Shown here: positions 1 to 64,000 of the stretch, one piece after another
Numbering within the stretch: the stretch's first letter is position 1
Layout of the letters: each line of letters opens with the position of its first letter
NCBI GenBank assembly: GCA_965204575.1
Contig: OZ241993.1
Span: 1,600,001 to 1,664,000 of the forward strand
Source of the DNA: an uncultured candidatus Porisulfidus sp.
GTDB taxonomy: Bacteria; Pseudomonadota; Gammaproteobacteria; Poriferisulfidales; Poriferisulfidaceae
Length of the DNA stretch: 64,000 nucleotides
Direction: 5' to 3'
Program-made: the position numbers and the translations under genes
The notes under the pieces: model-generated
Told to the model about the DNA's origin: nothing
Seen by the model: the letters and a program-made list of their open reading frames with translations, nothing else
The model's database searches: none

Positions 1-771
1 CCCGCCGAATCCAAGCCCTGGCACTGGTACCGGAATATTTTCCTCACCAGCGACCGCATTCGCCGGGGGCGCACCTATCTCAGGGAACATGCCGACCTGC
101 TCGGGGAAGCGGAGCGCGCCTACCAAGTGCCAGCCGAAGTAATCACCGCCATTATTGCAGCCGAATCCAATTTCGGGCGCAATACCGGAGCGCACCCGGT
201 GCTGGATACCTTGGTGACCTTGGGGTTCGACTACCCGCCTCGCGGGGAATTCTTCCGCCAGCAGTTGGAGCAATTGTTCCTGCTGGAACGCGAAGCCGGG
301 CTGGACATCCAGAACCTGCGCGGCTCATGGGCCGGCGCGCTCGGACAGGCCCAGTTCATTCCCAGCAGCTACCGGCATTTCGCCGTCGACGGCGATCGCG
401 ACGGCCGGCGCGACCTGTGGGACAGCCCGGCCGACATCATATTCAGCATCGCGAACTACTTCCAGAAGCATCACTGGCGCCCGGACGAACCGGTCGCGGA
501 ACTGATTCACCCCGAAAACCCCAATCAGGTTCCGCTGAGCAAGGCCCTGCTTCCGGATATCCCGTCGGAACGATTGGCCGCATCCGGAATCATGCTGCAG
601 AACCCGACCGCCGAACCGGTGGCCGTGCACAGATTCGAGAACTCTAAATCACCCGAATATTGGGTCGGCTATCACAACTTTTACGTCATCACGCGTTACA
701 ACCACAGCGCCCTGTACGCGCTGATGATCCACCAGTTGAGCCAGGCCCTGAAGAATGATCCGGGGCTCTGA
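1..771 (+). CDS. mltB: Lytic murein transglycosylase B, 5'-truncated by the window edge
   Basis: Frame 1 is open from base 1 (PAESKPWHWYRNIF...). Motifs AIIAAESNFG, GSWAGALGQAQFIPSSY, VDGDRDGRRDLW and NFYVITRYNHS; lies upstream of rlpA-dacA. Confidence 0.93.
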   Translation, partial: PAESKPWHWYRNIFLTSDRIRRGRTYLREHADLLGEAERAYQVPAEVITAIIAAESNFGRNTGAHPVLDTLVTLGFDYPPRGEFFRQQLEQLFLLEREAGLDIQNLRGSWAGALGQAQFIPSSYRHFAVDGDRDGRRDLWDSPADIIFSIANYFQKHHWRPDEPVAELIHPENPNQVPLSKALLPDIPSERLAASGIMLQNPTAEPVAVHRFENSKSPEYWVGYHNFYVITRYNHSALYALMIHQLSQALKNDPGL

Positions 772-1516
772 CCGCGCCGCCTGGCTGCTGGCCTTGGCCT
801 TGGCTGGCAGTGGGTGCAGCGTCTACGACTACGTCGCCGACACCTTCTCCGACTCCGGCTCGGGGCCCGCGAGCCGGTCCGGCGCTTCCTCCAGCTACGT
901 CGCCCTCGGCGTTCGCTATCACGTGCTGGACTCGGCCGAGGGTTACGTCGAGCGCGGACTGGCGTCCTGGTACGGGCCGCAGTTTCACGGCAGGAAGACC
1001 TCTAGCGGCGAGGTTTTCGACATGAATCAGGTCACCGCCGCGCACAAGAGCCTGCCCCTGTCCACCTGGGTCAAGGTCACCCATCTCGAGACCGGCCACT
1101 CCATCACCGTCCGCGTGAACGACCGAGGCCCCTTCAAGGAGGGCCGCATCATCGACCTGTCCCGCCAGGCTGCCTTGGCCCTGGGTATTGTTGACGAGGG
1201 GCTGGCTCCGGTCGAGGTGCGCACCATCCGCGGCCCCAGTACGGCTCCCCAGACCGCCGAACACCAGTTCCTGCAACTTGGCGCTTTCGCGATCCGGAGC
1301 AATGCGGAGGCTTTTGTGCAAAAATTGCGCCGCCAAGGACTGGTCCGGCTTTCCGTCCGGACCCGAGAGCGGAACACGACCCTGCACCGAGTCCTGCAAG
1401 GCCCATTCGATGACAGCACCAAACTCGACCAAGCCATCGCGAAACTCGAAGCTCTCGGCATTACCGAATACACCCCAGTCAACATTCCCTACTGGAAACC
1501 CATAAGGAAAAAATGA
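755..1516 (+). CDS. rlpA: Septal ring lytic transglycosylase RlpA (lipoprotein, DPBB + SPOR domains)
   Basis: Lipobox-like ALAGSGC; GLASWYGPQFHGRKTSSGE, TAAHKSLP, VRVNDRGPF, IIDLS; C-terminal SPOR-like LQLGAF. Confidence 0.93.
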   Translation: MIRGSDRAAWLLALALAGSGCSVYDYVADTFSDSGSGPASRSGASSSYVALGVRYHVLDSAEGYVERGLASWYGPQFHGRKTSSGEVFDMNQVTAAHKSLPLSTWVKVTHLETGHSITVRVNDRGPFKEGRIIDLSRQAALALGIVDEGLAPVEVRTIRGPSTAPQTAEHQFLQLGAFAIRSNAEAFVQKLRRQGLVRLSVRTRERNTTLHRVLQGPFDDSTKLDQAIAKLEALGITEYTPVNIPYWKPIRKK

Positions 1517-2646
1517 TTCGCTTGATTCTTGCCGCACTGCTGTTGGCTGGCCCGGCCTGGGCCCAACTCCCGATCCCACCCGTCCCCTCGCTGGACGCCC
1601 CCAGCTACATCCTGATGGACACGCAAACCGGCGAGGTCCTGGCCGAGGCCAATGCTGACCAACCGGTCGAGCCGGCTAGCCTGACGAAGATCATGACCAC
1701 GTACCTGGCCTTTCGGGCCTTGGGAGACGGCCTGATCGGGGAACAGGACCTGGTGACGATCAGCCGCAAGGCACGCCGGGCGATCGGCTCCCGGATGTTC
1801 GTGGAGGTCAATAGCCAAGTCCCGGTCATCGACTTGCTGCGCGGCATCATCGTGCAGTCCGGCAATGACGCCAGCATCGCACTTGCGGAACACATCGCCG
1901 GCAGTGAAGAGTCTTTCGCCGACATGATGAACGCGGAAGCCGAGCGTCTGGGCATGAGCAAGAGTCGTTTCATCGACGCATCCGGGCTCGGCGGGCCGGA
2001 CCACTACATGTCGGCCCGCGACATCGCCATTCTGTCCGCCGCCATGATCAACGAGTTTCCTGAGCTCTACGCGATGTTCCGGGAGCAGGAATACACTTGG
2101 AACGGCATCAAGCAACCCAATCGCAACCGTCTTTTAAAACTGCACCCGACGGTGGACGGCATCAAGACCGGTTACACCGAAGCGGCGAAATATTGCCTGG
2201 CCGCAAGTGCCATGCGCCCGGACTTGGACGAGATGCGGCTGGTTTCGGTTGTCCTCGGTGCCAAAAGTGGGCGGGCCCGGCTGCGCGACAGCCGATCCCT
2301 GCTGAACTGGGGATTCCGTTTCTTCCGCACGCGGAAAGTTCATACCGGCATGGACCCATTGACAGAAATCCCGGTATGGTTCGCGGAAACCGAGCGGGTG
2401 CCGGTGGGATTGGCCGAAGACCTGGTGATGACCTTGCCGGTCGCGGCATATGAGGAACTGGAAACCACCTACCACCTGGAGCCGGAGGTGGAAGCGCCGC
2501 TCGCGAAGGGGCAGCCGGTCGGGCGAATTACCGTGCGCCATGAAAACCGGATCCTGGCTCAGATGCCCGCCGTAATCCTGACCGATGTGTCGCAGGTCGG
2601 CTTTTTCACCCGACTCTGGCACCGGCTGCGGCGATTGATGAACTAG
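1513..2646 (+). CDS. dacA: D-alanyl-D-alanine carboxypeptidase (PBP5/6 family)
   Basis: SxxK (PASLTK), SGN and KTG motifs; C-terminal amphipathic helix GFFTRLWHRLRRLMN. Confidence 0.92.
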   Translation: MIRLILAALLLAGPAWAQLPIPPVPSLDAPSYILMDTQTGEVLAEANADQPVEPASLTKIMTTYLAFRALGDGLIGEQDLVTISRKARRAIGSRMFVEVNSQVPVIDLLRGIIVQSGNDASIALAEHIAGSEESFADMMNAEAERLGMSKSRFIDASGLGGPDHYMSARDIAILSAAMINEFPELYAMFREQEYTWNGIKQPNRNRLLKLHPTVDGIKTGYTEAAKYCLAASAMRPDLDEMRLVSVVLGAKSGRARLRDSRSLLNWGFRFFRTRKVHTGMDPLTEIPVWFAETERVPVGLAEDLVMTLPVAAYEELETTYHLEPEVEAPLAKGQPVGRITVRHENRILAQMPAVILTDVSQVGFFTRLWHRLRRLMN

Positions 2647-2814
2647 TCGCGCGTTGATCCGCCACCCGGGTTCGTGCCCGGAGCCCAGCAACACCCCTTG
2701 CGGAATGCCGTCCACCGGTTCCATAATAGGAATCTCGGGTCGGGAGACATCGGTATGGACGACATGAAACTGCCAAGACGGGATCATTACGGCGATTCGA
2801 GCCCATAAGCCGCC

Positions 2815-3651
2815 ATGTCGATTCCTGCCTACTACAACGGCGAATACCGCCCTCTTGAAGGACTCACGGTCCCGATCATGGATCACGGCTTCCTGTTTGC
2901 CGACGGCGTCTACGAATTGATCCCCGTCTACTGCAAACGCCCGCGCTGCCTAGATGACCACCTGGAACGCCTGAAAAACAGCCTGGCCGCGATCCACATC
3001 AACGATACGCCGGAAGAATCCACCTGGCGGGAAATCTGCACTCATCTAATCGGGCAGAGCGCGGACGAGTGTTTCGTGTACTTTCAGGTCACACGCGGCG
3101 TCATTCCGGATGGAGCCCCATTCCGCAAGCAGTTTTTGGACGGCCCGCCCACTATTTTCGCCATGGCGCAGCCCCTGCCGGCAAGACCCGACTCAATCTC
3201 CGCCATCATCCGCGAAGACCAGCGCTGGGGGCGTTGCCACATCAAGTCCATCATGCTGCTGGAAACCGTTCTCGCGACGCAGGGCGCGGTAGACCAACAG
3301 GCGGGGGAAGCCATCCTGCATCGGGGAGAAGAAGTGATGGAAGGCGCGACCAGCAATGTCTTTGCCGTGGTGGACGGGCAAATCCGGACGCCCGCGCTGA
3401 GTCCTCGGATCCTGCCCGGTGTGACCCGGAAACTGGTGCTGAAGTTGATGCGCGAGAACGGAATGGAATATCAAGAAGGCCTGTTGCGCGTCGATGAATT
3501 GCGTGGCGCTGAAGAAGTCTGGGTCACCGGCTCCACCCGCGGCGTCATGCCCGTGGTCGAACTCGACGGCAACCCGGTGAGCGACGGGGCCATCGGCCCG
3601 GTCACACAGCGTGTCCGAAACTGGTACAGCGAATTCTGCAACGCACCATGA
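2815..3651 (+). CDS. Class IV aminotransferase, D-amino-acid aminotransferase-like
   Basis: [21 protein letters not shown] (PLP lysine), [15 protein letters not shown]; position between dacA and lipB. Confidence 0.85.
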
Positions 3652-4277
3652 TTCCTGCGCCCCGAATCCGGCACTGGGACTTGTACGACTACGAGCCCTG
3701 CGCCGAGGCCATGCGCCGGCAAACCGAAACAAGGGACGAGAACAGCGCCGACGAGATCTGGTTGCTGCAGCATCCGAGCGTCCTGACCCTCGGAGTCGGC
3801 GCCGACCCCTCCCACATCCATCCCCAGTGCCCGTTGCCGGTAGTCCGCAGCAGCCGCGGCGGCCAGGTGACCTGCCACATGCCCGGCCAGCTGGTCGTTT
3901 ACACCTTGCTGGATCTGCGCCGGATGCGCCTCGGGGTTCGCGCACTAGTCGAACGGCTGGAAAGCGCGGTCTTGACTCTGTTGGAGGAAGCCCGGATGCC
4001 CGCCCGTCGGAAAAATGGCATGCCCGGGGTCTATGTGGAAGGAAAGAAGATCATGTCCATCGGCTTGCGGATCAGCCGCGCCCAAAGCTCCCACGGACTG
4101 GCACTGAATGTCCACCCGGACCTGAGCCTGTTCCGCCAAATCGACATCTGCGGCAACCCAAAACTCGAAGCCACGAGTCTGCGGGAGTGCGGGGTGGATT
4201 GGGGCATCGACGAGACCGCCCGGAAGTTCCTGCCGCACCTGCTGCACACCCTGTATCCGAACCAGGTCTACGCATGA
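3648..4277 (+). CDS. lipB: Lipoyl(octanoyl) transferase LipB
   Basis: [48 protein letters not shown]; ATGA overlaps with the flanking genes. Confidence 0.93.
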
Positions 4278-5233
4278 GCCTCCCGCCCGGCATCAAGCAG
4301 ACGACAGAGCAAAAACTCTCGCGCATTCCAATCAAGCCATCCTTCGATGACCCGGTCCTGCGCAAACCACCTTGGCTGCGCATCCGCCTCCGGCATGCCC
4401 CCCAGGTTCGGCAGATGCGCGAACTCCTGCGCCTGCAGTCCCTGCACACTGTCTGCGAGGAAGCTTCCTGTCCGAACCTGCCGGAATGCTTCGGACACGG
4501 CACCGCGACGTTCATGATCCTCGGCGACCTTTGCACGCGGCGCTGCCCTTTCTGCGACGTGGCCCACGGGCGACCGCTTCCGGTGGATGCCGACGAACCG
4601 ATGCGCTTGGCGAAAGCCGTTTCAGAGCTGGGTTTGCGCTACGTGGTTATCACCTCGGTGGACCGAGACGACCTGCACGACGGCGGTGCCCGGCATTTCG
4701 CGGAATGCGTTCGAGCAGTCCGCACACGCAGCCCCGGTATCCGCGTAGAGATCCTGGTTCCCGACTTCCGCGGCCGGCTTGATCGAGCACTGGAGGAATT
4801 GGATGCCGGAGTTCCGGACGTGTTCAACCATAACCTCGAAACCGTTCCCCAGCTATACCGTGCCGCGCGCCCGGGAGCCGACTACCTCCACTCCTTGAAA
4901 CTGCTGCAACAATTTGGCCACGCCCACCCGGACACCCCAACCAAATCGGGTCTGATGCTGGGCCTCGGCGAGACCCCGCAACAGGCTCTGGCCGTCATGC
5001 AGGACCTGTTGGACCACGGCTGCCGGATGCTGACCCTGGGGCAGTACCTGCAACCGACCCGGCACCACCTCCCGGTTCGCCGCTACGTACCACCAGAGGA
5101 GTTCGACGCGCTAGGCGACGAAGCCAAGCGGCTCGGATTCCTGGAAGTCGCCAGCGGGCCCCTCGTGCGTTCCTCCTACCATGCGGACCGGCAGGCGGCG
5201 GGAATTCTAGGGCAGCGGGCAGGTACGGCCTGA
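4274..5233 (+). CDS. lipA: Lipoyl synthase LipA (radical SAM)
   Basis: [12 protein letters not shown] and CTRRCPFC motifs, RSSYHA. The ATG at 4274 overlaps the lipB stop; the ORF track's 3611 start is a shadow extension. Confidence 0.96.
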
Positions 5234-5291
5234 ACTTGCCGCAGAAGGAAGTCCGACTTGACTATAATCTGTCGCGCAAGGAAAAACCGCC

Positions 5292-5393
5292 ATGAAAATC
5301 GAAATCAACCGTACCGACATTGTTTTCATGATGATGGCCGCCGGTCTCTGCGGTGCAGGACTCGCGTTGGTCGTCAGCATCGTACTCTGCTAG
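5292..5393 (+). CDS. Putative 33-aa single-pass membrane peptide (MKIEINRTDIVFMMMAAGLCGAGLALVVSIVLC)
   Basis: ATG 5292 to TAG 5393. AAGGA Shine-Dalgarno at 5278-5282, perfect TATAAT at 5263-5268, and a 24-residue uncharged hydrophobic run. Below the ORF-track cutoff. Confidence 0.55.
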   Translation: MKIEINRTDIVFMMMAAGLCGAGLALVVSIVLC

Positions 5394-5459
5394 TCTGAAA
5401 GACCCCGACCCGCTTTGCACCTTAGGCTCCGCAGGATCGCCAAGAAGCAACTGCGTTCC

Positions 5460-6578
5460 TCAACGGCAAGCCGGCGGATCGACTTTCAGCCCGTCTTTCA
5501 CCAACAGAATCTGCCACAACTGGCTCTGTCGCGCCCGAAAAGAACCTGCGCAACAGCTCAGATAATACCGCCACATGCGGAAAAACCGTTCATCGTAGCG
5601 CTCGCGAAGGGATTCCCATGCGGACTCGAAATTGGTCCGCCACACCATCAGGGTACGGTCGTAATCCCGACCGAACGTATGCCAATCCTCCATCACGAAC
5701 AGGTTCTCGATGGATTGCCCGATTTGCCGGATCGAGGGCACCATGCCGTGCGGGAAGATGTACCGGTTAATCCAGGGATCGGTGCTGACCCCCGAAACAT
5801 TGCGGCCAATGGTATGGAGAAGGAATCGGCCTCCGGGTGGCAGCAGTTCATGCGCTTTGCGCATGAAGGCCCGGTAATTTTTGTAGCCGACATGCTCGAA
5901 CATCCCAATCGAATAGATTGCGTCGAACGTTTCACCTGACGGCAGGTCCCGGTAGTCCTGCTGGAGAATCTGGACGGCATGCCCCTCACAATGCTCGCGA
6001 GCAAGACTGGCCTGCTCCCCCGACAAGGTCACCCCGGTCACCTCCACGCCGTAGCGTTCGGCGAAGAACCGGCACGCACCGCCCCACCCGCAGCCGACAT
6101 CCAAGATCCGGGTATTCGGCTGAAGTTCCAGCTTGCAGGCGATCAACTCCAGTTTCGCCTCCTGAGCCTCATCCAAGGTTTCGGCTCGGCGCCAGTAGCC
6201 GCAGGAATACATCATCATTTGATCCAGCATCTTGCTGTAGAGATCGTTCCCCACGTCGTAGTGTTGCCGGGCGACCTGCTTGGATCGGGTACGGTTTTGC
6301 ATGTTCAGGAGCCGCGAAAGTCCACGGACCATGATCTTGTTGAACCCCGTTACCTGGTGATCCAAGCCGGAACCCAGCACCCGGGCAAAAAATTCATCCA
6401 ATGCCTCGCAGTCCCACCAGCCATCCATATAGGATTCACCGAGACCCAGCGAGCCCTGCGTCATAATCCGCCAGTAGAGCTTGGGGTTGTGCACTTGGAT
6501 GTCCCAAGGCCGGGAACCGTTCTCTTCGATTCCGGCTATTGCCAGAATCTTCAACGCCCATTTCTTCGCAACGGACAT
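5460..6578 (-). CDS. cfa: Cyclopropane-fatty-acyl-phospholipid synthase
   Basis: GSLGLGESYMDGWWDC, HYDVGNDLY, MMYSCGYW, LDVGCGWGG, SIGMFEHVG, RMWRYYL. Confidence 0.95.
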   Translation of the reverse strand: MSVAKKWALKILAIAGIEENGSRPWDIQVHNPKLYWRIMTQGSLGLGESYMDGWWDCEALDEFFARVLGSGLDHQVTGFNKIMVRGLSRLLNMQNRTRSKQVARQHYDVGNDLYSKMLDQMMMYSCGYWRRAETLDEAQEAKLELIACKLELQPNTRILDVGCGWGGACRFFAERYGVEVTGVTLSGEQASLAREHCEGHAVQILQQDYRDLPSGETFDAIYSIGMFEHVGYKNYRAFMRKAHELLPPGGRFLLHTIGRNVSGVSTDPWINRYIFPHGMVPSIRQIGQSIENLFVMEDWHTFGRDYDRTLMVWRTNFESAWESLRERYDERFFRMWRYYLSCCAGSFRARQSQLWQILLVKDGLKVDPPACR

Positions 6579-6580
6579 GC

Positions 6581-7153
6581 TCAGCCTCCGTCGGACGATT
6601 TGAACTGGTGCGCTTCTACTGTCCAGCCTTCTCCATCAATTGTCAACATCAGGCAGGAGGGCCCATCGTGGACCCGGGTTCGGCCAGCCGCGCCAGGATT
6701 CAGCACCCAAGGGAGAGTTCCCTGGTCACAGACCAGCCTGTGCGTGTGCCCGTAGACAATGACCCTAGCGTCCGGCCATGCCTCCCTCAAGCTCTCATGC
6801 GCCGGAGCCGCGCCGAACTGATCGCCGTGTGTCACGACTAGTATCCCCCCCGGAAGCCGAACCTCGGCTACGGTCGGCAAATCGTCTCCATTAGCCGCCC
6901 TGCCCCCGACGTCGTTATTGCCCGCCACAGCCACGACCTGCTTTTGTCCCGCTAATCCCTCAAGGGTCTGCAACACCGATATCCCCAGCACATCACCCGC
7001 GTGCACGATGCAGTCGACACCCGCCAAGGTTTTCTGGATGTTCGGGTCGATCCACCCGTGCGTATCCGACAACACTCCGATTCTGACTTTGCGGCAAGAG
7101 GCTCCCGACGCCACCACCTCGGATCGAGGTTCGACCTGAGACTTACTCCCCAT
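6581..7153 (-). CDS. Metallophosphoesterase, YfcE-like
   Basis: Calcineurin-like motifs SDTHG, HAGD, GNND, THG, GHTH and NPG. Confidence 0.88.
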   Translation of the reverse strand: MGSKSQVEPRSEVVASGASCRKVRIGVLSDTHGWIDPNIQKTLAGVDCIVHAGDVLGISVLQTLEGLAGQKQVVAVAGNNDVGGRAANGDDLPTVAEVRLPGGILVVTHGDQFGAAPAHESLREAWPDARVIVYGHTHRLVCDQGTLPWVLNPGAAGRTRVHDGPSCLMLTIDGEGWTVEAHQFKSSDGG

Positions 7154-8039
7154 ACTGCTGCTTCTGAAGGTCTTCCTTGTGCTTCGCGACCTGCTGCTGC
7201 CGACGCTGAGCCCAAACTGCCTGGCGTTCCCTGATTCGTTGCTCCCGAGCGCCGGGCCTGACTTTCACCGAACCGACGCCGAACAGCACCTGCTCCAGAA
7301 AACTCATGGCAAACTCGAGCAGGCTTTCTTCATTGTCCATCAGTTCCCGTTCCTGTCCCGGCGGCAGGTTCACGATGTCTTTGAATTTCGAATTCTGTAT
7401 AAATTCGCGGAAGCCGTCCAGGTCATAACTGCACATGTCGAACAGTTGCAGGCTCCGTTCCGACGGCGAGCCCACCGTGGGGCCGGCCGAACGCTTTTTC
7501 AGAATCAGCCTGCGCCAATGGTTGTTCATCTCGTCAAATTTGTCCAAACCCTGCTCAACCCGATATTCCGCCACAGTCTGCTCGTGCGGTTCCTCATGGC
7601 CCCGACAATGTGCCTCGCGCACGACAAAGTAGGCATCCTCGATTTCCCCGGCCTCCTTTTTCCGTACCGCGACGTTGCCCAGGGCGTAATAGCGGCAGGC
7701 GGCCGGTCGGTCTTCATAGACGCCGCACCCTTCCTCGGTCAGGTGGATGCACTCCGATGTGCCCGGCTTGGTCGTCATTTTCAGCCCGGGCATGCCATGG
7801 GCGTCCATCTCGAACGGCACGGTGTAGCGTGCAACGAATTCGCTGGAAGTCAGACCCAAACGGTTCTTCAGCTGCAGGATGTCGTACGGAGTAAGCTGCA
7901 GATCAATGTTCCGGCAACATGCGTTGAAACAGGCAATCTCTTTGTGACAACGGAACTGGAAGATACTGTCGAGACTCAGCTCCACGGGCTGAATGGGAGA
8001 AGCCTGGAGAGGCGTCGCAGACTTCGCTGGAGAACTCAT
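7143..8039 (-). CDS. YkgJ-family (UPF0153) cysteine-cluster protein
   Basis: FRCHKEIACFNACC ... CIHLTEEGCGVYEDRPAACRYY ... HCRG cysteine pattern. Confidence 0.82.
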   Translation of the reverse strand: MSSPAKSATPLQASPIQPVELSLDSIFQFRCHKEIACFNACCRNIDLQLTPYDILQLKNRLGLTSSEFVARYTVPFEMDAHGMPGLKMTTKPGTSECIHLTEEGCGVYEDRPAACRYYALGNVAVRKKEAGEIEDAYFVVREAHCRGHEEPHEQTVAEYRVEQGLDKFDEMNNHWRRLILKKRSAGPTVGSPSERSLQLFDMCSYDLDGFREFIQNSKFKDIVNLPPGQERELMDNEESLLEFAMSFLEQVLFGVGSVKVRPGAREQRIRERQAVWAQRRQQQVAKHKEDLQKQQYGE

Positions 8040-8335
8040 GAAAAAGCGTTAAGGACCACTTTGCGCATTTTATCGTATGACCGCATTGGGAAAAAAGCCG
8101 AAAGTGCCGAATGATGCCTCGTTGAGGGTCACCACCGTCCGACACATGGTGAGCGCATGAAGCAAGCGGGTTGGCCGTTCTGGCCATAATGGCGCCATTT
8201 GCTTGTAGCGGATGAAAAGCCAGCAATGACGGCCGCGTGTGCCGGTTTTCCGTAGTTTCATTGGGGTTTCAAATATCATATATTTCAATATCTTGTATAA
8301 AAAGTCAGTCAATTCTATTGAAAGGTTGCCCCATG

Positions 8336-8364
8336 TTGCCGAAACGATACGGGAACTATATGTT
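8336..8364 (+). promoter_or_regulatory. Candidate sigma70 promoter for rne
   Basis: TTGCCG (8336-8341), 17-bp spacer, TATGTT (8359-8364); TATACT also at 8366-8371. An AT-rich tract lies upstream (about 8270-8325). Confidence 0.4.
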
Positions 8365-8642
8365 GTATACTGTGAACATTGAGGCCACAGACCGAAGCGC
8401 ACATGCGCCGGGAATGTGGGCCTTTTGAACGAGTCACAGCAAAAAGTCTCCGTGATTGTTACCGACCATCATCGCAAACCGGACCCAGTCGAAAGACTTT
8501 TTGCCGCCTGCCCTGCATGAGCGCTATACGCGAACGAGAGATATGAATCCAAGCATCTGCGAATCACATCTTGATGCGCGCGCCGCATGGTCCGATGCTC
8601 TCGACTGCACGGCGGGTGTTCTGCAACCGTTGAAGGATCATC

Positions 8643-10670
8643 ATGAAACGAATTCTTGTAAACGCCACGCAGCAGGAAGAACTGCGCGTGGCCATGGTCG
8701 ATGGCCAAGAGCTGTACGATCTCGACATTGAACTAACGGGGAACAAGCAAAAGAAATCGAATATCTACAAAGCAAAAATCGTTCGCATCGAGCCTAGCCT
8801 TGAAGCGGCATTTGTGGATTACGGCGCACCGCGCCACGGATTTCTCCCATTTCGGGAAATCGCCCCGACCCACTTCAAGAGCCGAAATGCGACTTTGATT
8901 CGCGAGGCCGTAAACAACGGCCAGGAATTGATCGTCCAGGTCTCCCAGGACGAGCGGGGCAACAAGGGCGCCGCGCTGACCACGTATCCCAGCCTGCCCG
9001 GCCGCTACTTGGTGCTGACGCCAAACAACTCGCGCGCCAGCGGAATCTCAAGGCAAATCGAAGGCGAGGACCGCGACGAACTCCAAAAACTTGCCTCCCA
9101 GTTGACTCCGGTTGAGGGAGCCGGGGTCATCATCCGGACCGCGGGCATCGGTCACAGCATTGAAGAACTTCAGTGGGACCTCGACAACCAAGTCCGACTT
9201 TGGAAGGCAATCCAGGAAGCCGCCAAAAAGTCCGCACCCTTCCTCATCTACAGCGACAATGATGCCGTTATCCGCGCGTTGCGGGACAACCTCCGCGACG
9301 ACATCGGCGAAGTCCTGATCGATGACGAAGAGACTCACAGGGAAGCCTGCAGGTTTGTCGAGCGAATGGCTCCGCAATACCAAAAGAACATCAAGCTGTA
9401 TCAGGAAACCGTTCCTCTGTTCAGTCATTACCAGATCGAAAGCCAGATCGAGTCCGCGCATGATCGCATGGTCGACTTGCCGTCCGGCGGCACAATTGCG
9501 ATCGACCATACCGAAGCGCTGGTTTCGATCGATATTAATTCGGCACGCGCCACCAAAAGTGGCGACATCGAAACAACCGCCTTGAACACGAACCTGGAAG
9601 CGGCCAGAGAAATCGCACGCCAACTGCGGCTACGCGACCTAGGCGGCCTGATCGTGATTGATTTCATCGACATGGTCAGCTCCTCCAACCAGAAAAAAGT
9701 GGAGAACGAATTCCGGGAACGCACCCGGCTAGATCGGGCACGGGTCCAGATCGGCCGCATTTCCCGCTTCGGACTTTTAGAACTGTCCCGGCAGCGGCTC
9801 CGCCCGGCTCTCGGAGAATTCACTCAGATCACCTGCCCCCGCTGCAATGGCCATGGCACGATCCGGACCATCCAGTCCTTGTCTCTCGCCATTCTCCGCC
9901 TGATCGAAGAAGAAGCGATGAAGGAGAACACGGGGATAGTGGTGACAGAACTTCCCATAGAGGTCACTGCCTACCTGCTCAACGAGAAGCGCGACAGCAT
10001 CGAGAAAATCACTCAGCGGCATGGCCCTCACGTTCGTTTGCTTCCAACCCCAGGATTGGAGACCCCGCATTACCGCGTTCACCGCTATCGGGAAGATGAT
10101 CCAGAGGCATCTCGCCACTTCGATTACCAATCTTCGATGGCCCACAAACCGGCCGAACCGGAAAAATCCCGCACCGCCAGACCTGCGCCGAGTCAGCGCA
10201 GACACCGGGAGCGTCCGGCCATCGATGTGGCGGAACATATCACCGACTCTCCGAACAACAAAGGCCTTACACGTGGTCTTCGCCGGTTCTTTAATTTGTT
10301 CTCAGGTTCCAGCGCCCCGCTCCCCGTAGAAACCAAGACCGAGCCGAGCTCCTCGGAAAAATCCAGGAAATCCGAATCTGATCGCCGGCGACGCCGCTCT
10401 CGGCGACACCGCGGAGGCGGCCAGCAGGCACAACGGGAACAACGTGCCACCAGTGATGATTCCAAGCAGGGCAGCGGCCAACCGCGCCGGCGGCGACGCG
10501 GCCGAAGAGGAGGACGCAACCGCAGACGCACCGCCACGGCCGAGTCTGCCGGCACTGGTTCCAACGGCGGCACGCCGCCTCAGGGAACGCCCAAAACTGA
10601 GGCCAAGCCTCCGGCCGCCCCTAAGGTGCCATCGCCACCTCCGGTGGAGACACCTCCTGCCGGCGAGTAA
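8643..10670 (+). CDS. rne: Ribonuclease E (675 aa, short C-terminal scaffold)
   Basis: [57 protein letters not shown]; membrane-targeting helix [16 protein letters not shown]; Arg-rich tail. Confidence 0.95.
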
Positions 10671-10672
10671 CC

Positions 10673-13600
10673 CTACTCTTCCGAACCTGGCTCGGCTTCC
10701 GAAATCTCTTCGATGATCGGGTCCGACCAAGGGCCGGTGACCCGGTAGGTGACTGCCGTCGCGTCGTCAATGCCGAGGCCAAGCCATTCCAGCACTTTGT
10801 TGCCGACATAGACCCCGGCAACCCCGAGCGGCCCTCCAACCGCGCCGATCACCGGCAACAATGCACTGGTTTCAGGCGTGGCCACCACTGTCAGATCGTA
10901 GTCTTCGTCTTCGACTCCGATGCGGCCAATGATCAGGAACTGTGCCGATGGGCCGATGATGCGGAATTCACTGGTGTTCAGATTGCCCTGCAGAAAACTG
11001 AATTCTCCCTCTGCCGTCTCATAGGTGAATCCACCCCGGACCACGTCATCGAAATCAAGCGACAGGCGTTTGAAAATCATTTCGAGGTTCAGCAACGCTA
11101 GGATGCGGGCCAGTTCCGGGGCCACATTCCGAATCCGTCCGTCTTTCCCGTTTATATCGATCTTGCCCTGAAGATTCCTGAATTTGTAGTCCTGAGGGGC
11201 TCCGGGCCACTGGAGGGCCACATCCATATCGATCACTCCCTTGCGCAAAGGGTTCTGAACCGACCAGTGATTCAGTGTCTCGTGCAAGTCATCCGTGTGT
11301 GCCTTACCTTGAAGCAGGGTAAGGTGTTTGCCATTCTCCAGCTTCCAATACCCTTTCAAGTCCATGTCGAATTCGCGGGATTTCGCCTGCAGCTGGTCGA
11401 TCGTGATCTGCCGGTCACCCGGAGATGTCACAAGCGTTGCGTCGTGCATTTCGTAGAGCCCGATTTGCAGTAGTTTAAATTCCAGGGCCAGAGGCGGGAT
11501 GCTCTGGGGCTTGAGGTCCGTACTTTCCACATCCGCCACGGTCTCCAGGTATGATCCGGGAAGACGTAGCCAGTTAAAAGCCCCTCTGGCCCGCTTTCCT
11601 TCCCCTTTGGGAAAATCGACCACGCCTTGCATGATCGGCGCGTCAATGGCAAATCGATCAAATTCCTCGGCAAATCGTACCGACACTTCCGCATCGTGAA
11701 TCTCAAAACTGCCGACTTTCAGGAGGCCCAGCTCCAGGCCCTCGATTTTCAGCCAGAGACCTTCCGGTCCCGCACGCTGTTCTCTCCAGTCAATCCAGTC
11801 CTGCACACTGGTTTCCGGCAAACTTCCGGTCAGAATTAATTGGGAATCCGAACGCGGTTGCGGCATTTCCGATCCCAGGCTAACGGTTCCACTCACCTCT
11901 CCCTCAGGAGTCACTTCGATCCGCGCACGTGCCCGGTCCACATATTCGACCGTGAAGCTCCCCCTGCCATCAAATTCGATGTCCGCTTCTACCTGGATCG
12001 GCTGCTCACTCTTCGCCACCTTGCCCAGAGGCTCCGGCAAATCGATCGAGATTCCGCGAAAGTCGCTGCTTGCCTGCACGGTTAGATTCTTCTGGAGGGA
12101 TTTTTCTGCCACGCCGGGGAGCAACATTTCGATGTTCCAGGCAGAATGCCCCTCAAGCCAGGAAAAAGCCGGTCGAATCTCTCGCGGCATGTAATCCGTG
12201 ATCGATGCAGACGCCTGCATCTTGATCTGCATATCTCCTGTCGAAACCGTTGCGAGTCCAATGCGGGCAGGGTGTCCTGCAAACCGGGCATCCAAGGAGC
12301 CGAACAATGCCTCATCTTCGTATTCCAGGTTCCCTTTGATCGCGTCCAGCCGGACATCGTTGGCCGTAATGTCGAGGTGGTTACCGGAAAGCTTCAGAAT
12401 CCCTTTCAACGCGAACTCGTGATCCAAGCGTTCGTCCAACGGAAGATTCAACTGGAGATCCAATGTTGAATCCCCCCCGAACTTGAGAACCTGGTTGAAC
12501 GTCGGTGCCATCCATTCGACTTGCTCAAGAAATTCCGGGACATCGCTCACCGGCCCGTTCACGACACTGCTTGAATGCAGGTCCATCAGGCTCAGGTCAT
12601 CAATCCAGAGCGCTCCGTAGCTGATGTTGGACTCTTTGAGCCTCGCCTCTCGAATGGTGAGATGCAGTGACGCCTTGTCGAGAAAAACTTTCCCATTGAT
12701 GCCTCTGAAAATAGGCAATCCCGGTTCATAGTCCAGATCGACCTCGTGCAGGCTGCCATCCATGGTCAATTCCGAACCGGCTGCCGCAAGCATGTCGGGC
12801 GAAAACGGCCCAGCCAAACGCAATCGCGCATTGCTCAAGCGACCTGCCTTGAATGCCGACCGGACCCATCGCTCATCGGCTTCCAGCAGCAGGCCGGGAG
12901 GCACCCATTGCGACACGACAGCCAAATCCGCATGTTCGATGTCAAGATCTGCATGGAGCTTGCGCAGTTCCCCAGCCCCCATCGAAATGTCGCCGCGGAA
13001 TTGCAGGGCGGGGTTCGACACCTGAAGATCTGTCAGCCTGAACGCGCAACAGTCTTCGGCCGGCCACCAATCCAGCTGGAACTTCGCCGGACCCGGCCGA
13101 AATTTGTCCAGATGCCATGGCGCGTAGGAAATCGTCGAGTCTTTCGAGTCCAGACTGAGGCGGATGCCCTGTTCGGACCCATCCACCGTGCCGTCAAGGC
13201 CCGTCACCCGAAAATCTTGCTCTGGCATCGAAATCTCGAGCCCTTCCATTCCTGCATGGATACGGTAGCGGGGCGGGTCGTCCCAATTGATCTCTCCGGT
13301 CAACCGGGAAAGAATCCCGGACGTAATACTGCCGGGAAGGAAATCCTCCATCCGATACCCGGCGATCCCGGCAACTCGCCTCGCGCGTTTGATGTCCAGC
13401 GAAGTCAGATAACCGCGGGTGAACTTTTCGCCATGTTCGATGTATACCCCATCCGCAACCTCATGCTGATCCAGTTCCAGTTGTTCCAACGCAACCGCGT
13501 AACCTTCTTCCAGAGTCCGCCATTTAAGTGCCGCCGCCAACCGCCGCCAATCCGATCCTTCAGAACGCGGCTGCTCCAATTCAATCCACACTCCGGCCAG

Positions 13601-14374
13601 TTGCGGAACATCGGTCTCCCAAACCAACTGCGCTTCGGTCCGCAAGCGTGCGTTTTCCGGCAACCGCTTCGCCAGCGGCAGCGCATTCTCCGGAAGCCAG
13701 GGCAGCAACTGTGCCAACCGCATGCGTTCAAGCCGGATTATCCCGTTCCCTGAGTTCATGGAGTTGAATTCCGCCTGCAGTTCGAAGCCTAAGTCGTTTG
13801 GTTCCTTCGTCCGATTTCGCACCAATACTTCGAGGCCCCACAAGCCGAAGGCCATGTCCATATCCACCTCGCCCAGATCCAGCCGATTGTCGGTCTTCTG
13901 GTCAAACAGCACGGTCGCGACCTTCCGCAGGTGGATGCGATCAACAGGAAAATCCAGGCTTGGGCCAAGCTGCCCCATCGGCATCCCTTTCAACCCCCAC
14001 TGCCCGTCCTGCAGGCGTTGCAGCCGAATGGCGCCGCCGCTCACGGAGATTCGCTCCGGAACCAAAGACAGGGAAAACAGGCTCTTGAGCAGGTCGAGGT
14101 TAAGCGCCACTTGGCCGAAACGATGCTCGACTTTCGCATCATCAAATTTCAGCGTTACATCATCCAGGATGATGGAAGGATAGACTCCTCGCCACTCGCT
14201 GGCAGCCTGCCCGATCTCCATCTGCACTTCGAATGCTTCGGAAGCCCAGTGGCTCAAATAAGGGTGGACATCATCCAGCGTCAGCAAGGCGATGCGCAAT
14301 GCTGTCGAGATCAGGGCCAGCACCCCTACGACCGAGGCCAGCGCCAGACCTAGATAGCCGCCGAGTTTGTTCAT
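10673..14374 (-). CDS. yhdP: YhdP-family AsmA-like envelope/phospholipid transport protein
   Basis: 1233 aa, N-terminal TM segment, C-terminal RLSLDFDDV...YRVTGPWSDP typical of YhdP; lies downstream of maf. Confidence 0.85.
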   Translation of the reverse strand: MNKLGGYLGLALASVVGVLALISTALRIALLTLDDVHPYLSHWASEAFEVQMEIGQAASEWRGVYPSIILDDVTLKFDDAKVEHRFGQVALNLDLLKSLFSLSLVPERISVSGGAIRLQRLQDGQWGLKGMPMGQLGPSLDFPVDRIHLRKVATVLFDQKTDNRLDLGEVDMDMAFGLWGLEVLVRNRTKEPNDLGFELQAEFNSMNSGNGIIRLERMRLAQLLPWLPENALPLAKRLPENARLRTEAQLVWETDVPQLAGVWIELEQPRSEGSDWRRLAAALKWRTLEEGYAVALEQLELDQHEVADGVYIEHGEKFTRGYLTSLDIKRARRVAGIAGYRMEDFLPGSITSGILSRLTGEINWDDPPRYRIHAGMEGLEISMPEQDFRVTGLDGTVDGSEQGIRLSLDSKDSTISYAPWHLDKFRPGPAKFQLDWWPAEDCCAFRLTDLQVSNPALQFRGDISMGAGELRKLHADLDIEHADLAVVSQWVPPGLLLEADERWVRSAFKAGRLSNARLRLAGPFSPDMLAAAGSELTMDGSLHEVDLDYEPGLPIFRGINGKVFLDKASLHLTIREARLKESNISYGALWIDDLSLMDLHSSSVVNGPVSDVPEFLEQVEWMAPTFNQVLKFGGDSTLDLQLNLPLDERLDHEFALKGILKLSGNHLDITANDVRLDAIKGNLEYEDEALFGSLDARFAGHPARIGLATVSTGDMQIKMQASASITDYMPREIRPAFSWLEGHSAWNIEMLLPGVAEKSLQKNLTVQASSDFRGISIDLPEPLGKVAKSEQPIQVEADIEFDGRGSFTVEYVDRARARIEVTPEGEVSGTVSLGSEMPQPRSDSQLILTGSLPETSVQDWIDWREQRAGPEGLWLKIEGLELGLLKVGSFEIHDAEVSVRFAEEFDRFAIDAPIMQGVVDFPKGEGKRARGAFNWLRLPGSYLETVADVESTDLKPQSIPPLALEFKLLQIGLYEMHDATLVTSPGDRQITIDQLQAKSREFDMDLKGYWKLENGKHLTLLQGKAHTDDLHETLNHWSVQNPLRKGVIDMDVALQWPGAPQDYKFRNLQGKIDINGKDGRIRNVAPELARILALLNLEMIFKRLSLDFDDVVRGGFTYETAEGEFSFLQGNLNTSEFRIIGPSAQFLIIGRIGVEDEDYDLTVVATPETSALLPVIGAVGGPLGVAGVYVGNKVLEWLGLGIDDATAVTYRVTGPWSDPIIEEISEAEPGSEE

Positions 14375-14483
14375 AGATAGTGCGGGCGGAGTTGCTTGGT
14401 TCGGTGCGCAGATTCGATTATCCGGCGCACCCGAAGTACGGGCGGCCGGTTAACCCCTGTATTGTAAGAGAATTGAAACGGGG

Positions 14484-15074
14484 CTACTGCGCCGGAACGG
14501 CCCTTGGATTCAGGATGATTCCGAATTCCGACAATGCGGAACAAGTCTCGTACAACGGCAACCCGACCACGTTGGTATAACTGCCGCGAATTTCCCGTAT
14601 CCGGCTCCCCGCCCGACCCTGTATTGCGTACCCGCCCGCCTTGTCTTTTGGTTCGCCGCTTTCCCAGTACGCCTTGATCCAGGCTGAAGACAGACGGCCA
14701 AACACGACCGTGGTCACGCAGTGAAAAACTTTCTGTTGGCCTTCCGAAACGACGCAGACACCACTGATCACATCATGAGAAGCATCGCTGAATGCTTCCA
14801 TCATCGCCGCGTAATCCTCGTAATCCCTGGGCTTGCCCCGGGGCTCCCCCCGGCATAAGACTACAGTATCTGCTGCCAGCACCACCGCCCCGGGATGTTT
14901 CTGCAGACAAGCTTCGGCCTTGCCTTGCGCCAACCGTATCACTAGCCCGGCACCGTTTTCCTCCGAACGGGGCGACTCATCGATCGAAACCGGATGCGGT
15001 TCAAAATCAATCCCCGCCATGCAAAGCAATTCGGCCCGCCTCGGCGAAGCCGAAGCCAGAATCAAGCGACTCAT
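14484..15074 (-). CDS. maf: Maf family nucleoside triphosphate pyrophosphatase (YhdE-like)
   Basis: LILASASPRRAELL, VLAADTVV, KAGGYAIQG, GSYTNVVGLP. Confidence 0.93.
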   Translation of the reverse strand: MSRLILASASPRRAELLCMAGIDFEPHPVSIDESPRSEENGAGLVIRLAQGKAEACLQKHPGAVVLAADTVVLCRGEPRGKPRDYEDYAAMMEAFSDASHDVISGVCVVSEGQQKVFHCVTTVVFGRLSSAWIKAYWESGEPKDKAGGYAIQGRAGSRIREIRGSYTNVVGLPLYETCSALSEFGIILNPRAVPAQ

Positions 15075-15418
15075 TGACCGGCGCTGGCGCGCACTTCAGC
15101 CGGCGGGACCGACCAAAGTTTCTCCAGGGCATACAGCTGACGAGTTTCCGGCAGCATGACATGCACCACGACGTCTCCCACATCCAATAAGACCCAATCG
15201 CGGCTGCTTTCTTCGGAGACCCGGCCCATGCGGGCTTCACGCACTCTCTCCACAACCCGATCCGCGATGCTGCGCACGTGCCGGTCGGAACGCCCGCTCG
15301 CGACGACCATATAGATTGTTATTGTTGTCTTGTCCCGAACATCCAGCACCGCCATCTCTTCGGCTTTCATGTCCTCCAATGCATCGATCACCAACTGCTT
15401 GAGTGCATCGGCTTCCAT
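15071..15418 (-). CDS. rsfS: Ribosome silencing factor RsfS
   Basis: LEDMKAEE, ASGRSDRHV, WVLLDVGDVVVHVM, YALEKLW. Confidence 0.94.
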   Translation of the reverse strand: MEADALKQLVIDALEDMKAEEMAVLDVRDKTTITIYMVVASGRSDRHVRSIADRVVERVREARMGRVSEESSRDWVLLDVGDVVVHVMLPETRQLYALEKLWSVPPAEVRASAGQ

Positions 15419-15447
15419 TCGGAAATCAGTCTCCAGCAGCGCTCAGC

Positions 15448-16065
15448 CTAGTCTAGATACAGGCGATGGTGACGAATGTAGGCCCATACGGGGCCTGGAA
15501 CACAATAACGCGGCGGCGTGCCGGCACGGATGAGATCGCGGATCTGAGTGGACGAAAAATCGTACAAGGTCCCTTGGTGCAGATAAATCCTACCACAGGG
15601 TGATTGCCGCAGGGTTTCGGGGTCTCGGGTACAACGCGAACTCCACGAATCCGGCAGAGATTGTTCCAATTCACTTCCCGGGCGCGCAACGGCAGCCACA
15701 TGGCACAACTGGATCAGCTCCTCGGCGCGATGCCAGGACGGGAGCCCCTGCAACGCGTCAGCCCCAACCAGAAGGCATAAAGGAGTTGGATCCTCGTCCT
15801 TTAGGGAACACAGCGTGTTATAGGTATAGGACGGCTCCGGACTCTTCAGTTCCCGGTCATCCGCGACCATTTTCACGCCATCCGTGACCAGCCGCACCAT
15901 GTTCCAGCGGTGCTCCGCGGAAGCTTGCGGCGATACGCGGTGCACCGGGTGGCCGCAGGGAATCATGCGAATCTCTGTCAGGCCCAGGATCGGCATCAGT
16001 TCCAGCGCAGGCCGGTAATGCCCGAAATGGATGGGGTCGAACACTCCACCGAGAATGCCACGCAT
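15448..16065 (-). CDS. nadD: Nicotinate-nucleotide adenylyltransferase
   Basis: GGVFDPIHFGH (HxGH), PSYT, LVGADA, WHR, SSTQIR. Confidence 0.93.
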   Translation of the reverse strand: MRGILGGVFDPIHFGHYRPALELMPILGLTEIRMIPCGHPVHRVSPQASAEHRWNMVRLVTDGVKMVADDRELKSPEPSYTYNTLCSLKDEDPTPLCLLVGADALQGLPSWHRAEELIQLCHVAAVARPGSELEQSLPDSWSSRCTRDPETLRQSPCGRIYLHQGTLYDFSSTQIRDLIRAGTPPRYCVPGPVWAYIRHHRLYLD

Positions 16066-16068
16066 GGG

Positions 16069-17808
16069 CTAAAGCGACTCGATGTGTTGGATGTTCAACA
16101 TGCAGGATCGGTGCCCCTGATACTCATCCACGCTCAGTTCGTACACTAGCCTGAACCGAGAACTCTCCGGATCCCAGTCGAAGCGGTCGTGAGAAAACGC
16201 CATGGCCTTGATTCGGCGTTCCGGATGTCCGATTGGATTGAGATGGAACCGAGTGTGGGCACCCTTGAAAGTCCGACGATCCTGAATCTCGAACTCGCCC
16301 TCGAACAGCGGCGGCAGGAAATCCCTTCCCCAAGGATGGCCGAGTACGGCGAATTCTGCATTTTCAAGCGTCAATTCATCGCTAGCCAGTTCGCCGTCCG
16401 TCTCAATGGTCTGGCTCGGCCGCACGCCCCCTAACGCTTTCGAGACAGCCTGTTCCAGCAGAGCCTGAAATCGCTCCAGCCGACTTTCCTCCAACGTCAA
16501 CCCCACCGCCATCGCATGGCCCCCGTAACGCTGCATCAGCCCTGGCTCCGCCTGCTCCACATCGACCAGCGCGTCCCGGAGGTTGAGGCCCGAAACCGAG
16601 CGCCCGGACCCTTTCAAAAGGTTGTCCTGACTTTGGGCAAACACGATGGTCGGCAAACCGCACCGCTCCTTGATGCGCGACGCGATGATGCCCACCACAC
16701 CCTCGTGCCAATTCGGCCGGTAAAGGCATAGGCTCATTGCCTGGTCGGTTTCAAGGGACAACTGTTCGACCTCGCGCAACGCTTCGGCATGCATCGAGCC
16801 TTCCTCGTCACGCCGCCGGGTGTTGATCTGATTCAACTGCTCGGCGAGATCGTGGGCTTCGACACGGCCTTCCGCAAGGAGGCACCGGATTCCGATCGCG
16901 ATGTCTTCCATTCTCCCGGCCGCATTGATGCGCGGCGCCACCGCGAATGCCAGGTCCGTGCTGCCGACCTGCCTCGGGTCGCGTCTGCCGTAGCGAAGAA
17001 GAGAAACGATCCCGGGAGCCCCCCGACCTTGCCGGATACACCGCAACCCATGTTCCACCAGAATTCGGTTGTTCCGGTCCAGCGGCACAACATCGGCCAC
17101 CGTGCCCAGCGCCACCAGGTCCAGGAACTGAGCCATGTTTGGTGCTTCGATGCCCTTTTGGGCAAACCATCCTTCCTTCTCCAAGTGCTGGCGCAAAGCC
17201 AGCATCACGTAAAACATGACTCCGACACCCGCAAGAGCCGTGCTTGCAAAACTGTCGGGGGGGCTGTTTGGGTTGACGATGCAATCAGCCTCGGGCAGAT
17301 CGTCACTTGGAAGGTGATGGTCGGTAATCAGCACCCGGATGCCACGCTTGCGGGCCTCTGCCACTGCCGCCTGGCTCGACATCCCATTGTCGACCGTCAC
17401 AATCAGGGCGGGATCTCGCTGCTCGACTTCCTCCATCAATTCCGGGCAGAACCCGTAGCCGTGCTGGAAACGATCCGGCACCAGATAGTCCACATTCCCG
17501 TAGCCCATCGCATGCAGGCTGCGTATCGCGACGGCCACGCCTGTCGCACCGTCCGCGTCGTAATCGCCAACCAACAGAATGTGCCCGTCCTCGCGCATCA
17601 CGGAATGCATCATTTCTGCCGCCTGAACACAGGCTGGGAATTCGTTGACCGAGTGTAGCTGCCGCAGCGACAGTTCAAGCTCGTCCGGATCGGTGATTCC
17701 GCGCTGGGCGAACACCCGCCGTTGTAGCGGCGGCAAGGCCTGAAGCGCATCCAGCGCTTCTGGAGAAGCGCTCCTGCGGGTGATTTTGGGTTGAGGCCGA
17801 GTATTCAA
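16069..17808 (-). CDS. recJ: ssDNA-specific exonuclease RecJ
   Basis: GDYDADG, TVDNG, TDHH, LGTVADVVPL, PRINAAGR, GSGRS, GGHAMAVG; TTG start, exact start uncertain. Confidence 0.95.
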   Translation of the reverse strand: MNTRPQPKITRRSASPEALDALQALPPLQRRVFAQRGITDPDELELSLRQLHSVNEFPACVQAAEMMHSVMREDGHILLVGDYDADGATGVAVAIRSLHAMGYGNVDYLVPDRFQHGYGFCPELMEEVEQRDPALIVTVDNGMSSQAAVAEARKRGIRVLITDHHLPSDDLPEADCIVNPNSPPDSFASTALAGVGVMFYVMLALRQHLEKEGWFAQKGIEAPNMAQFLDLVALGTVADVVPLDRNNRILVEHGLRCIRQGRGAPGIVSLLRYGRRDPRQVGSTDLAFAVAPRINAAGRMEDIAIGIRCLLAEGRVEAHDLAEQLNQINTRRRDEEGSMHAEALREVEQLSLETDQAMSLCLYRPNWHEGVVGIIASRIKERCGLPTIVFAQSQDNLLKGSGRSVSGLNLRDALVDVEQAEPGLMQRYGGHAMAVGLTLEESRLERFQALLEQAVSKALGGVRPSQTIETDGELASDELTLENAEFAVLGHPWGRDFLPPLFEGEFEIQDRRTFKGAHTRFHLNPIGHPERRIKAMAFSHDRFDWDPESSRFRLVYELSVDEYQGHRSCMLNIQHIESL

Positions 17809-17902
17809 AAAACAGTGTGCTCGAATCTACAGCCACCCTAGGAATTCAGGTGGGTGAGCCGCAGGTTGGATTTTACAGGACTGCTTCCGACCGTATTCCG
17901 AC

Positions 17903-18190
17903 CTAAGCAGCCACGATTCGTTCGATGTTAATTTTGTGCTCCAAATCGCGCGACTGGGCAAGATCGAAAGCCAACTGCATACCGAGCCACGTTTCAGGGG
18001 TCGAGCCGAACGCCTTCGATAGACGGTAAGCCATCTCAATGGAAACGGATGCTTTCTCGTTGACCAGATTAGAAAGCGTCTGGCGTCCGACCCCCAGCCG
18101 ACTGGCAGCTTCTGTCACCGATAGGCCCAGAGGTTTCAAACACTCTTCCCGCACGATGATGCCGGGATGCACAGGATTTTTCATTGCCAT
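17903..18190 (-). CDS. higA: HigA-family (Xre HTH) antitoxin, now separated from its RBS and toxin by an insertion
   Basis: MAMKNPVHPGIIVREECLKPLGLSVTEAASRLGVGRQTLSNLVNEKASVSIEMAYRLSKAFGSTPETWLGMQ. Confidence 0.9.
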   Translation of the reverse strand: MAMKNPVHPGIIVREECLKPLGLSVTEAASRLGVGRQTLSNLVNEKASVSIEMAYRLSKAFGSTPETWLGMQLAFDLAQSRDLEHKINIERIVAA

Positions 18191-18195
18191 TTCAG

Positions 18196-18219
18196 GGAAA
18201 TTATGTATGAAAGTTGACA
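18196..18219. repeat. Terminal inverted repeat at the tnpB 3' end
   Basis: GGAAATTATGTATGAAAGTTGACA; the reverse complement of 18199-18219 equals 19488-19508 exactly. Confidence 0.92.
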
Positions 18220-18330
18220 GAGGATTCCTCGCCAACTTTCACCATTTCTTGACGCTTCCCAGGCCGACTGTGGCGGGATGCCCCGCCGGTGTCGCCACCT
18301 CCACGTCCAGTCGCCCCATTCCCGAAGGCC
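18196..18330 (-). ncRNA. Putative TnpB guide-scaffold RNA (omega/reRNA) region
   Basis: Hairpins GGCGGG-gcat-CCCGCC (18272-18287) and TGAAAGTTGGC-GAGG-aat-CCTC-t-GTCAACTTTCA (18208-18241) overlap the tnpB 3' end, where TnpB scaffolds are normally encoded. Boundaries are inferred. Confidence 0.5.
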
Positions 18331-19459
18331 AAGATGTTTAATGCGGCGTTCACATCCGCATCGTCCGCGTGCCCGCAAGCGGTGCACTTGAAGTCTGTTC
18401 CATTTCTGTTTTCTCATCGACGTGCCCGCATGAATGGCACGTCTGGCTAGTGTACGCCGGATGCACATGGCGCATTTCCATCTTGTAGTTCAGACACAGC
18501 TCCAGCGTGCCCCATGCGCTGGCCAGGATCTTCCGGTTGAGTCCTGACTTCTGTTTCACGTTCTTGCCGGGTTTCTCCACCGTGCCCTTGGCCGACTTCG
18601 TCATGCCCCGGATGTTCAGTTTTTCTACGTAAGCGACATCGTACTCGGAGGCAATGCTCTTGCTGACGTGGTGCGCCCAGTTGAGGCGGGCGAAGCGTTC
18701 CGCCTGGTACGCCTTCTGCAACTTCACCTTGGTGATCGCCCTACGGTTGCTTCCCTTCACCTGCCGTGCCATCTTGCGCTGGTAGCGCCTACGTTTTGCC
18801 ACCTTCCTCCCCAAGTCCGGGCCCGGGTACTTCGTGCCGTCCGAAAGAACCGCCCAACCATTCTCGTTTACATTGCGGTCGATTCCGACTTCCCGAATGC
18901 TGTGCGGAAGACTCGCTTCCGCCTGGACTTCATAGGTCAGGTAGGCGTACCACTTGCCGCATTCGTATCTGATCCGCCCGGACTTGAACTCGCCGTCCGG
19001 GTACGGATTGTTGCCGACCAGCTTCATCCAGCCGACCTTCTACACGAGCAGGCTTTCTCCCGCTACTCGTGCTGATTGATAATCAATCGGAAAACTTGGA
19101 ATAGTGCTGTACTTGCCGTGAAACTGCGGCAGTTTCCGGTTCAGTTTCCCGCCGGTCTCCCGATCCTTGAAGAATTCCTTGTAGGCCGTTTCGATAGGCT
19201 TCAAAGAGGTCCGGACCGCTTTTGACGAATAGCCCTGCAGCCACTTCGTCGTGCCATCCTCCCTCCGCATGACGGTGAAGACATGACACAGCGAATAGTG
19301 CCGAAAGTCCGGCTTGATTCCGAATTCGTACTCGTCCCTGAGCTTCCCGACCATGTGGTTCCAGACGAAGCGGCAGGCCCCGGCGGTGCCGTGCAACTGC
19401 TGGTTTTTTCGTGCAGAACCCGGATGCAGGCGGTAGCGGACGGTGCGGGGGACTTTCAT
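18201..19459 (-). pseudogene. tnpB: TnpB RNA-guided endonuclease, disrupted by one in-frame TAG and one 1-bp deletion
   Basis: N-terminal RYRLHP...GACRFVWN; in-frame TAG at 19040-19042 followed by KVGWMKL. RuvC-I GIDRN, RuvC-II VEKLNIRGM, TSQTCHSCGH. Restoring one A in the run at 18409-18412 gives KNRNGTDFKCTACGHADDADVNAALNIL (RuvC-III), ending at TAA 18201-18203 inside the TIR. Confidence 0.93.
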
Positions 19460-19487
19460 AGGAAGATTGTCTTCAAGGCTCCCTATT

Positions 19488-19511
19488 TGTCAACTTTCAT
19501 ACATAATTCCC
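19488..19511. repeat. Terminal inverted repeat at the tnpB 5' end
   Basis: TGTCAACTTTCATACATAATTCCC, i.e. GGGAATTATGTATGAAAGTTGACA on the minus strand. Confidence 0.92.
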
Positions 19512-19525
19512 CATTCCAGTATCTC

Positions 19526-19582
19526 CTGGTGGTAATCAAGACAGGCAACATCCAAGACCTTCCCCTCCTCGAATCGAAATGT
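19526..19582 (-). pseudogene. higB: 3' remnant of a HigB (RelE-like) toxin gene
   Basis: Translates TFRFEEGKVLDVACLDYHQ, matching the HigB C-terminal pattern (TFRF...DV..LDYH-stop). It is directly followed by AGGAGA, the original higA RBS; no upstream toxin coding sequence is recognisable. Confidence 0.7.
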
Positions 19583-19675
19583 CCTGATTATTTGCTTATT
19601 GTTGGTGTCTATTGGCAACAGTCAACCTGAATCCGGACAAATCCCCTTGCTAAAATTGTTTTCAGGCTCACATTC

Positions 19676-21091
19676 ATGACCGAAAAAATCCTTTTCCTGA
19701 CCGGGAAGCTTGCCGAGCGGAGCCTGCATCGCGTGCTGGAATCCATGCAACCGACGGACTTCGACTACGAAGTTCGCCAGGTCGGCGCGAGCGTTGCCGC
19801 GCTGATGACCCCCAAGTTGATCCAGAAACGGCTTGAACTCCCTCCAGGAATCGACCGCATCCTGCTTCCCGGCCGAGTGCGCGGGGATCTGGAACCACTG
19901 GAAGCGCAATTCGGAGTGCCGGTCGAACGGGGTCCCGATGAACTCAAGGATCTTCCCACCTATTTCGGTCGAGCCGCGATGGCGGAAGATCTGACCCGTT
20001 ACGATGTCCGGATCTTCGCCGAAATTACCGAAGCGCCAAACCTTGACCTAGACGAAATCCTGGCCGAGGCCCGCCGCTATCAGGAAGACGGTGCCGACAT
20101 CATCGATGTCGGCTGCCTGCCGGGAGTGGAATTCCCGCATCTGGCCGAAACCGTGCAAATGCTCAAGCAGGAAGATTTCGTCGTGAGTGTCGACTCGCTC
20201 GAAACGCAGGACCTACTCACCGGGGGGCAGGCCGGTGCGGACTTTCTCCTGAGCCTGAAGTCGGACAGCCTGTGGGTTGCCGACGAAGTCGAATCCGTCC
20301 CTATCCTGATCGGCGACAGCAACACAGACCTTGAGTCCCTGTACGCCTGCATTGAAAACTGTTTGGAGAAAGACCAACCGTTTATCGCCGATCCGATCCT
20401 GGATCCCGTCCATTTCGGCTGCGCCGACTCTATCGCCCGGTACGTTGAACTCCGCCGGCGCTATCCAGATATTCAGATGATGATGGGCATCGGCAACCTG
20501 ACCGAGCTGACCCATGCGGATACGGCCGGGATGAATGCTCTCCTGTTCGGCCTGATCTCCGAACTGAAAATCCAATACGCACTGACCACCCAAGTCAGCG
20601 AACACTGCCGGACTTCACTGCGTGAAGCGGATCGTGCCCGAAGAATCATGCGGGCTGCTGCGGCTCATGGAATTCCCCCAAAGGGCATCGACGACCAGTT
20701 GATGATGCTGCACGAGCGACACCCATTCCCATACAGCCCGGAGGAAATCGCCGAATTTGCCGCCCAGGTGAAAGACCCCAATTTCCGAATCCAAGTCGCC
20801 GAAGATGGCGTTCACCTGTACAATCGGGATGGTGAACTGATTCATACGGATCCGCTCGACTTCTATCCGGACCTGAACCTGGACGACGATCCCGGCCACT
20901 TGTTTTATTTGGGCATTGAACTGACACGGGCTCAGATTGCATGGCAGCTTGGCAAACGTTACGAGCAGGACGAAGATTTCCTGTGGGGATGTGCAGTGAC
21001 GGCGTCAACCAAGGATCTGTCGGCTTTCAGGGAAGTCGGCCCTACCCGCCAAAAACACAAGGACGCGATCAAACATAGGAAGGATTCCTGA
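19676..21091 (+). CDS. Dihydropteroate-synthase-related pterin-binding protein (methanopterin pathway, Orf20-like)
   Basis: LFLTGKLAE N-terminus, GADIIDVGC, VSVDS, DPILDP, GIGNLTELT, H.FYLG.EL.RA, YEQD. Extended -10 TGCTAAAAT at 19648-19656. Confidence 0.8.
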   Translation: MTEKILFLTGKLAERSLHRVLESMQPTDFDYEVRQVGASVAALMTPKLIQKRLELPPGIDRILLPGRVRGDLEPLEAQFGVPVERGPDELKDLPTYFGRAAMAEDLTRYDVRIFAEITEAPNLDLDEILAEARRYQEDGADIIDVGCLPGVEFPHLAETVQMLKQEDFVVSVDSLETQDLLTGGQAGADFLLSLKSDSLWVADEVESVPILIGDSNTDLESLYACIENCLEKDQPFIADPILDPVHFGCADSIARYVELRRRYPDIQMMMGIGNLTELTHADTAGMNALLFGLISELKIQYALTTQVSEHCRTSLREADRARRIMRAAAAHGIPPKGIDDQLMMLHERHPFPYSPEEIAEFAAQVKDPNFRIQVAEDGVHLYNRDGELIHTDPLDFYPDLNLDDDPGHLFYLGIELTRAQIAWQLGKRYEQDEDFLWGCAVTASTKDLSAFREVGPTRQKHKDAIKHRKDS

Positions 21092-21666
21092 TGCCAAAAA
21101 TCCTGGAAAGCATCGTGACGACTCGCGGTGCCGACGATCAGACGCACATCGCGCCCATGGGCGTGCACTGTGCGGATCGGAGGTTATTGCTCAAGCCATT
21201 CCGACCTTCGCAGACCTTGGAAAACCTTCAGCGAGAGGGCTGTGCGGTTGTGAATCGCCCAGGTGATGTCCGCATCTACGCCGGATGCTTGACCGGACAT
21301 TATGATTGGCCCTTGACCAGTGCCGAGATCGTTCCCTGCCAGCGATTGGCGGGCTGCCTGTCACATGCGGAAGTGGAAGTGGAAGACTTCGATGACGACC
21401 CGGTGCGCCCCACCTTCACCTGCAAGATCGTGCATGAGACGGCCCATGCCCCTTTCCAAGGCTATAACCGGGCGCAGGCGGCTGTCATCGAACTCGCCAT
21501 CCTAGTCAGCCGTCTGAATCGGCTGCCGGATGAGAAAATACGCGGCGAAATCGAATATCTTGAAATCGCAGTCGAAAAAACCGCCGGGGAGATTGAACTG
21601 GAAGCATGGAACTGGCTCATGGAACGAGTCCACAAACACTTTTCGACCAAAGAGGCCGTATCATGA
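21091..21666 (+). CDS. DUF447-family protein (flavin-binding split barrel; clusters with H4MPT/methanofuran genes)
   Basis: ILESIVTT, HIAPMGV, PFRPSQTLENL, YNRAQAAVIELAILVSRL, YLEIAVEKTAG. Confidence 0.8.
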   Translation: MPKILESIVTTRGADDQTHIAPMGVHCADRRLLLKPFRPSQTLENLQREGCAVVNRPGDVRIYAGCLTGHYDWPLTSAEIVPCQRLAGCLSHAEVEVEDFDDDPVRPTFTCKIVHETAHAPFQGYNRAQAAVIELAILVSRLNRLPDEKIRGEIEYLEIAVEKTAGEIELEAWNWLMERVHKHFSTKEAVS

Positions 21667-22409
21667 CCCGCATTCTTGGAAGTGTGCGCAATCCCCAGGA
21701 AGCGGAACTGCTTCTTCGAACCTCAATCTCAATCCTAGACCTGAAAGATCCTGAACGCGGCGCGTTGGGCGCGGCGGATCCCGCGATCGTCCGCCAAGTC
21801 GTCAACCAGGTCGAAGGTCGGCGTCATGTGAGTGCCGCCGCTGGCTCTGCAGACGACAGAAACATAATGGACAAGGCTCACCAGCTGTCCCTGGAGGGCA
21901 TTGATTTCGTCAAAGTCGGGTTCTCCTGCGCATCGCAGCAATCTTTATTGCCCGAGCTGCGGATCGCCATCGCGACTCAGGCTCAGGCTGTCGCGGTGCT
22001 GTTCGCAGACAGTCCCGAAATCGACCCGATGCAATGGATCGAGCCCGCCCGCATGGCGGGATTTGCTGGACTGATGCTGGACACTGCCGACAAGCACTCT
22101 GGCTCGCTGGACCAGCACATGGATTTGCCCCAAGTGAAGCGCTGGACGCAAGCCACCAAAGAAGCCGGGTTGCTGTGTGGCTTGGCTGGCCGGCTGAATG
22201 CCGAATCCGCACGGTATTTCCTGCCTGCCTGCCCGGACTATCTAGGCTTCCGGGGTGCCTTGTGCAACCGTTCTACCAGAACCGAGCCGGTCTGTCTGGA
22301 AACGACCCTGAAATTGCTGGAATCCTTGCACGAACCCAAAGTCGAATTGCCGGATTTGCCATTGACTGGCGATTCACGTCTGGCACTGGCTCACGGCCGC
22401 GCCCTGTAA
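21663..22409 (+). CDS. mfnB: (5-formylfuran-3-yl)methyl phosphate synthase, MfnB/DUF556 family
   Basis: LGSVRNPQEA, ILDLKDPERGALGA, FVKVG, MLDTADK, GLAGRL, DYLGFRGALC. The ATG at 21663 overlaps the upstream stop. Confidence 0.82.
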   Translation: MTRILGSVRNPQEAELLLRTSISILDLKDPERGALGAADPAIVRQVVNQVEGRRHVSAAAGSADDRNIMDKAHQLSLEGIDFVKVGFSCASQQSLLPELRIAIATQAQAVAVLFADSPEIDPMQWIEPARMAGFAGLMLDTADKHSGSLDQHMDLPQVKRWTQATKEAGLLCGLAGRLNAESARYFLPACPDYLGFRGALCNRSTRTEPVCLETTLKLLESLHEPKVELPDLPLTGDSRLALAHGRAL

Positions 22410-22436
22410 GTCACCCTGCAAAGCTGTCCAGCTGCG

Positions 22437-23969
22437 TTAGAGTCTCTTTGAGAATGTTAAATACTTTGATTTTTCGCGTTGATAGAAACAAAACATAAGA
22501 GTCAATAGGAAGAGCAAGACAAACGTCCACTCCCCGAACCGGACATACGGCGTTACCCCCTCTCGGGGCTGCACCTCGCCGACCAGGATCGCGGTCGCGA
22601 ATTGAGGGGCAGAAGCACGGACAGCCCCATCCGCGTCGATGATCGCGGTCACGCCCGTGCTCGCGACCCGGAGGAGTTCCCGGGCGGCCTCCGCCGCACG
22701 CAAGCGACTGGATTCCAGATGTTGCCACGGTGCCCGGCTTTCCCCGAACCATGCGTCATTGCTCACGTTCACCAAATAAGCAGCGTCTGGAAAAGCCAAA
22801 CGGGTAATTGACGGGTAGACCGATTCGTAGCAGATCGTCACGCCGACCGGGGTGCCCCGAACCTGAAGCAAGGGCCGATCCTCGGAAGGCTCTAAAGCGC
22901 GCATCCTAAAGTGAATCTGCTCATACAGCGGGCCCAGCCAATCGTCCAGCGGGGAATATTCCCCGAAAGGAACCAACCGGCGTTTCCCGTAACGTTGGCC
23001 GGTCTTGTGGTTCATCAGCCCGTTGAACGGCCCGGATTGATCCTCATTGCGATAGAACACGCCCGCAATCAAGGTCGCATCGTCACCCAGAACCTCTGCT
23101 TTCAGGTTTTCGTAAAAATCTTCTACTTGGCTGTAATACTGTGGAATGGCAGCTTCAGGCCAGATGATTAGCGGGGTTTCGGCTACCTGCTGTGTCATTT
23201 CCCAATAGGTTTCCTTGATCAAACCCCGGTTTTTCAGGCGCCAGCGCGCGTCTTGGCTCAGGTTAGGCTGAATCAGGGCGGCTTCAATGGATTCGCCGGA
23301 TGGCGTACTCCAGGAAATGAGCCAAAGGGCTTCTCCACCTCCCACTATCAGTAATGCGGCGCCCAGCCAAACCGCCCGCATGGAAAATGGCCGCCGAAGC
23401 CATGCCGCCATCCATCCTGCCGCCAGCAGGAGCATCAATCCGGTTCCATACGCGCCCAACAGCGGCAGGTAGCCCGCCCAAGGGCTGTCCAGACTGCCCT
23501 GCCCAATCAGAGCCCATGGAAATCCGGTGAGCAGTGTCCCGCGCAGCCATTCCGCCCCCGCCAGCAACACGGCCATTCCAGTCAGGCGTCTTGCACCCTT
23601 CGGTAACAAGCGTGCGGCTAATCCTGCCGCCAGCATCGGATACAGGGACAGGTAGACCACCAGAAGCGCAGAAAGTGCGAGAGACAGCCATAGCGGCGTA
23701 CTGGCGTAGTGATAGAGACTGTAGTAGACCCAGTAGACTCCGAAACCAAAATACCCCAGACCGAAGAGTCCGCCCCGCTTTATGGCCGTCGCCACCGTGC
23801 CTGAATGAAGCGTGCAGAAGAAAAGGATCAATCCGACCCAGAGCGCCGGACGAAAAGCGTATGGAGCGAATCCGAATGAAGCGACAATGCCGCCAGCCAA
23901 GGCACTGACATGGCCCCACGGCAACCTGCCAAGTCCGCGCCAAAGCCTAAGCGGACCGGACACGTTCAT
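22437..23969 (-). CDS. lnt: Apolipoprotein N-acyltransferase
   Basis: TGFPW, IIWPEAA, KRRLVPFGEY, ICYE, VSNDAWFG; multiple TM segments. Confidence 0.94.
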   Translation of the reverse strand: MNVSGPLRLWRGLGRLPWGHVSALAGGIVASFGFAPYAFRPALWVGLILFFCTLHSGTVATAIKRGGLFGLGYFGFGVYWVYYSLYHYASTPLWLSLALSALLVVYLSLYPMLAAGLAARLLPKGARRLTGMAVLLAGAEWLRGTLLTGFPWALIGQGSLDSPWAGYLPLLGAYGTGLMLLLAAGWMAAWLRRPFSMRAVWLGAALLIVGGGEALWLISWSTPSGESIEAALIQPNLSQDARWRLKNRGLIKETYWEMTQQVAETPLIIWPEAAIPQYYSQVEDFYENLKAEVLGDDATLIAGVFYRNEDQSGPFNGLMNHKTGQRYGKRRLVPFGEYSPLDDWLGPLYEQIHFRMRALEPSEDRPLLQVRGTPVGVTICYESVYPSITRLAFPDAAYLVNVSNDAWFGESRAPWQHLESSRLRAAEAARELLRVASTGVTAIIDADGAVRASAPQFATAILVGEVQPREGVTPYVRFGEWTFVLLFLLTLMFCFYQREKSKYLTFSKRL

Positions 23970-23970
23970 G

Positions 23971-24819
23971 TCATCCCCCGGATGGTGCCCGCGACACGTC
24001 TAGCAGGCGGATTCTCCGATCCGAGACCCTCACCACCGTAAACACGAACCTTTCGATCTCGACCTGTTCCTCGATTGCGGGAAGGTAGCCGATCTTCTTC
24101 AGCACAAGCCCTCCGATGGTTTCCTGTCCCGCCGGATCCAACGAAGACTTGAAGTGCTGGTTGAAGTCCGCGATTGGCACGGTTGCATTGACTTCGTGGT
24201 GCCCCCCTCCGACTACGCGGATCGACGGCGATTCCATTTCCCGGTCGTGTTCATCCTCGATTTCACCGACGATCTCCTCCAGGACATCTTCGATCGTCAC
24301 CAAGCCCGACGCTTCCCCATACTCATTGATCACGATGCCCATGTGGCTGCGTTTGTGCTGGAAATCCCGCAGCAGCGAACTGAGTCGTTTGCTCTCCGGA
24401 AGCGTGTGCGGTGGCAGCATCATGTCCTTGATCGAGAAATCCCGGTTCTCCGAGGCCCCTACCCGGGTTAGTACATCTTTAGCCAATAGAATTCCCTCGA
24501 CCACGCCGCGATCATCGTCAATCACCGGATAGCGGGAGTGGCCGTGCTGGATCACGCTTTCAATCACATCCTCACGCGAAGCATCAATCTGGATCACCTT
24601 CATCTCCGAACGCGGGATCATGATGTCCGAGGCCCGCAAGCGCGAAATATTGAAGGCTCCCTCAAGCATATTTCGCAGGCTTTCGCTTAACAGGTCCCTC
24701 CAATGGAATTCCCGGATCAAGGTCCGCGCTTCGTCCTGAGTCTTCGGCTGCATCCAAACCCTTCGCCACACCCAACGCCGGATGCGCGAGTCCAGGTTCT
24801 GCCAAAATTTAAGGTTCAT
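23971..24819 (-). CDS. corC: CBS-domain Mg/Co efflux protein CorC (YbeX)
   Basis: DIMIPRSEM, HSRYPV, GLVTIEDVLEEIVGEIEDEHD, TIGGLV; ybeY-lnt context. Confidence 0.9.
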   Translation of the reverse strand: MNLKFWQNLDSRIRRWVWRRVWMQPKTQDEARTLIREFHWRDLLSESLRNMLEGAFNISRLRASDIMIPRSEMKVIQIDASREDVIESVIQHGHSRYPVIDDDRGVVEGILLAKDVLTRVGASENRDFSIKDMMLPPHTLPESKRLSSLLRDFQHKRSHMGIVINEYGEASGLVTIEDVLEEIVGEIEDEHDREMESPSIRVVGGGHHEVNATVPIADFNQHFKSSLDPAGQETIGGLVLKKIGYLPAIEEQVEIERFVFTVVRVSDRRIRLLDVSRAPSGG

Positions 24820-25262
24820 CCCAGTTCGTAAGGGTTCGAATAACCCAGCCGCTCCATTACGGCGCGTTCCACTCCTTCCATGCGGGCCGCCGCCCCGGTA
24901 TCACCGTGGCCGTAACCCAGGAGATGCAGCAGTCCATGGATCGTCATGTGCGCAAATCTGGCTTCCGGCACGTGCCCGTACTGACGCGCTTCCCGGAACA
25001 CTTCCGGAGCGCAAATCACCACATCGCCCAGGCAGCCCTGTTCACGTTCGGCCTGATCCGCCTCGAAGGCCAAAACATTGGTCGCGCCTGATTTTCCGCG
25101 ATAGCGTTCATTGAGTTGCTCCATCTCCGCCTCGTCGACGACCCGGATGCATGCCGAAACCTCTGTCGGGTGATCGATGGCCTTCGCCCAGCACTGAAAC
25201 CGCTCTGCCGAAGGCACCCCGGAGGAAGAAAGGGCGTGCTGGACTTCCGCCTGAATGGCCAT
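24816..25262 (-). CDS. ybeY: rRNA maturation endoribonuclease YbeY
   Basis: LNERYRGK, TNVLAF, LGDVVIC, HGLLHLLGYGH. The start was reset to ATG 25262. Confidence 0.92.
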   Translation of the reverse strand: MAIQAEVQHALSSSGVPSAERFQCWAKAIDHPTEVSACIRVVDEAEMEQLNERYRGKSGATNVLAFEADQAEREQGCLGDVVICAPEVFREARQYGHVPEARFAHMTIHGLLHLLGYGHGDTGAAARMEGVERAVMERLGYSNPYELG

Positions 25263-25263
25263 A

Positions 25264-26214
25264 TTAATTCTTCCGGGAATAAGCCTTGATGACCTGCCGC
25301 ACCAATGGATGCCGTACGACATCATGCTCCGTGAAATGCACACACGCAATGCCCGGCATTCCACCGAGGAGTTCCAGGGCCTCCTCCAGCCCTGAACAGT
25401 CGCCTGACGGCAGGTCGGTCTGGGTCAAGTCGCCCGTGACCACGGTTCGCGAACCGAAGCCGAGCCGGGTCAGGAACATCTTCATCTGCCCGCGTGAGGC
25501 GTTCTGCGCCTCGTCCAGAATCACGAACGCATCTTTCAGGGTTCGCCCGCGCATGTAAGCCAGGGGTGCGATCTCGATGACATTGCTTTCCATCCGCCGC
25601 ATCATCCGGTCATGTCCCATCAGTTCGTCCAGCGCGTCGTACATCGGCCGCAAATAGGGATCGATTTTCTGTGTCAGGTCGCCGGGCAGAAATCCCAACC
25701 GCTCCCCGGTTTCCAGCACCGGGCGCACCAGGACGACTTTCTGGACGAGATCCTGTTCCAACGCGTAGATCGCCTGGGCAATCGCCAGGTAGGTCTTGCC
25801 GGTGCCTGCAGGCCCTACCCCGAAAACCAGGTCGTGATCCTGTAAGGCCGCCAGATAACTCTCCTGGTTCTCTCCATAAGCACGCAGGCGCGAATGGCGA
25901 AGCACCAGATCCTTCACCTGTCCCGATACCGCTTCCTCATCGTGCCCGGAAGTCAGCAGGAACCGGTTGACGCTGTCTTCCGAAAGTTCCGCATGTTCCG
26001 TCTGGCGGTATAGGGCCTGTAATGCCCCGGCCGCCGCCGCCACGGATGCTTCCTCGCCAAGCAGCTGGAAATCATGGCCACGGTGCTGGATTTCGACGCC
26101 GAACCGTGCCTCCAGTTGATGCAGGTGTGCGTTGAGCGGGCCGCAAAGGCTAGCCAAGCGCGGATTGTCCGCAGGCTGCAGAAGTAACTTCAGGGTGCTG
26201 GCCTGAGCGCTCAA
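25264..26214 (-). CDS. ybeZ: PhoH-like ATPase (YbeZ)
   Basis: [44 protein letters not shown]. Confidence 0.93.
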
Positions 26215-27548
26215 TTCTGTGGGGCGGACGCCCAGTCTCCACGCAGCGAATGGGCCCGCATCTCAGTCACACGGACCGGTTGAAACGTTCCGATCAGGTC
26301 ATCAGGGCCCTTGAAGTTGATGACACGGTTATCCGAGGCCCGCCCCGCCAGCTCCGTCGGGTCGCGGCGCGAAGGGCCTTCCACCAGAACTTGCTGAACC
26401 GTGTCGAGGCGGGTCTTTGCGATCTCGGCCCCCTGTGCCTCCAGTTGCTTCTGGAGCCGCGCCAAACGGGCTTTTCTTTCTTCCAGCGGCGTGTCGTTGT
26501 CCAGTTCCGCGGCCGGCGTGCCGGGGCGCGGGCTGTAGAGGAAGCTGAAGCTCTGGTCGAACCCGACTTCTTCCGCCAAGCGGCAGGTGCGGTCAAAGTC
26601 TTCTTCGGTCTCTCCGGGGAACCCGACAATGAAGTCAGAAGAAACAGATACCTCCGGACGTGCGGCCTTGAGCCTACGGATGATGGACTTGTATTCCAGT
26701 GCCGTGTAACCGCGCTTCATCGCTGCCAACACCCGATCCGAACCACTTTGAACCGGCAGGTGCACATGCGCCGCCAACTCCTCGACTTCCGCATGCGCCC
26801 GGATCAACGAGTCGGTAAATTCCCGCGGATGAGACGTGGTATATCGAACCCGTTCGAGGCCGTCAATCGCGGAAACATAACGCAGGAGGAGTGCAAAGTC
26901 GGCAGGCTCCCCGTCGTGCAGGCTGTGCCTCCAGGCGTTGACGTTCTGTCCGAGCAACGTCACCTCTCGAACGCCGCGTTCAACCAAGCCCACCACTTCC
27001 TGGATGATGCTGTCGAAGGGCCGGCTGACTTCTTCCCCGCGGGTATAGGGGACCACGCAGAATGAACAGTACTTGCTGCACCCTTCCATGATCGACACGA
27101 ATGCCGACGCGCCCTGCACCGAAGGTTCGGGCAGGCAGTCGAACTTCTCGATTTCCGGGAAACTGACGTCCACCGCATTCTCGTTCTGGCGGGCCCGCGT
27201 GATCAGGTCCGGCAAGCGATGCAGGGTCTGCGGCCCGAACACGAGGTCGACCTGCGGCGCGCGCTGGCGCAGGGCCTCCCCCTCCTGGCTGGCCACGCAA
27301 CCGCCGACGCCGATCAGCACATCGGGCCTGGATTCCTTGTGGCGGGCAAGCCGGCCCAAGCGGCTGAACACTTTCTCCTGAGCCTTCTCGCGCACCGAGC
27401 AGGTATTCAAAAGAAACAGGTCCGCCTCGGCTTCATCCGAAGTCAGGGTCATACCCAGTCGATCCTGCAGCACGTCCCGCATCCTTGCGGAATCGTACTC
27501 ATTCATCTGACACCCGTGGGTCTCGATGTAGACCTTGCCGGCCATCAC
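26211..27548 (-). CDS. miaB: tRNA-2-methylthio-N6-dimethylallyladenosine synthase
   Basis: [31 protein letters not shown]-terminal TRAM domain. Confidence 0.96.
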
Positions 27549-27587
27549 TCCTTCCGCCGCCGCGGCATGGAATGCCCGCGCGGGTCT

Positions 27588-28064
27588 CTAAAACGGAATG
27601 TCGTCATCAAAGTCGGCATCATCCCCCGCCGGGGGCCCTCCCGAACCTGGACCATTGCCGCCGCTCGGCCTCGAGTTTTCCGACACATAGTTCCCCTGGC
27701 TTTCCGATGCATAGCCGCCGCTGCTGCCGCGTGCCCCCAACAACTGCATGTCGTTGGCGATCACTTCCGTGCTGTAGCGGTTATTCCCCTCCCGATCCTG
27801 CCATTTCCGGGTTCGCAGCTTGCCCTCAATATACACCTGAGATCCTTTTTTCAGGTAGCGTTCCGCTACTTCGGCCAAGCGTTTGAATAACACGATATTG
27901 TGCCATTCGGTCGTTTCCACCCGTTCATTCGTTGCGCTGTCCCGCCGCCAGTCGTTCGTAGCGATTCGCATATTGCAGACACTGGACCCGCTGTTGGTTT
28001 GGCGAAGCTCGGGATCGGCTCCCAAAGTCCCCACCAGAATCACTTTATTGACTCCTCTCGACAT
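27588..28064 (-). CDS. ssb: Single-stranded DNA-binding protein
   Basis: [39 protein letters not shown] tail. Confidence 0.97.
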
Positions 28065-28181
28065 CGTTCATCCTCCAGACTTTCATGCTTTCGCTTCCGT
28101 GCGATAATACTTAAGCATATTTTTATTATTATTCAACGCACTACCGCTCATAACTAGAAATTTTATTACCTTGCGGTTGCC

Positions 28182-29420
28182 TTATATGCGCCGTTCCTCC
28201 GACAATTCTAGCCCATTCAGCAACAGAGCCCAAAACACGGCGAAACCCGCCAGGGTCAGGTACAGAGTTTCCGCATTCTGCCCTTCCAGGAACAACCCGG
28301 CCAGAAGCCCGCCCAGAAACGCCCCCATGAACTGGGCCGTGGAGAAGACGCCCAGCGCCATGCCCTTGAGATCCACCGGGCACAGGCGGGACACCTGGGC
28401 CGGCAGCTGAGCCTCCAAAAAGTTGAAGACAATGAAAAACACCAGCAGCACGCCGCCCAGCAACATCACTTCATGGCGCACGAAGATCAACCCCACTTCA
28501 GAGACAACCAATATCAATGCGAAAGTCCGCATCCATCCCGCGACACGGGACTGCGCCAGACGGAGAATCGGAAAGAGGAACAGTGCCGACCCGGCCAGGA
28601 CGACCAGGTAAAACATGCTGTGCTGCTCGACCGGGAGGCCGGCGAGGTCCCGCATCGCGAGCGGCAGCGACATGAAATTCGCGGTCAGCAACATATGAAT
28701 GATGGAGGCGCCCAAACTCAGGCGCAACAGCCTGGGATCCCGCAAGACCTCTCCCATGTCGCTCCACGAGCCCGCAGCTCGTTGGGATGCGGTCCGCCCT
28801 GCCGGAATCAGCACCAGCACCATAAACATAGCCAGTACGGCCAGGCCCGCCACCAATGCGAATATGCCGTCCACCCCGATCTTTCCGGCCAACAGCGGTC
28901 CGGCGATCAAGGAAATAATGAAAGTCGAGCCGATCAGCATTCCGATCATTCCCATCACCCGGGCCCGCACTTGTTCCCGGCTCAGGTCGGCCACCCATGC
29001 GGTCAAGGCCGCGGAGATCGCGCCCGCCCCCTGCAACGCGCGTCCGACGATCATCTGCTCGATGCTGGCGGCATCCGCCGCCACCAGGCTCCCCACCATG
29101 AATACCGTCAGCCCCAGCAACACGACGGCACGGCGGCCGAAGCGGTCCGACAGCCAGCCCATCGGCACCTGAAGCATCGCCTGCGTCAATCCGTAAATTC
29201 CCACCGCAATGCCCGCAAGCATTGGAGTCGAGTTTTGCAAGGTCTCCGCGTAAATGGCAAAGACCGGGAGGATGATGAACAGGCCCAGCATGCGCAGGGC
29301 GTACACTCCTCCGAGGGTGCCCACTGCTCTGTATTCCAGAGCGGTGAGGGAAGAATCAGTCAGGGGGGAATTACGGCCCATTGGTTTTCGTGGCATGCAG
29401 GCCTGATGCGGCAAGTGCAT
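28182..29420 (-). CDS. MFS transporter, YajR-like
   Basis: LRMLGLFIILPV, GWLSDRFGRR, about 12 hydrophobic segments; conserved uvrA-MFS-ssb context. The true start may lie up to ~40 nt downstream. Confidence 0.85.
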   Translation of the reverse strand: MHLPHQACMPRKPMGRNSPLTDSSLTALEYRAVGTLGGVYALRMLGLFIILPVFAIYAETLQNSTPMLAGIAVGIYGLTQAMLQVPMGWLSDRFGRRAVVLLGLTVFMVGSLVAADAASIEQMIVGRALQGAGAISAALTAWVADLSREQVRARVMGMIGMLIGSTFIISLIAGPLLAGKIGVDGIFALVAGLAVLAMFMVLVLIPAGRTASQRAAGSWSDMGEVLRDPRLLRLSLGASIIHMLLTANFMSLPLAMRDLAGLPVEQHSMFYLVVLAGSALFLFPILRLAQSRVAGWMRTFALILVVSEVGLIFVRHEVMLLGGVLLVFFIVFNFLEAQLPAQVSRLCPVDLKGMALGVFSTAQFMGAFLGGLLAGLFLEGQNAETLYLTLAGFAVFWALLLNGLELSEERRI

Positions 29421-29550
29421 GGGCCGTTGCTATTTTATCAACAGCAACACAAACCTCGTCTTTCGAGTGCTTGGCGGTGCCCACCGGTCAGGTAGCGGGC
29501 AAGTTCGGTTCTGTCGTATAGTAGGGGGCTAACCTGACGGAAGCCTCGAC

Positions 29551-32364
29551 ATGGAACAAATCCGGGTCCGCGGAGCACGGACGCACAATCTCGACAACAT
29601 CGATCTGGACATTCCGCGCGACCGGTTGACCGTGGTAACCGGCCTGTCCGGGTCCGGCAAATCCTCGCTCGCCTTCGACACCATCTTCGCCGAAGGGCAG
29701 CGCCGCTACGTCGAATCCCTGTCGGCGTACGCCCGCCAGTTCCTCGCGCGCATGGAAAAGCCCGACGTGGACAGCATCGAAGGGCTGTCCCCGGCTATTT
29801 CGATCGAACAGAAGAGTGCCTCGCACAATCCCCGCTCCACCGTCGGCACGATCACCGAAATTCACGATTACCTGCGCCTGATGTACGCCCGGGTCGGCAT
29901 CCCCCGGTGCCCGCGCCACGGCCACGACCTGCAGGCCCAGACCATCACCGAAATGACGGATCACGTGCAGGCCCTGCCGGAAGGCCGGCGGGTCATGATT
30001 CTCGCGCCCGTCGTGCGCGATCGAAAAGGAGAGCACCAGGAACTCCTGCAAGGGCTGCAAGCGCAAGGCTTCCTGCGCGCGCGCATCGATGGCAAGGCCC
30101 ATGAACTCGACGAACCGATCCGTCTGGACCTCCGCCGCAAGCACACGATCGAGGTCATCGTCGACCGCCTGAAAGTTCGCGACGGAATCCGCACCCGCAT
30201 TGCCGAATCCTTCGAAACCGCGCTAAGGCTCGGGCAAGGAGTGGCGCGCGTGGTCAACATGGACGGTGAACCCATCGACGAAACCTTCTCCAGCCAGTAC
30301 GCCTGCCCGGAATGCGGCTACAGCCTCAACGAACTGGAACCCCGGCTGTTTTCCTTCAACAGCCCGGTCGGCGCCTGCAGCGAATGCGACGGCCTCGGCG
30401 TGCAGACGTTCTTCGACGAGGCCAAGGTGATCCATTCCGACCGTTCCCTGCGCCACGGCGCGATCCGCGGATGGGATTCGCGGAACGTGGCCTATTTCCG
30501 GATGATCAAAACCTTGGCAAAGCGTTACAAGTTTTCCGTCGATACTCCCTTCCAGCGCCTGCCGCGCCGTGCGCGCGACATCATCCTGTACGGCTCCAAC
30601 GGCGAATCCATCACGTTTGAATACACCGACACCCATGGGCGCCGGATGCGTTCCCGGCATCCGTTCGAGGGTGTGCTCCCGAACATGGAGCGCCGCTACC
30701 GCGACACGGAATCTCCGGCCGTGCGCGACGAACTCTCGCGCTACCGCAGTCAGCGCGCCTGCCCGGCCTGCGAAGGCGAGCGCCTGTGCGAGGCCGCCCG
30801 AAACGTCTTTATCGACGGCACCCCCCTGCCCCAATTGCTGCACTGGCCCATTGCCGATGTCTTCGGATTCTTCGAAAGGTTGGATCTTCCCGGGTACCGG
30901 GCGCAAATTGCCGCAAAGATCATTGCCGAAATTGGCCAACGGCTTCGGTTTTTGGTTGATGTCGGCCTGGAGTACCTGAGCCTGGAGCGTCGCGCCGAAA
31001 CCCTGTCCGGCGGCGAAGCGCAGCGCATCCGCCTGGCCAGCCAGATCGGTGCCGGGTTGGTCGGCGTAACTTACATCCTGGACGAGCCGTCCATCGGCCT
31101 GCACCAACGGGACAATGCCCGGCTCCTGAGGACGCTCGCCCACCTGCGCGATCTCGGAAACACCGTCATCGTCGTGGAGCACGACGAAAGCGCCATGCGC
31201 AGCGCCGACCACCTGGTCGACCTCGGCCCCGGTGCAGGAATCCATGGCGGCCGCGTAGTCGCCCAAGGCTCGGCGGAAGAAGTCTCCCGAGTGAAGGACT
31301 CTTTGACAGCCCAATACCTTTCAGGGCAGCAGAAGATCGAAATCCCCACGCAACGGGTACGCGCGCAGAAAGACCGGCAGTTGATCGTCCGCAAGGCCTC
31401 TGGCAACAACCTGCGCGACTTGGACGTGTCGATCCCGGTCGGCCTCCTCACCTGCGTCACCGGCGTCTCTGGGTCCGGAAAGTCAACACTCGTGAACGAC
31501 ACCCTGTACGGGCAGATGATCCAACCGAAGGATTGGATTCCCGGCCCTTGCGAAAAGCTAGAGGGCCTGGACCTGATCGACAAGGTTATCCGTATTGATC
31601 AGAGCCCGATCGGGCGTACTCCCCGTTCGAACCCGGCCACTTACACCGGCCTGTTCGGCCCGGTGCGGGAACTGTTCGCGGGTACCCAGGAAGCCCGTTC
31701 CCGGGGTTACCGGCCGGGCCGGTTCAGTTTCAATGTCCGGGGCGGCCGTTGCGAAGCCTGCCAGGGCGACGGCGTCATCAAGGTTGAAATGCACTTCCTG
31801 CCCGATGTTTACGTGCCCTGCGATGTCTGCGGGGGACTGCGGTACAACCGGGAGACGCTCGACATCCGCTACAAGAACAAGAACATAGCGGAAGTCCTCG
31901 ACATGACGGTCGAGACGGCCCGCGAATTCTTCGAAAATATCCCCGTGATACGCCGCAAGCTCGACACCTTGGCGCAGGTCGGCCTGCCCTATCTCCACCT
32001 CGGGCAGAGCGCCACCACCTTGTCAGGGGGGGAAGCCCAACGCATCAAACTGTCACGCGAATTGTCCAAGCGCGGGACCGGGAAGACTCTCTACATCCTG
32101 GACGAACCGACCACCGGGCTGCATTTTCATGACATCAAGCTCCTGCTGCACGTCCTGCATCAATTGCGCGACCGCGGCAATACCGTGATCGTGATCGAGC
32201 ACAATCTGGACGTCATCAAGACTGCCGACTGGATCATTGATCTCGGCCCGGAAGGCGGTCAAGCAGGCGGACGGATTGTCGCCGAAGGCCCACCGGAGAA
32301 AGTTGCGCGCAACAAGCGGTCTTATACCGGACAGTTTCTGGCACCAGCGCTGGAACAGAGTTGA
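29551..32364 (+). CDS. uvrA: Excinuclease ABC subunit A
   Basis: [21 protein letters not shown], two LSGGEAQRI motifs, GVSGSGKST, Zn fingers. Confidence 0.98.
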
Positions 32365-32374
32365 AGAAAAATCC

Positions 32375-32798
32375 TTAAACGCCTTTCCTCAAACGTAGCA
32401 AAGCTTCGCGTGCGGTCACGATAGGAATGCCTTCAGCCTCGCCCAACGCAAGCATGCATATGTCTTTTGTCACCAGAGACGATAAGATCAGCATGCCCGG
32501 CAATTGCCAGAGCCAAAATCGGGTTGTCTTTAGGGTCGGGAGACAAATCCACGTCTGGTGGTGAATCCATAATGAACGCGAACGTGTCGATGTTTTCGAC
32601 AAGAGTCGCCGCATGGCTAATATCTACAAACTTTCGAATACGAGGACGGACAAGAACTTCAGACAGCTCAGCAATTTGAGCCTTTGATGTAACAAGTTCG
32701 ATTCTGCCACGCATCCAGGCCTGATACAGCCGTTCCGGCGAGGTACCCTTAGTAATAAGGGCACTGACTAGGATGTTGGTATCAAGTACGAGCCGCAC
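32375..32798 (-). pseudogene. PIN-domain toxin with a C-terminal frameshift
   Basis: GTG start 32798, RLVLDTNILVSAL, DPKDN, ADLIVSGDK. A tandem GCATGCAT at 32452-32459 shifts the native tail MLALGEAEGIPIVTAREAL into another frame. Confidence 0.8.
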
Positions 32799-33042
32799 GC
32801 ACGGTATCCACTTCCTCGTCAATCAGATCGAGGATTTCCTGTTGATCGTGCGAACTATTGCGGTCTTTAATTTCACGGATGGTCAAGTCAAACACGTGGC
32901 GACGTGCTGCCTCATCGACAAATCGAGACAGGTCTCCTTTCTTGCCGCCAATACGCATAAGATAGGAGCGAACTGCTCTGTCCGTCTTTTCAGAAATAGA
33001 TAGATTCCATCGAGTCATGTCTAAATTCTCGCGCGTAGCCAT
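32782..33042 (-). CDS. Ribbon-helix-helix antitoxin (partner of the PIN toxin)
   Basis: TRWNLSIS...TDRAVR...GDLSRFVDEA; overlaps the PIN gene start. The start may be 33018. Confidence 0.75.
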   Translation of the reverse strand: MATRENLDMTRWNLSISEKTDRAVRSYLMRIGGKKGDLSRFVDEAARRHVFDLTIREIKDRNSSHDQQEILDLIDEEVDTVRAART

Positions 33043-33045
33043 AGC

Positions 33046-33082
33046 GTCTACATGCAGACAAAATTATCGCACAGGTTGTGCG
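33046..33082 (-). promoter_or_regulatory. Candidate promoter/operators of the RHH-PIN operon
   Basis: Minus-strand TGCGATAAT (extended -10-like). Palindromes CGCACA-ggt-TGTGCG (33068-33082) and near-perfect GTCTACATGCAGAC (33046-33059). Confidence 0.45.
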
Positions 33083-33118
33083 TTGAACTGAAACCGGAAA
33101 GCCGGGGTAGACAACCAT

Positions 33119-33403
33119 TCATGTTGCTCCGGGGTGCCAACGGCCAACCTTAATGGTGCCAGCGCTCTCCAGCGTACGGGCAAAGTCATAAGCCGCCTGC
33201 ATGCGGCACCAGATCCGCGCACTGCCACCAAAAACCTTGCTAATGCGAACGGCCATTTCCGGAGAAATGCCCGAACGACCATTCACGACTTTTGAGAGTT
33301 GCCCCCGGCTGACCCCTAAATGTGTCGCCGCTTCAGTGAGAGTCATGCCTATGGAATCAATGCACACCTGCCGGAATGCTAATCCCGGATGTTGAAGGTT
33401 CAG
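33119..33403 (-). CDS. Second, orphan HigA-family antitoxin, possibly degenerate at its start
   Basis: In-frame LNLQHPGLAFRQVCIDSIGMTLTEAATHLGVSRGQLSKVVNGRSGISPEMAVRISKVFGGSARIWCRMQ. No ATG precedes the HPG motif (CTG at 33403) and no toxin gene lies upstream. Confidence 0.7.
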   Translation of the reverse strand: MNLQHPGLAFRQVCIDSIGMTLTEAATHLGVSRGQLSKVVNGRSGISPEMAVRISKVFGGSARIWCRMQAAYDFARTLESAGTIKVGRWHPGAT

Positions 33404-33448
33404 GCAGTGCGTTAGGCGTAATCCGATACGCCCGAGAGCAGGTTTCGC

Positions 33449-33877
33449 TTATTCCGTAGTTTCAGCAGATTCTTCGACAGTTTCGGGAGCAGGCGCTTCT
33501 GCTTCCGTTTCCAGGCTAGCCTCCCGGTCTACCAACTCGACATAGGCCATCGGGGCGTTGTCGCCCGGTCGGTAGCCATTCTTGAGAACCCGCAGGTAGC
33601 CCCCCGGGCGATCCTTGTATTTCGGGCCCAATTCAGTGAACAATTTTCCAACGATCTGCCGATCGCGCAGTTTGTCGAACGCACGGCGACGACGAGCCAA
33701 CGTGTCCTCGCCGGCCAACGTGATCAGCGGCTCGACGACCCGGCGCAGTTCCTTGGCTTTCGGCAAAGTGGTATGGATCCCCTCGTGCTGCAGCAGCGAC
33801 ACCGCCATGTTGCGGAACATGGCGCGGCGGTGTGCCGAGGTTCGATTCAGGCGGCGGCCGGCCTTTCGGTGGCGCAT
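33449..33877 (-). CDS. rplQ: 50S ribosomal protein L17
   Basis: [24 protein letters not shown]. Confidence 0.98.
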
Positions 33878-33887
33878 GGCGGATTCC

Positions 33888-34883
33888 TCAGAACAGCGGC
33901 GTGCGTCCGCGCACCAGGTCGGCGGGAGGCCAGTTCTCGATCTTCATGGCCAGCGTGAGTTCGCGTGCCGCCAGGGCCTGCTTGATTTCCGCGACGGTCT
34001 TCACCCCGATATTCGGCGTCTGCTTCATCAGTTCGTCCTCGCCCTTCTGCACCAGGTCGCCCACGAAGAAGATGTTTTCCTGCTTGAGACTGTTGATCGA
34101 GCGGACTCCCAGCTCCAGTTCGTCGATCGGCAGTTTGAAGACTGGGTCGACCTCCGTCGTGTGAGCCGGAACCGGGCGCATCACCTCGCCTTCGAGGCCA
34201 ACCAGCACCGACAATTGCTCGCTCAGGATCACCGCAGCCATGCGAATGATTTCTTCTGGCTCGACAGTCCCGTTCGTCTCCAGATTCAGTACCAGCTTGT
34301 CCAGATCGGTGCGCTGCTCCACGCGGGTATTCTCCACGTGGTAGGCCACCCGTCGGATCGGGCTGAAACTCGCGTCCAGCAGCAGGGTGCCGATGGAATG
34401 TTCCTGGTCGTCGCGCCGGCGTGCCGGAACCGGGACGTACCCGCGACCCCGTTCGATCTTCAGCCGCATATCCAGCGAACCGGCTTCGGTCAGGTGCGCA
34501 ATTACGTGATCCGGGTTTGCGATCTCGATGTCATGGCCGATCTCGATGTCGCCCGCGCACACGACCCCCGGGCCGCTCTTCTGCAGGTGCAGTTCGGCCT
34601 TGACCCGTTCATGCATGCGAATGGCGACGCCCTTGAGGTTGAGCAGGATGTCGACCACGTCCTCCTGCACCCCGTCGAGCGTGTCGTATTCGTGCTTCAC
34701 GCCCTCAATCTCGACCTCGGTGATGGCCGAGCCCGGGATGGACGACAGCAAGACCCGGCGCAACGCGTTCCCGAGCGTGTGCCCGAACCCCCGCTCCATC
34801 GGCTCCAACACCACCCGTGCCTCGCGGCCGGCCGTGTACTTGGCTTCCACCACGCGGGGCACCATCAGTTCGCTGCTCAGCAT
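33888..34883 (-). CDS. rpoA: RNA polymerase alpha subunit
   Basis: [46 protein letters not shown]. Confidence 0.98.
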
Positions 34884-34903
34884 TCTTCCAGTCCTCTTCA
34901 GGA

Positions 34904-35533
34904 TTATTTCGAATAGAACTCAACGACTAGAGACTCGTTGACTTCCCTGTAAATCTCTTCACGCGCCGGAGGTTGCTTGAAGGTCCCTTCGAGCTTGTCG
35001 AAATCGACGTCCACCCAGTCCGGCAGGCCCTGCTGCTTGGCGATGCCGATCGCGTCCCTGATCCGCACCTGCTCCCGCATCTTCTCGCGCACGGCGACCA
35101 CGTCGCCGGCCTCGACCGAATACGACGGAATGTTGACTATCTTGCCGTTCACCTCAATGCCCTTGTGCGAGACGATCTGGCGGCATTCCGCCCGGGTCGT
35201 GCCGAAGCCCATTCGGTACACCACGTTGTCCAGCCGGCACTCCAGCAGGCGCATCAGGTTGTCCCCGGTCGAACCCTTGGCCTGCGAGGCTTTCTTGTAG
35301 TAGTTGCGGAACTGCCGCTCAAGCACGCCGTACAGGCGGCGCAGTTTCTGCTTCTCGCGCAATTGCAGGCCGTAGTCGGAAATCCGCCCGCGCCGGCCTC
35401 CGCGTCCACCCTTGCTGCCCGGCGGCACGTCGAGCTTGCACTTTTTGTCCAGTTCGCGCACCGGCGACTTGAGCTCCAGGTTGGTGCCCTCGCGTCGCAT
35501 GAGCTTGCATCGGGGTCCGAGGTATCGTGCCAT
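34904..35533 (-). CDS. rpsD: 30S ribosomal protein S4
   Basis: [31 protein letters not shown]. Confidence 0.98.
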
Positions 35534-35543
35534 GACCCTGCCC

Positions 35544-35945
35544 TCAGACGCGGCGCCGCTTCGGCGGGCGGCAGCCGTTATGCGGAACCGGGGTGATGTC
35601 CCGGATGTTGGTGATTCGGAAACCGCTTGCGTTCAATGCCCGCATGGCCGACTCGCGGCCCGGTCCCGGCCCGCGCACCCGGACTTCCAGGTTGCGAATC
35701 CCGAACTCCAGGGCTTCCTTGCCGACCCGCGAAGCCGCGACCTGAGCGGCAAACGGAGTACTCTTGCGGGAACCCTTGAAGCCGGACCCCCCGGAGGTCG
35801 CCCAGCACAGGGTGTTGCCTTGCAGGTCGGTGATGGTCACGATCGTGTTGTTGAACGAGGCGCGGATGTGCGCGATCCCGTCGGTCAATGTCCGGCGAAC
35901 CTTCTTGCGCGCCCGGGTGGAGGTCTTGGATTTAGGAGCAGCCAT
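35544..35945 (-). CDS. rpsK: 30S ribosomal protein S11
   Basis: [33 protein letters not shown]. Confidence 0.98.
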
Positions 35946-35948
35946 GGA

Positions 35949-36305
35949 TTACTTGCGGATGGGGCGACGCGGCCCTTTTCGGGTGCGTGCGTTGGTTCGG
36001 GTTCGTTGGCCGCGCAGCGGCAGGCTGCGCCGATGGCGCACCCCCCGGTAGCAGCCGAGGTCCATCAGGCGCTTGATACTCATGGCGGTCTCGCGGCGCA
36101 GGTCGCCCTCGATGGTGTACTTTCCGACCGCCTCGCGCAGCGTGCCCAACTCCCCCTCGCTGAGGCTGCCCAACTTCTCCGCCGGATTCACCGAGCAGGC
36201 TGTGCAAATCGCCACCGCCCGGCTGCGTCCGATGCCAAAAATGGACTGCAACGCGATCACCGTATGCTTGTGATCGGGGAGGTTGACGCCTGCAATTCGT
36301 GCCAT
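35949..36305 (-). CDS. rpsM: 30S ribosomal protein S13
   Basis: [21 protein letters not shown]. Confidence 0.98.
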
Positions 36306-36343
36306 GATTTTTCGTGCGCGTAAAAAGGGTATATTTTACCGTA

Positions 36344-36457
36344 TCAACCCTGCCGTTGCTTGTGGCGGGGAATCCTGCAAATCACGCGCACCACGCCGTT
36401 GCGGCGCACGATCTTGCAGTGACGGCAGATTCGTTTGACGGAAGCCTGGACTTTCAT
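36344..36457 (-). CDS. rpmJ: 50S ribosomal protein L36 (Zn-binding form)
   Basis: Manual translation [37 protein letters not shown]; absent from the ORF track. Confidence 0.97.
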
Positions 36458-36469
36458 GGGGTCCTCCTC

Positions 36470-37780
36470 TTATCGCAGGAGGCTGCGGGAGCGCATGCCC
36501 CGCGCCTCGGCTTTCTTCAGCAGCCCTTCGTACTGGTGCGACATCAGGTGCGTCTGCAGCTGGGCAATGAAATCCATCACCACCACCACGATGATCAGCA
36601 GCGAAGTCCCGCCGAAATAAAACGGAACGCTCAGGCCTAGGATCAGGAACTCGGGCAGCAAGCACACGAACACGATGTACATCGCGCCGACCGCGGTCAG
36701 GCGGGTCATCACGGTGTCGATGTAGCGGGCCGTCTGCGCGCCCGGGCGGATGCCCGGGATGAATGCGCCGGAGCGCTTCAGGTTGTCCGCGGTGTCCTTG
36801 GAATCGTACACCAGCGCGGTATAGAAGAAACAGAAGAACGCGATGGCGACCGCATAGAACAGCACGTACAGCGGCTGCCCCGGCCCCAAGGTAGCCGACA
36901 GGTCGCGCAACCAGCCCATGCCTTCGGCCGTGCCGGCCCATTGCCCGAACGTGGCCGGGAACAGGATGATGCTGGAGGCGAAGATCGGCGGGATGACGCC
37001 GGCCATGTTGAGCTTGAACGGCAGGTGCGTCGACTGCATGGCGACATGCCGGCCCTGCTGCTGTCGGGCATAGTTGACCGTGATGCGGCGCTGCCCGCGT
37101 TCGATGAACACGACGAACGCGGTGATGGCCAGAACCAGGGCAAACAGGAGCACCACCAGCGCGGACGACAGTTCGCCGGTGCTGGCCAGCTCCAGGGTGC
37201 CACCGACTGCGGTCGGCAGACCGGCGACGATGCTGGTGAAGATGATCAGCGAGATTCCGTTGCCGATGCCGCGCTCCGTGATCTGCTCGCCGAGCCACAT
37301 CAGGAACATGGTCCCCGTCACCAAGGTGATGATGGCGGTGACCGCGAAGCCGTAGCCGGTGTAAAGCGCGATGCCCTGGCTTTGCAGCGCCACCGACACG
37401 CCGCCGGCCTGGAACGTGGCCAGGGCCAGGGTGCCGTAACGCGTGTACTGGGTGATCTGCCGCCGCCCCTGCTCCCCTTCCTTGCGCAATTCCTTGAGGC
37501 TCGGGATCACGGCGGTCATCAACTGCATGATGATCGCGGACGAGATGTACGGCATGATGCCCAGCGCCAGGATGCTGAGGCGCTCCAGCGCACCGCCCGA
37601 GAACATGTTGAACAAGTCGATGATGGTGCCGCTTTGCTGTTCGAAGAAGCGGGCCAGCGCACTGGGGTCCACGCCCGGCACCGGAATGTAGGTCCCGATG
37701 CGATAGACGATCAACGCGCCCACCACGAACAGGAGGCGTTGGCGCAACTCGGAGAACGGCGAGGCTTTGGGAGGCGCCAC
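36470..37780 (-). CDS. secY: Preprotein translocase SecY
   Basis: [43 protein letters not shown]. Confidence 0.98.
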
Positions 37781-37783
37781 GGT

Positions 37784-38215
37784 TTACTCCTGGATCTCTC
37801 CGCCAGCCGCTTCGATGGCTGCGCGCGCACCGCGGGTCACCGCAATCCCCTGCACGGCGTACGCCCGGGTCAATTCGCCGCGCAGCATGATCTTCGCGCG
37901 CACCGCGTGGCCCGGCACCAGCCCGGCGCTGCGCAGGGAGTCCAGCGTCACGGTCGGTTCGTCCAGGCTCTCCAGGCGACCGGTACCCACCTCGGCGCAC
38001 AGCGGCCGATGCGAGCGGAAGCCGGATTTGGGCAGGCGGCGCTGCAGGGGCATCTGGCCGCCCTCGAAGCCGGTCTTGTGATAGCCTCCGGAGCGCGACT
38101 TCTGGCCCTTGTGGCCCCGTCCCGCGGTCTTGCCGGTCCCGCTGCCGATGCCGCGCCCCACGCGCTTGCGCGGGCGGCGGCTGCCGGACGGCGGCGTCAG
38201 GGTGTTGAGGCGCAT
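37784..38215 (-). CDS. rplO: 50S ribosomal protein L15
   Basis: [30 protein letters not shown]. Confidence 0.98.
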
Positions 38216-38397
38216 CAGTTCTCCTCCACTTCGAGCAGGTAGTCGACCTTGCGCACCATGCCGCGATTCTGCGGCGTATCCTGCACCTCGACAGTCTGGT
38301 GCAGGCGACGCAGGCCCAGGCCGCGCACGCAGGCCCGGTGATCCGGCAAGCGGCCGATCAGGCTCTTCACCAGAGTGACCTTCAGGCTTTTTGCCAT
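38215..38397 (-). CDS. rpmD: 50S ribosomal protein L30
   Basis: [16 protein letters not shown]...GLGLRR...RGMVRKV. The start was reset to 38397. Confidence 0.96.
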
Positions 38398-38912
38398 TGC
38401 ATGCGCTCCTTCATTTCGGCCGCCGACTTGCCGAGTTTCTCGGCCACCTGTTCCGGCGACTGGATGGACTGCAACCCCTTGAGGGTGGCGTAGACGGTGT
38501 TGATCGGATTGCGCGAGCCGATGCACTTGGCCAGCACGTTGTGCACGCCGAGCACCTCGAAGACGGCGCGCATCGGTCCGCCGGCGATGATCCCGGTACC
38601 TTCGGAGGCGGGTTGCATGTAGACCCGCGCCGCGCCGTGCGTGCCGGTGACCGGATAGTACAGGGTGCCATCGCGAAGCGGCACCGTGATCATGGACCGT
38701 CGCGCCTTCTCCATGCTCTTCTGGATGGCCAGCGGCACCTCGCGCGCCTTGCCGTAACCGACTCCGACGCGGCCGTTGCGGTCGCCGACCACGGTCAGCG
38801 CGGTAAAGCCGAACTGCCGGCCGCCCTTGACGACCTTGGCCACGCGGTTGACCGCGACCATTTTCTCGACCAGCTCTTCGCTGCCTTGCAGAACTTCAAG
38901 ATTCGTCGCCAT
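38382..38912 (-). CDS. rpsE: 30S ribosomal protein S5
   Basis: [29 protein letters not shown]. The start was reset to 38912. Confidence 0.97.
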
Positions 38913-38922
38913 TCTTATCTCC

Positions 38923-39279
38923 TCAGAACTTGAGCCCCGCTTCCCGCGCGGCTTCCGCCAGCGCGCGCACGCGGCCGTGATAGCGGAATCGTCCGCGGTC
39001 GAACCAGACCTCTTCCACCTTCGCCTTGAGCGCCCGTTCCGCCACCATGCGCCCAACCTGCCCGGCCGCTTCGCAGTTGCCGGTGGTTTTGAGCTTTTTG
39101 CGCAACTCCGGGCTCAGGGTCGATGCCTGGACAATCACCTGGGAACCGTCCGGGCTGAGCACCTGGGCATACACGTGCCGCTCCGTGCGGTGCACGGTCA
39201 TCCGGTGCCGGCTGGAATCCTCCAGCCGGGTGCGAACCCGGCGCATCCGCCGGCCGCGAACCTGGTCGAGACGGCTCAT
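38923..39279 (-). CDS. rplR: 50S ribosomal protein L18
   Basis: [32 protein letters not shown]. Confidence 0.97.
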
Positions 39280-39800
39280 TTCTTCTTCGCCTCCTTTCGC
39301 AGCACCCGCTCGTCGCTGTAGCGCACGCCCTTGCCCTTGTACGGTTCCGGCGGCCGGTAGGCGCGAATTTCCGCTGCCACCTGGCCGACCTTCTGCTTGT
39401 CGATCCCAGACACCACCACTTCGGTCTGGCTGGGAGTCTGCAGAGTCACGCCCTCGGGCGGGGTGTAATTGATCTGGTGCGAAAAGCCGAGATTCAGGTT
39501 CAGGGCCTTGCCGCGCATCTGCGCCCGGTAGCCGACACCGACCAGTTCCAGCTTCTTCGAATAGCCTTCCTGGACGCCCTTGATGTTGTTCGTCAACAGG
39601 GAATTCATCGTCCCCGCCAGTGCAGACGCTTGCGGAGGCGCATCGAAGTACACCACGCGGTCTTCTTCGCGCACGCGGACTGGATCCGCCAACTGCAGCG
39701 AAAGTTCCCCTTTCGGCCCCTTGACCGTCACCTGCTGGCCGGCCATGGAAAACTCGACCTTGTCCGGCAGTGGAATGGGGCGACTGGCAATACGCGACAT
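39276..39800 (-). CDS. rplF: 50S ribosomal protein L6
   Basis: [22 protein letters not shown]. Confidence 0.98.
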
Positions 39801-39803
39801 CGT

Positions 39804-40199
39804 TTACTCCACGGTGCAGAGGATCTCGCCGCCATGTCCACCCTTTCGGGCCTCATGGTCGGTCATGACGCCGTGCGAAGTCGACACCACCGCGATGCCG
39901 AGCCCTCCCCGGATCCACGGCAAATCGCGCGCGCCGCGATAGATCCTCAAGCCCGGGCGGCTGACTCGGCGCAGACGGTTGATCACCGGCTTTTCTTCGT
40001 GGTACTTCAAAGTGATCCGAAGGCGATTGCAGGGCTGACCCTCCTCGACCTCGTAACCGGTGAGGTAGCCCTCGTCGCGCAGCACCCGGACGACCGACTC
40101 GCGGTGCTTCGAATATCCCATTTCCACCGTCTCATGCCGAGCCTGTTGGGCATTACGGATGCGGGTCAGCATATCGGCGATCGGATCTTGCATGCTCAT
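39804..40199 (-). CDS. rpsH: 30S ribosomal protein S8
   Basis: [21 protein letters not shown]. Confidence 0.98.
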
Positions 40200-40209
40200 G
40201 GCCTTGTCC

Positions 40210-40515
40210 TCACCAGCTGGCCTTGGTCAGGCCCGGGATGTCGCCGCGCATGGCGGCCTCGCGAAGCTTGTTGCGCCCCAGGCCAAAGCGGCGGTAATAG
40301 CCCCGTGGCCGACCGGTAATGCTGCACCGGTTGCGCAGGCGGATCGGCGAGGAGTCCCGCGGCATCTTCTGCAGCGTCTCCTGGGCGGCCAGACGCTGCT
40401 CCAGCGTGCTGTTCGGGTCCTTGATAATGGCACGCGCGGCAGCGCGACGCTTGGCATAGCTTCGCACCAAGCGCTGGCGCCGGCGGTCTCTCTGAATCAT
40501 GCTGACTTTGGCCAT
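40210..40515 (-). CDS. rpsN: 30S ribosomal protein S14 (101-aa form)
   Basis: [29 protein letters not shown]. Confidence 0.98.
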
Positions 40516-40518
40516 GCT

Positions 40519-41058
40519 TCAACTCCGCAGGGGAAATTTGAACGCGCGCAGCAGTGCCTCGGCCTGGGCGTCGTCGCGCGCATTGGTGGTAATGGTCACG
40601 TCCAGTCCCCGCATCTGGTCGATCGTGTCGTAGTCGATCTCGGGGAAGACGATCTGCTCGGGGATGCCCATGCTGTAATTGCCGCGCCCGTCGAAGGAAC
40701 GCACCGGCAACCCGCGAAAATCACGCATCCGGGGGATCACGATGTTGATCAGCCGGTCCAGGAACTCGTACATCAGGGTCCGGCGCAGCGTAACCCGGCA
40801 ACCGACCGGCCAGCCGTCCCGGATGGAGAATCCGGCCACCGACTTGCGCGCCCGGGTCACCACCGGCGTCTGACTGGTGATGCGCTTCAGGTCGTCCAAC
40901 GCGTTCTGGATGGTTTTCTTGTCGCGCGCACTCGCGCCCAATCCCATGTTCAGGGTGATCTTCTCGATCCGGGGAACGGCCATCGGGCTGTTCACCCCGA
41001 GCGCTTCCTGCAACTGGGGGCGAATCTCTTCCAGGTATTGCTGCTTCAGACGGGCCAT
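40519..41058 (-). CDS. rplE: 50S ribosomal protein L5
   Basis: [29 protein letters not shown]. The start was reset to 41058. Confidence 0.98.
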
Positions 41059-41065
41059 GGCAACC

Positions 41066-41383
41066 TCAGATGTCGATGACTTCATCGTTGGACTTGAAGA
41101 AGCGGACCTTGCGTCCGTCTTCCAAGCTGCGGAAACCGACCCGGTCCGGGCGCTGGGTGGTCGGGTTGTAGATCTGCACGTTGGAGAGGTCCAGCGGCGC
41201 TTCGCGCTCGACAATGCCGCCCTGCCGGCCGGCCTGCGGGTTCGGCTTGGTGTGCCGCTTCACCAGGTTCAGGCCTTCCACCACGACCCGGTTGCCCTGC
41301 AGCATGCGCAGGACCGTGCCCTGCCGGCCACGATCCTTGCCGACCATGACCACGACCGTGTCGCCTTTGCGGATCCTGTTCAT
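41066..41383 (-). CDS. rplX: 50S ribosomal protein L24
   Basis: [23 protein letters not shown]. Confidence 0.98.
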
Positions 41384-41389
41384 GATTCC

Positions 41390-41758
41390 TCACAGCACCT
41401 CCGGCGCCAGTGAAATGATCTTCATGAATCTCTCCGAGCGCAGTTCCCGGGTGACCGGACCGAACACGCGGGTGCCGATCGGCTGCATCTGGTTGTTCAG
41501 CAGCACGGCGGCATTGCGGTCGAAGCGAATCGACGAACCGTCGCCGCGCCGGACGCCGTGCGCCGTGCGCACCACCACCGCGTTCAGCACTTCACCCTTG
41601 CGCACCTTGCCGCGCGGGATCGCATCCTTGACGCTGACCTTGATCACGTCGCCGATCCGCGCATAGCGCCGGCGGGACCCGCCCAGCACCTTGATGCACT
41701 GCACCTTGCGCGCGCCGCTGTTGTCGGCCGCATCCAGCATGGTCTCGACCTGGATCAC
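41390..41758 (-). CDS. rplN: 50S ribosomal protein L14
   Basis: GTG start 41758; [22 protein letters not shown]. Confidence 0.98.
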
Positions 41759-42018
41759 GAGCTCCCCTCCGTCGCCGCCTTGAGAACCTCGACCAATTCC
41801 CAGGCCTTGTGCTTGGAGTGCGGGCGGCACTCGCGAATCCGCACGCGGTCGCCGATGTGCGCCTGGTTCTCCTCGTCGTGCACCAGGACCTTGGTCGACC
41901 GGCGAATGTACTTGCCGTACAGGGGATGGCGGAGCTGACGCACCACCTCGACCGACGCCGTCTTGTCCATGCGGTCGCTGACCACCTGGCCGATCACGGA
42001 GCGGATCTTCTCGCTCAT
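41755..42018 (-). CDS. rpsQ: 30S ribosomal protein S17
   Basis: [26 protein letters not shown]. Confidence 0.98.
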
Positions 42019-42215
42019 TGGTTCTCTCCCTGACGACGTTCCGTCATCAATGTCTTGATCCGGGCAATGTCGCGACGCGCCTCCCGGAAGGCGTGGTTGC
42101 GCGCCAACTGCCCGATGCGCACTTGCATCCGCATCTCGAACTCGCTGCGCCGAAGGCGCAGCAGTTCGGCACGCAGTTCCGCGTCATCTTTCGCGCGCAG
42201 GGCCTGCATGTCCAT
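42015..42215 (-). CDS. rpmC: 50S ribosomal protein L29
   Basis: 66 aa, RRDIARIKT; operon position. Confidence 0.95.
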
Positions 42216-42628
42216 CAGGCCAACGTCCGGTGCGCGAAGGTGGTCTGGACCGGCAGCTTGGCGGCAGCACGACGAAACGCCTCGCGCGCCAGGTCCTCCT
42301 GGACGCCTTCGATTTCATAAAGCATGCGGCCCGGCTGGATCTTGGCGACCCAGTACTCGACGTTGCCCTTGCCCTTGCCCTGACGCGACTCCAGCGGCTT
42401 CTTGGTCACCGGAACATCCGGGAACACCCGGATCCAGATCTTGCCGCCGCGCCGGATGTGACGGGTCATGGCCCGCCGGGCCGCCTCGATCTGGCGAGCA
42501 GTCAGGCGCCCTCCCGTGGTCGCCTTCAGACCGTACTCGCCGAAGCTGACCTTGTGCCCGCGCTGCGACAGGCCCCGGTTGCGGCCTTTCTGCTGCTTGC
42601 GGTAGCGGGTGCGCTTGGGTTGCATCAT
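42215..42628 (-). CDS. rplP: 50S ribosomal protein L16
   Basis: [25 protein letters not shown]. Confidence 0.98.
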
Positions 42629-42642
42629 GGCGGCGGTCTCCG

Positions 42643-43302
42643 TTACTTGCCGAGCGGTCCGTCCGGCCCGCCGATCTCGCCGTTGAAGATCCAGGCCTTG
42701 ACGCCGATAATGCCGTAGGTGGTCCGCGCCTCGGCGAATCCGTAATCAATGTCCGCGCGCAGGGTATGCAGCGGAACCCGGCCTTCGCGGCACCATTCGC
42801 TGCGCGCGATCTCGGCGCCGTTGAGACGTCCGGCCACGTTCAGCTTGATTCCCTGGACGCCGAGCCGCATGGCGTTCTGCACGGCCCGCTTCATGGCGCG
42901 CCGGTACATGATGCGCCCTTCCAACTGCTGGGCGACACTCTCGGCCACCAGGTGGGCGTCCACTTCCGGGTTGTGGATTTCATCGATGTTGATCTTGACC
43001 GTGCCGAGAGCCAGGCCCATCATCTGCGCGACTTCGCGGCGCAGGATCTCGATGTCGTTGCCCTTCTTGCCGATCACGATTCCGGGGCGGGCCGTATGGA
43101 TGGTGATCTCGGCCGTGTCGTTGCGCCGCTCGATCCGGATACGGCTGACCGAAGCCTGCGACAGCTTGTGGCGCAGGAAATCGCGGACCATCAGGTCATT
43201 GTTGAGCTGGTCGCGGTATTCGGTGCCCTCCGCGTACCAGTTCGAGTTCCAGTCGGTCATGATGCCGAGGCGGAATCCGATCGGATTGACTTTCTGTCCC
43301 AT
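42643..43302 (-). CDS. rpsC: 30S ribosomal protein S3
   Basis: [34 protein letters not shown]. The start was reset to 43302. Confidence 0.98.
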
Positions 43303-43304
43303 GC

Positions 43305-43646
43305 TTACTCCTCCGCGTCGCTCAGCACGACCGTGATGTGGCTGGTGCGCTTCAGGATCCTTCCGACCCGGCCCCGGGCGCGCGGGCGGAAACGCTTGAA
43401 CACCGGCCCTTCGTCGACCGTTACGCGGCTCACCCGCAGCAGGTCGATGTCCGCGCCGTGATTGTGCTCCGCGTTGGCCAGCGCCGACTCCATGGTCTTG
43501 CGCATCAACTGCGCCGCCTTGTGCGGCGAGAAGCGCAGGATTTCCAGGGCTTCCCCAACCGGCAGGCTGCGCACCTGGTTGGCCACCAGCCGGCACTTGC
43601 GTGGGCTGATGCGCTGGTAGCGGGAGACGCAACGCGTTTCCATCAT
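43305..43646 (-). CDS. rplV: 50S ribosomal protein L22
   Basis: [24 protein letters not shown]. Confidence 0.98.
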
Positions 43647-43918
43647 GCTTTCGCCTTGCGGTCGCCCGCATGTTGCCGGAACGTGCGCGTCAGCGCGAAT
43701 TCTCCGAGCTTGTGTCCCACCATGTTCTCGTTGACCAGCACCGGGACATGCCGGCGGCCGTCGTGCACGGCCAGCGTCAGTCCGACCATCTCCGGCACGA
43801 TCATGGAACGCCGCGACCAGGTCTTGATCTGGCGGCGGTCGTTGTTCTCGACGGCCTCGCGCACCTTGGCCATCAGGTGATGGTCGACGAACGGGCCTTT
43901 CTTCAGTGAACGTGACAT
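43643..43918 (-). CDS. rpsS: 30S ribosomal protein S19
   Basis: [23 protein letters not shown]. Confidence 0.98.
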
Positions 43919-43922
43919 GGCA

Positions 43923-44752
<830 letters not shown>

Positions 44753-44756
<4 letters not shown>

Positions 44757-45217
44757 GCCCCGATCTCCGCGCCTTCGATGGTCTGCCCGGGCGCAAGCCG
44801 CACATAGGCCTTGCTCCAGTCACTGCGGCGACCCCGGCGCTTGACCTTGCCGCGGACGTTGGCCACCCGCACGCCATCAACCTTTACGTCGAACATCGTC
44901 TCCACCGCATGCTTGACTTCGTCGCGGGTCGCGTCCGTCTTCACCTCGAAGACATGCTGCTCGCTTTCCGCCAGGCGCACCGATTTCTCGGACATCCGGG
45001 CACCCAGGATCACCTGGCTCAGGCGTTCTTCGCTGGGCTTCTTGGCGACGGCCGGGGCGGGTTTCGGCTTGGCCGGCTTCGCCGGAACGGCCTCGGCTTT
45101 CTTCGCCGCAGCCGGCTTGGCCTCAGCCTCCGGCTTGTCAATCTTCTTGACTTCCTCGGCGGGCGCCTCCTTCGGCTTGCCCCTGAAGAGACTCTTGATC
45201 TTTCCGAACATGCTCAT
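44753..45217 (-). CDS. rplW: 50S ribosomal protein L23 with a ~59-aa N-terminal extension
   Basis: Core [18 protein letters not shown]...[10 protein letters not shown]...WSKAYVRL; ATGA-coupled to the rplD stop. Confidence 0.95.
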
Positions 45218-45831
45218 GACGCCGCACCCCCCAGGCGTTGTTCCAGAAGGCTCAGCGCCGACCGGGTCACCAGCACATGTTCGTATCGCAGCAGCGATAC
45301 CGGATCCACTGCGTTCACTTCGCAGGCATCGTAGTTCGGCAGATTGCGGACGGCCAGGAATACGTTCGGCTCCATGCGCTCGACCAGGATCAGGACGCTG
45401 GTCAGGCCGAGCCCCTCAAGTTTCTCGCGCGCAAGCCGGGTCTTCGGCTCCGGCAGATCGAACGATTCCACGACGTGCAGGCGTTCCTGGCGCAGCAGTT
45501 CGGAGAAGATCGAACGCATCGCGTGGCGGTACATCTTCTTGTTCAGCTTGGCGTTGTACGTGCGATTGGTCGCCGGGTGCGTCACACCCCCGCCGCGCCA
45601 GATCGGCGAGCGGATGCTTCCGGCCCGGGCTCGCCCGGTGCCTTTCTGGCGCCAGGGCTTGGCGCCGCCGCCACGGACCGCGGCGCGATTCTTCTGCGCG
45701 GATGTCCCCTGGCGGCCCCGCTGCGCGTAGGTCACCACCGCCTGGTGAATCAGCGCCTCGTGAAATGCCACGCCAAAGCACTCGTCTGCGACGGTCACGG
45801 CAGCCTGGGTATCGCGGGTCTTCAGTTCCAT
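45214..45831 (-). CDS. rplD: 50S ribosomal protein L4
   Basis: KPWRQKGTGRARAG, SPIWRGGG; start at 45831 or 45837. Confidence 0.97.
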   Translation of the reverse strand: MELKTRDTQAAVTVADECFGVAFHEALIHQAVVTYAQRGRQGTSAQKNRAAVRGGGAKPWRQKGTGRARAGSIRSPIWRGGGVTHPATNRTYNAKLNKKMYRHAMRSIFSELLRQERLHVVESFDLPEPKTRLAREKLEGLGLTSVLILVERMEPNVFLAVRNLPNYDACEVNAVDPVSLLRYEHVLVTRSALSLLEQRLGGAAS

Positions 45832-45841
45832 GTCCATTCCC

Positions 45842-46471
45842 TCACTGCGCCGGGCGGACAACCACCCGTCCGCCGGTGGCGCCCGGAACGGCGCCGCGAA
45901 TCCAAAGCAGTTGCTCTTCGCTGTTGACCTGGACCACTTCCAGGTTGCGCTGGGTGACCTGCTTGCCGCCCATGCGCCCGGGCATCTTCTTGCCCTTGAA
46001 CACGCGCCCCGGGAACTGGCACTGTCCGGTCGCGCCCATCACCCGGTGCGACAGCGAATTGCCGTGCGAGCGGTCCTGGCCGCGGAAGTTGTGCCGCTTG
46101 ATCGTGCCGGCGAAGCCCTTGCCGATCGTGGTGCCGCTGACGTTGACCTTCTGTCCGACTTCGAACAGGTCCGCGCCGACTTCAGCGCCAACCTCCGGAA
46201 TCTCCTCGTCCGCGTCGACCCTGAATTCCTTGAGGCCGCGGGCGGTCTCCAGCCCGATCTGCTTGATTTCGCCCGCCAGCGGGCGGCGCATCCGTTTCGC
46301 CGGACGGGTGCCGTAGCTCATCTGCACGGCTGCATAGCCGTCCGATTCCCCGGTCTTCACGCGCACCACCCGGTTGGCGTCCACCGAAACCAGCGTCACC
46401 GGCACGGACTCGCCGCTGTCGCGAAACAGCCGCGTCATGCCGATCTTGGTTCCGATGATGCCGAGGCCCAT
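45842..46471 (-). CDS. rplC: 50S ribosomal protein L3
   Basis: [24 protein letters not shown]. Confidence 0.98.
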
Positions 46472-46483
46472 GATTCCGTCCCT

Positions 46484-46876
46484 TTACTTGAGCTGGACAT
46501 TGATGCCGGCGGGCAGGTCCAGCTTCATCAACGCGTCCACCGTCTTCTCGGAGGGGTTGATGATGTCGATCATGCGTTTGTGGGTGCGGATTTCGTACTG
46601 GTCACGCGCATCCTTGTCGACATGCGGGGAAATCAGCACGGTAAATCGCTCCATCCGGGTCGGCAGCGGGATCGGCCCGTGCACCTGGGCTCCGGTGCGC
46701 CGCGCCGTCTCGACGATCTCTTTCGCCGACTGGTCCACCAGCCGGTGGTCGAACGCCTTCAACCGCAGCCGCAGGCTGCTGTAGCGGCCCTTCCCTTTCT
46801 TCGGTGCAGCCGAAACCGCTTCGGATACCGCAGTTTCCGTTTTCGGTTGGCGGGCTTTTTTCTTTGGAGCGGCCAT
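46484..46876 (-). CDS. rpsJ: 30S ribosomal protein S10 with a ~29-aa N-terminal extension
   Basis: [31 protein letters not shown]. Confidence 0.97.
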
Positions 46877-46909
46877 GGTTCGATTCAGTCTGCGGTTATT
46901 CGAAATGTG

Positions 46910-48100
<1,191 letters not shown>

Positions 48101-48116
48101 CGTTCTGTCTCCTGGT

Positions 48117-50213
<2,097 letters not shown>

Positions 50214-50217
50214 GGTC

Positions 50218-50709
<492 letters not shown>

Positions 50710-51084
50710 TTAATTTTTGGGCCGCTTGGTTCCGTACTTGGAACGGCCTTGCCGGCGATCCGCAACCCCCTGGGTGTCGAGGCTGCCGCGCACCGTGTGG
50801 TAGCGCACGCCCGGCAGGTCCTTGACGCGACCGCCACGGATCAGGACGACTGAATGTTCTTGGAGATTGTGCCCTTCGCCACCGATGTAACTGGTGACTT
50901 CGAAGCCGTTGGTCAGACGGACGCGGGCGACCTTGCGGAGTGCGGAATTGGGCTTCTTTGGAGTGGTGGTATAGACACGAGTACAGACCCCGCGTCGTTG
51001 CGGGCAACGGGCGAGCGCCGGCACGTTGCTTTTGCTCGTAGGGCGTTTGCGCGGCTTGCGCACCAACTGGTTGATTGTGGCCAT
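50710..51084 (-). CDS. rpsL: 30S ribosomal protein S12
   Basis: [23 protein letters not shown]. Confidence 0.99.
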
Positions 51085-51167
51085 CGTGTCATCAATGAAT
51101 TGGCGTTCATTTATAAAAACAGGCCAGCGCCCGTGGTCGGAAGCTGGCCCGCCAAAACTGGCGGCGA

Positions 51168-51176
51168 ATTATAGCA
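51168..51176 (-). promoter_or_regulatory. Extended -10 promoter of the str operon
   Basis: Minus-strand TGCTATAAT about 84 nt upstream of rpsL. Confidence 0.65.
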
Positions 51177-51301
51177 CAAGGGGAAACCGAAAACTCTGTT
51201 TCGGCGTGTTCACATTCCTGTCATCGGGCAGGGTCAAAAACAGCCACTTTCGCGGCTTCTCTTGTATTGACAGGAATGGAAGTTTTGGCCTGGCCGGCCG
51301 T

Positions 51302-51331
51302 AGCCCGAGCAGGGGTATACCCTGTCGGGCT
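51302..51331 (-). terminator. Hairpin downstream of aprA, possible terminator
   Basis: AGCCCGA-G-CAGGG...CCCTG-TCGGGCT inverted repeat 12 nt after the aprA stop; no clear U-tract. Confidence 0.45.
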
Positions 51332-51343
51332 TGAACCGTATCT

Positions 51344-53188
51344 TTAGTCGATGATGTGGTGAACGGGCGCCTTCTCCATCTCCCACTCATCGGAGTCCCG
51401 ATCATAGCGGGACAGGGTGAGGCAATGCCAATCCTGATCGTCGAGTTTCGGGAAATCGCCCCGGTAGTAGTAGCCGGGCCAACGCGTCTCCTTGCGGAAC
51501 AGCGTGTGGTGGGCGACCGACTGCGAAGCCAGGAACCGATGATGAAGCTCCCATGTTCTCTGCAACTGGTGAAAGTCTTCGGCCCCGACATTGTTGAGAT
51601 CCTTCTTCAGCATGTCCAGCAACTCCAAACCGCGGGTGAGCAGGGGCTCGTTCGTCATGTAGTTCGTGCTGATTCCGCCGACGTATTCGTCCATGATCTT
51701 TTCGAGACGCTGAAGGCCATGGATCGGCAGAATGTAACTCGGCGAGACGGTTCCCGCCACGATCTCGTTGCGGCCGACCTGGTAGTTCTCCAGAGGCTGG
51801 TAGATCGTCTCCTTCAGATCCTGGCACTGTTTTTCGCTGACTTGAAGTTTTTCATTCTTCAGGTCGTTGATGTAATTGACCGCCGCCTTGGCTGCGATTC
51901 GGCCTTCCGTGTAGGACCCCGATGAGAACTTGTGCGCGCTGCCGCCGATCGTGTCGCCGGCACCGAACAGCCCTTCAACGGTCATCATCCGGTTGTAGCC
52001 CCACTGATAATCAGCAGGCGCGACATCCTCGGGGCCGCTGGCCCAGGCTCCCGAACAAGTCGCATGAGAACCCATGACGTAGGGCTCGGAAGTCGTCAGT
52101 TCCGGGTTGATGTGCTTGGGATCGATGTTCTGTGCCGCCCACACCACCGCCTGACCGATGGTCATGCCGAGGAAGTTTTCCCAGCCCACGGTTTCCTTGT
52201 GCGGATCCTGGAAAGCCTCTTTGGTTACCATGCGGATGGGGCCCCTGCCCGCCTTCACTTCTTCAAGAAAAGCGTGGTTGCGCAGACAGGTCGGGGTCGG
52301 ATGGTGATCGATGTAATCTCCGACCATTTCCTTCGTGTGCTCATACCACTTGGACTCGTACTCTTCGCCGTACCCGTTCTGGGTGTAGGTCTTGAGGTGC
52401 AGGAAGTAGGCGCCGACCGGGCCGTAGCCATCCTTGAAACGGGCCAGGACAATCCGGTTCTCCATCTGCGTCATCTTGGCGCCGGCGAGAATCGGCAGCG
52501 CATAGGCTGAGGCACTGCTCCACGGCGCATACCAGGTGCGCCCCATGCCCTCTCCCACGGAACGGGGCTTGTAAATGTGCGAGGCCCCCCCGGCGCAGAC
52601 GATCACGGCCTTGGCGCGGAACACGTAGAAATCCCCGGTCCGGACATTGAAGCCGACGGCACCGGCCACCCGGTTCGGTTTCGACTCGTCCATCAGCAGG
52701 TGGGTCACCATGATCCGGTTGTAGACTTCGTTGGCGGCCTTGCGGGCCGCTTCGGCGACGATCGGCTTGTAGCTTTCGCCGTGAATCATGATCTGCCACT
52801 TGCCTTCGCGCTGGTAGCGCCCCGTTTCCGGGTCCCGCATCATGGGCAGGCCCCACTCTTCGAACTTGTGCACGGTGGCGTCGACGTGCCGGGCGATGTC
52901 GTAGCCCAGGTCCTCTCGCACCAGCCCCATGAGGTCGTTGCGCGCGTAACGGACATGATCCTCCGGCTGATTCTCGCCCCACTGCATGCCCATGTAGCAG
53001 TTGATTGCGTACAGGCCCTGTGCGACCGCACCGCTTCGTTCGATGTTGGCCTTCTCGACGCAGACCACCTTCAGGTCGCGCCCCCAGTATCTGGATTCGT
53101 ACGTGGCGCCACAGCCGGCCATGCCGCCGCCGACGACGAGAACGTCGGAATCGACAACAACGGTTTTTCTTCGGTTAAACAATCCCAT
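51344..53188 (-). CDS. aprA: Adenylylsulfate (APS) reductase alpha subunit
   Basis: GGGMAGCG, RSGAVAQGL, KWQIMIHGESYK, PTCLRNH, HKFSSGS, ETRWPGYYYR. Confidence 0.96.
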   Translation of the reverse strand: MGLFNRRKTVVVDSDVLVVGGGMAGCGATYESRYWGRDLKVVCVEKANIERSGAVAQGLYAINCYMGMQWGENQPEDHVRYARNDLMGLVREDLGYDIARHVDATVHKFEEWGLPMMRDPETGRYQREGKWQIMIHGESYKPIVAEAARKAANEVYNRIMVTHLLMDESKPNRVAGAVGFNVRTGDFYVFRAKAVIVCAGGASHIYKPRSVGEGMGRTWYAPWSSASAYALPILAGAKMTQMENRIVLARFKDGYGPVGAYFLHLKTYTQNGYGEEYESKWYEHTKEMVGDYIDHHPTPTCLRNHAFLEEVKAGRGPIRMVTKEAFQDPHKETVGWENFLGMTIGQAVVWAAQNIDPKHINPELTTSEPYVMGSHATCSGAWASGPEDVAPADYQWGYNRMMTVEGLFGAGDTIGGSAHKFSSGSYTEGRIAAKAAVNYINDLKNEKLQVSEKQCQDLKETIYQPLENYQVGRNEIVAGTVSPSYILPIHGLQRLEKIMDEYVGGISTNYMTNEPLLTRGLELLDMLKKDLNNVGAEDFHQLQRTWELHHRFLASQSVAHHTLFRKETRWPGYYYRGDFPKLDDQDWHCLTLSRYDRDSDEWEMEKAPVHHIID

Positions 53189-53203
53189 TAGTCTGCTCCT
53201 TGC

Positions 53204-53650
53204 TTAAGTGGCCGGCTTCAATGTGGGTAGCCCGCTGTCGATGTTGAGTGCATCCGGTTCATGTGCGAGTTCTTGAGACTGAAACGCTTCCGCACTAGGC
53301 GCGTCCAGTTCTGCCGGTGACGGAATGGTGCCCCATTCGGTAGTACGAATCGGCGATTCGAAATTCTTTTCCCGGCCATCCTGGAACAGAATCTTCCAGG
53401 AGATCGTGCCCTTTTCTTCTTCGCGAAGCGCTCTGACGCTGTGGCCGAGAGGCGCGAAATCGGCATAGCCGCGCGCATCGATCGCATTTTGCGGACACGC
53501 CTTCACGCAGGAGTAACACTCCCAGCACATGTTGGGCTCAATGTTGTAGGCACGCCGATAGGTCTTATCGATGTGCATGATGTCCGAGGGACAGATGTCG
53601 ACACAGTGACCGCAACCGTCACAGCGCGTCATATAAACGAAAGTAGGCAT
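53204..53650 (-). CDS. aprB: APS reductase beta subunit
   Basis: MPTFVYMTRCDGCGHCVDICPSD, CWECYSCVKACP, RGYADFAPLG. Confidence 0.97.
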   Translation of the reverse strand: MPTFVYMTRCDGCGHCVDICPSDIMHIDKTYRRAYNIEPNMCWECYSCVKACPQNAIDARGYADFAPLGHSVRALREEEKGTISWKILFQDGREKNFESPIRTTEWGTIPSPAELDAPSAEAFQSQELAHEPDALNIDSGLPTLKPAT

Positions 53651-53733
53651 GCTGTTCCGTCCTCTCCTATCGTTGAGTGAACAATTGTTCCTTCTCGAGG
53701 GTTAATGGCCTAATCAAAAACAGACCAGACGAG

Positions 53734-54507
53734 TTAATAATTCGTCGGCGCCCCGCGCGCCGAACCAAAGGTTTCAGGCTTGTCCGCCGGTGCCGGCAGG
53801 TTGCTTCTCGTCCCGGCCGCTTCCGCCACTCTTTTCTGCAAGGCGGCAGAAGGCTTGAAAAACATGTGCGCGAACTTGGACCAGGGGATGGACCCGAACA
53901 GTACTGCGGTCGAAAGCACGTACAGCCCGAAAGCCAGCCATCCGATCATCGATGTCCCCAACCATGACCACACCAGGGCCAGCGTCGAGCTCGCAAGCAG
54001 CGAAAGGATGAACAGGTCGGCCTGCGAAATACTGAAAGGCGAATTGCCCTCGGCCGCAACGTCAACCCGGATAAAGAACCAGAACCAATAGCCGCCGACA
54101 CAGACCATCAACGCCCCGATGTGCCACATCATCGGCCAGATCGTGGGGCCGACTGAGGTTGAATAGCAAAACACCATGACGGCGGTTGCGACGACATACC
54201 CGACGAAGCCGTACATCGTCAGCAGATGGGCGATTCGTCTTTGATTGGAGCAAAATTCCGATGATGTCAAGACCTCGCTGGCTAGGGTCTGGACCGCCAT
54301 GGACACGACTTGTCCGCCCCCGACTTGGTTGGTTCCCTTAGTCTTGGATTTCTTCCAATCTTCGAAAAAATACTTGGCGCTTTTCTTATGTATGACGTCA
54401 AACAACGTACCCACCACGACCAGAGCAAACATGACGATAACGAAAGTCTGCATCACTGCAACATCGATGTACGCCGAAAGCTCAGCAAAAGGATTGCTGG
54501 TGAACAT
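53734..54507 (-). CDS. aprM: APS reductase membrane anchor AprM
   Basis: Multi-TM protein directly upstream of aprB; HKKSAKYF, RRIAHLLTMYG, WSKFAHMFFKP. Confidence 0.88.
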   Translation of the reverse strand: MFTSNPFAELSAYIDVAVMQTFVIVMFALVVVGTLFDVIHKKSAKYFFEDWKKSKTKGTNQVGGGQVVSMAVQTLASEVLTSSEFCSNQRRIAHLLTMYGFVGYVVATAVMVFCYSTSVGPTIWPMMWHIGALMVCVGGYWFWFFIRVDVAAEGNSPFSISQADLFILSLLASSTLALVWSWLGTSMIGWLAFGLYVLSTAVLFGSIPWSKFAHMFFKPSAALQKRVAEAAGTRSNLPAPADKPETFGSARGAPTNY

Positions 54508-54655
54508 ATTTTTTGGATCCCAGGTTATTTTGGTTATGTGTCGGGTTTGTCATTATACAAAACTTTGTAATATCGGCTTCAATCATCCCGCCTGTGCAAC
54601 CGTCATATTGAATCCAACTTACAGTTGCAAATCAACCTGAGGTTTTCAGAATCGG

Positions 54656-55405
54656 TTACTCCGCTGTCTGCATCGAAACAGGCTCAGTCGGGTCGCCTTG
54701 CAAGCGGTAAACAGAAAAAGCATGCTCCTTGCCTGCATTGGGATTGGAAATAGTGGCCGTAGAAATCTCGTTACTGCGCAAGTCAAATTGGTAAGCCACC
54801 ACAATTTCATTCGCCTCCCTCCTGACCACTTCACCAACACAGACAAATGGACCATCAATGGCATAACCAGTAGGAACGATAAGAGTCCGCTGATGGGCCG
54901 TACCCTCCACTAGAGCAAATGGTGTCGGCGCCACGTACATCTTCCTGTCTCGCACCAGAATGTCACCGTAGCTCCCAAACCCCTTGAAGCTTTCATTCTT
55001 GTGCACATAGGTATTGTCGGCATTCAGGAACTCCCCATGACACATGACGAAGTCGAGCACCGGATAGCGGTCACCATCCGGCTTTTTCGGATAGCGTCCA
55101 AAGACATAAAAAATTTGACGTCCATTGTGTTCGCCACGGGGAATTTGACTATTGCAGTCGTAGTTGGCTGATCGGCCTGGGTAAGCCAGTCCTTTCAACT
55201 CAAAACCCTCGGCCGAGTTGACCAAGCAGAAGTCAGGGTATGTGTTTCTGCCTGGCAAATCATAGTGGAGTTCGAGTTCGTCCAGACGACACGCAAACCA
55301 ATTTTGAAGATGGAATTCTTTGTCCTTCTGCCCTTCCCGTTCAATCAATGTGCCCGCCCGAATAGCCTGAACGCAAGCTTCGAAAATAACTGTCGCCTTT
55401 GACAC
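54656..55405 (-). CDS. Putative type II restriction endonuclease (PD-(D/E)xK fold)
   Basis: NTYPDF...GFELK catalytic-like motif; GTG start 2 nt after the methyltransferase stop. Confidence 0.6.
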   Translation of the reverse strand: MSKATVIFEACVQAIRAGTLIEREGQKDKEFHLQNWFACRLDELELHYDLPGRNTYPDFCLVNSAEGFELKGLAYPGRSANYDCNSQIPRGEHNGRQIFYVFGRYPKKPDGDRYPVLDFVMCHGEFLNADNTYVHKNESFKGFGSYGDILVRDRKMYVAPTPFALVEGTAHQRTLIVPTGYAIDGPFVCVGEVVRREANEIVVAYQFDLRSNEISTATISNPNAGKEHAFSVYRLQGDPTEPVSMQTAE

Positions 55406-55407
55406 GA

Positions 55408-57609
55408 TTATGCCGCCTTCCCTCTGACTTCCAACGTCTCCGTTCCGTGCAGATGTCCAACCTGTCGATTGATCTCTTCCATACTTTCGTCAAGAAGTTG
55501 CAAGGATTCCTGTGTTGCACTTCCGTATGAGAGGTAGCGCAGGAATTGAGCCATTAGGATAACGAGTACATCGTTACGACTGAGTTCTCTCCCCGCTGCT
55601 TTCAATCTGTCGGCTTGGTGCTCAGCTGTCTTCAGCCAGTCAGAAGCCTTCTCCGACTGGCTTAAAGCAAGACGTTTTCGGCATACGATGATGATGTCCA
55701 GATCGATCGGCTCTTTCGCCTGATGCTTGGGCATGGCGACCGACATCTCCGCCTTGACCGGATGGGCCGCCGTGATGACGAAGCCCGCGTCCATGAGTGC
55801 CTCAAGGACCGCCCGCCAGCCTTCGGGCCGGGAATGATGGTAGGTAAAAACTAGCAGGCCGTCGTCTTTCAGGACGCGGCAGGTTTCCTGCCAGACACTC
55901 TCCAAGCGCGACGTGAATGCTGCCGCATCGCCATTCTGAACCTCGCCGCTGGCACGAGTCGTCTCACGCGCTCTAGGCCCAGATGTTCCCAAGATATGCC
56001 GTTGCCAAACGTGGAAAAAGTCCGCCAATTGCGAGTAATGGACATTGTCGAAGAACGGCGGGTCCGTAATGACCGCATCGACAGACTGGTCAGGCAAATC
56101 CGTACGGCTCGAATCGCCACAGGACAGATAAATCGGCTTTCCGCTCTCGAATTCCCGGTAATCCTCTGCAAAGTCGCAGCCTAAGCGTTCCGACAACCCG
56201 AACACCTTTACAGGCTTCCTGCCCGCTTCCGACGGGCTAATCTCGAATGGGTCTTCGGCATAGTCCAAGGCACGCCGAATCCGGCCCTCAAACATTGTGG
56301 AGAATGACCCCGAACTCTTGGGTGTGCCCCACAGGTTGGCTTCCAGCGGGGTCCGTTCAGGCTTCAGGATGTGGTGCGCAAACATGTGCCGGACCGCGCC
56401 CGTCCCTTCTCCCTTGTATGAGGCGAATTGATTGTTGAATTCCAGCGCCCCCGAGAAAAGGCAAGTAAAAAGGTTCTTCAGGTCGGGGTCTTCGATGTCC
56501 CGGATCCGGTCTGCAAGAATCGACAGGCACAGGAGTTGGCGAGCATTAAACATGTTGTGCCAATGCCGATAGTTGTAGCCAAGGGCTTGATTGGTGTTGT
56601 AGCCCGCCTTGATTTTGACAACGGGGAACGGATTCTCCCGATCGTTCAGTTCCACTTCCGCCGCCTGATACTGTGCCCGGTCTTCTTCGGTCGCAGGAAG
56701 ATACTGCTTGGATCCGTCCGGCATCAAAACCAGTTTCGCGTATAGCCGGTGACGAGGAGGCTCCTCGCTTTCCCGAACCCGTCGCACGATTGAGAATGTA
56801 TGCTGGCAAGATGGGCATTGGGCATTCTGCCTTTGGACCGGACCCACCTGAGGATTGAAGGATGCACCACAGATCCCGCATTCCTCGTCCTCAGAATCGT
56901 AACGCGTCTGGTTGATGGCACCGCACTGCGGACAGACTGCCCGAGCCGTTGGATAGCGACCCGGATAGGCATGCCGAGCGAAGACGTACGAGGAAAACAA
57001 ATCAACATCGCCGGAGCACTGCGGGCAATCCAGTACCTTGACCCAGAAAAAACACAACGCATCCGCAGAAGTACCATCGGGAAGGGTGACTTTGTAATAC
57101 TGCCGAATCTGATCCCCAACGTCCTCGTCAATCGCCCGGAATGTATCCAGAATGGCTCGTCGGTCGTGAGATGCCAAAGCATTCCGCACCAAGAAATGGG
57201 CGACGGGGTTGATGTCCCGCCCAATCGCCCTGCCCCCCAACTTGGCAACTTCACCGATAGTCGTCCCGCTCCCCATGAAAGGATCGAAAATGATCTGCTC
57301 GGGGATCCGCGTACATCGGTAGAAAAGGTCCAGAACGTCCGAGCCCGTCGGTGCAGATGCAGCGATCGTAATTGCCCGAAATACCGAGCCAAGCCGGTGC
57401 GCCCACCATTTGTGTATGTGGTAGATCGGACGGTTGATTTCTTTGCGCCAGCTTTCCGCTTCAGCAATCCGGCTTAATTCTTCAAATGGGAAATTCTCTT
57501 CTTCGATGGCCCGCTGACCGCCAGTCGGAGAAATTAGGACATTCTTCGACCTGCCGTCAAGCAACTCGAGTTGTCTAGATTCACTCCGCATCCGCGAAGA
57601 GACTCTCAT
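55408..57609 (-). CDS. Amino (N6A/N4C) DNA methyltransferase with a Zn-ribbon insertion (DUF1156-like N-terminus)
   Basis: IHKWWAHR, FDPFMGSGTT (motif I), CPQC/CPQC/CGIC/CPSC, ITDPPF (motif IV). GGAGG RBS before ATG 57609. Confidence 0.85.
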   Translation of the reverse strand: MRVSSRMRSESRQLELLDGRSKNVLISPTGGQRAIEEENFPFEELSRIAEAESWRKEINRPIYHIHKWWAHRLGSVFRAITIAASAPTGSDVLDLFYRCTRIPEQIIFDPFMGSGTTIGEVAKLGGRAIGRDINPVAHFLVRNALASHDRRAILDTFRAIDEDVGDQIRQYYKVTLPDGTSADALCFFWVKVLDCPQCSGDVDLFSSYVFARHAYPGRYPTARAVCPQCGAINQTRYDSEDEECGICGASFNPQVGPVQRQNAQCPSCQHTFSIVRRVRESEEPPRHRLYAKLVLMPDGSKQYLPATEEDRAQYQAAEVELNDRENPFPVVKIKAGYNTNQALGYNYRHWHNMFNARQLLCLSILADRIRDIEDPDLKNLFTCLFSGALEFNNQFASYKGEGTGAVRHMFAHHILKPERTPLEANLWGTPKSSGSFSTMFEGRIRRALDYAEDPFEISPSEAGRKPVKVFGLSERLGCDFAEDYREFESGKPIYLSCGDSSRTDLPDQSVDAVITDPPFFDNVHYSQLADFFHVWQRHILGTSGPRARETTRASGEVQNGDAAAFTSRLESVWQETCRVLKDDGLLVFTYHHSRPEGWRAVLEALMDAGFVITAAHPVKAEMSVAMPKHQAKEPIDLDIIIVCRKRLALSQSEKASDWLKTAEHQADRLKAAGRELSRNDVLVILMAQFLRYLSYGSATQESLQLLDESMEEINRQVGHLHGTETLEVRGKAA

Positions 57610-57958
57610 GTCATATCCTCCTTGGATGCAACCGGACCCGAAAAATTTTGGGAAAAGATTTGTCACCCCATCCTGCCACTAATACTACCATCCTCCCTGT
57701 TGACTTGTTTCGCTCCCGTGCACAACCTCAATTTTTGCTTTACTCACTCTAAGGCTCCGAAGTGAAATCGTCTTTTTTGTAATCTACAAAGTCATTCTGG
57801 TTTTACTTTCGGCGAGATTTGGCTGCTATATATCCAACTTCCGACTACGTCTTGCACTATATTTTGGCTAGTAATTTTCTATCTCTCCAACAGCATTTAG
57901 ATTTCTATTACGTACATTGACCGCGATGACTTGGCTACTACATTGATAACCATCAGTG

Positions 57959-59383
57959 CTAATTTCCAGTCAGCCGTTGCTCTGTTCGCTCTAGATGTTC
58001 TCGCACAATTTCACTAATTTTCGAAGTGACTCTTCGCACAACTCCACTAGTATTCTTAGTCCAAGGCAATTTGTACCAGCGACGAACGACTTCGACACCT
58101 TCAGCATTAAATTTCCCAAAACTTATCAAGCTATGTTCGGTTCCAATTTCAAAAATATAGCAGTTTTCCAGACTCGGGGCGCAAGTGACCACAACGACTA
58201 TGCGCTTCAAACTATGGTATTTGGGAGTGAGCGTTATTTTTAACTGTGCCCTTTGCATCTCGCAGTTTAAGTGAAGTTCATAAGTTTCTCGATAACTTTG
58301 ATCTCCTCCCAATATCCCCCAAATAGCTGCCGTACTTGCTTGCAAAGGATTTTGAGCTTTTTCCCGTCTAATCCTCGCAGTAACAAATTCGTCAGATCGG
58401 CTCTCCCTTGCCAGAACACGTATGATGTGTGCTTCTGATGTCGGCTCATCAAAATCAGGATGTTCGCTTACTTCTAAGTCAAAAAATTCTGAGAATTCGT
58501 CTTTCGACACTTCTTCAATTAAATCGTCAAAAAAAGTATTTACGAAAAATTCGATCTTCTCAGGCGTCGCCATATTTTCTTCAGCCTCTTCGAGTAAAGT
58601 TTGGACACTACGCGGGGCAGCAGGAACCTGTTGGTCCTCCTCCTCTAACTGCGATGGCAATTTATCTTCCTTCGCTAATTTGGCTCTCAACGAATCCAAA
58701 CTTTTTGCGTCATCGACAAACTGCTCTCGCCCAGTACCTTGGGAGATAAAAAATGGTGTTTGGTCATGGTTTTGAAGGCTCTCGTCTCTCAGAGTGTTTA
58801 TTATGTCGGTGTAATAAACGATTCCTTCATTCTTACGGAGTGCTGCGGCACGGAATGCTTCTGTAAATACACTCAGCGATTCTCCAGCAAGTGCATTTTG
58901 GGATTGAAGGCAAGAAGATATCTGTATCAGATTATTGAATCCATATTTTTTTGGGGGTTGAAGCTGGTGCTCATCGTCTGCTTTAATAAGCGATACACCA
59001 GAATTGCAAGCATCAATCACTTTAACCACCAAATTTGAGTCAGCTTGCCTTAGCAAAATGTGTAACTCATCGGATGAAAGCCCTGTTTCATTTGGCCGCT
59101 CTGAATCGAAATTTGTAGCACAATAATAAAATTCCTCATCTCGCTGGCAACCGTGTCCTGTGAAATAAAAAAACAATTCTTCTGTTTGTTGATCTGTATC
59201 AACCGCGGCACGTATTCTGGATTTAAGTTCATCAGCATCACTATTTTCAACAATCCCAATCTCAGAATATTTCCCTGTAGATTCCAATAACTCTTTCATG
59301 GCCACTAGATCGTTGGCACAACATGGTAAGACTTTTAGTGATTTATATTGAGAGTTCCCAACTAATATTGCTCTATTGACCAT
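57959..59383 (-). CDS. Caspase-family (peptidase C14) protease with an unrecognised C-terminal domain
   Basis: AILVGNSQY, L..C.ND, FYFTGHG (His), IDACNSG (Cys), SVFT, QTP; markedly AT-rich compared with the flanks. Confidence 0.85.
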   Translation of the reverse strand: MVNRAILVGNSQYKSLKVLPCCANDLVAMKELLESTGKYSEIGIVENSDADELKSRIRAAVDTDQQTEELFFYFTGHGCQRDEEFYYCATNFDSERPNETGLSSDELHILLRQADSNLVVKVIDACNSGVSLIKADDEHQLQPPKKYGFNNLIQISSCLQSQNALAGESLSVFTEAFRAAALRKNEGIVYYTDIINTLRDESLQNHDQTPFFISQGTGREQFVDDAKSLDSLRAKLAKEDKLPSQLEEEDQQVPAAPRSVQTLLEEAEENMATPEKIEFFVNTFFDDLIEEVSKDEFSEFFDLEVSEHPDFDEPTSEAHIIRVLARESRSDEFVTARIRREKAQNPLQASTAAIWGILGGDQSYRETYELHLNCEMQRAQLKITLTPKYHSLKRIVVVVTCAPSLENCYIFEIGTEHSLISFGKFNAEGVEVVRRWYKLPWTKNTSGVVRRVTSKISEIVREHLERTEQRLTGN

Positions 59384-59556
59384 AGCTAGTTCTCTTTCCT
59401 TATCCTAAACATTTGGCAAATTGATTCAGCAGGAGCGTGTCTCAGACACACCCCACAAGGGTAGAAATCGTGGTTTCATGTTGCATCACTCCTCATACAG
59501 CCTCTACAAAATAACCTTGTTGAGGCCGAAAGCAATTTTCATACATCCGGTTTTGT

Positions 59557-60513
59557 TTACTCAATGAACAGCGTGCTGATCGACTCGTTCCGGTGAATGC
59601 GGGAAATGGACTCCGCCAGCAGTTCGGACACGCTGAGCACGCGAATCCGGTCGCACTCTATGGCCTCCTTGCTCAGCGGAATGGTGTCCGTGACGACCAG
59701 TTCGTCCAGGGTCGAATTCGCCAGGTTCTCGATGGCCCGGCCCGACAGCACCGGGTGCGTGACATAGGCGACCACCCGCGTGGCCCCCTGCTCTTTAAGA
59801 GCCGCGGCCGCATGACACAACGTGCCCGCCGTGTCGACCATGTCGTCGACCATCACGCAGCACATGCCCTCGACCTCACCGATGATGTTCATGACTTCCG
59901 ACTCGTTGGGGTTCGGACGCCGCTTGTCGATGATGGCGAGTTCGCTGCCAAGTTGCTTGGCGAACGCGCGGGCTCGCACCACCCCGCCGATGTCCGGCGA
60001 CACCGTCACCAGCTTGTCGCCACCGTCCCGGTGCCAGATGTCCTTGATCAGGATCGGCGAAGCGTAGATGTTGTCGACCGGGATGTCGAAGAAACCCTGT
60101 TCCTGATCGGCGTGCAGGTCGATGGTCAGCAGCCGGTCGACCCCGGCCGCGGTGATGATGTTCGCCGCCAGCTTGGCCGAGATCGGCACGCGGCCCGAAC
60201 GGGCGCGGCGGTCCTGCCGCGAATAGCCGAAATACGACACCACCGCGGTGATGCGATCGGCCGAGGAGCGGCGCAGCGCATCCACGATGATCACCAGTTC
60301 CATCAGGTTCTCGTTGGTCGGCCGGCAGGTCGGCTGCACGATGAACGCATCCTTGCCGCGGACGTTCTCGTTGATCTCCACGCGCACCTCGTCGTCGCTG
60401 AAGCGGCCAATGTCCGCCTTGCCCAGCGGAATGCTGAGGTACTGGGCGATCTTCTGCGCGAGCGCCGGGTTCGCGTTCCCGCTGAACACCACCAAGTCGT
60501 CGTAATCACTCAT
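59557..60513 (-). CDS. prs: Ribose-phosphate pyrophosphokinase
   Basis: [37 protein letters not shown]. Confidence 0.98.
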
Positions 60514-60540
60514 CCTGGCATCCGTCCACGATTTTAAAAA

Positions 60541-60618
60541 TGGCTGGGCCGGCAGGATTCGAACCTGCGAATGCGGGGATCAAAACCCCGTGCCTTAACC
60601 TGACTTGGCGACGGCCCA
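60541..60618 (-). tRNA. tRNA-Gln (TTG)
   Basis: Acceptor TGGGCCG/CGGCCCA, anticodon arm CGGGG-TTTTGAT-CCCCG, GGTTCGAATCC, encoded CCA; typical ispE-tRNA-Gln-prs position. Confidence 0.96.
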
Positions 60619-60625
60619 ACATTCT

Positions 60626-61456
60626 TCACGCCCCCTCCTGCGCCAGCAGGGGCGAGCGCGCGAGACCCGCGGCAATCCGTCCGTTCCATTCCGGCGGACA
60701 AAGCGCCAGCACGGACTCGGCCTCGCCACGATCGTCGAACCACGCGAAGACCGAGCCGCCTGAACCCGTCATTGCTGCCGGCGCATAGCGGCGCAACCAG
60801 TCCAAGCGTGTCCCCACCTCCGGCAGCCGCGACCGGAGCAATTCCTCGAACACGTTGCTCCCCCAATACGCGTCTACCTCGCCCATTTTGATGGGGCGGC
60901 TCCATTGTGTCAATTGCAGGGACCGGTACGCCTCGGCCGTGCTGACCTCCGTCGGGGTCGGCAATACCAGCGCAAATCCCTCCGGACGATCCACCGGCGT
61001 CAGCCTCTCCCCCACGCCTTCCGCCCACGCGGTGCGCCCATAGACGAACAGCGGCACGTCCGCTCCCAGCTCCAGCCCCATCCCGGCCAATTCCTCCGTT
61101 TCCCACGGTTGCCCCCACAGGCGGTTGAGCCCGTGCAGCACGGCAGCCGCATCGGAACTGCCGCCGCCCAGGCCCGCGCCGACCGCGATCCGCTTGTTGA
61201 GGAATATCGTGGCGCCACACCCCCCAGGATGCCGCGCGCGCGCCAACTCGGCGGCCCGCAGGCACAGGTTGGTTCCCGCGAAGGCCCCGTCCGCATCGTC
61301 CGCGTACTCGAAACGGTCGTCCTCGCGCGGCTCGATCGTCAGGCAATCCGTGTAGTCGATCAACTGGAACAGGGTCTGCAACTCGTGGTAGCCGTCCTCG
61401 CGGCGGCCGGTCACGTGCAGGAGCAGGTTGATCTTTGCCGGGGCGTACAGGCGCAT
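60626..61456 (-). CDS. ispE: 4-diphosphocytidyl-2-C-methyl-D-erythritol kinase
   Basis: APAKINL, GYHELQTLF, GAGLGGGSSDAA, GADVP, MTGSG. Confidence 0.96.
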   Translation of the reverse strand: MRLYAPAKINLLLHVTGRREDGYHELQTLFQLIDYTDCLTIEPREDDRFEYADDADGAFAGTNLCLRAAELARARHPGGCGATIFLNKRIAVGAGLGGGSSDAAAVLHGLNRLWGQPWETEELAGMGLELGADVPLFVYGRTAWAEGVGERLTPVDRPEGFALVLPTPTEVSTAEAYRSLQLTQWSRPIKMGEVDAYWGSNVFEELLRSRLPEVGTRLDWLRRYAPAAMTGSGGSVFAWFDDRGEAESVLALCPPEWNGRIAAGLARSPLLAQEGA

Positions 61457-61459
61457 CGA

Positions 61460-62065
61460 CTAGTTCCGGCTCCATTCGCGAACGACCAGAACGCCGCGCA
61501 TCGCCTCCTGGGCGAAACGAACACGGCCCGGCAGGGTCGGTTCCTCGCAGCAACTGTAGTCACGGTAGTTGATTTCCCATCCCTCCTGGAGGATGCGCAG
61601 GGCCCGGGCCTGCCCGTCGAGCATGACTTCGCTCGCGTCGGAGACCGGGATGCCGCGCACGAGGTTCACCAGTTCCGGCAGCGGCAGCGCAAAACCCAGA
61701 CGCTCTTGCATGATCGCCTCGAGTTCCCCCTGGAGCGTCTCTTCCCCATCGTCCAAGGTTGCCTGGCCTGTCTGCAGGCTGCCGGTTACGTGCACCGGGT
61801 TCAACCCGAACGGCCCGCTCAACCGCAGTTCAAAGTCCGTGCCCGTCTGGCGCCACTGCAGGCGGCCCTGCACCTGGCCGTCGCTCCACTGCAGGCCGAA
61901 GCGGCCTTGCAGGCCCCAGTCCTGGAGGTCCACCACGCTCTGGCGGTGCTCTTCCCAGAGCCGGATCTCTCCCGAGTCCCCCAGCCCGGTCTCTCCCGGT
62001 ATCTGGAACAGTGGGCATCCCGTCAGCAGAAGCGCCGCCAACAGGCCGAGTCCTGCTTCCCTCAT
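61460..62065 (-). CDS. lolB: Outer-membrane lipoprotein insertase LolB
   Basis: Lipobox LLTGC, W.LQGRFG, L.W.Q, L.GPFG, GW.I.Y; position upstream of ispE. Confidence 0.88.
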   Translation of the reverse strand: MREAGLGLLAALLLTGCPLFQIPGETGLGDSGEIRLWEEHRQSVVDLQDWGLQGRFGLQWSDGQVQGRLQWRQTGTDFELRLSGPFGLNPVHVTGSLQTGQATLDDGEETLQGELEAIMQERLGFALPLPELVNLVRGIPVSDASEVMLDGQARALRILQEGWEINYRDYSCCEEPTLPGRVRFAQEAMRGVLVVREWSRN

Positions 62066-63882
62066 AAGGAGAAGCGCTGGGCGACCTGAGCCAGGAATTC
62101 GTCGTCCGGGAGCTGGTCGATGGCTTCGCGGTAAATCTTGCGTGCTTCCTCGCGCTGCCCCCGCACCCAGAGCACCTCGACCAGGTGCGCCGCGATTTCT
62201 CCTTCGGTCATCAGCGAATACGCCCGCCGCAGCAATGCTTCCGCCTTCTTGAGATTGCCGAGCCGGTAGTGAACCCAGCCCAGGCTGTCGGTGACCGCCG
62301 CATCGTCTGGAAGCTGCGCATGCGCCCGCTCGATGTATTCCAATGCCAGTTCAAGATTGAGGTTATGGTCCGCCCAGGTATAGCCGAGCGCATTGAGCGC
62401 CTGAGCATTGTCCGGGTCTTCCGCAAGCACTGCCTGCAGATCCCGTTCCAACCAATCGATCCGGCCCAACCGCTCCGCCAGCAAGGCGCGGCTGTACAAC
62501 AGCGACGCCTGCCCCGGGTATTTCTCCAGGGCCTGGTTCAGCAAGGCAAGCCCGGCATCGTACTGCTTCAGCCCGTACAGCAGGTCCCCTTCCGCAACGT
62601 ACAGCTGCACCACGCTTTCCTCGCGCTGGCTGCGTCCGCGCGACACCCTCAGGTGCATGCGCGCCTGTTCGAGGGTCCCCGCGTTCAAGAGCAGGTGCGC
62701 GATCCGCACTCGCGCCTTCTGGTAATACTCGTCGACCCCGAAATAGTCCCGCTCCTCGACCTGGTAGTAGTAGTCCATGGCCTTCCTCTCCTCCTGGGTC
62801 TCTTCGGCAACGAGCCCGAGAAAGTAAGCACTGACCGAGCGATTCAGCGACTGCGGCTGGCCGGACACAAGCGGCCGGAGGTTGGAGGCGAGTGCGAGGA
62901 AGTGCCTCTCGGCCTCCTTCCAGTCGCCCGCCAAAAGCGCCAAGGAACCGAGGGTCATCTGCCAGTGCGGGTTGCCCGGGTCGGATTCGAGCAACTTGAG
63001 GAATTGTTCCCGCGCCTCGTCCTGCCGCCCCAGGCTGTTGAGCAAGTCCGCCATCATCTGGCGCAGGCGCTGCGCGTTCTGGATCGGTTGCGCCAAGGCT
63101 TCCTGCAGCAACACGACCGCCTCTTCGGTGCGCTCCATTGCGCGCAGGATGTCGGCCTGCAGAGTGATCGCCTCCGGCCATTGCGGGAGGAGTTCAGAGG
63201 CTCGGCGCACGGCCGCCAAGGCTTCGTCCATCTTCTCTTCCACGCGCGCAATGCCGGCCACATGGAGATGCGCGTGTGCGCTTTTCGGATAGATTTTCGT
63301 GAGCCCCCGAAGGACTTCGAGCCGAGCCGACTGCGCCTCCGGCGTCGAGAGGGAGTTCGAGACCGCGAGGAGGTCCAGTTCCAGGCTGAGCGGCGACACT
63401 TCGATGGATTCCCTGTACGCCTCAAGCGCAGCTGGAATTTCCCCGCGGGCCGCGTGGATGGAGCCCAGCACACGCCATGGATGCGGGTTTTCCGGCACCA
63501 GGTCCCGCCAGCGCAAGGCGGCTTTCAGCACGCGGTCCGGATCCTGCATCCACAGGGCGATCTCGGTTGCCCGCGAAGCGACCTGGGGGTCGTCCGTCAG
63601 CAGGGATGCCTGGTAATAATGCTCGAATGCCGCCGGCAGGTCTCCGCGGAACCCGCTCATCTCGCCCTGCAGCAGCTCGTACATCAGGTCCGCGACCGGG
63701 GTCTCGGCTGTTGCAGCCTTTTCGGGCGTTTCGGGCGTCCCGGACGTTGCGGCCGGCTCAGGCAGGGTTTGGCAGCCTGATGCCAGCCCGAGCAGCAGGA
63801 TCAGCCCCGCCACCTCGAAATCATTCCGGCTCATGCCCGCAAGCGACCTTATGGAAAGGGATTTTTGGCGTAAAATGAACAA
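62062..63882 (-). CDS. TPR-repeat lipoprotein (hemA-lolB associated)
   Basis: Lipobox-like LASGC, multiple TPRs, ALNALGYTWAD, DSLGWVHYRLG. The start is uncertain (possibly MSRNDF). Confidence 0.85.
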   Translation of the reverse strand: MFILRQKSLSIRSLAGMSRNDFEVAGLILLLGLASGCQTLPEPAATSGTPETPEKAATAETPVADLMYELLQGEMSGFRGDLPAAFEHYYQASLLTDDPQVASRATEIALWMQDPDRVLKAALRWRDLVPENPHPWRVLGSIHAARGEIPAALEAYRESIEVSPLSLELDLLAVSNSLSTPEAQSARLEVLRGLTKIYPKSAHAHLHVAGIARVEEKMDEALAAVRRASELLPQWPEAITLQADILRAMERTEEAVVLLQEALAQPIQNAQRLRQMMADLLNSLGRQDEAREQFLKLLESDPGNPHWQMTLGSLALLAGDWKEAERHFLALASNLRPLVSGQPQSLNRSVSAYFLGLVAEETQEERKAMDYYYQVEERDYFGVDEYYQKARVRIAHLLLNAGTLEQARMHLRVSRGRSQREESVVQLYVAEGDLLYGLKQYDAGLALLNQALEKYPGQASLLYSRALLAERLGRIDWLERDLQAVLAEDPDNAQALNALGYTWADHNLNLELALEYIERAHAQLPDDAAVTDSLGWVHYRLGNLKKAEALLRRAYSLMTEGEIAAHLVEVLWVRGQREEARKIYREAIDQLPDDEFLAQVAQRFSL

Positions 63883-63923
63883 GACAGCCGTCGCAGCACT
63901 CGGGCTCGGGAAACCGTATCATT

Positions 63924-64000
63924 ATGGCATTGGCCACCCTTGGCATCAATCATCGAACCGCCAGCCTGGACCTGCGCGAGAAAATCGCGTTCACTCCGGA
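63924..64000 (+). CDS. hemA: Glutamyl-tRNA reductase, 3'-truncated by the window edge
   Basis: MALATLGINHRTASLDLREKIAFTP matches the HemA N-terminus; divergent from TPR-lolB-ispE. Confidence 0.9.
   Translation, partial: MALATLGINHRTASLDLREKIAFTP

Follow-up and report, generated by a model that had tools for sequence, protein, structure and literature searches.

A TnpB/omega-RNA module as probable cargo of non-autonomous IS1595-family elements in sponge symbionts

Positions 18196-19511 of the window, by which we mean the whole 64,000-nucleotide stretch of DNA that was analysed, hold an element of 1,316 bp whose terminal inverted repeats (TIRs) measure 24/25 nt; it has an 8-bp target site duplication (TSD) matching at 7/8 positions and tnpB as its sole gene. 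We consider it very probable that the element belongs, as a non-autonomous member, to an IS1595-family (ISNwi1-like) lineage with a TnpB/omega-RNA module for cargo. Sponge-symbiont genomes commonly show this pairing of tnpB with IS1595-type ends. As for the window copy, it is an ordinary insertion, now dead, within a toxin-antitoxin locus. The features of the locus are:

17903-18190, minus strand: higA-like HTH antitoxin gene, directly downstream of the element on the tnpB strand (Pfam HTH_3, E 1.1e-12)
18188-18195, no strand assigned: TSD copy on the tnpB-3' side, CATTTCAG, reading CTGAAATG on the tnpB strand and including the higA start codon
18196-18219, minus strand: right-end TIR on the tnpB 3' side, with an IS1595/ISNwi1-like tip also found on IS1595 transposase elements
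18196-18330, minus strand: putative omega-RNA-like region, overlapping the tnpB 3' end, with the inner right TIR as the 3' arm of its terminal hairpin
18201-19459, minus strand: tnpB pseudogene of the RNA-guided nuclease family, interrupted by a TAG (19040-19042) and lacking 1 nt at 18409-18412
19488-19511, minus strand: left-end TIR on the tnpB 5' side, from the inverted-repeat arms and a shuffle test
19512-19519, no strand assigned: TSD copy on the tnpB-5' side, CATTCCAG, present as a single copy in empty alleles
19520-19618, minus strand: higB C-terminal relic of about 42 codons, severed from higA by the insertion (ORF and comparison with genome G005)

The original prediction had described a 1,316-bp unit with tnpB as its only gene, and the ORFs and domain matches bear this out. 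For the ends it had given 24-bp TIRs with 21 perfect inner bp; we found two arms of 25 nt each (18195-18219 and 19488-19512) that are 96% complementary, and the window holds exactly two occurrences of the 21-nt core, where 100 shuffles lead one to expect 0. The predicted 8-bp direct repeat with one mismatch is likewise present, as the copies at 18188-18195 and 19512-19519 agree at 7/8 positions, and the gene is placed as described, with its ATG (19459) 28 nt from one TIR (19488) and the last ORF piece ending at 18201-18203 within the other. The tips of the element read GGAAATTAT and GGGAATTAT and carry the GG start; we take the end consensus of the ISNwi1 subgroup to be GGnnATTAT, and in the ISfinder scheme ISNwi1+ and ISPna2+ are presumably the IS1595 subgroups with passenger genes. 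Known IS1595 passenger-gene elements likewise have 8-bp TSDs and TIRs that start with GG, and their cargo either accompanies the transposase or replaces it, whereas here the ends enclose an RNA-guided nuclease together with its putative RNA, and the transposase is missing from most copies. The ORF list shows no transposase gene in the window element, which can thus be at most a non-autonomous IS1595 derivative. As to relatives of the family, the parts of PMC8101967 that treat it describe IS1595 as the prokaryotic relative of the eukaryotic Merlin transposons, and the GG-starting TIRs are stated there for Merlin.

The usual carriers of tnpB look different. In the sections of a 2026 review on them (PMC13565253), IS200/IS605 elements have no TIRs, no TSD and a Y1 HUH transposase, in contrast to the 24-nt TIRs and 8-bp TSD of the window element. 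Subterminal hairpins are a further mark of the IS200/IS605 type, and IS607 elements have a serine recombinase and likewise neither TIRs nor a TSD. We found no Y1 transposase (PF01797) in the window genome, which is 98.75% complete, and with its TIRs and TSD the element falls outside both IS200/IS605 (including the IS1341 group) and IS607.

The insertion site gives independent evidence for the boundaries. It had been claimed that excision of the element with one repeat restores a higB-higA junction, and an empty higBA allele with a single 8-mer had been proposed as the thing to look for; such alleles exist in the sister genomes G005 and G008 (loci L180 and L181), where the higB-higA junction is uninterrupted and one copy of the 8-mer stands at the exact position of the element, mapping precisely to the proposed boundaries. 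The site is likewise empty in G003 (L182). The higB-higA pair is intact in G005, with a higB of 92 aa ending in ...LDVDYLDYH, and about 205 bp of the region in G005 and G008 are absent from the window locus. In G009 (L179/L009) the same insertion is flanked by a perfect 8/8 TSD, CTGAAATG. As shown by comparison of these sequences, the insertion on the higA start codon predates the split between the window genome (G000) and G009.

After insertion the window copy decayed, acquiring both a nonsense mutation and a frameshift. The in-frame TAG at 19040-19042 is CAG in intact copies, and the T-run at 18409-18412 is one base short, with an extra T in other copies. The frameshift also occurs in copy D, and comparison of the two copies shows it as shared through a gene-conversion tract. 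TnpB of the window itself is thus truncated by stop and frameshift. The intact sister copy B, at L008:1501-2757 on the minus strand, is 90% identical to the window copy at the DNA level and matches the Pfam families HTH_OrfB_IS605 (E 5.6e-6), OrfB_IS605 (E 5.5e-12) and Cas12f1-like_TNB, the Zn-ribbon/TNB domain (E 3.6e-17). The TnpB protein aligns over its full length with ISDra2 TnpB structures (E 7e-25), and its RuvC D-E-D triad aligns with the GVD/VED/DEN motifs of this solved relative. In alignment A1 of 14 clade members the triad residues D194, E279 and D369 are invariant, as are C341, C344, C359 and C362 of the CxxC...CxxC zinc finger.

Solo tnpB genes are usually IS1341-type remnants, and such elements likewise measure about 1.3 kb and hold a single tnpB; their omega RNA extends over the 3' end of this gene, as the putative one here would. 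On this general knowledge the window could hold a one-off nesting, an IS605/IS1341-type tnpB element within or flanked by an unrelated MITE, with TIRs and repeat irrelevant to tnpB; the window genome does contain a MITE of 143 bp whose ends are of this kind. We regard this as extremely improbable. It is contradicted by the whole unit being missing from the empty site, by the lack of a Y1 transposase in the window genome and by the flanks of related genes, where close and distant TnpB homologues were found to share the TIR kind and the 8-bp TSD, the very check that the original prediction had called for. The census of these relatives spans many sponge-symbiont genomes of several phyla. Tips of the GGGAATTAT type stand at both ends in 67 of 79 loci with TnpB relatives, at equal distance from tnpB across all 67, while the tip pair is unrecognisable in the remaining 12/79. 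Among the 66 scorable loci the TSD is 8/8 in 34 and 7/8 in 8, so that 42/66 reach at least 7/8 and 24/66 have 6/8 or less; control 8-mers taken 20 nt farther out agree at 5/8 at most, with 0/66 at 6/8 or above. tnpB fills the element in every copy, and the TIR arms co-vary between subfamilies; copy A combines two TIR lineages as a mosaic. Within the genus, perfect 8-bp TSDs flank L009, L010, L012, L023, L030, L033, L034 and copy C, and 7/8 TSDs flank copies A and D, L020, L024, L025 and L029. No close TnpB relative (E 1e-60) was found outside G000 in a sample of 301 genomes of the phylum; the relatives come from a wider scan.

The assignment to an IS1595-family lineage gains further from transposase-bearing elements with the same ends. 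An IS1595-type transposase with matching ends had been named as a requirement of the proposal, and several were found, intact elements of the same genus among them, with the Pfam domains Zn_ribbon_IS1595 and DDE_Tnp_IS1595. In G010 two intact IS1595 elements of 1,246 bp (L053 and L059) have TIRs identical at 25/25 positions and TSDs at 8/8; their TIR is GGGAATTATGTAGGTAACTTGACAA, and that of the TnpB element L025 is GGGAATTATGTAGATAACTTGACAG. In G005 the transposase element L038 has the TIR GGGAATTATGTAGCAAAATCTGCAA, the type of copy D, L010, L013, L020 and L024, and the same genome holds TnpB elements of this TIR type. Altogether, elements with matching TIR types encode a transposase at L038, L044, L053, L059 and L157, and seven transposase elements have 8/8 TSDs; 42 of the 58 IS1595 loci have no convincing TIR pair under our filters, many of them being fragments or longer than the 1.5-kb flanks.

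Both partners are joined in a Rhodothermales genome, where a 3.7-kb unit consists of an IS1595 transposase element, a 470-bp linker and a tnpB element. This composite lies at six loci and is 99% identical among them; at every one a perfect TSD encloses the entire unit, and its two outer TIRs differ from each other. The composite type accounts for 15 of the 30 IS1595 loci in this genome and the transposase-only type for 4. IS1595-type ends flank unrelated cargo as well, namely two unknown ORFs and a methylase-HNH gene, the latter beside the transposase in L038. The original prediction had a TnpB clade adopted by an IS1595 transposon and mobilised in trans by a transposase encoded elsewhere. Our data support this for the clade, but the window genome was found to contain no intact IS1595 transposase and only a frameshifted relic, so that the window copy is stranded and immobile. 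G013 carries at least four recently inserted TnpB-only copies, and a search for a matching TIR at its only IS1595 transposase locus found none.

In its general form this idea (DDE-associated TnpBs, inverted ends, mobilisation of solo copies in trans) has been published before: the main text of Altae-Tran 2023 (PMC10691335) describes TnpB branches DDE-1 to DDE-6, which likewise have tnpB inside inverted terminal repeats with its 3' end near the transposon end. As here, solo tnpB copies of these branches share their ends with transposase-bearing copies, for which reason they are thought there to be mobilised in trans. With the transposase encoded in cis by some members, and the same ends on solo copies, the elements described here belong to this DDE-associated kind. 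IS630 is the only DDE partner named in that main text, and the relevant section of the 2026 review citing it (PMC13565253) lists ISL2, IS630 and IS1031, with IS1595 absent. Our literature search found no text with IS1595 as a TnpB partner, though the supplementary tables of PMC10691335 could list one. The TSD census above, and the TIR-built hairpin and purine bias described below, do not figure in the parts of that study that treat these branches.

At the 3' end of tnpB, covariation supports an omega-RNA-like structure. The structure predicted from alignment A3 has 18 pairs, with 96.7% of the alignment cells paired and compensatory changes at 8 pairs; this was reached in 0/500 shuffles, and slid controls gave 31-43%. 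Over 54 unique ends the right-end hairpin has a mean minimum free energy of -13.2 kcal/mol, against -8.4 kcal/mol for the left-end control (Wilcoxon p 2.4e-8). Rfam searches with L003 and L004 in E-value mode returned only a sub-threshold whalefall-1 match, hence no described RNA family spans the 3' region. Logan contigs from two sponge metatranscriptome runs also cover the locus: one of 727 nt (X21 record 9; possibly DNA-derived) joins the tnpB 3' end to higA, another of 155 nt (X23 record 14; possibly DNA-derived) spans the TIR and continues into a different flank, and a third of 65 nt, within the scaffold region and again with a possible origin in DNA, exceeds the others in its depth figure. 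Since these RNA-library contigs are unstranded, give neither ends nor level and may derive from DNA, we did not count them as evidence for expression, and attached no meaning to the stretches that they leave uncovered.

Because the conserved hairpin has the inner right TIR as its 3' arm, the TIRs might be thought to serve mainly the RNA or TnpB, as omega-RNA structure or promoter, in an element moved by another mechanism. This is very improbable: the same TIRs delimit elements without tnpB (transposase-only, methylase cargo and MITE), the left TIR has no partner hairpin, and the part of PMC8101967 concerned with the IS1595 family gives 8-bp TSDs as one of its features.

A further regularity lies just outside the elements. 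On the tnpB strand, 30 of 41 unique insertions have G and 11 have A directly 5' of the TSD; C or T never occurs there, and the mirror position in the other flank shows no base bias. Elements of the genus have a purine here in 13/13 cases and composites a G in 15/15. Transposase-only insertions have a purine in 6/10, compared with 41/41 of the TnpB-bearing ones (Fisher p 3e-4). This control comprises only 10 sites, and across the data set related copies are not independent, so that the p-values overstate the case. We considered a 9-bp TSD or shifted boundaries as the source of the bias and rejected them, as a full 8-bp TSD separates the biased base from the TIR. From the sequences, this purine looks like a transposon-associated motif (TAM). 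A TAM of one to two bases is unusually short for TnpB.

The elements could also be IS1595-borne with the purine reflecting an asymmetry in how the transposase or insertion complex prefers its targets, and TnpB as mere cargo or in some other role such as defence or regulation. We think this unlikely, but it is the rival with most in its favour. Only a single position is strongly constrained, short for a TAM; the differing outer TIRs of the composite mean that a transposase could tell the ends apart; the small transposase-only control does reach 6/10 purines; and IS1595-type ends carry cargo unrelated to TnpB. However, L090, L098 and L105, with TIRs identical at 25/25 positions, still have the purine 5' of the TSD, and the preference inside the TSD is symmetric (W at T1, T2 and T7), in contrast to the one-sided flank bias. 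Within one genome, composites have G in 15/15 cases and transposase-only copies have c, g, g and a. The invariance of the TnpB catalytic residues across the clade also speaks against a mere passenger.

The element's cycle probably runs as follows. As the comparisons indicate, an IS1595 DDE transposase, encoded elsewhere or beside tnpB as in the composite, recognises the TIRs of about 25 nt, and insertion yields the 8-bp TSD. In intact relatives tnpB would be transcribed towards the right end, and the omega-RNA scaffold, overlapping the tnpB 3' end, would continue through the right TIR, which would supply the 3' arm of the last hairpin. The guide would then consist of the TSD and the flank beyond. 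With the purine read as a TAM, TnpB may cut the unoccupied allele (a purine-ending TAM, the TSD and the right flank) and so promote recopying of the element; at the occupied site the guide match would be preceded by the pyrimidine TIR tip, which would protect that site from cutting.

In the IS605 and IS607 families, TnpB is thought to help the element survive scarless excision. What benefit it brings to a DDE transposon, and how a guide is read across a TIR and a variable TSD, are questions raised in the part of PMC13565253 on DDE partners. A parallel exists in Fanzor1, which in the sections of PMC10711439 on its transposons is also a nuclease cargo of cut-and-paste transposons with TIRs and TSDs, occurs in nuclease-only non-autonomous copies and is predicted to include TIR and TSD in the scaffold of its guide RNA. 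It is found in eukaryotes or viruses and belongs to another protein branch and other transposon superfamilies, whereas the host here is bacterial and the partner IS1595. We tentatively propose, at somewhat less than even chances, a bacterial counterpart of Fanzor1: a large, horizontally spread TnpB clade adapted to IS1595, in which the TIR would double as an omega-RNA hairpin, the guide would start with the TSD, a purine would act as TAM, the pyrimidine tip would protect the occupied site, and TnpB-bearing forms would outcompete transposase-only ones.

The element shows how transposons with target-site duplication can harbour RNA-guided nucleases, and with IS1595/Merlin the partners of TnpB come to include a second major DDE superfamily. 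Sponge symbionts thereby yield compact nucleases of about 419 aa that look intact, and the family offers dozens of natural insertions with clean boundaries, with transposase-only, nuclease-only and combined forms matched within single genomes. Its one-sided flank signature lends itself to a direct test. If the proposal is true, the excess of TnpB-bearing over transposase-only forms (15 against 4 among the 30 loci of one genome) would suggest that RNA-guided homing also pays for transposons that leave double-strand breaks behind.

The tnpB element of the window is 1,316 bp long (window 18196-19511). The original prediction, made from the sequence alone, described a tnpB-only unit bounded by terminal inverted repeats (TIRs) of about 24 bp and an 8-bp direct repeat with one mismatch, and this observation was confirmed. 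The TIR arms at 18195-18219 and 19488-19512 are 96% complementary over 25 nt, the 21-nt TIR core is confined to the two element ends within the window (0 in 100 shuffles), and the flanking repeats CATTTCAG and CATTCCAG are identical at 7/8 positions. As had been noted, the gene fills the element, with its ATG 28 nt inward from one TIR and the final stop within the opposite TIR:

ATG at 19459 to stop of the last ORF piece at 18201-18203, minus strand: tnpB, the sole gene of the element

The reading frame is interrupted by a nonsense codon (TAG at 19040-19042, CAG in intact copies) and by a frameshift, one base short in the T-run at 18409-18412. The TnpB of copy B, an intact sister in the same genome (419 aa), matches the Pfam families HTH_OrfB_IS605, OrfB_IS605 and Cas12f1-like_TNB and can be aligned from end to end with the ISDra2 TnpB of solved structure (E 7e-25). 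The window copy (copy A) is a dead, stranded member of its element family.

The element lies between a higB relic on one side and a higA-like HTH gene on the other. Its predicted boundaries, and the higB-higA joint expected upon its removal, match exactly the empty alleles of the related genomes G005 and G008, where an intact 92-aa higB is followed after 11 nt by higA and a single copy of the 8-mer is found at the joint. The G003 allele is likewise empty, and G009 carries the same insertion with a perfect 8-bp target-site duplication (TSD), CTGAAATG. Since the higA start codon lies in the TSD, the insertion parted higA from its ribosome-binding site. In the window only some 42 C-terminal codons of higB survive (19520-19675), and about 205 bp that make up the intact higB in G005 and G008 are absent. 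The higA gene is intact, and the window lineage has thus lost the toxin partner.

In the window's own genome (1.82 Mb, one contig) the tnpB lineage is present in seven copies with 77-97% identity, and five of these read through without stops. Several other TnpB families are also present, with 37-46% identity to copy B, e.g. at 410193-411482, 1468320-1469600 and 266716-267921. Each copy of the lineage has a separate TIR pair, with conserved tips and variable inner parts in which left and right arms vary in concert. The TSD is perfect in copy C (TGGATATA), 8/8 in copy F and 7/8 in copies D and E. Copy A is 100% identical to copy D (L066, genome 435784-437062) over about 550 aligned columns, frameshift included, and resembles copies B and C in its ends and TIR type. 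It is a mosaic, suggestive of gene conversion between elements that differ in TIR type. Six TIR pairs were counted in this genome and none in the reversed-genome control: copies A, D and E, one doubtful pair and the two elements listed below. Decay of the left tips caused copies B and C to be missed by the filter.

Further TIR-bounded elements of the window's own genome
466573-466715 (L218:201-343): 143-bp MITE, IS1595-like tips, TIR 19/25, perfect TSD TTCACGAA
585386-587351 (L217:301-2266): 1,966-bp element, similar TIRs, perfect TSD TCGAATTT

The 1,966-bp element contains two ORFs (354 and 228 aa) with no Pfam matches and no transposase. An NPPW motif in the larger ORF suggests a DNA methyltransferase, and the cargo may be restriction-modification.

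No Y1 transposase domain was found in the own genome, which is 98.75% complete. Its only IS1595-type transposase (Zn_ribbon_IS1595 and DDE_Tnp_IS1595) is frameshifted with the DDE domain partly missing, and the left end at this locus resembles the TIRs of the TnpB elements. The downstream ORF looks like a methylase from its motif; the layout echoes that of L038, an element of G005. Across the genus, IS1595 DDE matches were found in 14/16 genomes and relatives of the window TnpB in 11/16.

IS1595 transposase loci in the own genome and the genus
Own genome, about 1081612-1083480 (L006:1090-2962): transposase relic with a 313-aa ORF (DPPY motif) downstream
G010, L053 and L059: autonomous elements, 1,246 bp, TIR 25/25, TSDs TTTGAGTT and GAAGAGCA
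G010, L044: clean autonomous element, 1,271 bp
G005, L051: clean autonomous element, 2,222 bp
G005, L038: autonomous element, 2,680 bp, transposase and N6_N4 methylase-HNH gene

As family features we used the 8-bp TSD and the two transposase domains, together with GG-starting TIRs taken from Merlin, the eukaryotic relatives of IS1595, as given in PMC8101967. The autonomous IS1595 elements of the genus have the same TIR types as the TnpB elements. That of L038 is also present on copy D and at L010, L013, L020 and L024, and G005 holds both L038 and TnpB elements of this type (L014, L023). These matching ends support the original reading of a TnpB adopted by an IS1595-type transposon, with the DDE transposase supplied in trans. 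In G013 we found at least five near-identical copies (L016, L026, L034, L142, L144) of a TnpB clade about 45% identical, four with a TSD of ≥7/8; the single IS1595 transposase locus of this genome, L046, has no TIR matching them.

With one genome scanned for each species, 477 relatives were confirmed, the best 80 of which were kept; 79 loci were examined, L099 being cut by a contig end. Both tips lie within two mismatches of GGGAATTAT at 67/79 loci and the tip pair is absent at 12. The TSD was scorable at 66 of these 67 loci, with 34 at 8/8, 8 at 7/8 (together 42/66) and 24 weaker or absent. Control 8-mers 20 nt farther out never exceeded 5/8. Such tips are absent from four TnpB loci of the genus with lower identity (L017, L028, L035, L036; 31-40%).

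Transposase and tnpB are joined in cis in G316, a Rhodothermales genome with 55 IS1595 domain matches; an IS1595 transposase there is followed 1.4 kb downstream, in the same orientation, by tnpB. The 3.7-kb composite consists of an outer left TIR, the transposase element, a 470-bp linker, the tnpB element and an outer right TIR; it is about 99% identical over six loci, each with a different, perfect 8-bp TSD round the whole unit. Among 30 IS1595 loci fetched from this genome (L187-L216), 15 contain the composite linker, 4 are transposase-only with 8/8 TSDs, 9 have no TSD and 2 no tips; the tnpB-linked form is more frequent than clean transposase-only insertions in this sample. The tnpB-only part is also mobile alone (L147, TSD AAATATTA).

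We aligned the flanks of 41 unique insertions with a TSD of ≥7/8, oriented on the tnpB strand. The TSD is symmetrically AT-rich. The base immediately 5' of it is always a purine (30 G, 11 A), and the base one further 5' is G in 20/41; no bias is seen at the mirror position past the right TSD copy. A purine at this position was likewise found in 13/13 genus elements, five of them already among the 41, and a G in 15/15 G316 composites. Gene-oriented transposase-only elements have a purine in 6/10 cases (Fisher p 3e-4). We infer that the purine may be a TAM, the motif beside a TnpB target; that the bias reflects a target preference of the transposase is a live rival explanation. On the TAM reading, a guide read from the TSD outward would place the purine at the TAM position of the empty site, and in the occupied site this position would hold the C of the TIR tip.

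Nucleotide conservation 3' of the RuvC motif persists between TnpBs about 50% identical, and a three-helix structure resembling an omega RNA (the TnpB guide RNA) is supported there by 30 sequences, with 96.7% of cells paired and compensatory changes in 8/18 pairs (reached by 0/500 shuffles; slid controls 31-43%). The final 60 nt are predicted to fold as a hairpin. The inner part of the right TIR supplies its 3' arm, with about nine tip bases unpaired, and its internal 5' arm changes with the TIR type. The mean MFE of 54 unique right ends is -13.2 kcal/mol, compared with -8.4 for the left-end TIR and -9.8 for shuffles, a comparison whose p-value is generous because the copies are related. A hairpin built on the right TIR mirrors the Fanzor1 guide RNA, whose scaffold, according to PMC10711439, includes TIR and TSD.

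A TnpB in a DDE transposon is an already known kind. In Altae-Tran et al. 2023 (PMC10691335), six TnpB branches with DDE transposases are described, all with inverted terminal repeats, and same-ended solo TnpBs are taken as mobilised in trans; the partner named in the main text is IS630. A 2026 review (PMC13565253) names ISL2, IS630 and IS1031 as partners and describes such associations as rare. We found no published naming of IS1595 or ISXO2 as a TnpB partner in the literature searched, which included the main text of PMC10691335. Four details seem to be new: the pairing with IS1595, the composite with transposase and tnpB in cis, the TIR-built hairpin and the TAM-like purine. By record title, the genomes among the best 80 of 477 relatives are metagenome-assembled and include Ca. 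Porisulfidus, Ca. Oxydemutator, Arenicellales, Rhodothermales, Caldilineaceae, Paracoccaceae and others. Many of those carrying these relatives (L068-L147) seem to come from sponge-associated communities, and public runs containing parts of the window are mostly sponge metagenomes by label. The presence of same-ended TnpB relatives in Gammaproteobacteria, Rhodothermales/Bacteroidota, Caldilineaceae and Paracoccaceae suggests horizontal spread within the sponge habitat.

Follow-up and report, generated by a model that had tools for sequence, protein, structure and literature searches.

The tnpB element and its insertion site

The stretch of DNA analyzed here (the window, 64,000 nucleotides) carries on its minus strand a tnpB element of 1316 bp, running from 19511 to 18196, whose inverted ends are 25 nt long and whose target duplication is 8 bp. 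By complementarity, the arms of the terminal inverted repeat (TIR) lie at 18195-18219 and 19488-19512, about 1.3 kb apart, and 24 of their 25 positions are complementary. The element boundaries place the left TIR at 19488..19511 and the right TIR at 18196..18219. The right copy of the target duplication reads CTGAAATG (18188..18195), and the left copy, CTGGAATG (19512..19519), carries one substitution by comparison with the orthologous occupied site on MAG contig L040, where the duplication is perfect, with CTGAAATG on both sides. DNA run X6 yielded an empty site, on a 31-kb contig whose source organism is about 8% diverged. This contig joins window positions 18192|19517, thereby skipping 1324 nt (1316 + 8), and reads GAGATACTGAAATGGCAATGAAAAAT on the minus strand. 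The boundaries at 19511 and 18196 were therefore drawn from the empty-site joint together with the perfect duplication in L040.

The insertion point falls between a higB remnant upstream (19490..19618, minus strand) and the higA antitoxin gene immediately downstream (17903..18190, minus strand). The higA product matched TIGR02607 at 101.7 bits (cut-off 47.7) and Pfam HTH_3. The upstream remnant is a candidate called from reading the sequence; its 42 codons, the last of which were altered by the insertion, read like the C-terminus of HigB, and a family search with these 42 codons returned no profile match. A promoter scan identified a promoter-like site that lies 7 nt ahead of the tnpB ATG (TTGACA-16-GACAAT, 10/12; 19466..19493, minus strand), the first hexamer of which is the inner TTGACA of the left TIR.

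TnpB, from which Cas12 descends, is a compact genome editor. In the window copy, tnpB (18201..19459, minus strand) is a pseudogene that lies between the TIRs as two in-frame pieces and a shifted tail. Compared with L040, it contains a nonsense codon (TAG at 19042-19040, where the orthologue has CAG), a 1-nt deletion near 18412 and 127 substitutions, with no other gap. If read through, the frame would extend into the right TIR and end at 18201. The two open reading frame pieces matched the Pfam domains HTH_OrfB_IS605 (PF12323, 30.8 bits), OrfB_IS605 (PF01385, 46.8 bits) and TNB (PF07282, 29 bits), all above cut-off, and NF040570 (cut-off 100) matched an intact paralogue at 204.4 bits and the orthologue at 206.2 bits. 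Alignment to the TnpB of ISDra2, a solved TnpB-like chain, gave an E value of 1e-23. On the basis of this alignment and our own reading, D194, E279 and D369 were taken for the RuvC D-E-D catalytic motif; this candidate triad and a CxxC..CxxC zinc finger (C341/C344/C359/C362) are invariant in five intact paralogues.

Seven copies of the element occur in the 1.8-Mb genome, at 100 to 71% identity, five of which have an intact tnpB of 411-429 codons. The genome has 16 tnpB loci altogether, in three families, all with inverted ends and with 8-bp duplications wherever the ends could be made out. Since the tnpB of the window copy is dead, any RNA made from this copy could work only with the TnpB of intact paralogues, and two of these, at genome positions 834213-835472 and 443506-444765, have the same scaffold and end cassette as the window copy.

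Association with IS1595-family transposases

Open reading frame and Pfam analysis revealed no transposase inside the element, and the only IS1595-family transposase in the genome is frameshifted. Transposases of this family were present in 13 of the 15 congeneric genomes searched (NF033547 match at 200.6 bits). Two transposase elements were resolved end to end in congeners. One, L111, is 1271 bp long, with the TIR GGGAATTATAGCGATTGTTTGACA and the duplication ATTTCGGA; the other, L101, is 2680 bp long and carries a methylase-HNH passenger beside its transposase, a type II TIR (GGGAATTATGTAGCAAAATCTGCAAG) and the duplication AAATGGCC. The TIR types of both are the same as those of the tnpB elements. 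ISNwi1-type IS1595 ends have the form ggnnatTAT (ISfinder). Element ends and duplications were scored by end-anchored alignment, and among the 21 insertion sites used below the 8-bp duplication was perfect in 11 and matched at 7/8 in 10. Thus, with no transposase of its own and with congeneric transposase elements that share its TIRs, the tnpB element is by its sequence features a non-autonomous IS1595-type transposon that appears to be mobilized in trans. The initial annotation had already spoken of an IS1595-type element, an attribution that the 8-bp duplications and the congeneric elements bear out.

Membership in IS200/IS605 was also considered. It was rejected because of the TIRs and 8-bp duplications and because no Y1 transposase was detected (PF01797 found no match in this genome, which is 98.75% complete). 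MITE-like elements with the same TIRs exist as well.

A candidate omega-RNA at the right end

The last 135 nt of the element (18330..18196, minus strand) look like a TnpB omega-RNA scaffold. Such an RNA had been proposed in the initial annotation on the grounds of a position at the tnpB 3' end and of a series of minus-strand motifs. The domain matches in the window fragments and in the intact relatives agree with the position, and all of the motifs were located: GGACGTGGAGGTGGCGAC begins at 18308 and is followed by GGCGGGgcatCCCGCC, GTCGGCCT and GAAGCGTCAA. In comparative alignments and folds, the conserved part of the predicted scaffold (18246..18330) overlaps the last tnpB codons and consists of an outer stem, GGCCUUC/GAAG.GUC, around two small hairpins. 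The terminal hairpin, of which the 3' arm had been assigned to the TIR and the 5' arm to the element interior, was recovered in that form by folds and covariation, with a full extent of 18245..18203. Its 5' arm is TGAAAGTTGGC (18241..18231), its 3' arm is GTCAACTTTCA (18218..18208, inside the right TIR), and at its base AUG pairs with CAU.

The scaffold also contains the sequence GGGAAU (18323..18318), which is complementary to the element's terminal six bases, AUUCCC (AUUUCC in the window copy, 18201..18196, within the right TIR). These two strands probably form a pseudoknot just before the guide. Among the aligned sequences, 99% of the cells of this helix are paired; changes in it are single and G.U-compatible only, and double changes number zero. 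The 5' strand of the putative pseudoknot sits in conserved codons (FGNG). The other two tnpB families of the genome also have terminal hairpins that use the TIR, but in the minimum free energy (MFE) fold the analogues of GGGAAU in these families, GGCGCU in family C and GGGG or GGCU in family B, are sequestered by local hairpins or lie next to them. A search of Rfam 15 with positions 17800-19800 gave no match at E <= 10; Rfam may hold no model for this lineage.

Terminators typically appear as a long, GC-containing stem at a gene's 3' end, and the hairpin might accordingly serve as a 3' stabilizer or terminator of the tnpB transcript, in which case the RNA would stop there and TnpB would take its guide from elsewhere or have none. 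We regard this explanation as improbable, as the stem is not followed by a T-run, a scan of the minus strand at the right end found no terminator-like site, and the 8 to 11 conserved unpaired bases 3' of the stem fit the proposed pseudoknot. Contigs from RNA libraries also bridge the element end into the flank, a point that weighs little since DNA carry-over is possible. They derive from two sponge metatranscriptome runs, each containing small shares of the window, that were used as assembled contigs and were not counted as evidence of transcription: record 1 of X1 spans 17826-18538 at 93% identity, and record 5 of X2 covers 18188-18301 together with 41 nt of the flank of another copy. Such contigs give neither ends nor strand, and both could stem from DNA.

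Conservation and covariation of the terminal hairpin

Homologous right ends were collected from the genome, 19 species-representative contigs and 11 metagenome contigs, yielding 35 ends with 32 distinct terminal modules. The first 85-90 nt of the scaffold are nearly invariant, with a mean pairwise identity of 93.1%, compared with 81.3% for the 300 nt of coding DNA upstream and 65.2% for the terminal module. After ...CGUCAAGAAAUGG, the right ends diverge into at least five unrelated cassettes. The copies A1 and A2 are 96% identical and have a common frameshift, yet they end in different cassettes, and their identity stops exactly at GAAATGG.

Despite this divergence, the TIR-using hairpin was the MFE fold in 31 of the 32 distinct modules, with 67 of 471 predicted pairs being G.U. 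When 33 sequences were aligned with MAFFT, 90.4% of the cells of the structure were paired, compared with 37-51% when the partners were slid, and 10 of the 19 hairpin pairs had changed on both sides. A model-fitted alignment of 34 sequences gave 89.5% paired cells (36-48% with the partners slid) and 15 pairs changed on both sides, a number reached in 0 of 500 shuffles, of which the hairpin accounted for 11/19 of its pairs; this alignment leans towards structure, and because the sequences are kin the shuffle statistics overstate their independence. At the base of the hairpin, AUG:CAU is replaced by AUC:GAU in one cassette. The inner stems of the scaffold are almost invariant, so that covariation neither supports nor refutes them.

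A covariance model of the homologous ends was built from 33 sequences. It scored 161.5 bits at 18196-18330 on the minus strand, as follows by construction from the window being among its input sequences, and its match stops exactly where the element ends. Applied to families B and C, the model gave 12.7 bits (E 0.65) for L023 and no match in family C.

Collectively, these comparisons support a co-adaptation of the internal arm with the TIR, in which the hairpin has been kept by compensatory changes over at least five TIR cassettes. Co-adaptation had first been suggested from the window copy, and the double changes at 11 of 19 pairs now lend it comparative support. The complementarity might instead have been inherited by chance from a palindromic ancestor, such as a MITE-like end pair entered by tnpB, and persist as a functionless relic. 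The window copy is indeed dead, with its TAG and frameshift, the only IS1595 transposase of the genome is frameshifted, and, as noted above, MITE-like elements with these TIRs exist. We nonetheless judge such an origin very unlikely, as at least five unrelated cassettes all keep the hairpin through compensatory and wobble changes, tnpB is intact in 5/7 paralogues, and constraint is stronger on the scaffold than on the coding sequence.

The hairpin was further considered as a feature of the transposon end that acts at the level of DNA or mRNA, either as a fold-back that blocks read-through or as a third, subterminal transposase site. The 5' arm does repeat the inner TIR, in direct orientation with the left end, and stems that touch the TIR occur in two transposase-only relatives, at the right end of L111 (z -2.2) and the left end of L109 (z -1.9), so TIR-using stems are not unique to tnpB elements. 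On the other hand, the hairpin was found only at the tnpB-distal end, in 31/32 right modules: against shuffles that preserve mononucleotides only, the 32 distinct terminal modules had a mean z of -2.9, with 21/32 below -2, whereas the left ends were unstructured (mean z -0.18, 17 ends).

The hairpin was likewise absent from six ends of four non-tnpB elements with a type II TIR, namely L101, L108, L106 and an element of 565 bp (genome 16578-17142; duplication AAAATCGC); by the same mononucleotide shuffles, the z values of these six ends were 0.08, -0.42, -0.77, 0.48, -1.95 and 0.05. Among transposase-bearing elements that share the TIRs, most lack the hairpin. Mismatches in the stem are biased to G.U, and the tnpB sense strand folds more stably than the antisense strand in 23/32 modules (Wilcoxon p 0.003), which together point to an RNA on the tnpB strand. 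Finally, pairing at the base of the hairpin ties the TIR to the conserved scaffold, and this pairing covaries (AUG:CAU to AUC:GAU). With this evidence on both sides, we consider a role confined to the transposon end unlikely and favor an RNA scaffold.

The candidate guide and the candidate TAM

The 20 nt that follow the element end on the minus strand (18176..18195) read CTGAAATGGCAATGAAAAAT, which consists of the right duplication copy and the start of higA, as first annotated. Should the scaffold stop where the element does, this stretch would be the guide. The empty allele on the X6 contig carries exactly CTGAAATGGCAATGAAAAAT, directly after ATA. In the window, ATA lies 5' of the left duplication (19520..19522, minus strand), and it was taken as the candidate TAM because in the empty allele it abuts the site that matches the guide.

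A placement of the TAM 5' of the duplication had been suggested from this single insertion, and the flanks of further insertions fit it. At 21 independent insertions with a duplication identity of at least 7/8, the position to the left of the duplication (-1) was a purine in 21/21 (p about 1e-6), and in the same flank a T was present at -2 in 13/21 and a purine at -3 in 19/21, with no C in 20/21. The motif is thus R-T-R, of which ATA is an instance. The mirrored right flank was unbiased, with a pyrimidine at +1 in 11/21 and an A at +2 in 2/21. This set excludes three insertions that were duplicates or orthologues and 13 whose duplications were poorer, and it includes one hand-checked boundary; the duplication scoring permitted boundary shifts of up to 3 nt, which may have introduced a small bias into the flank motif.

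A symmetric preference of the transposase would show on both sides; the one-sided R-T-R 5' of the duplication was therefore regarded as a candidate TAM. The motif could in principle reflect an asymmetric transposase preference instead; about six complete non-tnpB elements were found for a flank comparison, a set too small to serve as a control. Only a flank that is read as a target would be expected to carry an asymmetric motif, which argues further against an RNA that terminates at the hairpin. At the right junction of the element, the position equivalent to the TAM is occupied by CC or CCC of the TIR, so that an occupied locus would be spared. We infer from these features that the flank may be used as a guide and that empty alleles may be cleaved. 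A use of the 5' arm itself as a guide against the element's own TIR was rejected, since the arm is paired, with its base bound to the scaffold by pairing, and is followed by conserved bases.

Taken together, the most probable reading is that positions 18330..18196 of the minus strand encode the scaffold of a TnpB omega-RNA that belongs to a non-autonomous IS1595-family transposon and takes its guide from the flank. We assign this reading a probability of about 0.72.

Proposed mechanism

Under the proposed model, IS1595-family DDE transposases encoded elsewhere would recognize the TIRs as DNA and move the element in trans. Transcription would start from the promoter with its -35 box in the left TIR, run through tnpB and leave the element over the right end. 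In the resulting RNA, the inner half of the right TIR would become the 3' arm of the terminal hairpin, the next TIR bases, CAU, would close the base of the hairpin with AUG of the scaffold, and the outermost six bases of the TIR would pair with GGGAAU about 125 nt upstream to form a pseudoknot right before the guide. The guide would consist of flanking sequence, in this copy 8 nt of the duplication and 12 nt of higA. TnpB loaded with this RNA would cut element-free alleles that have R-T-R 5' of the site, which would favor re-copying of the element, and the occupied locus would escape cutting with CC or CCC of the TIR filling the TAM position.

A broader form of the model, which we put forward tentatively and hold to be somewhat short of an even chance, has three parts. 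The right TIR would be read twice, as a DNA site by the transposase and as a stem and pseudoknot in RNA. R-T-R would be a TAM imposed on a loosely targeting transposase, such that only insertions beside it would gain nuclease-driven retention. End cassettes, comprising promoter and TIR on the left and arm, loop and TIR on the right, would be swapped between tnpB cores by recombination. If true, such swapping would let one nuclease lineage ride several transposase specificities.

Relation to known TnpB systems

Elements of this kind were already known, and the initial annotation had rated their novelty too high: DDE-associated TnpB, mobilization in trans and a TA motif are all found in a survey by Altae-Tran et al. 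(2023, PNAS; PMC10691335). The text of that survey available to us describes six DDE-associated TnpB branches (DDE-1 to DDE-6) with inverted terminal repeats, places the 3' end of tnpB within 250 bp of the transposon end and takes solo copies as mobilized in trans. The present element resembles these in its TIR-flanked tnpB, in the distance of tnpB from the end and in the occurrence of solo copies with transposase-type ends. DDE-5 is described there as having a TA motif 8 bp upstream of its end, which fits the 8-bp duplication and T-purine seen here; TA was present 5' of the duplication at 8/21 sites and T-purine at 13/21, with DDE-5 being compared by its description only. In the same portions of the survey, IS630 is named for DDE-6, IS1595 appears only as the name of a profile in the supplementary information, and an RNA with the TIR as its last stem, as proposed here, is not described. 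A 2026 review (PMC13565253), in the part available, lists ISL2, IS630 and IS1031 as DDE partners. A literature search, conducted mostly without subscription papers, found no paper on IS1595 as a carrier of TnpB or on a TIR stem in a bacterial omega-RNA. What the present analysis usefully adds is a resolved picture of the TIR in two roles, end cassettes that covary and a flank motif on one side only.

The closest parallel for the RNA is found among eukaryotic relatives. According to the accessible text of Yoon et al. (2023, NAR; PMC10711439), the guide RNAs of Fanzor1 contain TIR bases in their terminal stem. As in the present case, a nuclease of the TnpB family is carried by a cut-and-paste transposon with TIRs as well as duplications of the target site (TSDs), and bases of the TIR that the transposase recognizes form part of the scaffold. 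Fanzor1 is eukaryotic or viral, is said in that text to have lost the pseudoknot, and has a short, fixed TSD inside the scaffold, whereas here the host is bacterial, a pseudoknot-like pairing is seemingly kept, and the 8-bp duplication is variable. Because it varies, the duplication can only be guide, unlike the TSD of Fanzor1. The same text reports that the pseudoknot of the ISXfa1 TnpB RNA was tested at -130 and -3; in the RNA proposed here, the corresponding pairing would join -128..-123 with -6..-1. If confirmed as modeled, the present RNA would be a bacterial counterpart to the TIR-containing guide RNAs of eukaryotic Fanzors.

ISDra2 (IS200/IS605) and ISXfa1 (IS607) encode the same protein family, and in them, as here, the RNA overlaps the 3' end of tnpB and reaches the right end. 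A long-range pairing immediately 5' of the guide is a further feature that the RNA proposed here would have in common with theirs. Unlike the present element, IS200/IS605 and IS607 elements have no TIR and make no duplication, use a Y1 or serine transposase, and insert at a fixed target motif that is the TAM. With the IS1595 family, the element has in common the 8-bp duplication, ends starting GGGAATTAT and the carriage of passenger genes, as exemplified by the methylase-HNH of L101; it differs in that the transposase has been lost and an RNA-guided nuclease is carried together with an RNA that would reuse the transposon end.

For the locus itself the significance is modest, as the copy is dead and lies beside an orphan higA, in the small genome of a sponge symbiont. 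The interest lies in the lineage, since co-operation of TnpB with bacterial cut-and-paste (DDE) transposons is known only from a survey. The flanks suggest a concrete TAM, namely R-T-R on the 5' side of an 8-bp duplication that varies, with self-avoidance built in, and at the right end one sequence would have to satisfy two readers, the transposase and the nuclease-bound RNA. With 34 related ends and at least five exchangeable TIR cassettes, the lineage amounts to a natural experiment.

Possible exchange of end cassettes between copies A1 and A2

The window copy of the tnpB element (A1; 18196-19511, minus strand) was compared with its paralogue A2 (genome C1:435784-437062). The tnpB cores were 96% identical and had in common a 1-nt deletion in an A-run of tnpB. 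The end cassettes, consisting of the terminal inverted repeat (TIR) and adjoining sequence, differed on both sides, with type I TIRs in A1 versus type II TIRs in A2. Identity ended exactly at GAAATGG (window 18242) on one side and about 9 nt upstream of the ATG on the other, and the break point at 18242/18243 was also seen as loose ends of contigs from DNA run X6. A near-identical core set between different cassettes suggests gene conversion or cassette exchange between the copies.

In two paralogues, parts of the scaffold, the conserved section of the candidate omega-RNA, were missing. The scaffold of A2 (genome about 436960-437000) lacked the GGCGGGGCAUCCCGCC hairpin, and that of paralogue A6 (genome about 262690-262720) carried one different hairpin at this position. 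Under the covariance model of related element right ends, A2, A6 and a further paralogue, A7, scored 83.4, 81.7 and 81.2 bits, and most other copies scored 126-162 bits. The second inner scaffold hairpin may be dispensable, or A2 and A6 may be decaying.

Remnant of higB beside A1

At the A1 locus, higB (window 19490-19680, minus strand) was present only as a 42-codon remnant with a stop codon upstream of it; thus, higA looks like an orphan antitoxin. Insertion changed the last HigB codons from ..QEILKWQ-stop in the empty allele to ..QEILEWGIMYES-stop in the window and left the higB remnant and higA 1.3 kb apart. Transcripts reading out of the element may be needed for higA expression.

tnpB families, transposase and related elements

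The 1.8-Mb genome contained 16 tnpB loci in three families and no Y1 transposase. At every one of these loci the tnpB open reading frame extended into the inverted terminal repeat, and a terminal hairpin made with the inner TIR was present in all three families. Duplications of 8 bp were found at tnpB elements, including CTATAAAT at B1 and ATAATAGG at C4.

The sole IS1595-family transposase of the genome (locus L020, C1:1081540-1082530) was broken by a frameshift into pieces of 203 and 103 amino acids and was followed by a DNA methylase gene. The left end of L020, GTGAATTATAAAGAAAGGTTGATGA, was similar to the TIRs of the tnpB elements; a search for its right TIR found none.

A 565-bp element (genome C1:16578-17142) served as a control in the terminal-hairpin test; its TIRs were of type II, and the two copies of its 8-bp duplication, AAAATCGC, matched perfectly. 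Since it encodes neither tnpB nor a transposase, this element is MITE-like; it may carry a small passenger. In congener genome G012, an element of 499 bp (locus L106, 2461-2959), bounded by GGGATTTATGTAGGTAACTTGACAGG-type TIRs, adjoined an IS1595 transposase element, and several TIR types occurred together within a few kb.
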